IMG/VR virus record: IMGVR_UViG_2737471855_000014
DNA from: a virus
Lineage: Duplodnaviria > Heunggongvirae > Uroviricota > Caudoviricetes
Length of the DNA stretch: 6,370 bases
Direction: 5' to 3' (one strand)
In this document: piece after piece, positions 1-6,370 of the stretch
Layout of the letters: the number at the start of each line of letters is the position of its first letter
How positions within the stretch are numbered: the first letter of the stretch is position 1
The notes under the pieces: model-generated
Told to the model about the DNA's origin: nothing
Seen by the model: the letters and a program-made list of their open reading frames with translations, nothing else
Databases searched by the model: none
Position numbers and translations under genes: made by a program

Positions 1-1
1 T

Positions 2-157
2 GAGGGGATCTCTCAGTACTTTGTTGCAATGAGGGCAGATCAAAAGGGCACCTTTTTGTACTCTTGAAAAACTGTGTTCTGACTCTTGGGTGCAGTTTGG
101 GCAGGAACATTTAACGAGATAATTACGGCGTGATTTTGAGTTTTTACGTTCTGACAT
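2..157 (-). CDS. N-terminal part of a small Cys4 zinc-ribbon-like ORF, running off the left edge of the window
   Basis: Reverse-strand ATG at 157 (plus-strand CAT 155-157) preceded by AGGAA about 6 nt upstream. My hand translation is MSERKNSKSRRNYLVKCSCPNCTQESEHSFSRVQKGALLICPHCNKVLRDPL with no stop before the window edge. Two CxxC pairs about 18 residues apart form a zinc-ribbon pattern. Not in the supplied ORF track, presumably because it is incomplete. Confidence 0.3.
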   Translation of the reverse strand, partial: MSERKNSKSRRNYLVKCSCPNCTQESEHSFSRVQKGALLICPHCNKVLRDPL

Positions 158-376
158 AGGCTTTTCCTGTATAAATGGCCGTATACAGTACACTAAATAT
201 GAAAACATTTCTCGTATTATTATTTTATATATGACTTTCTTTCAAAATAATTACCCACATTTTTAATGTGTATGTTTTTTTAGCGCCGTTGAGAACAACG
301 TGTGCTGTCAAAACTACCCCGTAGACTCCGATCTTTTCAAACATATTGCACCATCCGTGTACATCGGGGTGAGGAT

Positions 377-592
377 ATGAAATCAATGGATAAGTTAACA
401 ACAGGTGTTGCCTATGGCACATCGGCGGGTAATGCTGGTTTCTGGGCATTGCAGTTACTCGATAAAGTAACTCCGTCACAGTGGGCTGCAATCGGTGTGC
501 TGGGTAGCCTGGTTTTTGGCCTGCTGACGTATCTGACAAATCTTTATTTCAAGATTAAAGAAGACAGGCGTAAGGCTGCGAGAGGAGAGTAA
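377..592 (+). CDS. essQ: class II holin (pinholin, phage 21 S21-like) with dual translational start
   Basis: ATG at 377 gives a 71-aa protein [71 protein letters not shown] with two predicted TMDs and a charged C-terminus. Met1-Lys-Ser-Met4 is the holin/antiholin dual-start arrangement. The track ORF 302..592 is the same frame extended upstream to a GTG. Symbol assigned from recollection of the Qin/DLP12 holins. Confidence 0.85.
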
Positions 593-596
593 TCCA

Positions 597-904
597 ATGA
601 CTCAAGACTATGAACTGGTTGTGAAAGGAGTCCGTAATTTTGAGAATAAAGTTACGGTAACTGTAGCCTTACAGGACAAAGAACGCTTTGACGGTGAAAT
701 TTTTGACCTGGATGTCGCCATGGACCGTGTTGAAGGAGCTGCGCTGGAGTTTTATGAGGCAGCAGCCAGAAGGAGCGTCCGGCAAGTCTTCCTGGAAGTA
801 GCAGAAAAATTGTCAGAAAAAGTTGAGTCTTATCTGCAGCATCAGTACTCCTTTAAGATTGAAAATCCTGCCAATAAGCACGAGCGTCCTCATCATAAAT
901 ATCT

Positions 905-908
<4 letters not shown>
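597..908 (+). CDS. ydfR: YdfR-like protein of unknown function (DUF1327-type), inserted between holin and endolysin
   Basis: 103-aa ORF. An AGAGGAGAG Shine-Dalgarno at 581-589 sits 7 nt before the ATG at 597, and the stop overlaps the endolysin start (ATGA at 905-908). Acidic, no TM segment. Matches my recollection of Qin ydfR (103 aa) between essQ and rrrQ. Confidence 0.8.
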
Positions 909-1932
<1,024 letters not shown>

Positions 1933-2182
1933 GGTAATATTAAATCGGAACATTTACATCGCGGAATGTAAAATTTAAATAAAAAGGACTCTTCCATGAG
2001 CCAAAATTCCTGAAATCTTAAGGGTAAGATAAAAGGTCTTAATCAGAATGACACGTTTTATTAATAAATAAAGCTATTCTTTCATTGCTGTGTTTTTCTT
2101 TACAAAAGTAATCCTTGCTATGGGTGGTTAATCATGCGTTAATGGTGTTCTGGTTTGTTACAAATTTATCTGAAGCAGTCAT

Positions 2183-2191
2183 TGTTATAAT
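2183..2191 (+). promoter_or_regulatory. candidate extended -10 promoter element (TGnTATAAT) upstream of cspI
   Basis: TGTTATAAT at 2183-2191, a perfect TATAAT with upstream TG, in an AT-rich leader. It would give a roughly 95-nt 5' UTR before cspI, in line with the long leaders of cold-shock genes. No good -35 hexamer at 17 bp spacing. Sequence pattern only. Confidence 0.3.
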
Positions 2192-2294
2192 TTTATTATT
2201 TGTACCTCTTGAGATTTCCTTGTTGGTTTTTCTCTCTGATATTTTTTTTCGGACCATTCTGCCCAAGGGCTAATTTCTTCAAAAGGTAATAATT

Positions 2295-2507
2295 ATGTCT
2301 AACAAAATGACTGGTTTAGTGAAATGGTTTAACCCTGAAAAAGGTTTTGGTTTCATCACGCCGAAAGATGGCAGCAAAGATGTGTTTGTCCATTTCTCAG
2401 CAATTCAGAGCAACGATTTCAAAACATTAACTGAGAATCAGGAAGTTGAATTTGGTATTGAGAACGGACCTAAAGGTCCTGCCGCTGTTCATGTAGTGGC
2501 GCTTTGA
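2295..2507 (+). CDS. cspI: cold-shock protein, CspA family (S1-like cold-shock domain)
   Basis: 70-aa [73 protein letters not shown] with RNP1 (KGFGFI) and RNP2 (VFVHF) motifs. AAGGTAA Shine-Dalgarno-like sequence upstream. Matches my recollection of Qin CspI. Confidence 0.9.
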
Positions 2508-2711
2508 GGTAGACAATATTACAAACCATATTCACTTTAGATGCCCGTGTTGTCATGGTTCCCAGTATAGAACATCATCTTTTGATGTTTCTGACATGAA
2601 TCCTTTCGGGGCAAAATGTATCTTTTGTAAATCAATGATGATTACATTTGATAATATTTCACAATACTTAAATGCCAGCCGTCTGTCGTTGGATTTAAAA
2701 AAGTGAAAATG

Positions 2712-2736
2712 AAGGCTCCTTCGGGAGCTTTTTTGC
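2712..2736 (+). terminator. rho-independent terminator (UUCG-tetraloop hairpin plus T-tract)
   Basis: GGCUCC (2714-2719), UUCG loop (2720-2723), GGAGC (2724-2728), extendable by A-U pairs at 2712/2713 with 2730/2731, then a T-run through 2734. Lies 6 nt after the stop of the Cys4 frame and about 200 nt after cspI. Confidence 0.5.
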
Positions 2737-2778
2737 TTGGTGTCTATTCGATGGATACTCACATACTACGGTAACATC

Positions 2779-3009
2779 ATGAAAAAAATCATAGTTTTTT
2801 TTAACTCTGAACCAGCAGTGGTAGTGCCAGCGATGACTGGAGTTAACACCATCATGCGTGAATATCCAAATGGCGAAAAAACACACCTTACTGTAATGGC
2901 CGCAGGGTTTCCATCTCTGACCGGAGATCATAAAGTCATTTATGTAGCCGCGGATCGACATGTTACTTCAGAAGAAATTCTGGAAGCAGCAATAAGGCTC
3001 TTGAGTTGA
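2779..3009 (+). CDS. hypothetical small protein (possibly the ynfN-equivalent; start uncertain)
   Basis: ATG at 2779 gives 76 aa (MKKIIVFFNSEPAVVVPAMTGVNTIMREYPNGEKTHLTVMAAGFPSLTGDHKVIYVAADRHVTSEEILEAAIRLLS). The track's 2737 start is a TTG. Internal ATGs at 2833 and 2854 would give 58 or 51 aa. No strong Shine-Dalgarno at any of them. The gene lies between cspI and gnsB, where K-12 Qin carries ynfN, but I cannot confirm the sequence. Confidence 0.45.
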   Translation: MKKIIVFFNSEPAVVVPAMTGVNTIMREYPNGEKTHLTVMAAGFPSLTGDHKVIYVAADRHVTSEEILEAAIRLLS

Positions 3010-3180
3010 TTTGATGCTATTGCATTGATAATTCAGGAAAATTCTCTTTGTCTGTTTGTGTAAAATTTAGACTATCGTATGTTGATTATTGCGATGTTTC
3101 ATCTTATCTTTTACACGTTTGCACCATATAATCGACTTACTGTGTAACTGGAAAGTCATAACAGACTAAAAGAGGAAATG

Positions 3181-3354
3181 ATGAATATTGAAAACTTAAA
3201 AACAAAAGCAGAAGCAGATATTTCTGAATATATAACAAAAAAAATTATTGAACTTAAGAAAAAGACCGGGAAAGAAGTTACCAGTATTCAGTTTACCGCA
3301 CGGGAAAAAATGACGGGTCTTGAAAGCTATGATGTCAAGATTAATTTAATCTGA
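3181..3354 (+). CDS. gnsB: GnsA/GnsB-family small protein
   Basis: 57-aa ORF MNIENLKTKAEADISEYITKKIIELKKKTGKEVTSIQFTAREKMTGLESYDVKINLI, found by hand and too short for the supplied track. AGAGGAA 4-5 nt before the ATG at 3181. A TATAAT hexamer at 3127-3132 may be its -10. Matches my recollection of GnsB. Confidence 0.85.
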   Translation: MNIENLKTKAEADISEYITKKIIELKKKTGKEVTSIQFTAREKMTGLESYDVKINLI

Positions 3355-3383
3355 TGTATTCAATAATAAAATTTATCCATAAA

Positions 3384-3406
3384 CCTCGTTTTTACGGGGT
3401 TTTGTT
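3384..3406 (+). terminator. candidate rho-independent terminator after gnsB
   Basis: CCUCG (3384-3388) pairs with CGGGG (3395-3399) including one G-U wobble, with a 6-nt loop, followed by TTTTGTT. Lies 30 nt after the gnsB stop. Confidence 0.4.
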
Positions 3407-3468
3407 ATATTTGAATGGTTCCGAATATCTAAATCACAATTGTTGATGGTTTTTATTAAACCAATGCA

Positions 3469-3497
3469 GTCCGGCTCAGGAGTGAGAGAAGCCGGAC
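3469..3497 (-). terminator. hairpin just 3' of ydfO; possible weak or bidirectional terminator
   Basis: Perfect 8-bp stem GTCCGGCT (3469-3476) with AGCCGGAC (3490-3497) around a 13-nt loop. It sits 8 nt beyond the ydfO stop and is convergent with gnsB. The U-tract is poor on both strands. Confidence 0.3.
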
Positions 3498-3505
3498 GTT
3501 ATGGT

Positions 3506-3916
3506 TTAGCGTGGTAAGATCTGTGTAGTTTTCTGGATGCTTTCAGTAAATAGTAATGAATTATCAAAGGTATAGTAATATTTTTTTTGTTCGTGGATAT
3601 TTGTAACCCACCGAAAAACTCCTGCTTTAGCAAGGTTTCTTCTGTATTCCTGAAATGTGATCTCTCTGGATTTCAGCTTATTAGAGGTCGTTTCTATAAG
3701 ATGCCTATCCTTTGAAAATTTGACAGACACAATGTTTTTTAGGCCCTTTAATAACACTGTATTATCATTTTTTAATACAATATGAACATTCTCTGTGGCT
3801 AAATAGTAAATGTAATGTGAGACATTGTGACGTTTTAGCTCAGAATAAAACCATTGATAGTTTAAATCGTTTCGAACTTTATCAAATATTTGTTTAAAAA
3901 TGACTACCTGATCCAT
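3506..3916 (-). CDS. ydfO: YdfO-like protein of unknown function (DUF1398 family)
   Basis: Track ORF 3506..3931, with the start set at the second Met (MDQVVIFKQ...) to give 136 aa. GGAAGG Shine-Dalgarno 7 nt upstream of that ATG. Visibly AT-rich codon usage. Matches my recollection of Qin YdfO (136 aa); lambda carries a homologue near its right end. Confidence 0.85.
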
Positions 3917-3973
3917 AGATAAACCTTCCATGTGATATGAGGGGGCGTAGTCTGCACGATTATCTAAATTGCT

Positions 3974-4207
3974 TCAATCTGGTCTGACCTGTTTTCTGAG
4001 CAATTCAGTAATGTCACTCTTTTCTTTGTTTGCTTCAGAAGAAACTCTTTTTTCTGAGCACAGTCTCCGGCGGCAGGCTTCAATGACCCAGGCTGAGAAA
4101 TTCCCGGACCCTTTTTGCTCAAGAGCGATGTTAATTTGTTCAATCATTTGGTTAGGAAAGCGGATGTTGCGGGTTGTTGTTCTGCGGGTTCTGTTCTTCG
4201 TTGACAT
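3974..4207 (-). CDS. ynfO: small ribbon-helix-helix (Arc/MetJ/CopG-like) putative DNA-binding protein
   Basis: 77-aa ORF. Arg/Thr-rich N-terminus, then an RHH-like core: beta-strand NIRFP, helix NQMIEQINIALEQ, Gly turn, helix NFSAWVIEACRRRL. Sits 57 bp upstream of ydfO on the same strand. The opposite-strand track ORF 3969..4235 is rejected. Confidence 0.7.
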   Translation of the reverse strand: MSTKNRTRRTTTRNIRFPNQMIEQINIALEQKGSGNFSAWVIEACRRRLCSEKRVSSEANKEKSDITELLRKQVRPD

Positions 4208-4374
4208 GAGGTTGCCCCGTATTCAGTGTCGCTGATTTGTATTGTCTGAAGTTGTTTTTACGTTAAGTTGATGCAGATCAATTAATACGATACCTGCGTC
4301 ATAATTGATTATTTGACGTGGTTTGATGGCCTCCACGCACGTTGTGATATGTAGATGATAATCATTATCACTTT

Positions 4375-4570
4375 ACGGGTCCTTTCCGGTGATCCGACAG
4401 GTTACGGGGCGGCGACCTCGCGGGTTTTCGCTATTTATGAAAATTTTCCGGTTTAAGGTGTTTCCGTTCTTCTTCGTCGTAACTTAATGTTTTTATTTAA
4501 AATACCCCCTGAAAAGAAAGGAAACGACAGGTGCTGAAAGCGGGCTTTTTGGCCTTTGTCGTTTCCTTTC
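4375..4570 (+). other. lambda-type cohesive end site (cosQ-cosN-cosB) in joined, prophage-form configuration
   Basis: 4371-4406 (...ACGGGTCCTTTCCGGTGATCCGACAGGTTACG) matches my recollection of the lambda right end. 4407-4418 GGGCGGCGACCT is the 12-nt cohesive-end sequence, followed by CGCGGGTTTTCGCTATTTATGAAAATTTTCCGG (lambda left end). cosB shows three (C)GTTTCC/GGAAACG Nu1-binding R elements near 4458-4466, 4519-4528 and 4557-4566, with an AT-rich IHF-type stretch at about 4474-4505. Confidence 0.85.
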
Positions 4571-4595
4571 TCTGTTTTTGTCCGTGGAATGAACA

Positions 4596-5141
4596 ATGGA
4601 AGTCAACAAAAAGCAGCTGGCTGACATTTTCGGTGCGAGTATCCGTACCATTCAGAACTGGCAGGAACAGGGAATGCCCGTTCTGCGAGGCGGTGGCAAG
4701 GGTAATGAGGTGCTTTATGATTCTGCCGCCGTCATAAAATGGTATGCCGAAAGGGATGCTGAAATTGAGAACGAAAAGCTGCGCCGGGAAGTTGAAGAAC
4801 TGCGGCAGGCCAGCGAGACAGATCTCCAGCCAGGGACTATTGAGTACGAACGCCATCGACTTACGCGTGCGCAGGCCGACGCACAGGAGCTGAAAAATGC
4901 CAGAGACTCCGCTGAAGTGGTGGAAACCGCATTCTGTACTTTCGTGCTGTCGCGGATCGCAGGTGAAATTGCCAGTATTCTCGACGGGATCCCCCTGTCG
5001 GTGCAGCGGCGTTTTCCGGAACTGGAAAACCGACATGTTGATTTCCTGAAACGGGATATCATCAAAGCCATGAACAAAGCAGCCGCGCTGGATGAACTGA
5101 TAACGGGGCGCACTTTGACGGTGACCAGAGCGGCACGGTGA
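4596..5141 (+). CDS. nohA: terminase small subunit (lambda Nu1-like) with a non-native C-terminal 12 residues
   Basis: 181-aa ORF starting MEVNKKQLADIFGASIRTIQNWQEQGMPVLRGGG, the Nu1 winged-HTH DNA-binding domain. Nu1-like through residue 169 (...AALDELI), then TGRTLTVTRAAR in place of lambda's PGLLSEYIEQSG. Directly downstream of cosB, as in lambda. Symbol is by position; the exact Qin paralogue is uncertain. Confidence 0.85.
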   Translation: MEVNKKQLADIFGASIRTIQNWQEQGMPVLRGGGKGNEVLYDSAAVIKWYAERDAEIENEKLRREVEELRQASETDLQPGTIEYERHRLTRAQADAQELKNARDSAEVVETAFCTFVLSRIAGEIASILDGIPLSVQRRFPELENRHVDFLKRDIIKAMNKAAALDELITGRTLTVTRAAR

Positions 5142-5401
5142 ATGGTGTCACGCCGCCAGCAGTTCAGCACCTGACCGCAGAAGTCACCGCAGACAGCGGG
5201 GAATACCAGGTGCTGGCGCGCTGGGACACGCCGAAGGTGGTGAAGGGGGTGAGCTTTATGCTTCGCCTGACCGTGGCAGCGGACGACGGCAGTGAGCGGT
5301 TGGTCAGCACGGCCCGGACGACGGAAACCACATATCGCTTCACGCAGCTGGCGCTGGGAAATTACAGGCTGACAGTCCGGGCGGTAAATGCATGGGGACA
5401 G
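5110..5401 (+). pseudogene. internal fragment of a J-like tail tip/host-specificity protein (gene remnant)
   Basis: Track frame 5138..5425 (GTG start) encodes [86 protein letters not shown]. By recollection this matches an internal region of lambda J (over 1100 aa). No credible start or Shine-Dalgarno. Bounded by junctions with Nu1 upstream and stf downstream. Confidence 0.65.
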
Positions 5402-5700
5402 CCGGTGCACATACCCATTCGATGACATTTGTTTCAGGTGGTTCCAGTGGTGCTCCGGGAAGTGGATCACCTGATTATTCTAAATACAGTGTTAACACTT
5501 CTTCTGCAGGCGCTCATACGCACTCTGTATCGGGTACTGCTGCAAGCGCAGGTGCACACGCACATACTGTCGGTATTGGTGCTCATACGCACTCCGTTGC
5601 GATTGGTTCACATGGACATACCATCACCGTTAACGCTGCTGGTAACGCGGAAAACACCGTCAAAAACATCGCATTTAACTATATTGTGAGGCTTGCGTAA
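5392..5700 (+). pseudogene. C-terminal fragment of a side tail fibre protein (Stf-like), possibly still translatable from a fortuitous ATG
   Basis: 102-aa frame with repeated G-A-H-T/A-H-S/T motifs and the conserved fibre C-terminus ...[24 protein letters not shown]. The N-terminal shaft portion of the fibre is absent. The stop overlaps the tfa start (TAATG at 5698-5702). Confidence 0.7.
5404..5622 (+). repeat. tandemly reiterated HxH tail-fibre repeat units (coding repeats)
   Basis: Five related 18-21-nt units encoding G-A-H-T-H-S-like peptides: GGTGCACATACCCATTCG (5404-5421), GCAGGCGCTCATACGCACTCT (5506-5526), GCAGGTGCACACGCACATACT (5548-5568), GGTGCTCATACGCACTCC (5578-5595) and GGTTCACATGGACATACC (5605-5622). 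Confidence 0.6.
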
Positions 5701-6275
5701 TGGCATTCAGAATGAGTGAACAACCACGGACCATAAAAATTTATAATCTGCTGGCCGGAACTAATGAATTTATTGGTGAAGGTGACGCATATATTCCGCC
5801 TCATACAGGTCTGCCAGCAAACAGTACCGATATTGCACCGCCAGATATTCCGGCAGGCTTCGTGGCTGTTTTCAACAGTGATGAGGCATCGTGGCATCTC
5901 GTTGAAGATCATCGGGGTAAAACGGTTTATGACGTGGCATCAGGGGACGCGTTATTTATTTCTGAACTCGGTCCGTTACCGGAAAATGTTACCTGGTTAT
6001 CGCCGGGAGGGGAATATCAGAAGTGGAACGGCACAGCCTGGGTGAAGGATACGGAAGCAGAAAAACTGTTCCGGATCCGGGAGGCGGAAGAAACAAAAAA
6101 CAGCCTGATGCAGATAGCCAGTGAGCATATAGCGCCGCTTCAGGATGCTGTGGATCTGGAGATCGCAACGGAGGAAGAAACCTTGTTGCTGGAAGCCTGG
6201 AAAAAGTATCGGGTGTTGCTGAACCGTGTTGATACATCAACTGCACCGGATATTGAATGGCCAGCACTGCCGTAG
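5700..6275 (+). CDS. tfaQ: tail fibre assembly protein (lambda Tfa-like chaperone)
   Basis: 191-aa [54 protein letters not shown]..., which closely matches my recollection of lambda Tfa along its length. The start overlaps the stop of the fibre fragment. Ends at TAG 6273-6275. Confidence 0.85.
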
Positions 6276-6370
6276 GGTAAAACATATAAATTCTGTCCTT
6301 GACCCACGATATTCAGACAGTCGTTGTATCTTAAGTTGACGTTACCCGCAGACGTCGATATTCCCTTGGT

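Follow-up and report, generated by a model that had tools for sequence, protein, structure and literature searches.

In a 6,370-nt stretch of Caudoviricetes DNA (IMG/VR record IMGVR_UViG_2737471855_000014; the whole stretch is called the window below), an open reading frame for a 103-residue protein lies between a pinholin gene and a SAR endolysin gene, which in phage-21-type cassettes are adjacent. This raises the question of whether the protein takes part in lysis or is only carried within the lysis cassette. A reading made from the sequence alone had noted a tight coupling of the gene to both neighbours and considered a role in lysis timing or regulation to be plausible. Our analysis favours a different explanation, to which we assign a probability of roughly 0.5: the gene would encode a moron-like accessory protein that is expressed late, stays in the cytoplasm and acts through its conserved domain on RNase E of the host, and in the lineage of the window its reading frame would deliver ribosomes in cis to the endolysin gene.

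The ydfR gene and its lysis cassette

The reading frame is ydfR of the E. coli Qin prophage and does not differ from the annotated gene. Indeed, Pfam family PF07041 (DUF1327) is matched at 179.9 bits (cut-off 25; E 1.1e-53) over its full length, model positions 1–93 of 93, and RefSeq names the product WP_000189916.1, 'YdfR family protein', with the holin and rrrQ genes on either side. The entire window is 100% identical at the DNA level to many E. coli chromosomes, and the RefSeq gene order at the match, consisting of the holin (essD), ydfR, rrrQ, rzpQ, cspI, ymcF, ynfR, ynfN, gnsB and ydfO, and beyond these of ynfO, nohA, tail-fibre remnants and tfaQ, is that of a Qin-type defective prophage. 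The object is therefore an already known, annotated gene, belonging to a family with no assigned function: the PHROGs matches of YdfR are to families of unknown function alone, and a search of the NCBIfam profiles returned no match. DNA resembling ydfR is present in about two thirds of the complete E. coli genomes (3647 of 5426, with the full-length form in 1789), and the 103-aa form is also carried by the isolated phages PhiR42_1 and HannyBb. What the present analysis usefully adds concerns the origin of the overlap with the endolysin gene by deletion, the lack of a Shine-Dalgarno sequence (SD) before the latter, and the portable cassette in which members of the family are found. The features of the cassette are the following:

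377–592, plus strand: S21-type class II holin (pinholin; essQ/essD-like), 71 aa; PF04971, E 4e-34; RefSeq phage lysis protein
583–588, plus strand: Shine-Dalgarno GAGGAG serving ydfR, inside the last holin codons (R-G-E), from reading the sequence
597–908, plus strand: ydfR, 103 aa, ATG start, DUF1327 / YdfR family protein; ORF listing, Pfam and RefSeq
597–821, plus strand: conserved N-terminal domain of YdfR, residues 1–75; alignments, AF2 model and dN/dS
822–908, plus strand: lineage-specific C-terminal tail, residues 76–103; family alignment and AF2 confidence
894–904, plus strand: deletion junction (about 894–897) joined to the SD-less endolysin leader ATAAATATCT; alignment with the 174-aa and 206-aa forms
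905–1438, plus strand: rrrQ, 177-aa SAR-type lysozyme (R), its ATG overlapping the ydfR stop; PF00959, E 1e-23
1435–1932, plus strand: rzpQ, Rz-like i-spanin, GTG start; PF10721 and phrog_312 'Rz-like spanin'
1628–1882, plus strand: Rz1-type o-spanin lipoprotein ORF, out of frame inside Rz; listed ORF 1610–1882, lipobox LTSC

The neighbours are thus a pinholin and a SAR-type lysozyme, as the sequence-only reading had recognized. The holin matches the Pfam family 'P21 holin S' and shares 83% identity with the phage-21-like S of SfI; its dual start MKSM (Met1-Lys2-Ser3-Met4, 377–388), with Met1 at 377 and Met4 at 386, is typical of an S21 antiholin/holin pair. The ORF listing places the start of its frame farther upstream, at a GTG at 302 that is unlikely to be the real one. 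The rrrQ lysozyme and the 434 SAR endolysin share 33% identity and align at the catalytic E-8-D-5-T motif; the N-terminus of rrrQ is weakly hydrophobic and rich in Gly and Ala, the hydropathy reaching a maximum of 1.67 at residue 9. The GTG of rzpQ overlaps the R stop as GTGA at 1435–1438. The start of the Rz1-type ORF at 1628 and its lipobox come from direct reading of the sequence; the ORF is presumably rzoQ-like, a name taken from the K-12 annotation, and it is missing from the RefSeq feature table of the matching record.

On the holin side, ydfR begins at 597, leaving a gap of 4 nt after the holin stop (TAA, 590–592). Its Shine-Dalgarno sequence forms a duplex with the anti-SD of −9.5 kcal/mol, the strongest in the cassette, and is therefore as strong as had been proposed; its position was misread, as it does not follow the holin stop by 7 nt but sits within the holin gene, 8 nt before the ydfR ATG. 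A scan for promoter-like and terminator-like sites from 252 to 1986 found none. With none found from the beginning of the holin gene to the end of Rz, ydfR would probably be made only from the late lysis transcript, by way of the strong SD in the holin end, and one would thus expect its expression during lytic growth but not in a lysogen.

The protein contains 19 acidic (D+E) against 15 basic (K+R) residues. The description of YdfR as acidic holds for its N-terminal domain (pI 4.7) but only mildly for the whole protein (pI 5.6), the tail being basic (pI 8.3).

Origin of the overlap with the endolysin gene

We have surveyed 175 loci from phage genomes, viral contigs and genomes, which encode 47 distinct DUF1327 proteins. 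A ydfR-type gene begins 4 nt after the holin stop in 172 of the 174 evaluable loci and 3 nt after it in one; of the remaining two loci one gave an anomalous value and the other, cut at a contig end, is the one that was not evaluable. On the endolysin side, a distance of −4 nt to the lysozyme ATG is confined to the 103-aa Qin lineage, represented by 81 nearly identical loci, and the overlap is the ATGA at 905–908 that the sequence-only reading had correctly identified. At the other loci the gap between DUF1327 and R amounts to 42–55 nt or to 169–452 nt, and in Evi, Stx2-86 (gp06) and PhiR12_2 it contains a gene on the opposite strand, hereafter called the cargo. In 434, cdtI and SfI the S and R genes overlap as TAATG, and they are likewise adjacent in the 933W type, while in others DUF1327 separates them. 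These comparisons support the proposal, already made from the sequence, that ydfR is an insertion between holin and endolysin relative to the phage-21-type and 933W-type cassettes.

Alignment of the DNA with that of the longer forms of the gene points to how the overlap arose. The window tracks the 174-aa and 206-aa forms up to CGTCCTCATC and then jumps straight into ATAAATATCTATGA, which in the other DUF1327-bearing phages compared is the conserved leader immediately upstream of the lysozyme ATG; a leader CCTGATAAATATCC-ATG is common to six other phages compared. From this jump we infer that the Qin form is a deletion derivative and that the deletion, by which the Qin ydfR has lost its cargo region, created the ATGA overlap as a by-product. 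On the evidence of these alignments the coupling of ydfR to R is not ancestral, being seen only in the 103-aa Qin lineage. The coupling to both neighbours noted earlier is therefore physically present in the window, but on the endolysin side it is limited to this lineage, and the stoichiometric expression with the lysis proteins that had been read from it does not follow, as an overlap by itself does not establish stoichiometry.

A second consequence concerns the translation of the endolysin. No SD precedes R in the window (+1.2 kcal/mol), nor in BP-4795 and mEp460, the two other DUF1327-bearing phages scored (+0.6 kcal/mol), both of which have the CCTGATAAATATCC-ATG leader. In cassettes of the 933W type without DUF1327, R starts 4 nt after S and uses the same S-embedded SD as ydfR does here (−8.5 kcal/mol), which in VT2phi_272, a phage of this type, serves R directly; in those of the 21/434 type without DUF1327 the SD at the TAATG overlap of S and R scores −7.1 kcal/mol. 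The slot at the holin end that ydfR uses would thus be the one used by the endolysin itself in 933W-type cassettes, and the insertion would have left the endolysin SD-less. Since the start of R overlaps the ydfR stop and lacks an SD, R is most likely translated by termination-reinitiation from ydfR, and endolysin translation in the window probably depends on ribosomes that terminate at the ydfR stop. Because the endolysin gene has no SD of its own, engineering or deleting ydfR would alter endolysin expression in cis.

Distribution of the DUF1327 family and its portable cassette

An S21-type holin was found in 438 phage records and DUF1327 in 100, so that 338 of the 438 (about 77%) lack the gene, which indicates that it is optional for the S21-type lysis system. 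Outside this sample the family is small: an exhaustive HMMER search of 1.84 billion representative proteins recovered 73 members, many of them fragments, and no link from DUF1327 to a characterised family. When 185,579 species, each represented by one genome, were scanned, the gene was found only in Escherichia and in two metagenome bins named Veillonella parvula and Bacillota; the matches in these bins are 84–99% identical to the E. coli gene, and we suspect that E. coli contigs have contaminated them. With a profile search the range extends to Shigella, Yersinia and Cronobacter. DUF1327 is thus a small family restricted to enterobacterial phages and prophages. Its diverged members, about 30–40% identical, are located outside lysis cassettes, at the following positions:

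between the minor tail genes M and L: loci L177, L191, L192, L196 and L198
between the tail assembly protein gene I and the central fibre gene J: loci L178, L188, L189, L190 and L197
after the tape-measure gene: locus L176
in Cronobacter: after Rz, before the KilA-N and terminase genes

Occurrence outside lysis cassettes is therefore common among the members from genera other than Escherichia, which, by the measure that the sequence-only reading had itself set, speaks against a role in lysis, and DUF1327 as a family is not bound to the lysis cassette.

Three further loci (L199:3177-4225, L200 and L201) carry two tandem DUF1327 genes, of 72 aa and of 96–107 aa, after a PF16080 holin, which is not of the S21 type; beyond them follow an opposite-strand 86-aa ORF and a 177-aa lysozyme gene. 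Between the tape-measure gene and M there are ORFs of 70–73 aa (L184:6032-6244, minus strand; L192:2844-3062 and L196:2841-3062, both plus strand) that resemble DUF1327 by eye and have a similar EAKKQLK helix end; the one in L184 matches phrog_2891, and a profile comparison of these ORFs of about 70 aa with DUF1327 gave a weak result (E 0.004, probability 8%). A 108-aa ORF that faces a phrog_25324 gene in L184 was considered as a divergent DUF1327 member and rejected, the hhalign probability being 0.4%.

In nearly all placements outside lysis cassettes DUF1327 is accompanied by a small convergent ORF, and such an ORF follows it in Evi, Stx2-86, PhiR12_2, Yersinia, Cronobacter and metagenomic loci alike. 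A convergent ORF of about 99 aa (phrog_25324) in the metagenomic tail-cluster cassette of L178 is 66% identical to the ORF at the S|R junction of Evi, ORFs of 98–99 aa likewise follow DUF1327 in Yersinia and Cronobacter, and cassettes of the L178 type also occur in Yersinia prophages. In fact, the borders of the unit can be traced in Yersinia, where one 72-aa DUF1327 protein is encoded between I and J in one contig and between M and L in others, and where the copies of the cassette are practically the same DNA for about 755 bp and have sharply defined borders (L190:3460-4222 compared with L191:3475-4222). This cassette starts just past the upstream stop codon, with an SD of its own, has, between the convergent ORFs, a hairpin terminator for the minus-strand gene, and ends in a GC-rich hairpin with a T-run directly before the ATG of the next tail gene. 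In phage Evi (L004:2501-3167) the pair of DUF1327 and phrog_25324 genes lies between holin and lysozyme and also has a minus-strand terminator. The GC content of the Yersinia cassette is 0.39, against 0.42–0.49 in its flanks, and that of ydfR 0.436, against 0.463 for the holin gene and 0.506 for R; these differences are modest.

The notion of one constant convergent partner was rejected, as the cargo position is filled by at least three unrelated PHROG families (phrog_25324, phrog_1853 and phrog_2572) and by unclassified ORFs. In Y. rochesterensis (L196) both ends of the cassette and the DUF1327 domain are kept and the cargo is swapped; together with the unrelated cargo families elsewhere, this suggests that DUF1327 is the constant part of a moron-like unit. 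Morons, as Hendrix and colleagues are said to have described them in lambdoid phages, are extra genes between conserved late genes, such as bor and lom of lambda. The likeness to DUF1327 consists in its presence or absence between the same two neighbour genes in related phages, and in a cassette that is flush with the gene borders, has a GC content modestly below that of its flanks, carries cargo with its own terminator and is found as a unit at several junctions. It is not a textbook moron, however, in that ydfR lacks a promoter and a terminator of its own, relying for its expression on the late transcript and on the SD inside the holin gene, and in that the unit consists of two convergent genes with swappable cargo.

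In the explanation that we prefer, the cassette of about 755 bp, with its convergent and separately terminated cargo, would insert flush between late genes, whether at S|R, after Rz, after the tape-measure gene, at M|L or at I|J, and YdfR would probably stand outside the machinery of holin, endolysin and spanins, as the product of a moron-like late accessory gene. The position of ydfR in the lysis cassette and its overlap with the endolysin gene would then reflect the insertion of a cassette followed by a deletion, and not a built-in role in lysis. We consider it likely that ydfR is accessory and not part of the lysis machinery. Against this, in the sampled Escherichia phages DUF1327 almost always directly follows the holin gene, as a link to the holin would predict, and the relatives in tail clusters, being only about 30–40% identical, could differ from YdfR in function. 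The junctions at S|R and, in relatives, among the tail genes would mark a portable cassette of variable cargo that could be mined for new functions expressed in the lysogen.

The same observations allow a reading in which the two genes of the cassette form a functional pair, DUF1327 being the late partner of the convergent cargo (a regulator, an antidote or an anti-exclusion factor) that neutralises a function expressed in the lysogen while the phage itself grows lytically, with the Qin copy left as an orphan by the deletion of its cargo. The regular presence of the convergent ORF, the movement of the pair between junctions as a single unit, the terminator belonging to the cargo gene and the fact that the Qin deletion took out exactly the cargo region are all in keeping with such a pair. 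We nevertheless hold it to be unlikely. That cargo from unrelated families accompanies a constant DUF1327 speaks against a specific partnership between two proteins; the phrog_25324 ORF can also be found with no DUF1327 beside it; the cargo-less forms of 103 aa and 114 aa are the most frequent ones sampled and still appear to be under selection; and a PADLOC search with YdfR, with the longer forms of DUF1327 and with three cargo ORFs returned no match.

The conserved YdfR domain and its relation to RNase E and lysis

In an alignment of the family the first 72–75 residues or so are conserved, and beyond them the sequences are unrelated. DUF1327 proteins range in length from 72 to 329 aa, and a Pfam search of the C-terminal extensions of the longer forms (169–329 aa) detected no domain. 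The domain is conserved in different genera and genomic contexts, with identities as low as about 30%. An alignment of the distant members contained no stretch conserved enough for a pattern scan. Against diverged homologues from E. coli phages the dN/dS of the N-terminal domain is 0.18–0.32, and in farther pairs, in which synonymous sites are saturated, non-synonymous change is just 0.32–0.36 per site, which indicates purifying selection on a protein. Together with the Pfam match and the RefSeq annotation, these ratios counter the view of ydfR as a chance ORF.

An AF2 model built from a diverse alignment has a pLDDT of 82 overall and of about 90 within the domain, and consists of three antiparallel strands (5–14, 18–27 and 34–43) followed by a long helix from residue 50. 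The helix extends to about residue 89, and confidence falls off along the tail, with a mean pLDDT of 88 for residues 71–80, 65 for residues 81–90 and 45 for residues 91–100; residues 94–103 are below 50, the last ten residues being disordered in the model. A hydropathy scan of YdfR detected neither a transmembrane segment nor a signal sequence, the maximum over 19 residues being 0.67, compared with 1.72 for the holin, and YdfR is thus predicted to be a soluble β-β-β-helix domain. A sequence-profile search of the PDB with YdfR returned nothing below E 0.16, and fold and sequence searches against the PDB and BFVD returned nothing informative. The functional part of YdfR is an acidic cytoplasmic domain of about 72–75 residues with this β-β-β-helix layout, and its 28-residue tail is a lineage-specific read-through left by the deletion.

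What the domain may act on is suggested by published interaction data. Several phage and host proteins bind and modulate RNase E, among them phiKZ Dip, T7 gp0.7 and T4 Srd and, from the host, RraA/RraB and RapZ. In a 2026 paper (PMC13232886), in which RapZ and RraA are discussed alongside YdfR, a two-hybrid screen recovered YdfR(1–72) as a binder of RNase E, with contact to its catalytic half; Rne(1–598) was found to co-elute with Strep-YdfR, with RNA co-purifying, and a full-length YdfR fusion gave a two-hybrid signal only with Rne(1–597). The fragment recovered in the screen coincides with the conserved domain of our alignment, and the conserved 72-aa domain is thus the right unit for tests of RNase E binding. 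YdfR resembles the known modulators in being a small phage-encoded protein reported to bind RNase E, it shares with RapZ the contact to the N-terminal catalytic half (PMC13232886), and it is acidic, as are several inhibitors of nucleic-acid-binding enzymes. It differs from Dip, gp0.7, Srd, RraA/RraB and RapZ in having no similarity of sequence or fold to any of them, and also in that its overproduction had a small effect on the transcriptome, few transcripts being changed and no growth defect being seen when the holin was left out (PMC13232886); a modulation of RNase E activity by YdfR is putative. In the same study ydfR was essentially silent in normal growth (PMC13232886).

Taken together, these data suggest as the most likely course that residues 1–72 of YdfR bind the catalytic N-terminal half of RNase E and so modulate RNA decay late in lytic growth. 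The binding comes from the published two-hybrid and co-purification results, and the consequence for RNA decay is inferred from it. That the conserved domain acts on host RNase E in the cell is, in our judgement, a tentative proposal, against which stand the few transcripts changed on overexpression and the restriction of the two-hybrid signal of the full-length fusion to Rne(1–597). Still more speculative, and improbable as it stands, is a combination in which DUF1327 is the late half of a mobile two-gene cassette and acts via RNase E, while the swappable and independently transcribed cargo is a candidate for exclusion or defence. If it were true, DUF1327 could clear the cargo or antisense transcripts that arise from convergent transcription, or protect late phage mRNAs, which would give temperate phages a new route to silence accessory genes or to stabilise their own messages at the transition from lysogeny to lysis, and the Qin ydfR would be the cargo-less orphan of a two-gene system.

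In the ydfR mutant of the Keio collection the resistance cassette presumably lies directly upstream of the SD-less SAR endolysin gene, which overlaps the retained 3′ end of ydfR. This mutant, along with that of ydfU, is on the hit lists of a CPRG screen for envelope integrity (PMC3879167, supplementary files 2 and 5). A literature search returned one incidental mention of DUF1327, most matches to 'YDFR' being to a melanoma cell line, and functional data on YdfR to date are limited to this hit (PMC3879167) and the RNase E interaction (PMC13232886). Given the placement of the resistance cassette directly upstream of an overlapping gene with no SD, we suspect that the CPRG phenotype is a polar effect, exerted on the endolysin in cis and through read-through from the cassette.

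Dedicated regulators of lysis do exist in phages, such as the S21-71 antiholin, T4 RI, P1 LydB and Mu releasin, the antiholin of S21-type holins being obtained from their own dual start. That YdfR is a further one, made together with S and R and binding the cytoplasmic tail of the pinholin or the unreleased SAR endolysin so as to tune the time of triggering, appears to us quite improbable: S21-type holins already bring an antiholin, and the holin records with no DUF1327 include the 21, 434 and 933W types. Members of the family are found in tail-gene clusters, after Rz in other genera and after the unrelated PF16080 holins, and YdfR has no transmembrane or periplasmic segment and shows no homology to these regulators. 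The step from coupling to a role in lysis is thus not supported by the comparisons, also because the overlap with R is a by-product of the deletion. What remains in its favour is the 4-nt spacing from the holin stop, which in the Escherichia-phage loci is maintained among homologues down to about 45% identity, the co-transcription of ydfR with S, R and Rz, its location inside a lysis cassette and co-expression with the holin, which it shares with the dedicated regulators, and the existence in other phages of extra lysis-timing proteins, such as ORF52 of BSPM4 (PMC11657625).

Least probable of all, and in our view hardly credible, is that the protein has no function and that the ORF is kept only to bring ribosomes to the SD-less endolysin start, or hitch-hikes in a defective prophage: although R lacks an SD and starts on an ATG overlapping the ydfR stop, the tail looks like junk, truncated alleles of 25 aa and 44 aa exist and overexpression is almost devoid of phenotype (PMC13232886), the domain evolves under the purifying selection described above and is kept across genera and contexts, the 103-aa form occurs in isolated phages as well as in the defective prophage, and in most phages the ORF ends 42–452 nt before R, so that it cannot act there as a coupling device.

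Elsewhere in the window some further features were observed. A cspA thermoregulator 5′ UTR precedes cspI (Rfam; 2149–2534, plus strand, 112.8 bits) and an IS009 sRNA candidate lies inside tfaQ (Rfam; 6043–6241, plus strand, 221.5 bits), both above the gathering score. At 4596–5700 nohA, which encodes the terminase small subunit, abuts fragments of the tail-tip gene J and of tail-fibre genes that RefSeq lists as pseudogenes; as nohA runs straight into these fragments, the head genes and most tail genes have been deleted, and the prophage is defective in this region.

Follow-up and report, generated by a model that had tools for sequence, protein, structure and literature searches.

In Escherichia coli, AUU is a very poor initiator, and in infC and pcnB, two genes of this bacterium that are initiated by it, the conserved non-canonical start keeps or regulates low translation; the AUU of infC gives the autoregulation of IF3. 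Two small genes adjacent to cold-shock genes belong beside these: their products, YmcF and YnfQ, were reportedly found in a proteomic study of cold-shocked cells (D'Lima et al. 2017, J Proteome Res 16:3722), and the same authors are said to have mapped both ATT starts through mutagenesis. YmcF, encoded 3' of cspG in E. coli K-12, is like YnfQ in several respects: (i) it is also 62 aa long, is 66% identical to YnfQ and has the CPCC...CIFC motif, the difference between the two proteins lying in their C-terminal 15 residues; (ii) ymcF, like ynfQ, has an ATT start 10 nt past the csp stop, ymcF's stop being embedded in TAAGG; and (iii) both genes are followed by a hairpin after the stop. Another small protein of the Qin prophage, YnfU, resembles YnfQ in its paired Cys knuckles, which have been described as two CPXC zinc knuckles (bioRxiv 10.1101/511675).

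The DNA studied here, a stretch of 6,370 nucleotides from a virus of the class Caudoviricetes (hereafter the window), carries an open frame just downstream of cspI, and we are confident that it is ynfQ of the E. coli Qin prophage, a real gene and one that is already catalogued, not new. E. coli K-12 strains match the window with 100% identity over 521 bases around the frame (2280-2800), and the annotation under this match lists cspI, a 'cold shock small protein' named ynfQ or ymcF, ynfR and ynfN. In an MG1655-derived RefSeq record (L001) the ynfQ CDS occupies 1739-1927, equivalent to window 2518-2706, and the gene order is ydfR, rrrQ, rzpQ, cspI, ynfQ, ynfR, ynfN, gnsB, ydfO and ynfO, a neighbourhood that is the Qin lambdoid prophage. 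Since this CDS begins at the ATT at 2518, the public annotation already has the non-canonical start. The product, (M)TNHIHFRCPCCHGSQYRTSSFDVSDMNPFGAKCIFCKSMMITFDNISQYLNASRLSLDLKK, is a cysteine-rich protein of 62 aa whose exact sequence is the UniProt entry YNFQ_ECOLI and is present on at least 1000 contigs. It is matched over residues 1-62 of 62 by Pfam PF23641 (YmcF-like), with 111.8 bits against a cut-off of 27 and E = 1.7e-32; the NCBI family name for this type of protein is 'cold shock small protein YmcF'. The features of the locus, in window coordinates, are the following:

2149-2534, plus strand: cspA-type thermoregulator mRNA element (5' leader plus cspI; Rfam RF01766), reaching the first ynfQ codons
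2295-2507, plus strand: cspI, annotated cold-shock protein gene and first cistron, an ORF of 70 aa
2497-2517, plus strand: open, non-coding stretch 5' of the annotated ynfQ start, comprising the last 11 nt of cspI and a 10-nt spacer
2506-2509, plus strand: GAGG, Shine-Dalgarno-like element 8 nt 5' of the ATT, overlapping the cspI stop TGA (2505-2507)
2518-2520, plus strand: start codon of ynfQ, an ATT (AUU) with which the annotated CDS opens
2518-2706, plus strand: ynfQ CDS, 62 codons plus TGA (RefSeq WP_071524604.1, 'cold-shock protein')
2596-2706, plus strand: ORF of 36 aa from an ATG, the sole in-frame ATG/GTG/TTG
2709-2774, plus strand: ynfR, annotated, 21 aa (MKAPSGAFLLGVYSMDTHILR), starting 2 nt past the ynfQ stop
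2711-2734, plus strand: intrinsic-terminator-like hairpin (GAAGGCUCC-UUCG-GGAGCUUUU) plus U run, from RNA folding

The initial annotation had delimited the frame as 2497-2706 from the letters of the DNA, and what it observed there was borne out in full. The frame is open from after the TAG at 2494-2496 to the TGA at 2704-2706, and retranslation (69 residues) reproduced the earlier hand translation exactly; the interval proved to be coding from 2518 onwards, whereas its first seven codons (2497-2517) lie outside the gene. The upstream in-frame stop is 4 to 95 codons away in the homologues. As the ORF list confirms, the only in-frame ATG, at 2596, lies 3' of the first Cys cluster, upstream of which the frame offers nothing but two ATT codons (2518 and 2530); the two Cys clusters, CPCC and CIFC, are indeed 22 residues apart. 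A candidate that we had to set aside concerns the name: VanOrsdel et al. 2018 used 'YnfQ' for another gene, of 37 aa, located between ydfJ and ydfK and apparently the one now listed as ynfT, so the ribosome-profiling statement made there does not apply to the window locus.

A protein search returned 132 homologues, every one of them a PF23641 protein, from Escherichia, Citrobacter, Salmonella, Klebsiella, Raoultella, Kosakonia, Enterobacter, Yokenella and others, and also from phages. The sense frame of ynfQ is the only one of the six to be open in all distinct homologues (71/71), the remaining five having a mean of 1.9-4.9 stops over the same sequences. Variable columns at codon positions 1, 2 and 3 number 20, 14 and 44, respectively, of 45 codons; mean pN is 0.10 against a pS of 0.82 (codons 2-46; pS saturated), and dN/dS for the family is 0.03-0.11 where calculable. 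The YnfQ protein is under strong purifying selection across the Enterobacteriaceae and their lambdoid phages, and the conservation analysis proposed at the outset as a check on the frame has thus come out in its favour. Frame length by itself is no proof here, because the ORF list of the window holds many spurious ORFs of similar size; what places ynfQ above chance is its conservation, with the frame open in 71/71, together with the PF23641 match. The antisense ORF of 69 aa at 2553-2762 (minus strand) was rejected as a shadow ORF, since it is open in only 6 of the 71 homologues; its wobble positions line up with those of ynfQ.

The start codon was compared across 77 sequences, namely 75 fetched loci, the window and the MG1655-derived record; for this, 80 of 311 genome loci were fetched, one genome per species, with the start placed at position 1501 in L002-L081. 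Across the roughly 20 enterobacterial genera represented, ATT stands at the position of codon 2518 in 53 of these sequences, ATC in 4 and ATG in 20. Among 53 distinct upstream sequences, A+1 and T+2 of the start codon are invariant, and so very nearly is the AGG ahead of it (A at -11, 53/53; G at -10, 50/53; G at -9, 53/53), the Shine-Dalgarno-like motif of csp-linked loci reading T[AG]A-GG without exception. The second ATT, at 2530, is excluded as the family start because CTC takes its place in the paralogue ymcF (L058). The suggestion of a small protein with a non-canonical start was right: the RefSeq CDS runs from the ATT at 2518, the codon is ATT, ATC or ATG in 77/77 sequences, and the spacing is conserved. 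Intact versions initiated by ATG, which the initial annotation had recommended looking for, do exist, at the same codon, in 20 genome loci and one Morganella phage. Judged by these comparisons, ATT 2518, a non-AUG codon, is the predicted site at which translation of ynfQ starts.

Other readings of the same DNA deserve consideration. That other genera have ATG at the very codon where the window has ATT, and that the window offers no canonical start 5' of the first Cys, could be taken to mean that an ATG start was lost in the prophage and that a silent remnant of the gene survives in the cspI 3' UTR. Such decay, one of the possibilities raised initially, is extremely unlikely, because the dN/dS is purifying (0.03-0.11) and the frame is never closed, being intact in 71/71 distinct homologues; moreover, ATT/ATC is the majority state (57/77), shared by numerous genera and by ymcF and ynfQ of E. 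coli alike, the ATT-started ymcF is a core gene present in 5417/5426 complete E. coli genomes, and an intact identical copy occurs in all of the 80 viral contigs compared, out of 396. On the same grounds of dN/dS and a frame open throughout, the reading of a mere coincidence in the cspI 3' UTR has virtually nothing left to recommend it. ORFs of similar length are common in the window, the antisense one included, and the Rfam cspA model extends to 2534, so one might suppose that an RNA element, not a protein, is behind the conservation; the Rfam match, however, spans just the first 17 nt of ynfQ, third positions are variable in 44/45 codons against 20 first and 14 second positions, no other frame stays open among the homologues, Cys, Gly and Pro residues are invariant, and the protein matches a curated Pfam family. 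We find it scarcely credible, too, that the real product is the 36-aa peptide from the sole canonical codon, ATG 2596, even though the corresponding ORF (2596-2706) figures in the ORF list: it would drop the best-conserved residues (5-25), including the CPCCHGSQYR knuckle, which is invariant or nearly so, M27 is unconserved with a consensus of K at that position, and no Shine-Dalgarno-like motif was noted in the sequence 5' of 2596.

A frameshift had been offered as the other way of dispensing with an ATG, and the end of cspI, GCG CUU UGA G, does contain CUU UGA, the core of the prfB +1 shift site. A prfB-type programmed +1 frameshift at CTT TGA (2502-2507) would produce a CspI-YnfQ fusion instead of, or besides, the free 62-aa protein: the +1 frame from TTT 2503 is that of ynfQ, and the sole stop in that frame, the TAG at 2494, sits 5' of the shift site. 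As a conserved mechanism this is rejected, because neither the frame relation of csp to ynfQ nor the last csp codon is conserved. CTT TGA occurs in 7/49 csp-linked loci, the others having CTC, CGC, GTA, CGT or CTG followed by TAA/TGA, and in six Kosakonia-type loci, where the gap is 9 nt, the small gene shares the frame of csp. Kept in so few loci, the CUU UGA at 2502-2507 is probably coincidental. Furthermore, an AGGGGG-like, Shine-Dalgarno-like stimulator is absent 3 nt 5' of the CUU, where the sequence is GUAGUGGCG, twenty loci without an intact adjacent csp begin with ATG at the same codon, and the published tagged product is reportedly small, which counts against a fusion. Frameshifting is in our view very unlikely, although a small amount of a CspI-YnfQ fusion might still be made in K-12.

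We return to YnfQ as a free protein of 62 aa. In an alignment of 45 sequences the core, IHFRCPCCHGSQYRTSxFD...NPFGAKCIFCK, hardly varies and the C-terminus is variable; two of the cysteines, C12 and C37, never change, and three more (C9, C11 and C34) are kept in 90% or more of the sequences. The YnfQ of the window, a protein of about 62 aa, has all the invariant and nearly invariant columns, IHFRCPCCHGSQYR...NP.GAKCIFCK, and its two knuckles are C9-P-C11-C12 and C34-I-F-C37. The 'Cys4 zinc-ribbon-like' character attributed to the frame from the start holds for the cysteines, of which C9, C12, C34 and C37 vary little or not at all; the fold matches behind a ribbon are non-significant. A PDB profile search with YnfQ returned no significant match, and the top matches in the fold searches, also non-significant, were the TFIIE-alpha zinc finger 1vd4 and large-subunit ribosomal proteins of eukaryotes and archaea. 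The AlphaFold2 model, for which the alignment served as input, reaches a mean pLDDT of 71, with 79-87 over residues 11-40, and contains short strands and a C-terminal helix (44-58). One database source gives a phage homologue (P0008) the name 'TFIIE alpha FINGER'. The NCBI family NF047912, 'ECs_2282 family putative zinc-binding protein', to which YnfU is assumed to belong, matches YnfQ weakly (E = 0.0024, residues 5-49), and membership was rejected at 17.8 bits, under the cut-off of 37.

YnfQ is probably a Cys4 zinc-knuckle protein, its metal binding being putative on the basis of its sequence. The N-terminal 45 residues would form a small metal (probably Zn) knuckle or ribbon through C9/C12 and C34/C37, to be followed by the variable C-terminal helix, and in cold adaptation the likeliest partner of this metal module would be a nucleic acid or a protein. 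Searches of PHROGs found no family for YnfQ, and a profile search against 1.84 billion cluster representatives yielded just 41 clusters, indicating that the YnfQ/YmcF family is narrow; no distant relative of known function was identified among those representatives.

Several lines of evidence tie ynfQ to the cold-shock transcript. RF01766 matches over the whole of the model (positions 1-428 of 428; E = 4.5e-29) and scores 112.8 bits where 78 is the gathering score, which indicates that cspI has a cold-responsive leader, and a pattern scan found no promoter-like site between cspI and ynfQ. At the other end, the UUCG hairpin seen initially just past the end of the frame is there, beginning 4-7 nt after the stop and followed by a U run; it folds with -14.9 kcal/mol (z = -2.65), the pattern scan recovers its stem at 2715-2728, and most homologues have a GC-rich hairpin and T run directly 3' of the stop. 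In published transcript data, the induction ratios of cspI, ynfQ and ynfN are almost the same (6.5/4.3/38, 5.9/4.0/42 and 5.8/9.9/51, respectively), and ynfQ is called 'Qin prophage, cold shock induced' (PMC11228462); elsewhere, ymcF and ynfQ drop together with cspG, cspH and cspI (PMC11728337). The same YnfR sequence has been described, with ynfR between ynfN and cspI, and YnfR-SPA goes strongly up after cold shock (PMC6001520), which implies that the hairpin is leaky or read through; it is no tight terminator, because ynfR and ynfN, both downstream of it, are co-induced. It may be added that ynfR overlaps the hairpin, its first codons being the terminator-like hairpin itself.

We infer from this arrangement that ynfQ would be the second cistron of the cspI mRNA and that, this mRNA having a cspA-type cold leader, YnfQ would be made upon cold induction of cspI. 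Its accumulation after cold shock is a prediction from the upstream element and the co-regulation of the transcripts. The AUU start would hold YnfQ output low relative to CspI, and might be served, by way of the GAGG, either through weak direct initiation or through re-initiation by ribosomes that have just finished cspI at the stop codon overlapping this element.

Two further features of the window may be recorded. The ynfN ORF (2780-3009, plus strand) is intact, with 76 aa, and its whole length matches phrog_3425 (7e-54); in the MG1655-derived record, by contrast, PGAP labels ynfN a pseudogene with a frameshift. A shorter version, of 51 aa, corresponds to phrog_4911 and also to the 156-nt ynfN CDS of phage Tritos, and the length of the gene is inconsistent between annotations. 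At 6043-6241 (plus strand), within a tail-fibre-assembly-like ORF (5700-6275), there is a full-length match to Rfam IS009 (RF02111; 221.5 bits).

The relation between the start codon and the neighbouring csp gene is a small new point, which we offer as a lead and not as a result, because the sampled loci are phylogenetically non-independent. The small gene lies directly 3' of csp on the same strand, with a gap of 9-10 nt, in 47 of the 77 sequences (45 loci, the window and the MG1655-derived record), and all 47 have ATT or ATC, whereas the 20 loci with ATG all lack an intact csp next to the small gene. The latter belong to at least three lineages: the Klebsiella oxytoca group with Raoultella; Citrobacter sedlakii; and Silvania, Leclercia and Enterobacter. 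Recognisable remnants of csp coding or 5'-leader sequence lie upstream of some ATG versions (L008, L022 and L035): they occur in C. sedlakii and in the one Raoultella and one Klebsiella locus tested, and so in two of the at least three ATG lineages. There are exceptions, however: ten Pseudescherichia and Atlantibacter loci have ATT without a csp upstream, those of Atlantibacter with an additional ATG at codon 2, and the Morganella phage IME1369_01 (L084, 1150-1345) has an intact csp, a 9-nt gap and ATG. The phage rules out a strict rule by which an adjacent csp means a non-AUG start, and together with the ten ATT loci it shows that any coupling is no strict rule. The phage homologue is shorter (47 codons), more distant and unannotated in the phage record.

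It is possible, and we put it forward tentatively, that AUU/AUC is a selected feature of the csp-coupled layout and not just a defect that is tolerated, with re-initiation after the csp stop, and that decay or loss of csp leads to AUG. Ribosomes ending at the csp stop within the Shine-Dalgarno-like U(A/G)AGG would re-initiate 10 nt on, at the AUU. If this coupling is true, YnfQ/YmcF output would be a small fixed fraction of Csp translation, and a gene whose csp decays or is lost would have to recruit its own ribosomes and shift to AUG. In Pseudescherichia and related loci that keep ATT in the absence of csp (L017, L019, L020, L023, L025, L027 and L051, around 1475-1510), an 8-codon upstream ORF (ATG AAA AAA GGA TAC TAT TAT TAC TAA) overlaps the ATT in L017 and L020 and stops 5 nt inside the gene, near-identical sequence being present in L019, L023, L025, L027 and L051; this ORF could be a coupling cistron in place of csp.

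The family is carried by phages as well as by prophages. Free lambdoid phages, among them Tritos and 2H10, have the cspI-ynfQ-ynfN-gnsB module 3' of their lysis genes, and 396 viral contigs encode a YnfQ relative; in the 80 of these that were compared, the copies are identical to the window gene and add no new diversity. Four of nine matching phage records leave the homologue (93-98% identical) unannotated, namely LR595862.1/NC_049950.1 (2H10), LR597641.1 (mEp460_ev081), PV340562.1 and PV340573.1, presumably because gene callers reject ATT starts. Two loci labelled as metagenome-assembled genomes of Veillonella parvula and Mucilaginibacter (L003 and L057) have a ynfQ/ymcF gene and upstream sequence identical to E. 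coli loci, and their labels probably reflect binning contamination.

These observations make ynfQ a worked example of a conserved non-AUG gene that can be recognised from sequence alone, the signs being Cys knuckles in an open frame, an upstream stop overlapped by a Shine-Dalgarno-like element, and a hairpin after its own stop. Genes of this kind are still overlooked, as the homologue left unannotated in at least four deposited phage genomes illustrates, and the link between the start codon and the adjacent csp provides a cheap, testable hypothesis on how YmcF/YnfQ expression is set.

Set against the systems described above, ynfQ and ymcF occupy paralogous neighbourhoods, cspI-ynfQ-ynfR-ynfN-gnsB and cspG-ymcF-ymcE-gnsA, and differ in their distribution: while ymcF is core chromosomal (5417/5426 complete E. 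coli genomes), ynfQ is prophage cargo, the cspI-ynfQ locus being found in 2145 of the 5426. At the protein level, two Cys pairs about 22 residues apart, as in YnfQ, are also found on the short beta-hairpins of zinc-ribbon/rubredoxin-knuckle modules (1vd4, ribosomal proteins), and the putative likeness lies in the Cys pattern. As for the start codon, we know of no regulator of ynfQ, and this gene differs from infC in that its AUU sits 10 nt past a heavily translated upstream cistron.

Follow-up and report, generated by a model that had tools for sequence, protein, structure and literature searches.

ynfO and ydfO of the Qin prophage: probably two independent lambdoid accessory genes brought side by side next to cos

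The ynfO-ydfO locus

The window analysed here, a stretch of DNA of 6,370 nucleotides, is the Qin prophage of Escherichia coli, for which RefSeq carries the same two coding sequences, ynfO and ydfO (Table 1). E. coli chromosomes annotated with ydfO and ynfO carry the region at 100% identity, and matches to it were found in 4838 of 5426 complete genomes. RefSeq and the family matches described below confirm the gene identities proposed in the first-pass annotation, which were already known: the E. coli K-12 annotation includes the two genes, Pfam has an entry for each family and one structure has been solved. The two genes are opposite in strand to essD-ydfR-rrrQ-rzpQ and nohA and are placed between the lysis genes and cosN, so that the antisense cargo position assigned to them before is upheld by the open reading frames, RefSeq and the cosN match. 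The ynfO ATG is 200 nt away from cosN, and no other ORF lies closer to the right end of the chromosome. According to the RefSeq annotation the Qin prophage is defective, with the terminase large subunit missing and tail genes in fragments.

The longest ORF of ydfO spans 3506-3931 on the minus strand (141 aa), and the RefSeq start is an internal ATG at 3916; when this start is used, the gap between the genes is indeed the 57 bp first reported. A GGAAGG motif lies 8 nt upstream of the ATG at 3916, the alternative ATG at 3931 is without such a motif, and the ynfO ATG has GGGG alone, 9 nt upstream. The idea that each gene has its own Shine-Dalgarno sequence therefore holds clearly for ydfO and weakly for ynfO. 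The difference in base composition noted earlier is real, the GC content being 44.4% in ynfO, 31.4% in ydfO and 43.6% in the whole window. Both are genuine genes under purifying selection: dN/dS is 0.03-0.09 in the ynfO core, and ydfO compared with lambda lambdap78 gives 0.19.

Table 1. Features of the ynfO-ydfO region, with positions in the window
Feature	Position	Strand	Description and evidence
Terminator-like hairpin between convergent gnsB and ydfO	3381-3402		Scan; minus-strand fold weak
Stable hairpin just past the ydfO stop codon	3469-3497	-	RNA fold -19.7 kcal/mol, z = -5.4, 0 of 200 shuffles as good
ydfO CDS	3506-3916	-	136 aa, DUF1398; ORF list, Pfam, RefSeq
ynfO-ydfO spacer	3917-3973	-	57 nt; homologous to the region directly upstream of lambdap78 in lambda
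Weak candidate ydfO promoter	3949-3977	-	TTGAAG, 17 nt, CAGACT; read by hand, below the scan threshold
ynfO CDS	3974-4207	-	77 aa; ORF list, Pfam and NCBIfam matches, RefSeq, dN/dS
PdhR-box-like sequence AACAGGTCAGACCAGAT	3977-3993	-	Overlaps the last ynfO codons at the junction
Lineage-specific C-terminal tail of YnfO, residues 50-77 (Qin type)	3977-4060	-	Qin-lambda DNA homology breaks here
Conserved core of YnfO, residues 12-48	4064-4174	-	Putative beta-strand TRNIRFP, helix A, GSGN turn, helix B (NFSAWVIEAC)
ynfO 5' region, presumed promoter/operator/leader	4208-4320	-	Highly conserved
Inverted repeat ATCAATTAATACG-N7-CGTCATAATTGAT	4277-4309		Repeat search; upstream of ynfO
cosN cohesive-end sequence	4407-4418	+	Lambda GGGCGGCGACCT, exact single match in the window; lambda right-end alignment

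YnfO family and fold

YnfO belongs to DUF3950 (PF13132; 2.7e-21, 75.6 bits against a cut-off of 25) and also matches YlcI_YnfO_N (NF041551; 3.3e-9, 36.6 bits against a cut-off of 30). In the family alignment, residues I15, R16, F17, I25, F37, S38, W40, V41, A44 and C45 are near-invariant, and the conserved pattern IRFP...NFSAWV.EAC fits the strand-helix-turn-helix core of ribbon-helix-helix (RHH) proteins, which spans some 45 residues and has a tight turn of the form G-x-S/T/N. The AlphaFold2 model of the monomer (pLDDT 68) has helices at residues 19-32 and from residue 37 onward with GSGN between them, and residues 14-18 do not form a strand. A Foldseek search with this model returned 21 matches, none of them significant, with Arc at the top and HicB, ParD2, pCXC100 ParB and Reg576 also present. 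When the YnfO family was compared by hhalign with residues 9-30 of Arc (E = 0.012), N14 and R16 fell on N11 and R13 of Arc, and a CopG-family PDB chain aligned with helices A and B in register (E = 0.34). No RHH match was statistically significant in the sequence and structure comparisons, hhalign and Foldseek included. We consider the RHH fold the best reading of the conserved pattern and of these alignments. YnfO is most likely a small DNA-binding dimer of the Arc/CopG type and probably acts as an orphan regulator, not as an antitoxin.

The DNA encoding the conserved core is 100% identical in lambda. The Qin-type tail that follows it ends in a sequence that, in lambda, is found upstream of the DUF1398 gene. 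The tail of the lambda counterpart is TSEKRAYTSIKSDEE, and the tails are different again in the Stx-type and satellite members of the family.

YdfO and what has been published about it

YdfO covers the complete DUF1398 profile (PF07166; 9.5e-46, 155.2 bits against a cut-off of 22, profile positions 1-119 of 119) and is 98.6% identical to a protein whose structure was solved by NMR (PDB 2HH8; 2 of 141 residues differ), which was also the sole match in a PDB profile search with the YdfO alignment. Structure prediction yielded a poor model (pLDDT 47, TM 0.34 to 2HH8) from a shallow alignment of 15 sequences that are at least 70% identical; we drew no fold inference from it and disregarded its weak Foldseek neighbours (DUF2874, PRY-SPRY and others). 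An internal duplication, in which a helix and three strands would occur twice, was also considered and discarded, as hhalign of the two halves was not significant (E = 0.15). YdfO is a soluble DUF1398 protein, AT-rich and horizontally shuffled. Neither YnfO nor YdfO matched a toxin or defence family in Pfam or NCBIfam, and PADLOC returned 0 matches.

YdfO was made alone in E. coli for the NMR work on 2HH8, and the ASKA over-expression clone of ybcV, the DUF1398 gene of DLP12, grew and was scored. In lambda, the corresponding gene lambdap78 is non-essential by CRISPRi and plaques on a laboratory host are unaffected by its knock-down; the DUF1398 gene is dispensable for lytic growth of lambda. 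The ydfO mRNA increases 12-fold on arrays and 116-fold by qPCR under an ionic liquid. One TraDIS study reports a low density of transposon insertions in ydfO and not in ynfO, and our guess is that this arises from AT-richness or H-NS binding. YdfO over-expression has also been said to raise resistance to oxidative stress (PMC4077768). We traced this claim to Wang et al. (2010), who deal with YfdK, YfdO and YfdS of CPS-53 and in whose main text ydfO is absent; the names YfdO and YdfO have been confused and the claim really concerns YfdO. As stated previously, no function has been established for either protein.

Putative regulatory elements

The 5' region of ynfO is identical in lambda and shows 3-4 substitutions among Qin, phage 2H10, ev207 and a decayed E. 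coli copy, while its cos-proximal flank diverges more. The inverted repeat within it is modestly unusual, being equalled in 27 of 2000 shuffles (p ~0.014), and its exact 8-mer half-sites occur 3 times in the 48.5-kb lambda genome, all within 280 bp of the homologous ORF. If a dimeric RHH protein has an operator here, this repeat is the best candidate; it could instead have a cos function. A consensus scan of positions 3300-4600 detected no sigma-70-like promoter upstream of either gene. In Stx-type homologues of YnfO the putative DNA-reading residues are the same and the upstream region is wholly different, which makes simple autoregulation less credible as a general rule for the family. Satellites carry the DUF3950 gene in divergent orientation to the main operon, and it is preceded by paired palindromes (GGTACGTACC twice, around TATAAT) or by iterated repeats, a placement that is regulator-like.

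Several elements accompany ydfO. The weak promoter candidate has a counterpart in lambda (TTGAAA, 17 nt, CAAACT). Genomic SELEX lists a PdhR site for ynfO>ydfO, and in DLP12 a homologous PdhR box lies upstream of ybcV, whose mRNA is 10-fold lower upon deletion of pdhR (PMC7660256). Within the ynfO-ydfO spacer the scan found no terminator-like site and the RNA is predicted to be unstructured (z = +0.87). The stable hairpin past the ydfO stop codon is followed by a second small hairpin, and lambda also has a hairpin at this position; it is likely a transcript end or stabiliser.

Conservation of the pairing

In lambda and DLP12 the gene order is the YnfO-type gene, lambdap79/ybcW on the opposite strand, the DUF1398 gene (lambdap78/ybcV) and bor, and a segment of about 590 bp containing ybcW is absent from the Qin lineage. 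The YnfO-type gene is an unannotated ORF of 64 aa at 48109-48303 in lambda and ylcI in DLP12, where ybcW-ylcI has been published as a convergent overlapping transcript pair. The name orf206b denotes a gene inside stf in lambda and not the YnfO-type ORF. Low-frequency "mutations" in ylcI listed in two resequencing papers were set aside as uninformative, mis-mapping of a paralogue or of lambda DNA being our guess at their origin.

We then counted how often the two families occur together, the census figures being rough. A YnfO-type gene is present in 152 phage records and YdfO in 43. At least 109 of the 152, including all 66 Stx phages, are without YdfO. In Stx phages there is no cargo downstream of the YnfO-type gene, which in YYZ-2008 is flanked by Rz and by the HNH/TerS genes; in ev207, bor is the next gene after it. 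The DUF1398 gene is thus optional between conserved modules, being absent from the Stx and ev207 types that share the flanking genes. Satellites, chromosomal loci and island loci also have DUF3950 by itself. Across E. coli genomes there are 9861 ynfO-type places, and a full-length ydfO/ybcV-type match exists in only 3011 genomes. DUF1398 is found without YnfO in the chromosomal gene ycgX, beside bluR, and one prophage has ydfO and a ybcW-like gene with no intact YnfO-type ORF. When bacterial contigs were scanned for relatives of YdfO, most matches were contaminating lambda control DNA in unrelated "species", and only the Escherichia and Shigella loci were kept.

The 77-aa YnfO is present, 96-100% identical, in 80 IMG/VR loci, a set of near-identical Qin-type loci that informs on allele mosaicism and cannot test linkage across lineages. 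YdfO is encoded 59-62 nt downstream in 78 of the 80, and its alleles fall into a class of 95-100% identity (44 loci) and another of about 70-75% (34 loci). The same YnfO allele is therefore joined to YdfO alleles that are 25% apart, in agreement with the earlier argument that this is not a tightly co-evolved operon. The linkage of ynfO and ydfO is not conserved and the loci are mosaic.

Discussion

Why do ynfO and ydfO lie side by side in Qin? We regard it as probable that they are accessory genes of lambdoid phages, independent of each other, that have become neighbours in the Qin lineage, and that YnfO is an orphan RHH regulator. As the ybcW segment is absent from this lineage, in which some functional phages are included, ynfO ends 57 nt from ydfO, and the Qin-type C-terminal tail of YnfO would be the product of that junction. 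We propose that a leftward ynfO transcript starts in the very conserved 110 nt that separate the ATG of ynfO from cos, and that YnfO would be made while late transcription is off, in lysogens or immediately upon DNA entry. YnfO might then bind the upstream inverted repeat and control its own promoter. With no terminator between the genes in Qin, the ynfO transcript can continue into ydfO, which may thereby be partly under ynfO control by accident of layout; ydfO also retains the PdhR-box region found upstream of its homologues.

The first-pass annotation had likened the two genes to a toxin-antitoxin or regulator-effector pair. Comparison with related phages and loci speaks against this: the genes are unlinked in lambda and DLP12, most YnfO-type genes occur without YdfO, and ycgX stands alone; the absence of toxin or defence family matches in our searches and the production of YdfO alone for NMR further counter the toxin-antitoxin reading. 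ynfO and ydfO are most probably neither a toxin-antitoxin pair nor a dedicated regulator-effector pair. A version restricted to the Qin-type lineage, in which the junction-derived tail of YnfO binds YdfO and the RHH domain represses a shared promoter, is very unlikely. The adjacency of the two genes is a trivial consequence of the origin of the tail, and this tail remains 96-100% identical while the adjoining YdfO differs by 25%. The lambda and DLP12 homologues are separate units with a gene in between, ycgX is a DUF1398 gene that persists by itself, our searches matched no toxin or defence family, and YdfO and YbcV have each been over-produced singly in E. coli. The transposon data, with few insertions in ydfO and not in ynfO, are the opposite of the toxin/antitoxin pattern.

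Two other readings take the position of ynfO as their starting point. The right cohesive end of lambda is the first DNA to enter the cell, and in lambda-type genomes the YnfO-type ORF starts about 200 nt from this end and reads inward, behind a very conserved 5' region and ahead of a variable cargo that may be DUF1398, bor or nothing. By analogy with Aca-type autorepressors, ynfO could govern a promoter driving this cargo (YdfO, Bor) as an early-entry counter-defence unit; a preprint on a bacterial immune NADase reportedly names lambdap79, the neighbour gene, which we counted in favour. We find this reading improbable: Bor is a lysogenic-conversion lipoprotein with its own expression and not an anti-defence factor, the opposite-strand gene breaks any such operon in lambda, Stx phages have no cargo downstream, and lambdap78 knock-down leaves plaque formation on a laboratory host unchanged. 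Alternatively, the YnfO family may act at the packaging site, by contacting DNA close to cos/pac or in concert with the small terminase. The gene adjoins the packaging module in two systems, cos-Nu1 of lambda and HNH plus Terminase_2 of Stx phages, and satellites fuse DUF3950 to a copy of the N-terminal DNA-binding domain of the small terminase (both Pfam matches above threshold), the copy being 64-66% identical to TerS of the Stx-phage type. An ORF nearest the right end, two unrelated packaging systems and the satellite fusion would together point to a protein sitting on the terminase recognition site or competing for it. We nevertheless judge such a role unlikely, since an orientation opposite to the late operon gives ynfO a poor position for being expressed during packaging, the family also occurs at loci without packaging genes (cytochrome bd, TonB receptor/CopC, fimbrial and cdt), the position may merely mark a recombination boundary between modules, and Qin has lost its large terminase. 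That the two ORFs have no function and are the decaying remains of a cryptic prophage would fit the missing large terminase and the tail gene fragments of Qin, and is the hardest reading to credit, because both ORFs are intact with low dN/dS, both are present in plaque-forming phages including lambda, and ydfO mRNA is regulated.

That the toxin-antitoxin idea fails the comparison with related phages matters little in itself. The analysis does remove some tempting mis-annotations of these genes, namely toxin-antitoxin pair, "head protein" and "envelope protein", and it corrects the functional claim on YdfO. It also draws attention to the reference annotation of lambda, which leaves out a 64-aa ORF that is conserved, strongly constrained by purifying selection and located 200 bp from the right cohesive end. 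There is a small chance that YlcI/YnfO is a conserved factor of lambdoid phages and satellites acting on the packaging site or on first-entering DNA. If this were true, a YnfO-type protein could block or redirect packaging of related phages, and lambda would encode an overlooked, unannotated player with a new function in the best-studied phage.

Comparison with known systems

Relative to ynfO and ydfO of the E. coli K-12 Qin prophage, the window is essentially identical in sequence and layout and represents a slightly different strain allele. The right ends of lambda and DLP12 share with Qin the same two families, on the same strand and in the same position between bor/Rz and cos. The 5' two-thirds of ynfO and its upstream region are 100% identical between lambda and Qin, whereas ydfO is about 80% identical and the C-terminal tail of YnfO is different; in addition, lambda and DLP12 have about 590 bp with an opposite-strand gene between the two, and bor is missing in Qin.

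YnfO resembles the Arc/Mnt/CopG repressors in its small size, basic N-terminal arm, putative strand-helix-turn-helix pattern and G-x-x-N/S turn, and Arc in particular in the in-register similarity to its DNA-reading strand and as the top Foldseek match. It differs from these repressors in that its gene adjoins cos and is not in the immunity region, and the scores are not significant. Type II toxin-antitoxin systems with RHH antitoxins (ParD-ParE, RelB-RelE and CopG-family examples such as 5ceg) are unlike ynfO-ydfO, in which linkage is not conserved, the two genes do not co-diverge, and YdfO belongs to no toxin family, occurs alone elsewhere and appears to be tolerated when over-produced. Lambdoid morons such as bor and lom have a promoter and a terminator of their own; for ynfO and ydfO the scan found no consensus promoter, and the candidate elements are the strong hairpin after ydfO, the PdhR box and the weak -35/-10 candidate. 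Like morons, the two genes are optional between modules and variable among close relatives, with an atypical composition in the case of ydfO, and their orientation is suited to expression independent of the late operon.

Two known neighbouring genes at the end of the Qin late region

By its sequence the window is the end of the late region of the Escherichia coli cryptic prophage Qin, and ynfO and ydfO are two known, annotated lambdoid accessory genes that are neighbours here by rearrangement; the finding is real but ordinary, both genes being known already. A megablast search with 3300-4500 returned 100% identical chromosomal DNA annotated as gnsB, ydfO and ynfO, with matches in 4838 of the 5426 complete E. 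coli genomes. The first-pass annotation had described an antisense cargo position beside cos, a 57-bp gap and a differing base composition, all of which we confirm: both genes are encoded on the minus strand next to the cohesive-end sequence, the RefSeq start of ydfO leaves a spacer of 57 nt, and ynfO has 44.4% GC, ydfO 31.4%. The Shine-Dalgarno sequence attributed to each gene is present for ydfO (GGAAGG, 8 nt upstream of the ATG), while the ynfO motif is weak. The large-terminase gene is missing; at about 5100-5700 the sequence continues directly with pieces of tail tip and tail fibre genes, and the Qin prophage alone therefore cannot use the cos site. ynfO and the 136-aa ydfO share a reading frame, the ynfO TGA being the only stop between them. 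A 233-aa ynfO-ydfO 'fusion' cluster (P0122, 761 members) has W at the TGA position and was therefore dismissed as a gene-calling artefact that reads TGA as Trp.

Features of the ynfO-ydfO region and their lambda counterparts
Feature	Position	Strand	Details
Annotated plus-strand order		+	essD, ydfR, rrrQ, rzpQ, cspI, ymcF, ynfR, ynfN, gnsB
Order after gnsB			ydfO and ynfO on minus strand, then nohA (Nu1-type small terminase), tail-fibre fragments, tfaQ
cspA-type thermoregulator leader before cspI	2149-2534	+	Rfam match above gathering score
gnsB	3178-3354	+	convergent with ydfO; RefSeq name 'GnsA/GnsB family addiction module toxin', the sole toxin label in the ydfO/ynfO neighbourhood
ydfO, longest ORF	3506-3931	-	141 aa, ORF listing
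ydfO, RefSeq start	3916	-	internal ATG, 136 aa
ynfO	3974-4207	-	77 aa, ORF listing
Inverted repeat upstream of ynfO	4277-4309		13-nt arms, 11/13 complementary
Fur-box-like sequence GTAGATGATAATCATTATC	4351-4369 (lambda 48447-48465)		16/19 against consensus
Lambda cohesive-end sequence	4407-4418		single occurrence in window
nohA	4596-5141		full-length 181-aa Nu1-type small terminase
IS009 within tfaQ	6043-6241	+	Rfam match above gathering score
lambdap78 (DUF1398), lambda	47042-47575	-
YnfO-type ORF, lambda NC_001416	48109-48303	-	intact, 64 aa; L002 3610-3804 (-)

Distribution and linkage of the two families

Is this a toxin-antitoxin-like module or a dedicated regulator-effector pair, as had been proposed? 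Neither reading agrees with the distribution of the two families. In the phage collection a YnfO-type protein occurs in 152 records and a YdfO-type protein in 43; the two genes are separated in lambda and DLP12, and none of the 66 Stx-converting phages that have YnfO carries YdfO, so the pairing is not conserved across prophages. Stx phage YYZ-2008 has a lone DUF3950 gene between Rz and an HNH endonuclease with a Terminase_2 small subunit, and in ev207 the YnfO-type gene is followed by bor. Of the complete E. coli genomes, 4184 contain the conserved part of ynfO, at 9861 places in all and as many as 12 in one genome, and only 3011 have full-length ydfO/ybcV-type matches; the remaining ydfO hits are the chromosomal paralogue ycgX, which adjoins bluR with no RHH gene nearby. 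A prophage at L118 1298-2600 combines ydfO with a ybcW-like gene, gnsB and a different small terminase; no intact YnfO-type ORF was detected there, only a remnant of its downstream sequence, indicating persistence of the DUF1398 gene in the absence of the RHH gene. Among 80 IMG/VR loci with 96-100% identical YnfO, 78 have YdfO 59-62 nt downstream, in two allele classes (95-100%, 44 loci; roughly 70-75%, 34 loci). This pattern reads as module shuffling, not co-evolution, and bears out the doubt already voiced about a tightly co-evolved operon.

Conserved linkage and co-divergence are thus lacking, and neither gene encodes a recognisable toxin. Two observations argue indirectly against toxicity: YdfO was over-produced alone for NMR work, and the ASKA clone of the paralogue ybcV was able to grow, with an effect on glycogen. 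In E. coli K-12, one study lists ydfO among genes with a low transposon insertion index ('essential only by TraDIS'), together with several antitoxins and other AT-rich horizontally acquired genes (PMC5821084). The low insertion falls on ydfO, whereas an antitoxin signature would be expected on ynfO, and our guess is that AT-richness lies behind it. Despite this index, the entire Qin prophage can be deleted. The Qin junction relative to lambda lies within the last ynfO codons, so this arrangement itself gave Qin-type YnfO its C-terminal tail; that this tail contacts YdfO, a lineage-specific version and all that is left of the pairing idea, we regard as very improbable, given the YdfO alleles that shuffle beside one YnfO.

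More divergent DUF3950 members adjoin the integrase in phage satellites, follow cytochrome bd genes, follow a TonB-dependent receptor beside CopC, lie near a fimbrial usher or follow cdtABC. The chromosomal loci where the gene follows cytochrome bd oxidase genes (L089 5001-5180) and where it lies between the TonB-dependent receptor and CopC (L091 5001-5225) both also have DUF2946. The genes at such sites may form a copper- or metal-related subfamily. Most non-enterobacterial 'homologues' (L098-L131 and many proteins) sit on contigs of about 3.5 or about 48.5 kb with 100% lambda gene order, assigned to Pseudomonas, Kitasatospora, Brevibacillus, Staphylococcus, a spider and others. They look like contamination with lambda control DNA, often with sequencing-error frameshifts, and the apparent host range of both families is consequently inflated.

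YnfO as a putative orphan regulator

YnfO scores above the cut-offs of both DUF3950 (Pfam) and YlcI_YnfO_N (NCBIfam), and its core is under purifying selection (dN/dS 0.03-0.09). Searched exhaustively, 1.84 billion representatives yielded no more than 120 relatives, of which many are lambda DNA reads full of errors; the pattern K-x-IRFP-h-x-L-I-E-x-I ... NFSAWV-x-EAC is common to the genuine divergent members. The AlphaFold2 model, of moderate confidence (pLDDT 68), has helices at 19-32 and from 37 on with GSGN between them; residues 14-18 are unstructured, as the monomer of a strand-swapped dimer would show. Among 21 Foldseek hits in the PDB, none of them significant, Arc repressor is the best, and HicB, ParD2, the pCXC100 RHH ParB, MatP and Reg576 are also present. 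Aligned by hhalign, YnfO 12-33 matches Arc 9-30 (E = 0.012, not significant alone) in a register that puts N14 and R16 onto the DNA-contacting N11 and R13, and a PDB profile search returned a member of the CopG family whose match keeps the register of helices A and B (E = 0.34, not significant). These three comparisons agree, and the ribbon-helix-helix assignment of the first-pass annotation is reasonable and the best reading of YnfO, which is thus a probable rather than a proven member.

The 110 nt upstream of the ynfO ATG are almost invariant in Qin, lambda, phage 2H10, ev207 and a decayed E. coli copy, and the cos-proximal flank is more variable. An inverted repeat as good as the one upstream of ynfO arises in 1.4% of shuffles, and in the 48.5-kb lambda genome all three exact copies of the 8-mer core lie at most 280 bp from the YnfO-type ORF. 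Between the ynfO control region and cosN, the Fur-box-like sequence, identical in lambda, contains a perfect TGATAAT-G-ATTATCA palindrome; matches of at least 15/19 arise in 3% of shuffled windows. From the conserved 5′ region, the repeats and the autoregulator-like layout in satellites, we propose that YnfO is a putative orphan RHH regulator that would be transcribed leftward while late transcription is silent and would bind its own control region. Since no terminator or structure was found in the ynfO-ydfO spacer and there is a strong hairpin (z = -5.4) just past ydfO, the Qin layout could let the ynfO transcript run on into ydfO. Two observations count against this model: a consensus promoter scan of 3300-4600 found none, and Stx-type homologues have the same putative DNA-reading residues with an unrelated upstream region.

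YdfO, a DUF1398 protein

The DUF1398 domain covers the full length of YdfO (Pfam, 9.5e-46), the protein of NMR structure 2HH8, from which it differs at 2 of 141 residues. The gene is under purifying selection (dN/dS 0.19); an internal duplication is a hint below significance, and neither YdfO nor YnfO matches a PADLOC defence model. DUF1398 is labelled 'head protein' in PHROGs (phrog_413) and RefSeq phage records, and 'envelope protein' or 'putative envelope protein' in older ones. We reject these labels: the gene runs opposite to the late operon, its product was studied by NMR as a soluble protein, and knock-down of lambdap78, the homologue in lambda, had no plaque phenotype. Ionic liquid strongly raises ydfO mRNA (12-fold on arrays, 116-fold by qPCR), which also responds to DicC over-expression. 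The frequently repeated claim of higher oxidative-stress resistance upon YdfO over-expression (PMC4077768) is likewise set aside, as the cited source, PMC3105296, never names ydfO and reports YfdK, YfdO and YfdS of CPS-53. The link appears to be a name mix-up with YfdO of that prophage, and YdfO is still, as first annotated, without an established function.

Satellite relatives and a packaging lead

At 5445-5589 / 5590-5772, satellite L005 has a DUF3950 gene that stands alone, encodes 60 aa and diverges from the main operon; upstream of this gene two perfect GGTACGTACC palindromes bracket TATAAT, and this layout is a textbook candidate for an autoregulated operator. The satellite fusions P0328 and P0310 (L005 6001-6363, L090 4714-5103) join DUF3950 to about 50 residues from the start of a Terminase_2 small subunit, and each of the two domains scores above its Pfam threshold. 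The fusion genes are antisense to the satellite replication operon, and upstream of them a 9-12-nt repeat (GTTTAACAC-like or GTGCACAAACAC-like) is iterated three or four times. Judged from sequence, such repeats and palindromes are hallmarks of small autoregulated DNA-binding proteins. The C-terminal domain of the fusions shares 64-66% identity with the N-terminal DNA-binding domain of Stx-phage-type TerS and is less close to the satellite's own TerS (53%). At L005 6641-9776 the satellite integrase adjoins a 61-aa N-terminal TerS fragment of a prophage, with HNH and a DUF3950 gene of the prophage itself coming next, which suggests possible insertion of the satellite in or beside the prophage packaging module. 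In lambda-type phages the right end of the chromosome enters the cell ahead of the rest of the DNA. Taken with the TerS fusions and the constant family position beside cos/terS, this right-end position makes a role of the YnfO family in packaging-site recognition or early entry conceivable, though we think it unlikely.

Comparison with lambda and DLP12

Lambda carries both families, as Qin does, and its intact YnfO-type ORF, about 200 bp from the right cohesive end, is absent from the RefSeq annotation, whose last feature is lambdap79. Fitness-affecting 'intergenic' mutations described downstream of lambdap79 in a coevolution study may lie in or near this YlcI/YnfO-type ORF. The RefSeq version of lambdap78 uses a GTG start that adds a 41-residue N-terminal extension reaching into the upstream control region. 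Aligned with lambda DNA, the window shows 100% identity over the stretch that begins at cos and takes in two-thirds of ynfO from its start, and about 80% identity in ydfO. The sequence at the Qin junction is a PdhR box known from genomic SELEX; DLP12 has a homologous box upstream of ybcV, whose mRNA is 10-fold lower in a pdhR mutant (PMC7660256). In lambda the opposite-strand lambdap79 separates the YnfO-type ORF from lambdap78, and DLP12 has the same order (ylcI, ybcW, ybcV, bor), whereas Qin has no such gene between the two, about 590 bp of lambda including lambdap79 being without a Qin counterpart.

Follow-up and report, generated by a model that had tools for sequence, protein, structure and literature searches.

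The lambda-type cos site in the stretch of DNA analysed here (6,370 nucleotides, referred to as the window) belongs to the cryptic lambdoid prophage Qin, in which it lies at the junction of the late region and the left arm. It has every sequence feature of a working cos of lambda specificity. We judge it likely, with good confidence, that the site is a relic of Qin that the terminase of a helper phage could cleave, that packaging begun there would come to a dead end, and that the consequence of cleavage would be recombinational.

Positions 17-6370 of the window are 100% identical to the chromosome of E. coli RM10410, and at least 80% of the window is found in 572 of 5426 complete E. coli genomes. 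The genes of RM10410 run in the order essD/essQ, ydfR, rrrQ, rzpQ, cspI, ymcF, ynfR, ynfN, gnsB, ydfO and ynfO (the last two on the minus strand) and nohA, after which come a pseudogene related to J, a fragment of a tail-fibre gene and tfaQ. In K-12 MG1655 this context bears the label "cryptic prophage Qin", and the annotations of both RM10410 and MG1655 show a lambdoid remnant between ydfJ and rspB with the characteristic Qin gene set (cspB/F/I, essQ, rrrQ, rzpQ, gnsB, ydfO, ynfO, nohA, tfaQ, pinQ). The possibility that the window is K-12 itself was considered and rejected, because its match is to RM10410-like strains and its Nu1 junction is not that of K-12. This Qin copy is a natural variant that has lost its head genes and most of its tail genes through a deletion joining codon 169 of Nu1 to codon ~600 of J.

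The cos-nohA segment of Qin is already known and is not a new discovery; it and cos-nohD of prophage DLP12 are established features of E. coli K-12. Lambda terminase is said to cut the K-12 chromosome at nohA, a result credited to Kotani and colleagues (1992, Nucleic Acids Research), in whose work the noh genes were reportedly named. The name reportedly stands for "Nu one homologue" and is said to have been tied in the same work to the sites cut by lambda terminase. Espion and colleagues are said to have described, in 1983, lambda qin hybrids carrying Qin late genes (lambda qin111). The mechanism at the Qin cos is likewise already covered by published work on helper packaging and recombination (PMC4669245, PMC3945230).

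The cos site and its surroundings comprise the following features, given in window coordinates with their strand.

4045..5108 (+): tract of near-identity to lambda, covering the right-end region, cos and Nu1 (blastn against DE3: 1064 bp, 98.2%)
4377..4383 (+): cosQ (GGGTCCT), the packaging-termination element, identical to lambda and located -30 to -24 from the cohesive end
4405..4420 (+): cosN, the cohesive end with 2 flanking bp on each side, identical to lambda
4421..4455 (+): spacer from cosN to R3 (I2 region), with neither substitution nor indel relative to lambda
4456..4471 (+): R3 of cosB, lambda bp 50-65, with the single change C53T at window position 4459
4472..4514 (+): I1 region, the A/T-rich, IHF-binding interval between R3 and R2, placed by the order of the subsites, with the IHF core assigned to the interval and not to the base
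4515..4530 (-): R2 of cosB, inverted, unchanged, an exact match to the lambda R2 core
4556..4571 (+): R1 of cosB, in which the first base of the 16-mer alone differs (lambda bp 151 C>T, window position 4556)
4596..5141 (+): nohA, a truncated terminase small subunit gene, annotated in RM10410 and homologous to Nu1
5099..5108 (+): deletion junction, at which Nu1 (codon ~169/170) runs into J (nucleotide ~1798), the two overlapping by ~10 bp (microhomology)
5099..5405 (+): internal fragment of J (tail tip, Ig-like domain), a pseudogene with 91.9% identity to J of DE3
5494..5700 (+): C-terminal fragment of a side tail fibre gene, annotated as an incomplete tail fiber protein, with a Pfam Phage_fiber repeat
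5700..6275 (+): tfaQ, a tail fibre assembly gene, by annotation and Pfam

A complete lambda-type cos occupies positions 4377-4595, in which cosQ, cosN and the spacer between cosN and R3 are identical to lambda and identity is unbroken between a point 110 bp before cosN and lambda bp 52. A chance match is excluded because the cos region aligns to lambda over 231 bp at 97.8% identity (E = 2e-109); for the longer near-identity tract, megablast returned 860 bp at 98.5%. We take GGGTCCT to be cosQ, following the definition given by Wieczorek and Feiss in 2001. The element acts in termination (PMC4669245), and cosN is defined as 16 bp (PMC9026076). The 12-nt cohesive-end sequence GGGCGGCGACCT lies at 4407-4418, the surrounding 22 bp are identical to lambda, and the nicks in cosN are predicted at 4406/4407 on the top strand and at 4418/4419 on the bottom strand.

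In lambda, cosB has the order R3-I1-R2-R1, R3 comprises bp 50-65, and the spacing between cosN and cosB is critical (Murialdo and Feiss, PMC9026076). The window keeps this layout despite five substitutions relative to lambda NC_001416 (bp 53 C>T, 73 A>G, 102 T>C, 137 A>G and 151 C>T), two of which, those at lambda bp 73 and 102, fall in I1 at window positions 4479 and 4508. A single base of NC_001416, G138, is deleted as well, as it is in phage DE3, and all other phages aligned agree with DE3 in length at this point. TerS contacts R3 at bp 55-63 as determined by NMR, and bases 56, 58 and 59 are genetically critical (PMC9026076). R3 reads AGGTGTTTCCGTTCTT in the window against AGGCGTTTCCGTTCTT in lambda, and the contact segment at bp 55-63, TTTCCGTTC, is the same in both, with all three critical bases unchanged. 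C53T alters a base conserved across all three lambda R sequences, which counts against competence. By its cosN, its cosQ, the order and spacing of cosB and the contact bases of R3, the site is of the lambda type. The original prediction had called cosQ, cosN and all three R elements intact, allowing for mutations missed by eye. This stands for cosQ, cosN and R2, which are identical to lambda, and needs amending for R3, with C53T outside bp 55-63, and for R1, with its first base changed. Differences from reference lambda were found in cosB (the five substitutions and the G138 deletion) and none in cosN; all five substitutions are shared with phages.

The cos regions of nine phage records were aligned with that of the window. 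All five cosB substitutions are present together in phages 2H10 and phiSTEC1575-Stx2k, and subsets of them occur in Kati, PhiR47_2 and Stx1 phages. The 53T allele is found in 2H10, phiSTEC1575-Stx2k, Stx1_112808 and DLP12, both I1 substitutions are common to 2H10, phiSTEC1575-Stx2k, Stx1_112808, PhiR47_2 and Stx1_9793, and the R1 allele occurs in 2H10 and phiSTEC1575-Stx2k. All nine phages share TerS residues 1-74 with lambda Nu1, and residues 1-101 are identical to NohA, A75T included, in 2H10, phiSTEC1575-Stx2k, Kati, PhiR70_1 and two Stx1 phages. Owing to this identity of TerS, these phages have lambda packaging specificity and use this type of cosB. The cos of DLP12 carries three of the five substitutions (53T, 73G, 102C). 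Recombinants between lambda and DLP12 were all active, including those with lambda nu1 replaced, and 3 of 19 junctions lay to the right of cos (De Paepe et al., PMC3945230). The site is very probably cleavable by a terminase of lambda specificity, since its alleles are identical to those of isolated phages and lambda x DLP12 hybrids are viable. Its sequence features, the phage-shared alleles and the passive-prophage experiments (PMC4669245) together support the expectation that it could, in principle, be a substrate for the terminase of a helper lambdoid phage.

The gene that follows cos is a truncated Nu1. NohA consists of Nu1 residues 1-169, altered by A75T and L132I, and ends in 12 unrelated residues encoded by the deletion junction; it matches Pfam Phage_Nu1 with E = 4e-101. 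Its residues 1-74 and its DNA-binding domain are identical to lambda TerS, in agreement with the prediction of a Nu1 gene with this domain intact, the gene itself being truncated at residue 169. In blastn against DE3, window positions 4045-5108 align to 19719-20782 and positions 5099-5405 to 37382-37688. Homology to lambda Nu1 stops at 5108, positions 5099-5405 align to J nucleotides ~1798-2104, and ~16.6 kb are deleted, from terminase gene A through the first ~600 codons of J. The J fragment matches Pfam Ig_J (E = 6e-35) and is annotated as an incomplete J-related protein; beyond it, a second gap precedes the C-terminal tail-fibre fragment and tfaQ. The genes for terminase A, portal and capsid are absent from the window and none is annotated in the ~29.6 kb element of RM10410, which bears out the predicted loss of the large terminase and capsid genes. 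The C-terminal region of TerS binds TerL, and TerS without its last 30 residues binds TerL poorly (PMC9026076); for this reason NohA may be impaired in TerL binding.

Two other readings of the cos-nohA segment have to be weighed against a cleavable relic. The site could be dead, with the cosB changes (C53T in R3, the edge of R1, the flanks in I1) or the chromosomal context abolishing recognition by terminase. C53T does change the C of the CGTTTCC motif common to R3, R2 and R1 of lambda, and R3 is the most critical R sequence (PMC9026076). However, isolated phages with the TerS DNA-binding domain of lambda carry all five substitutions at once, DLP12, which has 53T, 73G and 102C, gave viable lambda hybrids (PMC3945230), and the critical bases 56, 58 and 59 are those of lambda, as are the NMR contact segment 55-63 and the spacing from cosN to R3, so that we consider a dead site very unlikely. 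Inactivation of cosB by C53T in particular was rejected: the allele occurs with the other four in phages with lambda TerS, and C53T occurs in DLP12 as well. The segment could also have been kept because NohA interferes with infecting phages, either by occupying cosB or by poisoning TerS oligomers, as a dominant-negative protein loosely resembling Rpp. NohA has the make-up for this, with the DNA-binding and oligomerisation region intact and the TerL-binding C-terminus altered (Nu1 1-169 kept, the last 12 lost), and loss of the last 30 residues of TerS, whose C-terminus binds TerL, weakens binding (PMC9026076). Three independent decay events have moreover spared Nu1 largely or wholly, in the window, in K-12 Qin and in DLP12, which has a full-length nohD. 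Yet lambda grows on K-12, which has both nohA and nohD, the end of the reading frame is made of junction-derived residues as expected of an accidental fusion, and with just 12 residues lost TerL binding may persist; interference by NohA is the least probable of the readings considered here.

A cleavable relic raises the question of where packaging would lead. Lambda packaging starts at cosN and cosB and is terminated by cosQ and cosN, the terminase remaining on the side of cosB and packaging towards it (PMC4669245). The direction here is the plus strand of the window, through nohA', tfaQ and pinQ and then the host genes ydfJ, dcp, marRAB, lsr and hipBA (marRAB at 17-18 kb and hipBA at 45-47 kb downstream) and away from the Qin accessory genes cspI, gnsB and ydfO. 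Helper terminase can begin packaging from the cos of prophages that are repressed and unexcised, even partial ones with the genes from Nu1 to the tail deleted, and the particles obtained by Feiss with helper and passive prophage arise only via termination at a second, downstream cos (PMC4669245). Terminases of cos phages need a second cos for the terminal cut, and uncut protruding DNA blocks tail attachment (Chiang et al., PMC6687093). A 22-mer cosN search allowing up to 4 mismatches on both strands, run over 120 kb of RM10410 joined around the site, found no second cosN from -58 to +62 kb. In the carriers Z1323CEC0017 and JKHS016, no prophage and no cos is present 8-56 kb downstream. The three genomes checked therefore have no co-oriented cos 0.75-1.05 genome lengths downstream, the arrangement that marks a two-cos passive prophage. 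Since no second cos lies within reach, initiation at the Qin cos would lead to unterminated, non-infectious heads. Helper packaging from the cos of an unexcised prophage is reportedly the source of lambda doc particles, said to have been described by Sternberg and Weisberg in 1975. The passive-prophage substrates of the laboratory are, like the Qin cos, chromosomal cos sites in repressed or partial prophages; a helper's terminase works on them in trans and carries packaging from cosN over cosB into the DNA alongside (PMC4669245). Unlike Qin, the productive ones have a second cos one genome length downstream.

These observations bear on the proposal that, by virtue of its cos, the defective prophage or the DNA next to it becomes a helper-dependent mobile unit, similar to a cos-type satellite, whose cargo a lambdoid helper would transfer. 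In its favour, the Qin cos is competent by sequence, chromosomal cos sites are used in trans by helper terminase (PMC4669245), and matching helpers are probably common, given that cos-Nu1 segments of the lambda type are present in 5183 of 5426 complete E. coli genomes (about 95%), at a median of 3 places in each. The RM10410 copy has int and xis annotated as intact, as opposed to the intQ pseudogene of K-12, and this copy could excise. One carrier has a Tn3-family transposon with aph(3'')-Ib and aph(6)-Id at 29-42 kb downstream, within the first would-be headful. Against it, the three genomes showed no co-oriented second cos within reach, and one is needed for the terminal cut and for tails (PMC6687093). 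Lambda infection does not lead to excision of K-12 Qin (PMC3945230), and the direction of packaging leads away from the prophage accessory genes. The element of RM10410, at ~29.6 kb, has ~61% of the 48.5 kb of lambda and a dimer would have ~122%. Lambda packages roughly 75-105% of its genome length, according to Feiss and co-workers, and the size of monomer and dimer is unsuitable because both fall outside this range.

E. coli cos-type PICIs are, like Qin, chromosomal, lack morphogenetic genes and have a lambda-like cosQ and cosN beside a winged-helix DNA-binding gene, but they excise and replicate on helper induction, encode Rpp, block the helper and lack lambda cosB (PMC9026076). The Qin element, in contrast, keeps lambda cosB and a remnant of terS. 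No PICI replication module (primase-helicase and origin), Rpp or AlpA is annotated in its ~29.6 kb. Its early region consists of IS elements and pseudogenes with no immunity genes annotated, a truncated Nu1 (Pfam Phage_Nu1) follows cos where a PICI would have Rpp, and ~29.6 kb does not suit the capsid of the helper or a remodelled one. Membership in the class of cos-type satellites is not supported. With no second cos within reach, no annotated replication module or Rpp, and the wrong size and direction, the predicted helper-dependent mobilisation of adjacent cargo is not supported, and we regard it as unlikely. A narrower possibility is that some natural strains have a second lambdoid prophage with a cos 36-51 kb downstream and co-oriented with a Qin- or DLP12-type cos, in which case helper terminase would start at the cryptic cos and end at the second, giving mature particles with a defined chromosomal segment. 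This is a long shot. If true, the segment would be dcp, marRAB, lsr and hipBA, plus the strA/strB transposon in one strain, and the process would be a counterpart of lateral transduction among cos phages, seeded by the cos sites of cryptic prophages.

The preferred reading, a cleavable relic with recombinational consequences, draws on comparison with the related sites. The cos-nohA of K-12 Qin (b1548 region) has the same context (ydfJ ... rspB), 99.7% identity over window positions 17-5108 and, in common with the window, the gene order essQ, ydfR, rrrQ, rzpQ, cspI, gnsB, ydfO, ynfO, cos, nohA, tfaQ. It differs in that its Nu1 is 16 bp longer, reaching ~codon 176, and is joined to stfQ, whereas that of the window passes at codon 169 into the J fragment. 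It differs further at seven positions of cosB, with G54A in R3 instead of the C53T of the window. DLP12 of K-12 has likewise lost its head genes and kept cos-nohD, in which a Nu1 homologue comes after a cos of the lambda type (alleles 53T, 73G and 102C); it differs from the window in its full-length nohD (181 aa) followed by a fragment of A (aaaD), in its chromosomal site and in its longer homology to lambda (3.3 kb). In experiments, lambda exchanged DNA with DLP12 near cos and obtained functional nu1, R and Rz from it (PMC3945230). Lambda, 2H10, phiSTEC1575-Stx2k, HK629/HK630 and the Stx1 phages share cosQ, cosN, the spacing, the order of subsites and the TerS DNA-binding domain with the window. 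In these phages, terS (at full length), terL and the head genes come after cos, which is duplicated in concatemers, whereas Qin has a single chromosomal copy of cos beside a truncated terS.

Lambda gains DNA from DLP12, Qin and Rac by homologous recombination, and 10 of 19 lambda-DLP12 junctions adjoin cos, which the authors attribute to double-strand breaks made by terminase (De Paepe et al., PMC3945230). Between the window and K-12 Qin there are 13 differences over 5.1 kb, of which seven lie inside the 130-bp cosB (binomial P about 1e-8); 11 of the 13 fall in 4459-5103 and none in the 876 bp to the left. This cluster of differences just to the right of cosN fits the pattern that a recombination junction at or near cosN would have left. 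The junctions of the Nu1 deletion differ between the two lineages, which indicates that the right arm decayed independently in that of the window and that of K-12. One ancient replacement of the whole right arm, as opposed to repeated exchange stimulated by cos, could also account for the cluster of differences.

Under the preferred reading, a phage of lambda specificity growing in the cell would provide TerS2:TerL protomers, which would assemble with IHF on the cosB of Qin. The assembled terminase would nick cosN and so produce a double-strand break in the chromosome. Translocation would start rightwards, through nohA', tfaQ and pinQ and on into ydfJ, dcp, marRAB, lsr and hipBA. Without a co-oriented cos one genome length downstream the terminal cut would fail, and the resulting particles would be dead ends resembling lambda doc, not transducing phage. 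The break, together with ~1 kb of 98% homology to lambda-like phages, would make the site a preferred crossover point between Qin and an incoming phage, and the exchange would yield hybrid phages and a converted copy of the prophage. The most likely real consequences of the site are cleavage by terminase and homologous exchange with infecting lambdoid phages stimulated by cos, and recombination is probably the consequence that matters biologically. We would regard the cos site as a relic, preserved through recency and repeated gene conversion, not through selection for mobilisation.

As a discovery the site has little weight, the behaviour of the Qin cos being already predicted by lambda biology, and it would have wider significance only if chromosomal cos sites paired a head length apart cause defined chromosomal segments to be transferred at high frequency. 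For the biology of E. coli, the Qin cos is a probable natural target of lambda terminase in the chromosome of many strains, and cos-nohA is a patch of homology for the exchange of late-gene modules between infecting lambdoid phages and defective prophages.

The copy of Qin in the window and Qin of K-12 (L012) differ at 13 positions over the 5.1 kb compared, and these positions are distributed unevenly. Seven of the 13 differences fall within the 130-bp cosB. The stretch running from cosB to where the Nu1 homology ends (window 4459-5103) holds 11 of them, and the 876 bp to the left of this cluster contain none. Judged from the sequence, this combination of a dense cluster and an identical left flank looks like the trace of a recombination event whose junction lay at cosN or close to it. 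The cos site of K-12 Qin itself carries G54A (lambda bp 54) in R3 and is also altered near bp 144 and near bp 175; these changes are all absent from the aligned phages and from the DLP12 copy. The K-12 Qin cos may be more degenerate than the cos in the window.

Variation at cos was also observed among the phages used for alignment. The isolated lambdoid phage PhiR70_1 (L005) has a variant cohesive-end sequence at cosN, GGGCGGAGACCT (C7>A). Reference lambda (NC_001416) has an additional G at bp 138 (GCGAGGCTTTTT) compared with DE3, whereas the window and all other aligned lambdoid phages have the DE3 length at this position. Nu1 starts at bp 190 at the DE3 length and at bp 191 with the extra G; the discrepancy reflects a polymorphism or else an old difference in sequencing.

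In NZ_OY754443.1 (H81; 2273900-2275529), window 4370-5420 is matched at 100% identity in two pieces over 1630 bp, which implies an insertion of ~580 bp inside the cos-nohA-J' segment. Z1323CEC0017, another carrier of the Qin copy found in the window, has a Tn3-family transposon block with aph(3'')-Ib and aph(6)-Id (L018 14462-26672) inserted between lsrF and lsrG. Measured from the Qin cos in the direction of packaging, this block lies ~29-42 kb downstream, within a single lambda head-length.

In E. coli RM10410, the annotation of the Qin-like element lists both the excisionase and the integrase (426 aa), which adjoin rspB, as intact (L017 3737-5303, record 1779736-1781302), whereas intQ is a pseudogene in K-12 Qin. 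The RM10410 element contains at least five IS insertions. The final ~75 bp of the window (6295-6370) lead up to an insertion of the IS3 family, which lies between tfaQ and pinQ, and RM10410 is the sole match to this stretch among the top hits. Two Rfam matches in the window score above the gathering threshold:

2149-2534, cspA thermoregulator, spanning both cspI and its leader (112.8 bits)
6043-6241, IS009 family, within tfaQ (221.5 bits)

The end points of the head and tail gene deletion are unlike between the two Qin lineages:

5099-5108, junction in the window, Nu1 codon 169 joined to the J fragment
nohA/stfQ junction in K-12 Qin, Nu1 codon ~176 joined to stfQ

Unlike both Qin lineages, in which Nu1 is cut at these codons, DLP12 retains a full-length Nu1 together with a fragment of A. 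The window Qin, K-12 Qin and DLP12 are three independent truncations, each of which ends within or just past the 3' end of Nu1.

Follow-up and report, generated by a model that had tools for sequence, protein, structure and literature searches.

The closest described relative of the locus examined here is the cryptic prophage Qin (Kim) of Escherichia coli K-12, which is inserted in ydfJ and carries, in order, essQ, ydfR, rrrQ, rzpQ, cspI, gnsB, ydfO, ynfO, nohA, tfaQ and pinQ. Its nohA is a homologue of nu1, the small terminase gene of lambda, and has a foreign C-terminus that results from a deletion of morphogenesis genes. A similar joint is present in DLP12, a different prophage at a different chromosomal site, in E. 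coli B (REL606 and BL21), C and ATCC 8739; here nu1 ends in ...CTGATA and is joined to the tail tip gene J, with the remainder of J and the tail-fibre genes intact behind it in REL606. The intact nu1 of DLP12 is functional once recombined into lambda (De Paepe et al., PMC3945230). The portion of Nu1 that interacts with the large terminase, TerL, is given as residues 100-181 in the part of PMC6739421 that cites Frackman 1985 and Wu 1988.

The window, by which we mean the whole 6,370-nt stretch of viral DNA analyzed here (IMG/VR record IMGVR_UViG_2737471855_000014), is identified by its gene order and sequence as the late region of Qin from an E. coli other than K-12. The ORF list and the sequence give the order holin, ydfR, lysozyme, an Rz-like gene, cspI, gnsB, ydfO, ynfO, cos, a Nu1 homologue, tail-gene fragments and a tail-fibre assembly gene. 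Many complete E. coli chromosomes are 100% identical to a 1,501-nt probe (window 4300-5800); the loci matched by this probe have the Qin gene order within ydfJ, the upstream Qin ORFs are in the window, and the K-12 feature 'cryptic prophage Qin' has the matching order. In FORC 064, whose copy of region 4300-5800 is 100% identical to the window, the annotation reads essD-ydfR-rrrQ-rzpQ-cspI-...-gnsB-ydfO-ynfO-nohA-(J-related pseudogene)-(tail fibre, partial)-tfaQ-pinQ, beside a truncated ydfJ. RefSeq names the 181-aa product nohA (WP_000453589.1) and places a 'phage tail tip protein J-related protein' pseudogene at window 5099-5401 and a partial 'tail fiber protein' at 5494-5700; with these three entries the nu1/J scar is already known. 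The features of the region are as follows.

4300-4595, plus strand: cos region of Qin (cosQ/cosN/cosB equivalent), about 98% match to lambda and relatives.
4407-4418, plus strand: 12-nt cohesive-end sequence GGGCGGCGACCT, by direct reading.
4596-5141, plus strand: nohA ORF, 181 aa, Nu1 residues 1-169 plus the 12-residue out-of-frame tail TGRTLTVTRAAR (ORF list, BLASTP, Pfam, RefSeq).
5099-5108, plus strand: junction overlap GATAACGGGG (three-way alignment, lambda sequence, limits of partial matches).
5099-5402, plus strand: internal fragment of J with an Ig-like domain, lambda J residues 600-700, lambda nt 17302-17605 (BLASTP, Pfam, RefSeq).
5399-5402, plus strand: second junction, J to stf, microhomology CAGC (by comparison with lambda J and the stf of contig L095).
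5403-5700, plus strand: C-terminal stub of the side tail fibre gene stf (BLASTP, Pfam, RefSeq).
5700-6275, plus strand: tfaQ, tail fibre assembly gene, intact (ORF list, Pfam Caudo_TAP at 148 bits, RefSeq).

Two further observations concern the ORFs of the window. The gnsB ORF (3178-3354) encodes 58 aa and has a double ATG start; in RefSeq the gene is frameshifted in FORC 064 and intact (174 nt) in F829, FDAARGOS_1337 and K-12. Antisense ORFs on the minus strand at 4497-5036 and 4715-5470 (179 and 251 aa), which are entries of the ORF list only, overlap nohA and the J fragment.

The nu1 part of the locus is almost unchanged from lambda. Over the 809 nt of window 4300-5108, identity to lambda and its relatives is about 98%, and the matching stretch in phage DE3 carries a 'cos site' annotation. 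The nucleotide alignment to lambda is near-identical from upstream of the ATG at 4596 to 5108 and unrelated beyond, with a single mismatch at position 5103 (A in the window, C in lambda). At the protein level, NohA and lambda Nu1 have 168 of 171 identities over residues 1-171 (BLASTP), and the Pfam model PF07471, Phage_Nu1, scores 336 bits against a cut-off of 30 and is covered over all of its 164 positions (1-164). Codon 169 is ATA (Ile) at 5100-5102, after which the native residues 170-181, PGLLSEYIEQSG, are replaced by TGRTLTVTRAAR, so that the ORF ends in ...ITGRTLTVTRAAR with its stop at 5139-5141. NohA has cos immediately upstream, as a lambda-type Nu1 does, and lacks the native C-terminus within the TerL-binding portion. 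Neither the window nor the 100%-identical genome locus contains an adjacent, overlapping large-terminase gene A, and J DNA lies directly 3' of nohA. Without gene A, and with residues 170-181 of the TerL-binding portion replaced, NohA would be unable to form a terminase; the N-terminal domain is essentially identical to that of lambda, so the product could at most bind cosB. The nu1/J joint is a scar, and would itself be a functionless by-product of deletion.

In the J frame, which is read here from 5099, the translation of bases 5099-5401 is 90% identical to lambda J residues 600-700 (BLASTP, E 5e-66), and the fragment scores 124 bits against the Pfam family Ig_J. It consists of this one domain, has neither a start nor a stop of its own, and is not a full-length tail-tip J with its N-terminal tip domains and C-terminal receptor-binding domain. 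Since (5099-4596) mod 3 is 2, the nohA ORF reads the J DNA in another frame, for 12 codons. A three-way alignment of parental nu1 (...GAACTGATACCGGGGTTG), parental J (...CGTGGATAACGGGGCGCAC) and the joint of the window (...GAACTGATAACGGGGCGCAC) shows an overlap at 5099-5108 that agrees with nu1 GATACCGGGG at nine of ten positions and with J GATAACGGGG at all ten. The two parents therefore have an imperfect 10-nt homology, GATA(A/C)CGGGG, in which the perfectly shared stretch is GATA (4 nt), and as A5103 is the J-type base the crossover is placed within GATA, at 5099-5102. In lambda coordinates, 694-697 is joined to 17302-17305 and 16,608 bp are missing, a size that is approximate because lambda is only a proxy for the intact ancestor of Qin. 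Of 5,426 complete E. coli genomes, 52 match a 100-nt junction probe in full, and the identity of the joint in these genomes shows that it is not an assembly artefact; among the partial matches, genomes with J alone match from 5099 on and those with Nu1 alone up to 5108, which brackets the overlap at 5099-5108.

These results largely confirm the sequence-only reading of this DNA, which had proposed a deletion junction between Nu1 residues 1-169 and J DNA in another frame. The nucleotide and protein alignments with lambda nu1 and J bear out the junction, the position of codon 169 and the origin of the last 12 codons, and the search for a breakpoint microhomology that it had suggested yielded GATA. 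It had also held that cos and the DNA-binding part of Nu1 were kept, in agreement with the lambda identity and the complete Phage_Nu1 match, and that the extreme C-terminus was replaced, which fits a swap of residues 170-181 inside the TerL-interacting residues 100-181 as stated in that part of PMC6739421. Its estimate of about 17 kb missing is close to the figure found here; its description of the loss as 'A through most of J' overstates the share of J, about half of which (599 of 1,132 residues) lies upstream of the breakpoint. A full-length natural Nu1 variant with no J downstream, named there as the finding that would count against it, is not what the alignments show. The end of the J fragment, which that reading had not treated as a second deletion junction, is resolved here as a joint of J and stf at 5399-5402.

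At this second junction the homology to J ends with CAGC (5399-5402). Lambda J at the joint reads ...GGGGGCAGC followed by AGGGCG (extended, ...GGGGGCAGCAGGGCG), and a longer copy of stf in metagenome contig L095 reads ...GCTGCTTCAGC followed by CGGTGCAC (extended, ...GCTGCTTCAGCCGGTGCAC). To judge from these two parental sequences, the junction is a separate deletion with a 4-nt microhomology, which took out the remainder of J together with lom and most of stf, a loss of roughly 4 kb on the lambda map. The stf stub has 74% identity to the C-terminus of lambda orf-314 (BLASTP) and a Pfam Phage_fiber repeat. Both joints have the form of microhomology deletions, in which one copy of a shared stretch is left: GATA between nu1 and J, and CAGC between J and stf.

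Three proteins (P0033, P0004 and P0006) are near derivatives of the window junction that differ by a 1-nt or 2-nt indel. The indels put the Ig-like domain of J in frame and give Nu1-J fusion ORFs of 275-276 aa; in two of these proteins, which lie on short metagenome contigs, the indels may be sequencing errors.

Comparison with other copies of Qin shows that the interval from nohA to tfaQ has at least five structural alleles in complete genomes, namely the window type and those of F829, FDAARGOS_1337, 21EVA and K-12. In the nohA-stfQ-tfaQ-pinQ segment of K-12 the break in nu1 is later than in the window (after ...SEY, in the DNA after ...GAATATA, lambda about 720) and leads straight into stf, so that K-12 has no J fragment but a NohA of 189 aa and a StfQ of 320 aa, whereas the window breaks at codon 169 and retains 304 bp of J and a 298-bp stf stub (5403-5700). 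In 21EVA, nu1 is joined to the portal gene, C, D and part of E are kept, and E is then joined to stf. The two remaining alleles are nearer to that of the window. FDAARGOS_1337 reads ...CTGATA followed by CCCGAACACGG, with J from lambda 16140 and 1,166 bp more than the window, and F829 reads ...CTGATA followed by ACGGCTGGG, with J from lambda 16727 and 579 bp more. Both have flanks 100% identical to those of the window, the same J/stf junction and the same nu1 endpoint. Two perfect copies of an 8-bp sequence, GATAACGG, lie exactly 579 bp apart in the F829 allele, and two copies at this spacing are given for the longer allele L003 as well. The allele loci are the following.

L002 3785-3810; L003 3785-3810 and 4387/4966; L006 5040-5060; L005 5790-5870 (minus strand): loci of the alleles.
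L007 6031-6060 (REL606 DLP12) and L003 3785-3815 (FDAARGOS_1337 Qin): shared nu1/J junction.

The longer J in the sister alleles and the repeat spaced at 579 bp suggest that the junction of the window may be the last of several steps, and the different scars in other copies indicate that Qin decayed independently in several lineages. The nu1/J junction of FDAARGOS_1337 is also that of DLP12 in E. coli B (REL606, BL21), C and ATCC 8739, at 98% identity, where J resumes at lambda 16140 as against 17306 in the window; a probe for this junction type matches 66 genomes over at least 80% of its length. The presence of one nu1/J junction in two prophages at different chromosomal sites implies either exchange between prophages or recurrent origin.

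The nu1 endpoint itself is used far beyond these alleles. It reads ...GAACTGA-TA/CC (lambda 695-697, window 5100-5102; surroundings lambda 692-699, window 5097-5104), with the flanks ...GAACTGATA on the left and TACCGGGG... on the right, and an end at ...CTGATA is common to about 47 distinct joints, representing more than 40 rearrangements, in Qin, DLP12 and other lambdoid prophages of E. coli. The set comprises proteins P0002-P0113 and loci L001-L003, L006-L009, L011, L012, L015-L026 and L095-L158. Among the 120 cluster representatives of the NohA protein search, about 31 distinct C-terminal continuations begin directly after ...AALDEL(I), as compared with about six that begin in codons 170-181, three after AAL and about seven near residues 140-150. 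Nucleotide scans of IMG/VR and metagenomes for GCGCTGGATGAACTGATA followed by a base other than C added further partners after chance matches were filtered out; most of the 67 hits in the metagenome scan were chance 18-mers in unrelated bacteria and were removed by a filter on upstream identity. On the lambda map the partners fall between 751 and 22390, in A, B, C, E, FI, Z, V, K, I, J, lom, stf and tfa. Some right-hand partners lie outside the morphogenesis region.

The joints at this endpoint have a common form. Among the 29 cases whose partner has a usable reference, TA precedes the partner in 23, frequently within GATA or GGTA, in a part of lambda in which TA is rare (686 sites in 22.3 kb); beyond TA the flanks are only modestly more similar than in permutations (p = 0.007 on the left and 0.047 on the right). 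In the protein-derived set the shared bases reach to the left of A697 and almost never to its right. Mirror-image joints, which would retain the right side, TACCGGGG..., were sought in IMG/VR and none was found, all hits being natural nu1 alleles. As a background, at least 120 IMG/VR contigs have an intact site, and about 22 scattered breaks with 0-7-nt microhomologies occur in 336 kb downstream; with these intact contigs as the background, position 697 is enriched by a roughly estimated two to three orders of magnitude per nucleotide. The right-hand endpoints are scattered, and in a rough hand comparison, made for clustering as a sign of serial re-firing, their gaps are not clearly different from random spacing, except in lom and J. 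For the partners E-6595 and A-2179, the site is the left anchor in one genome and the right partner in another. The stf site GGGTA/ACCGCGCTGACAG is joined to three left anchors: nu1-720 in K-12, nu1-697 in L124 and gene E in L221. Joints at this stf site are found at L005 (K-12 nohA/stfQ), L124, L221 and L008 (about 9600), and each left anchor ends in TA.

We propose that the locus is the decay scar of the cryptic lambdoid prophage Qin, and consider this very probable. Short-homology (illegitimate) deletion from nu1 after codon 169 to the middle of J removed the large terminase, all head genes and most tail genes; a separate deletion at a 4-nt microhomology brought the J fragment to the 3' end of stf; and the nohA ORF now runs from intact Nu1 coding sequence into wrong-frame J DNA and stops after 12 codons. 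Both joints resemble the products of short-homology illegitimate recombination, or microhomology deletion, in E. coli, which share 2-10 nt and lose the interval; ordinary deletions of this kind, with 0-7 nt of microhomology, occur often in the corresponding region of other E. coli lambdoid prophages, and Pfam confirms the identity of all four pieces. For the present nu1/J joint two origins are possible: the final loss in a nested series, or a separate hit on the same nu1 hot spot. Such a series would lead from the FDAARGOS_1337 type through the F829 type to the window, its final step being the loss of 579 bp between the two copies of GATAACGG.

The sequence-only reading had instead invoked one deletion. 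If Qin was otherwise intact, a single loss of 16.6 kb between nu1 GATACCGGGG and J GATAACGGGG could have made the joint directly, with the 4-nt perfect and 9/10 imperfect homology of the parental sites to guide it, and a one-step deletion between nu1 GATACC and J GATAAC would yield the identical sequence. As the nu1 site is a recurrent endpoint with many partners, independent hits in J are plausible. However, two alleles that retain 579 and 1,166 bp more of J have the same nu1 endpoint, J/stf junction and flanks, and the perfect 8-bp repeat accounts for the 579-bp step, which makes the word 'single' doubtful; we place the direct origin from an intact Qin somewhat short of even odds. With regard to the joint of the window as such, one step and several steps appear about equally likely.

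Two further explanations were considered. The ORF has the 181-aa length of lambda Nu1, as a natural variant might, and the joint of two phage genes could in principle be an assembly chimera of two prophages; yet J homology runs 300 nt past the break, no large-terminase gene lies downstream, and 52 finished genomes of unrelated origin carry the identical joint. The continued J homology and the recurrence refute both forms of this explanation, to which we attach next to no probability. The truncated NohA might alternatively be under selection, for instance as a decoy that binds cosB, is incompetent as a terminase and interferes with the packaging of infecting lambdoid phages. Retention of the full Phage_Nu1 domain and of cos at about 98% identity to lambda would suit such a role, as would the many independent prophage remnants that hold exactly Nu1 residues 1-169 and the location of the TerL-binding region within residues 100-181 in the cited part of PMC6739421. 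Selection on a protein would not, however, give nucleotide-precise, TA-anchored endpoints, and K-12 keeps Nu1 through residue 176 while other remnants have it intact, so that this explanation seems improbable.

What makes the nu1 endpoint recur is a separate question. We tentatively suggest, at close to even odds, that nu1 697 is a site-specific, one-directional deletion hot spot, at which a recurrent DNA 3' end, nick or break would be joined, by a TA-anchored microhomology of 2-6 nt, to almost any TA further to the right. In contrast to random microhomology sites, the nu1 endpoint is reused far more often and in one polarity only. The data are described best by a fixed 3' end priming on TA-anchored microhomology; an origin of this end in a nick, a pause or a pseudo-end is speculation. 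The candidate causes are a pseudo-site for a nuclease or transposase, an IS since lost with IEE-type repair, template switching at a replication pause, and homology-facilitated joining of a defined DNA end.

Several specific causes were sought. IEE-assisted IS excision, in the account of PMC9943667 that cites Kusumoto 2011, proceeds from one fixed endpoint to distal ends between a few nt and more than 40 kb away, with microhomology end joining; the nu1 hot spot likewise has a fixed endpoint, variable distal endpoints and microhomology joints. That route needs an IS, and none was seen at lambda 695-699 among about 47 junction variants, at least 120 contigs with an intact site and Sakai Sp4. The lone documented IS in nu1, ISEc8 in Sakai Sp4, is mid-gene at about nt 276, away from the hot spot; the known IS30 target of lambda (LHS) is at lambda 33244-33498, outside nu1; and at the joint of metagenome contig L150 an ISAs1-type transposase is nearby, yet the joint is not at an IS end and the 3' part of nu1 does not follow. 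A hairpin or cruciform was also rejected, as lambda 650-770, folded as DNA, scores no better than shuffled sequences (z = 0.19) and there are no relevant inverted repeats. The lone exact canonical Chi of the window (GCTGGTGG, plus strand, 1323-1330) is 3.8 kb upstream, inside the lysozyme gene rrrQ. The sequence GCTGGATG at 5087-5094 agrees with Chi at six of eight positions and lies 4-6 nt before the hot spot; we know of no evidence that this Chi-like sequence is active, and mention it as an idea only. For Din-family (Pin/Gin/Hin) crossover sites, the lambda att core, the cosN half-site, phiX-type nick sites and the gyrase consensus, the likeness is weak or the register wrong, and none of these was adopted. 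A literature search found no paper on a deletion hot spot in nu1, although older lambda genetics is perhaps thinly covered by it.

Taken by itself, the nu1/J junction shows no more than the route by which one Qin lineage shed its virion genes; it is of use as a way into the pattern of endpoints. If the hot spot is real, much of the erosion of lambdoid morphogenesis modules would start from one nucleotide position. If the underlying event is a defined DNA-breaking or strand-switching one, the large number of E. coli genomes with Nu1(1-169) fusion ORFs would be explained, and the domestication of E. coli prophages would in part be channelled by a specific mechanism, as opposed to random decay.
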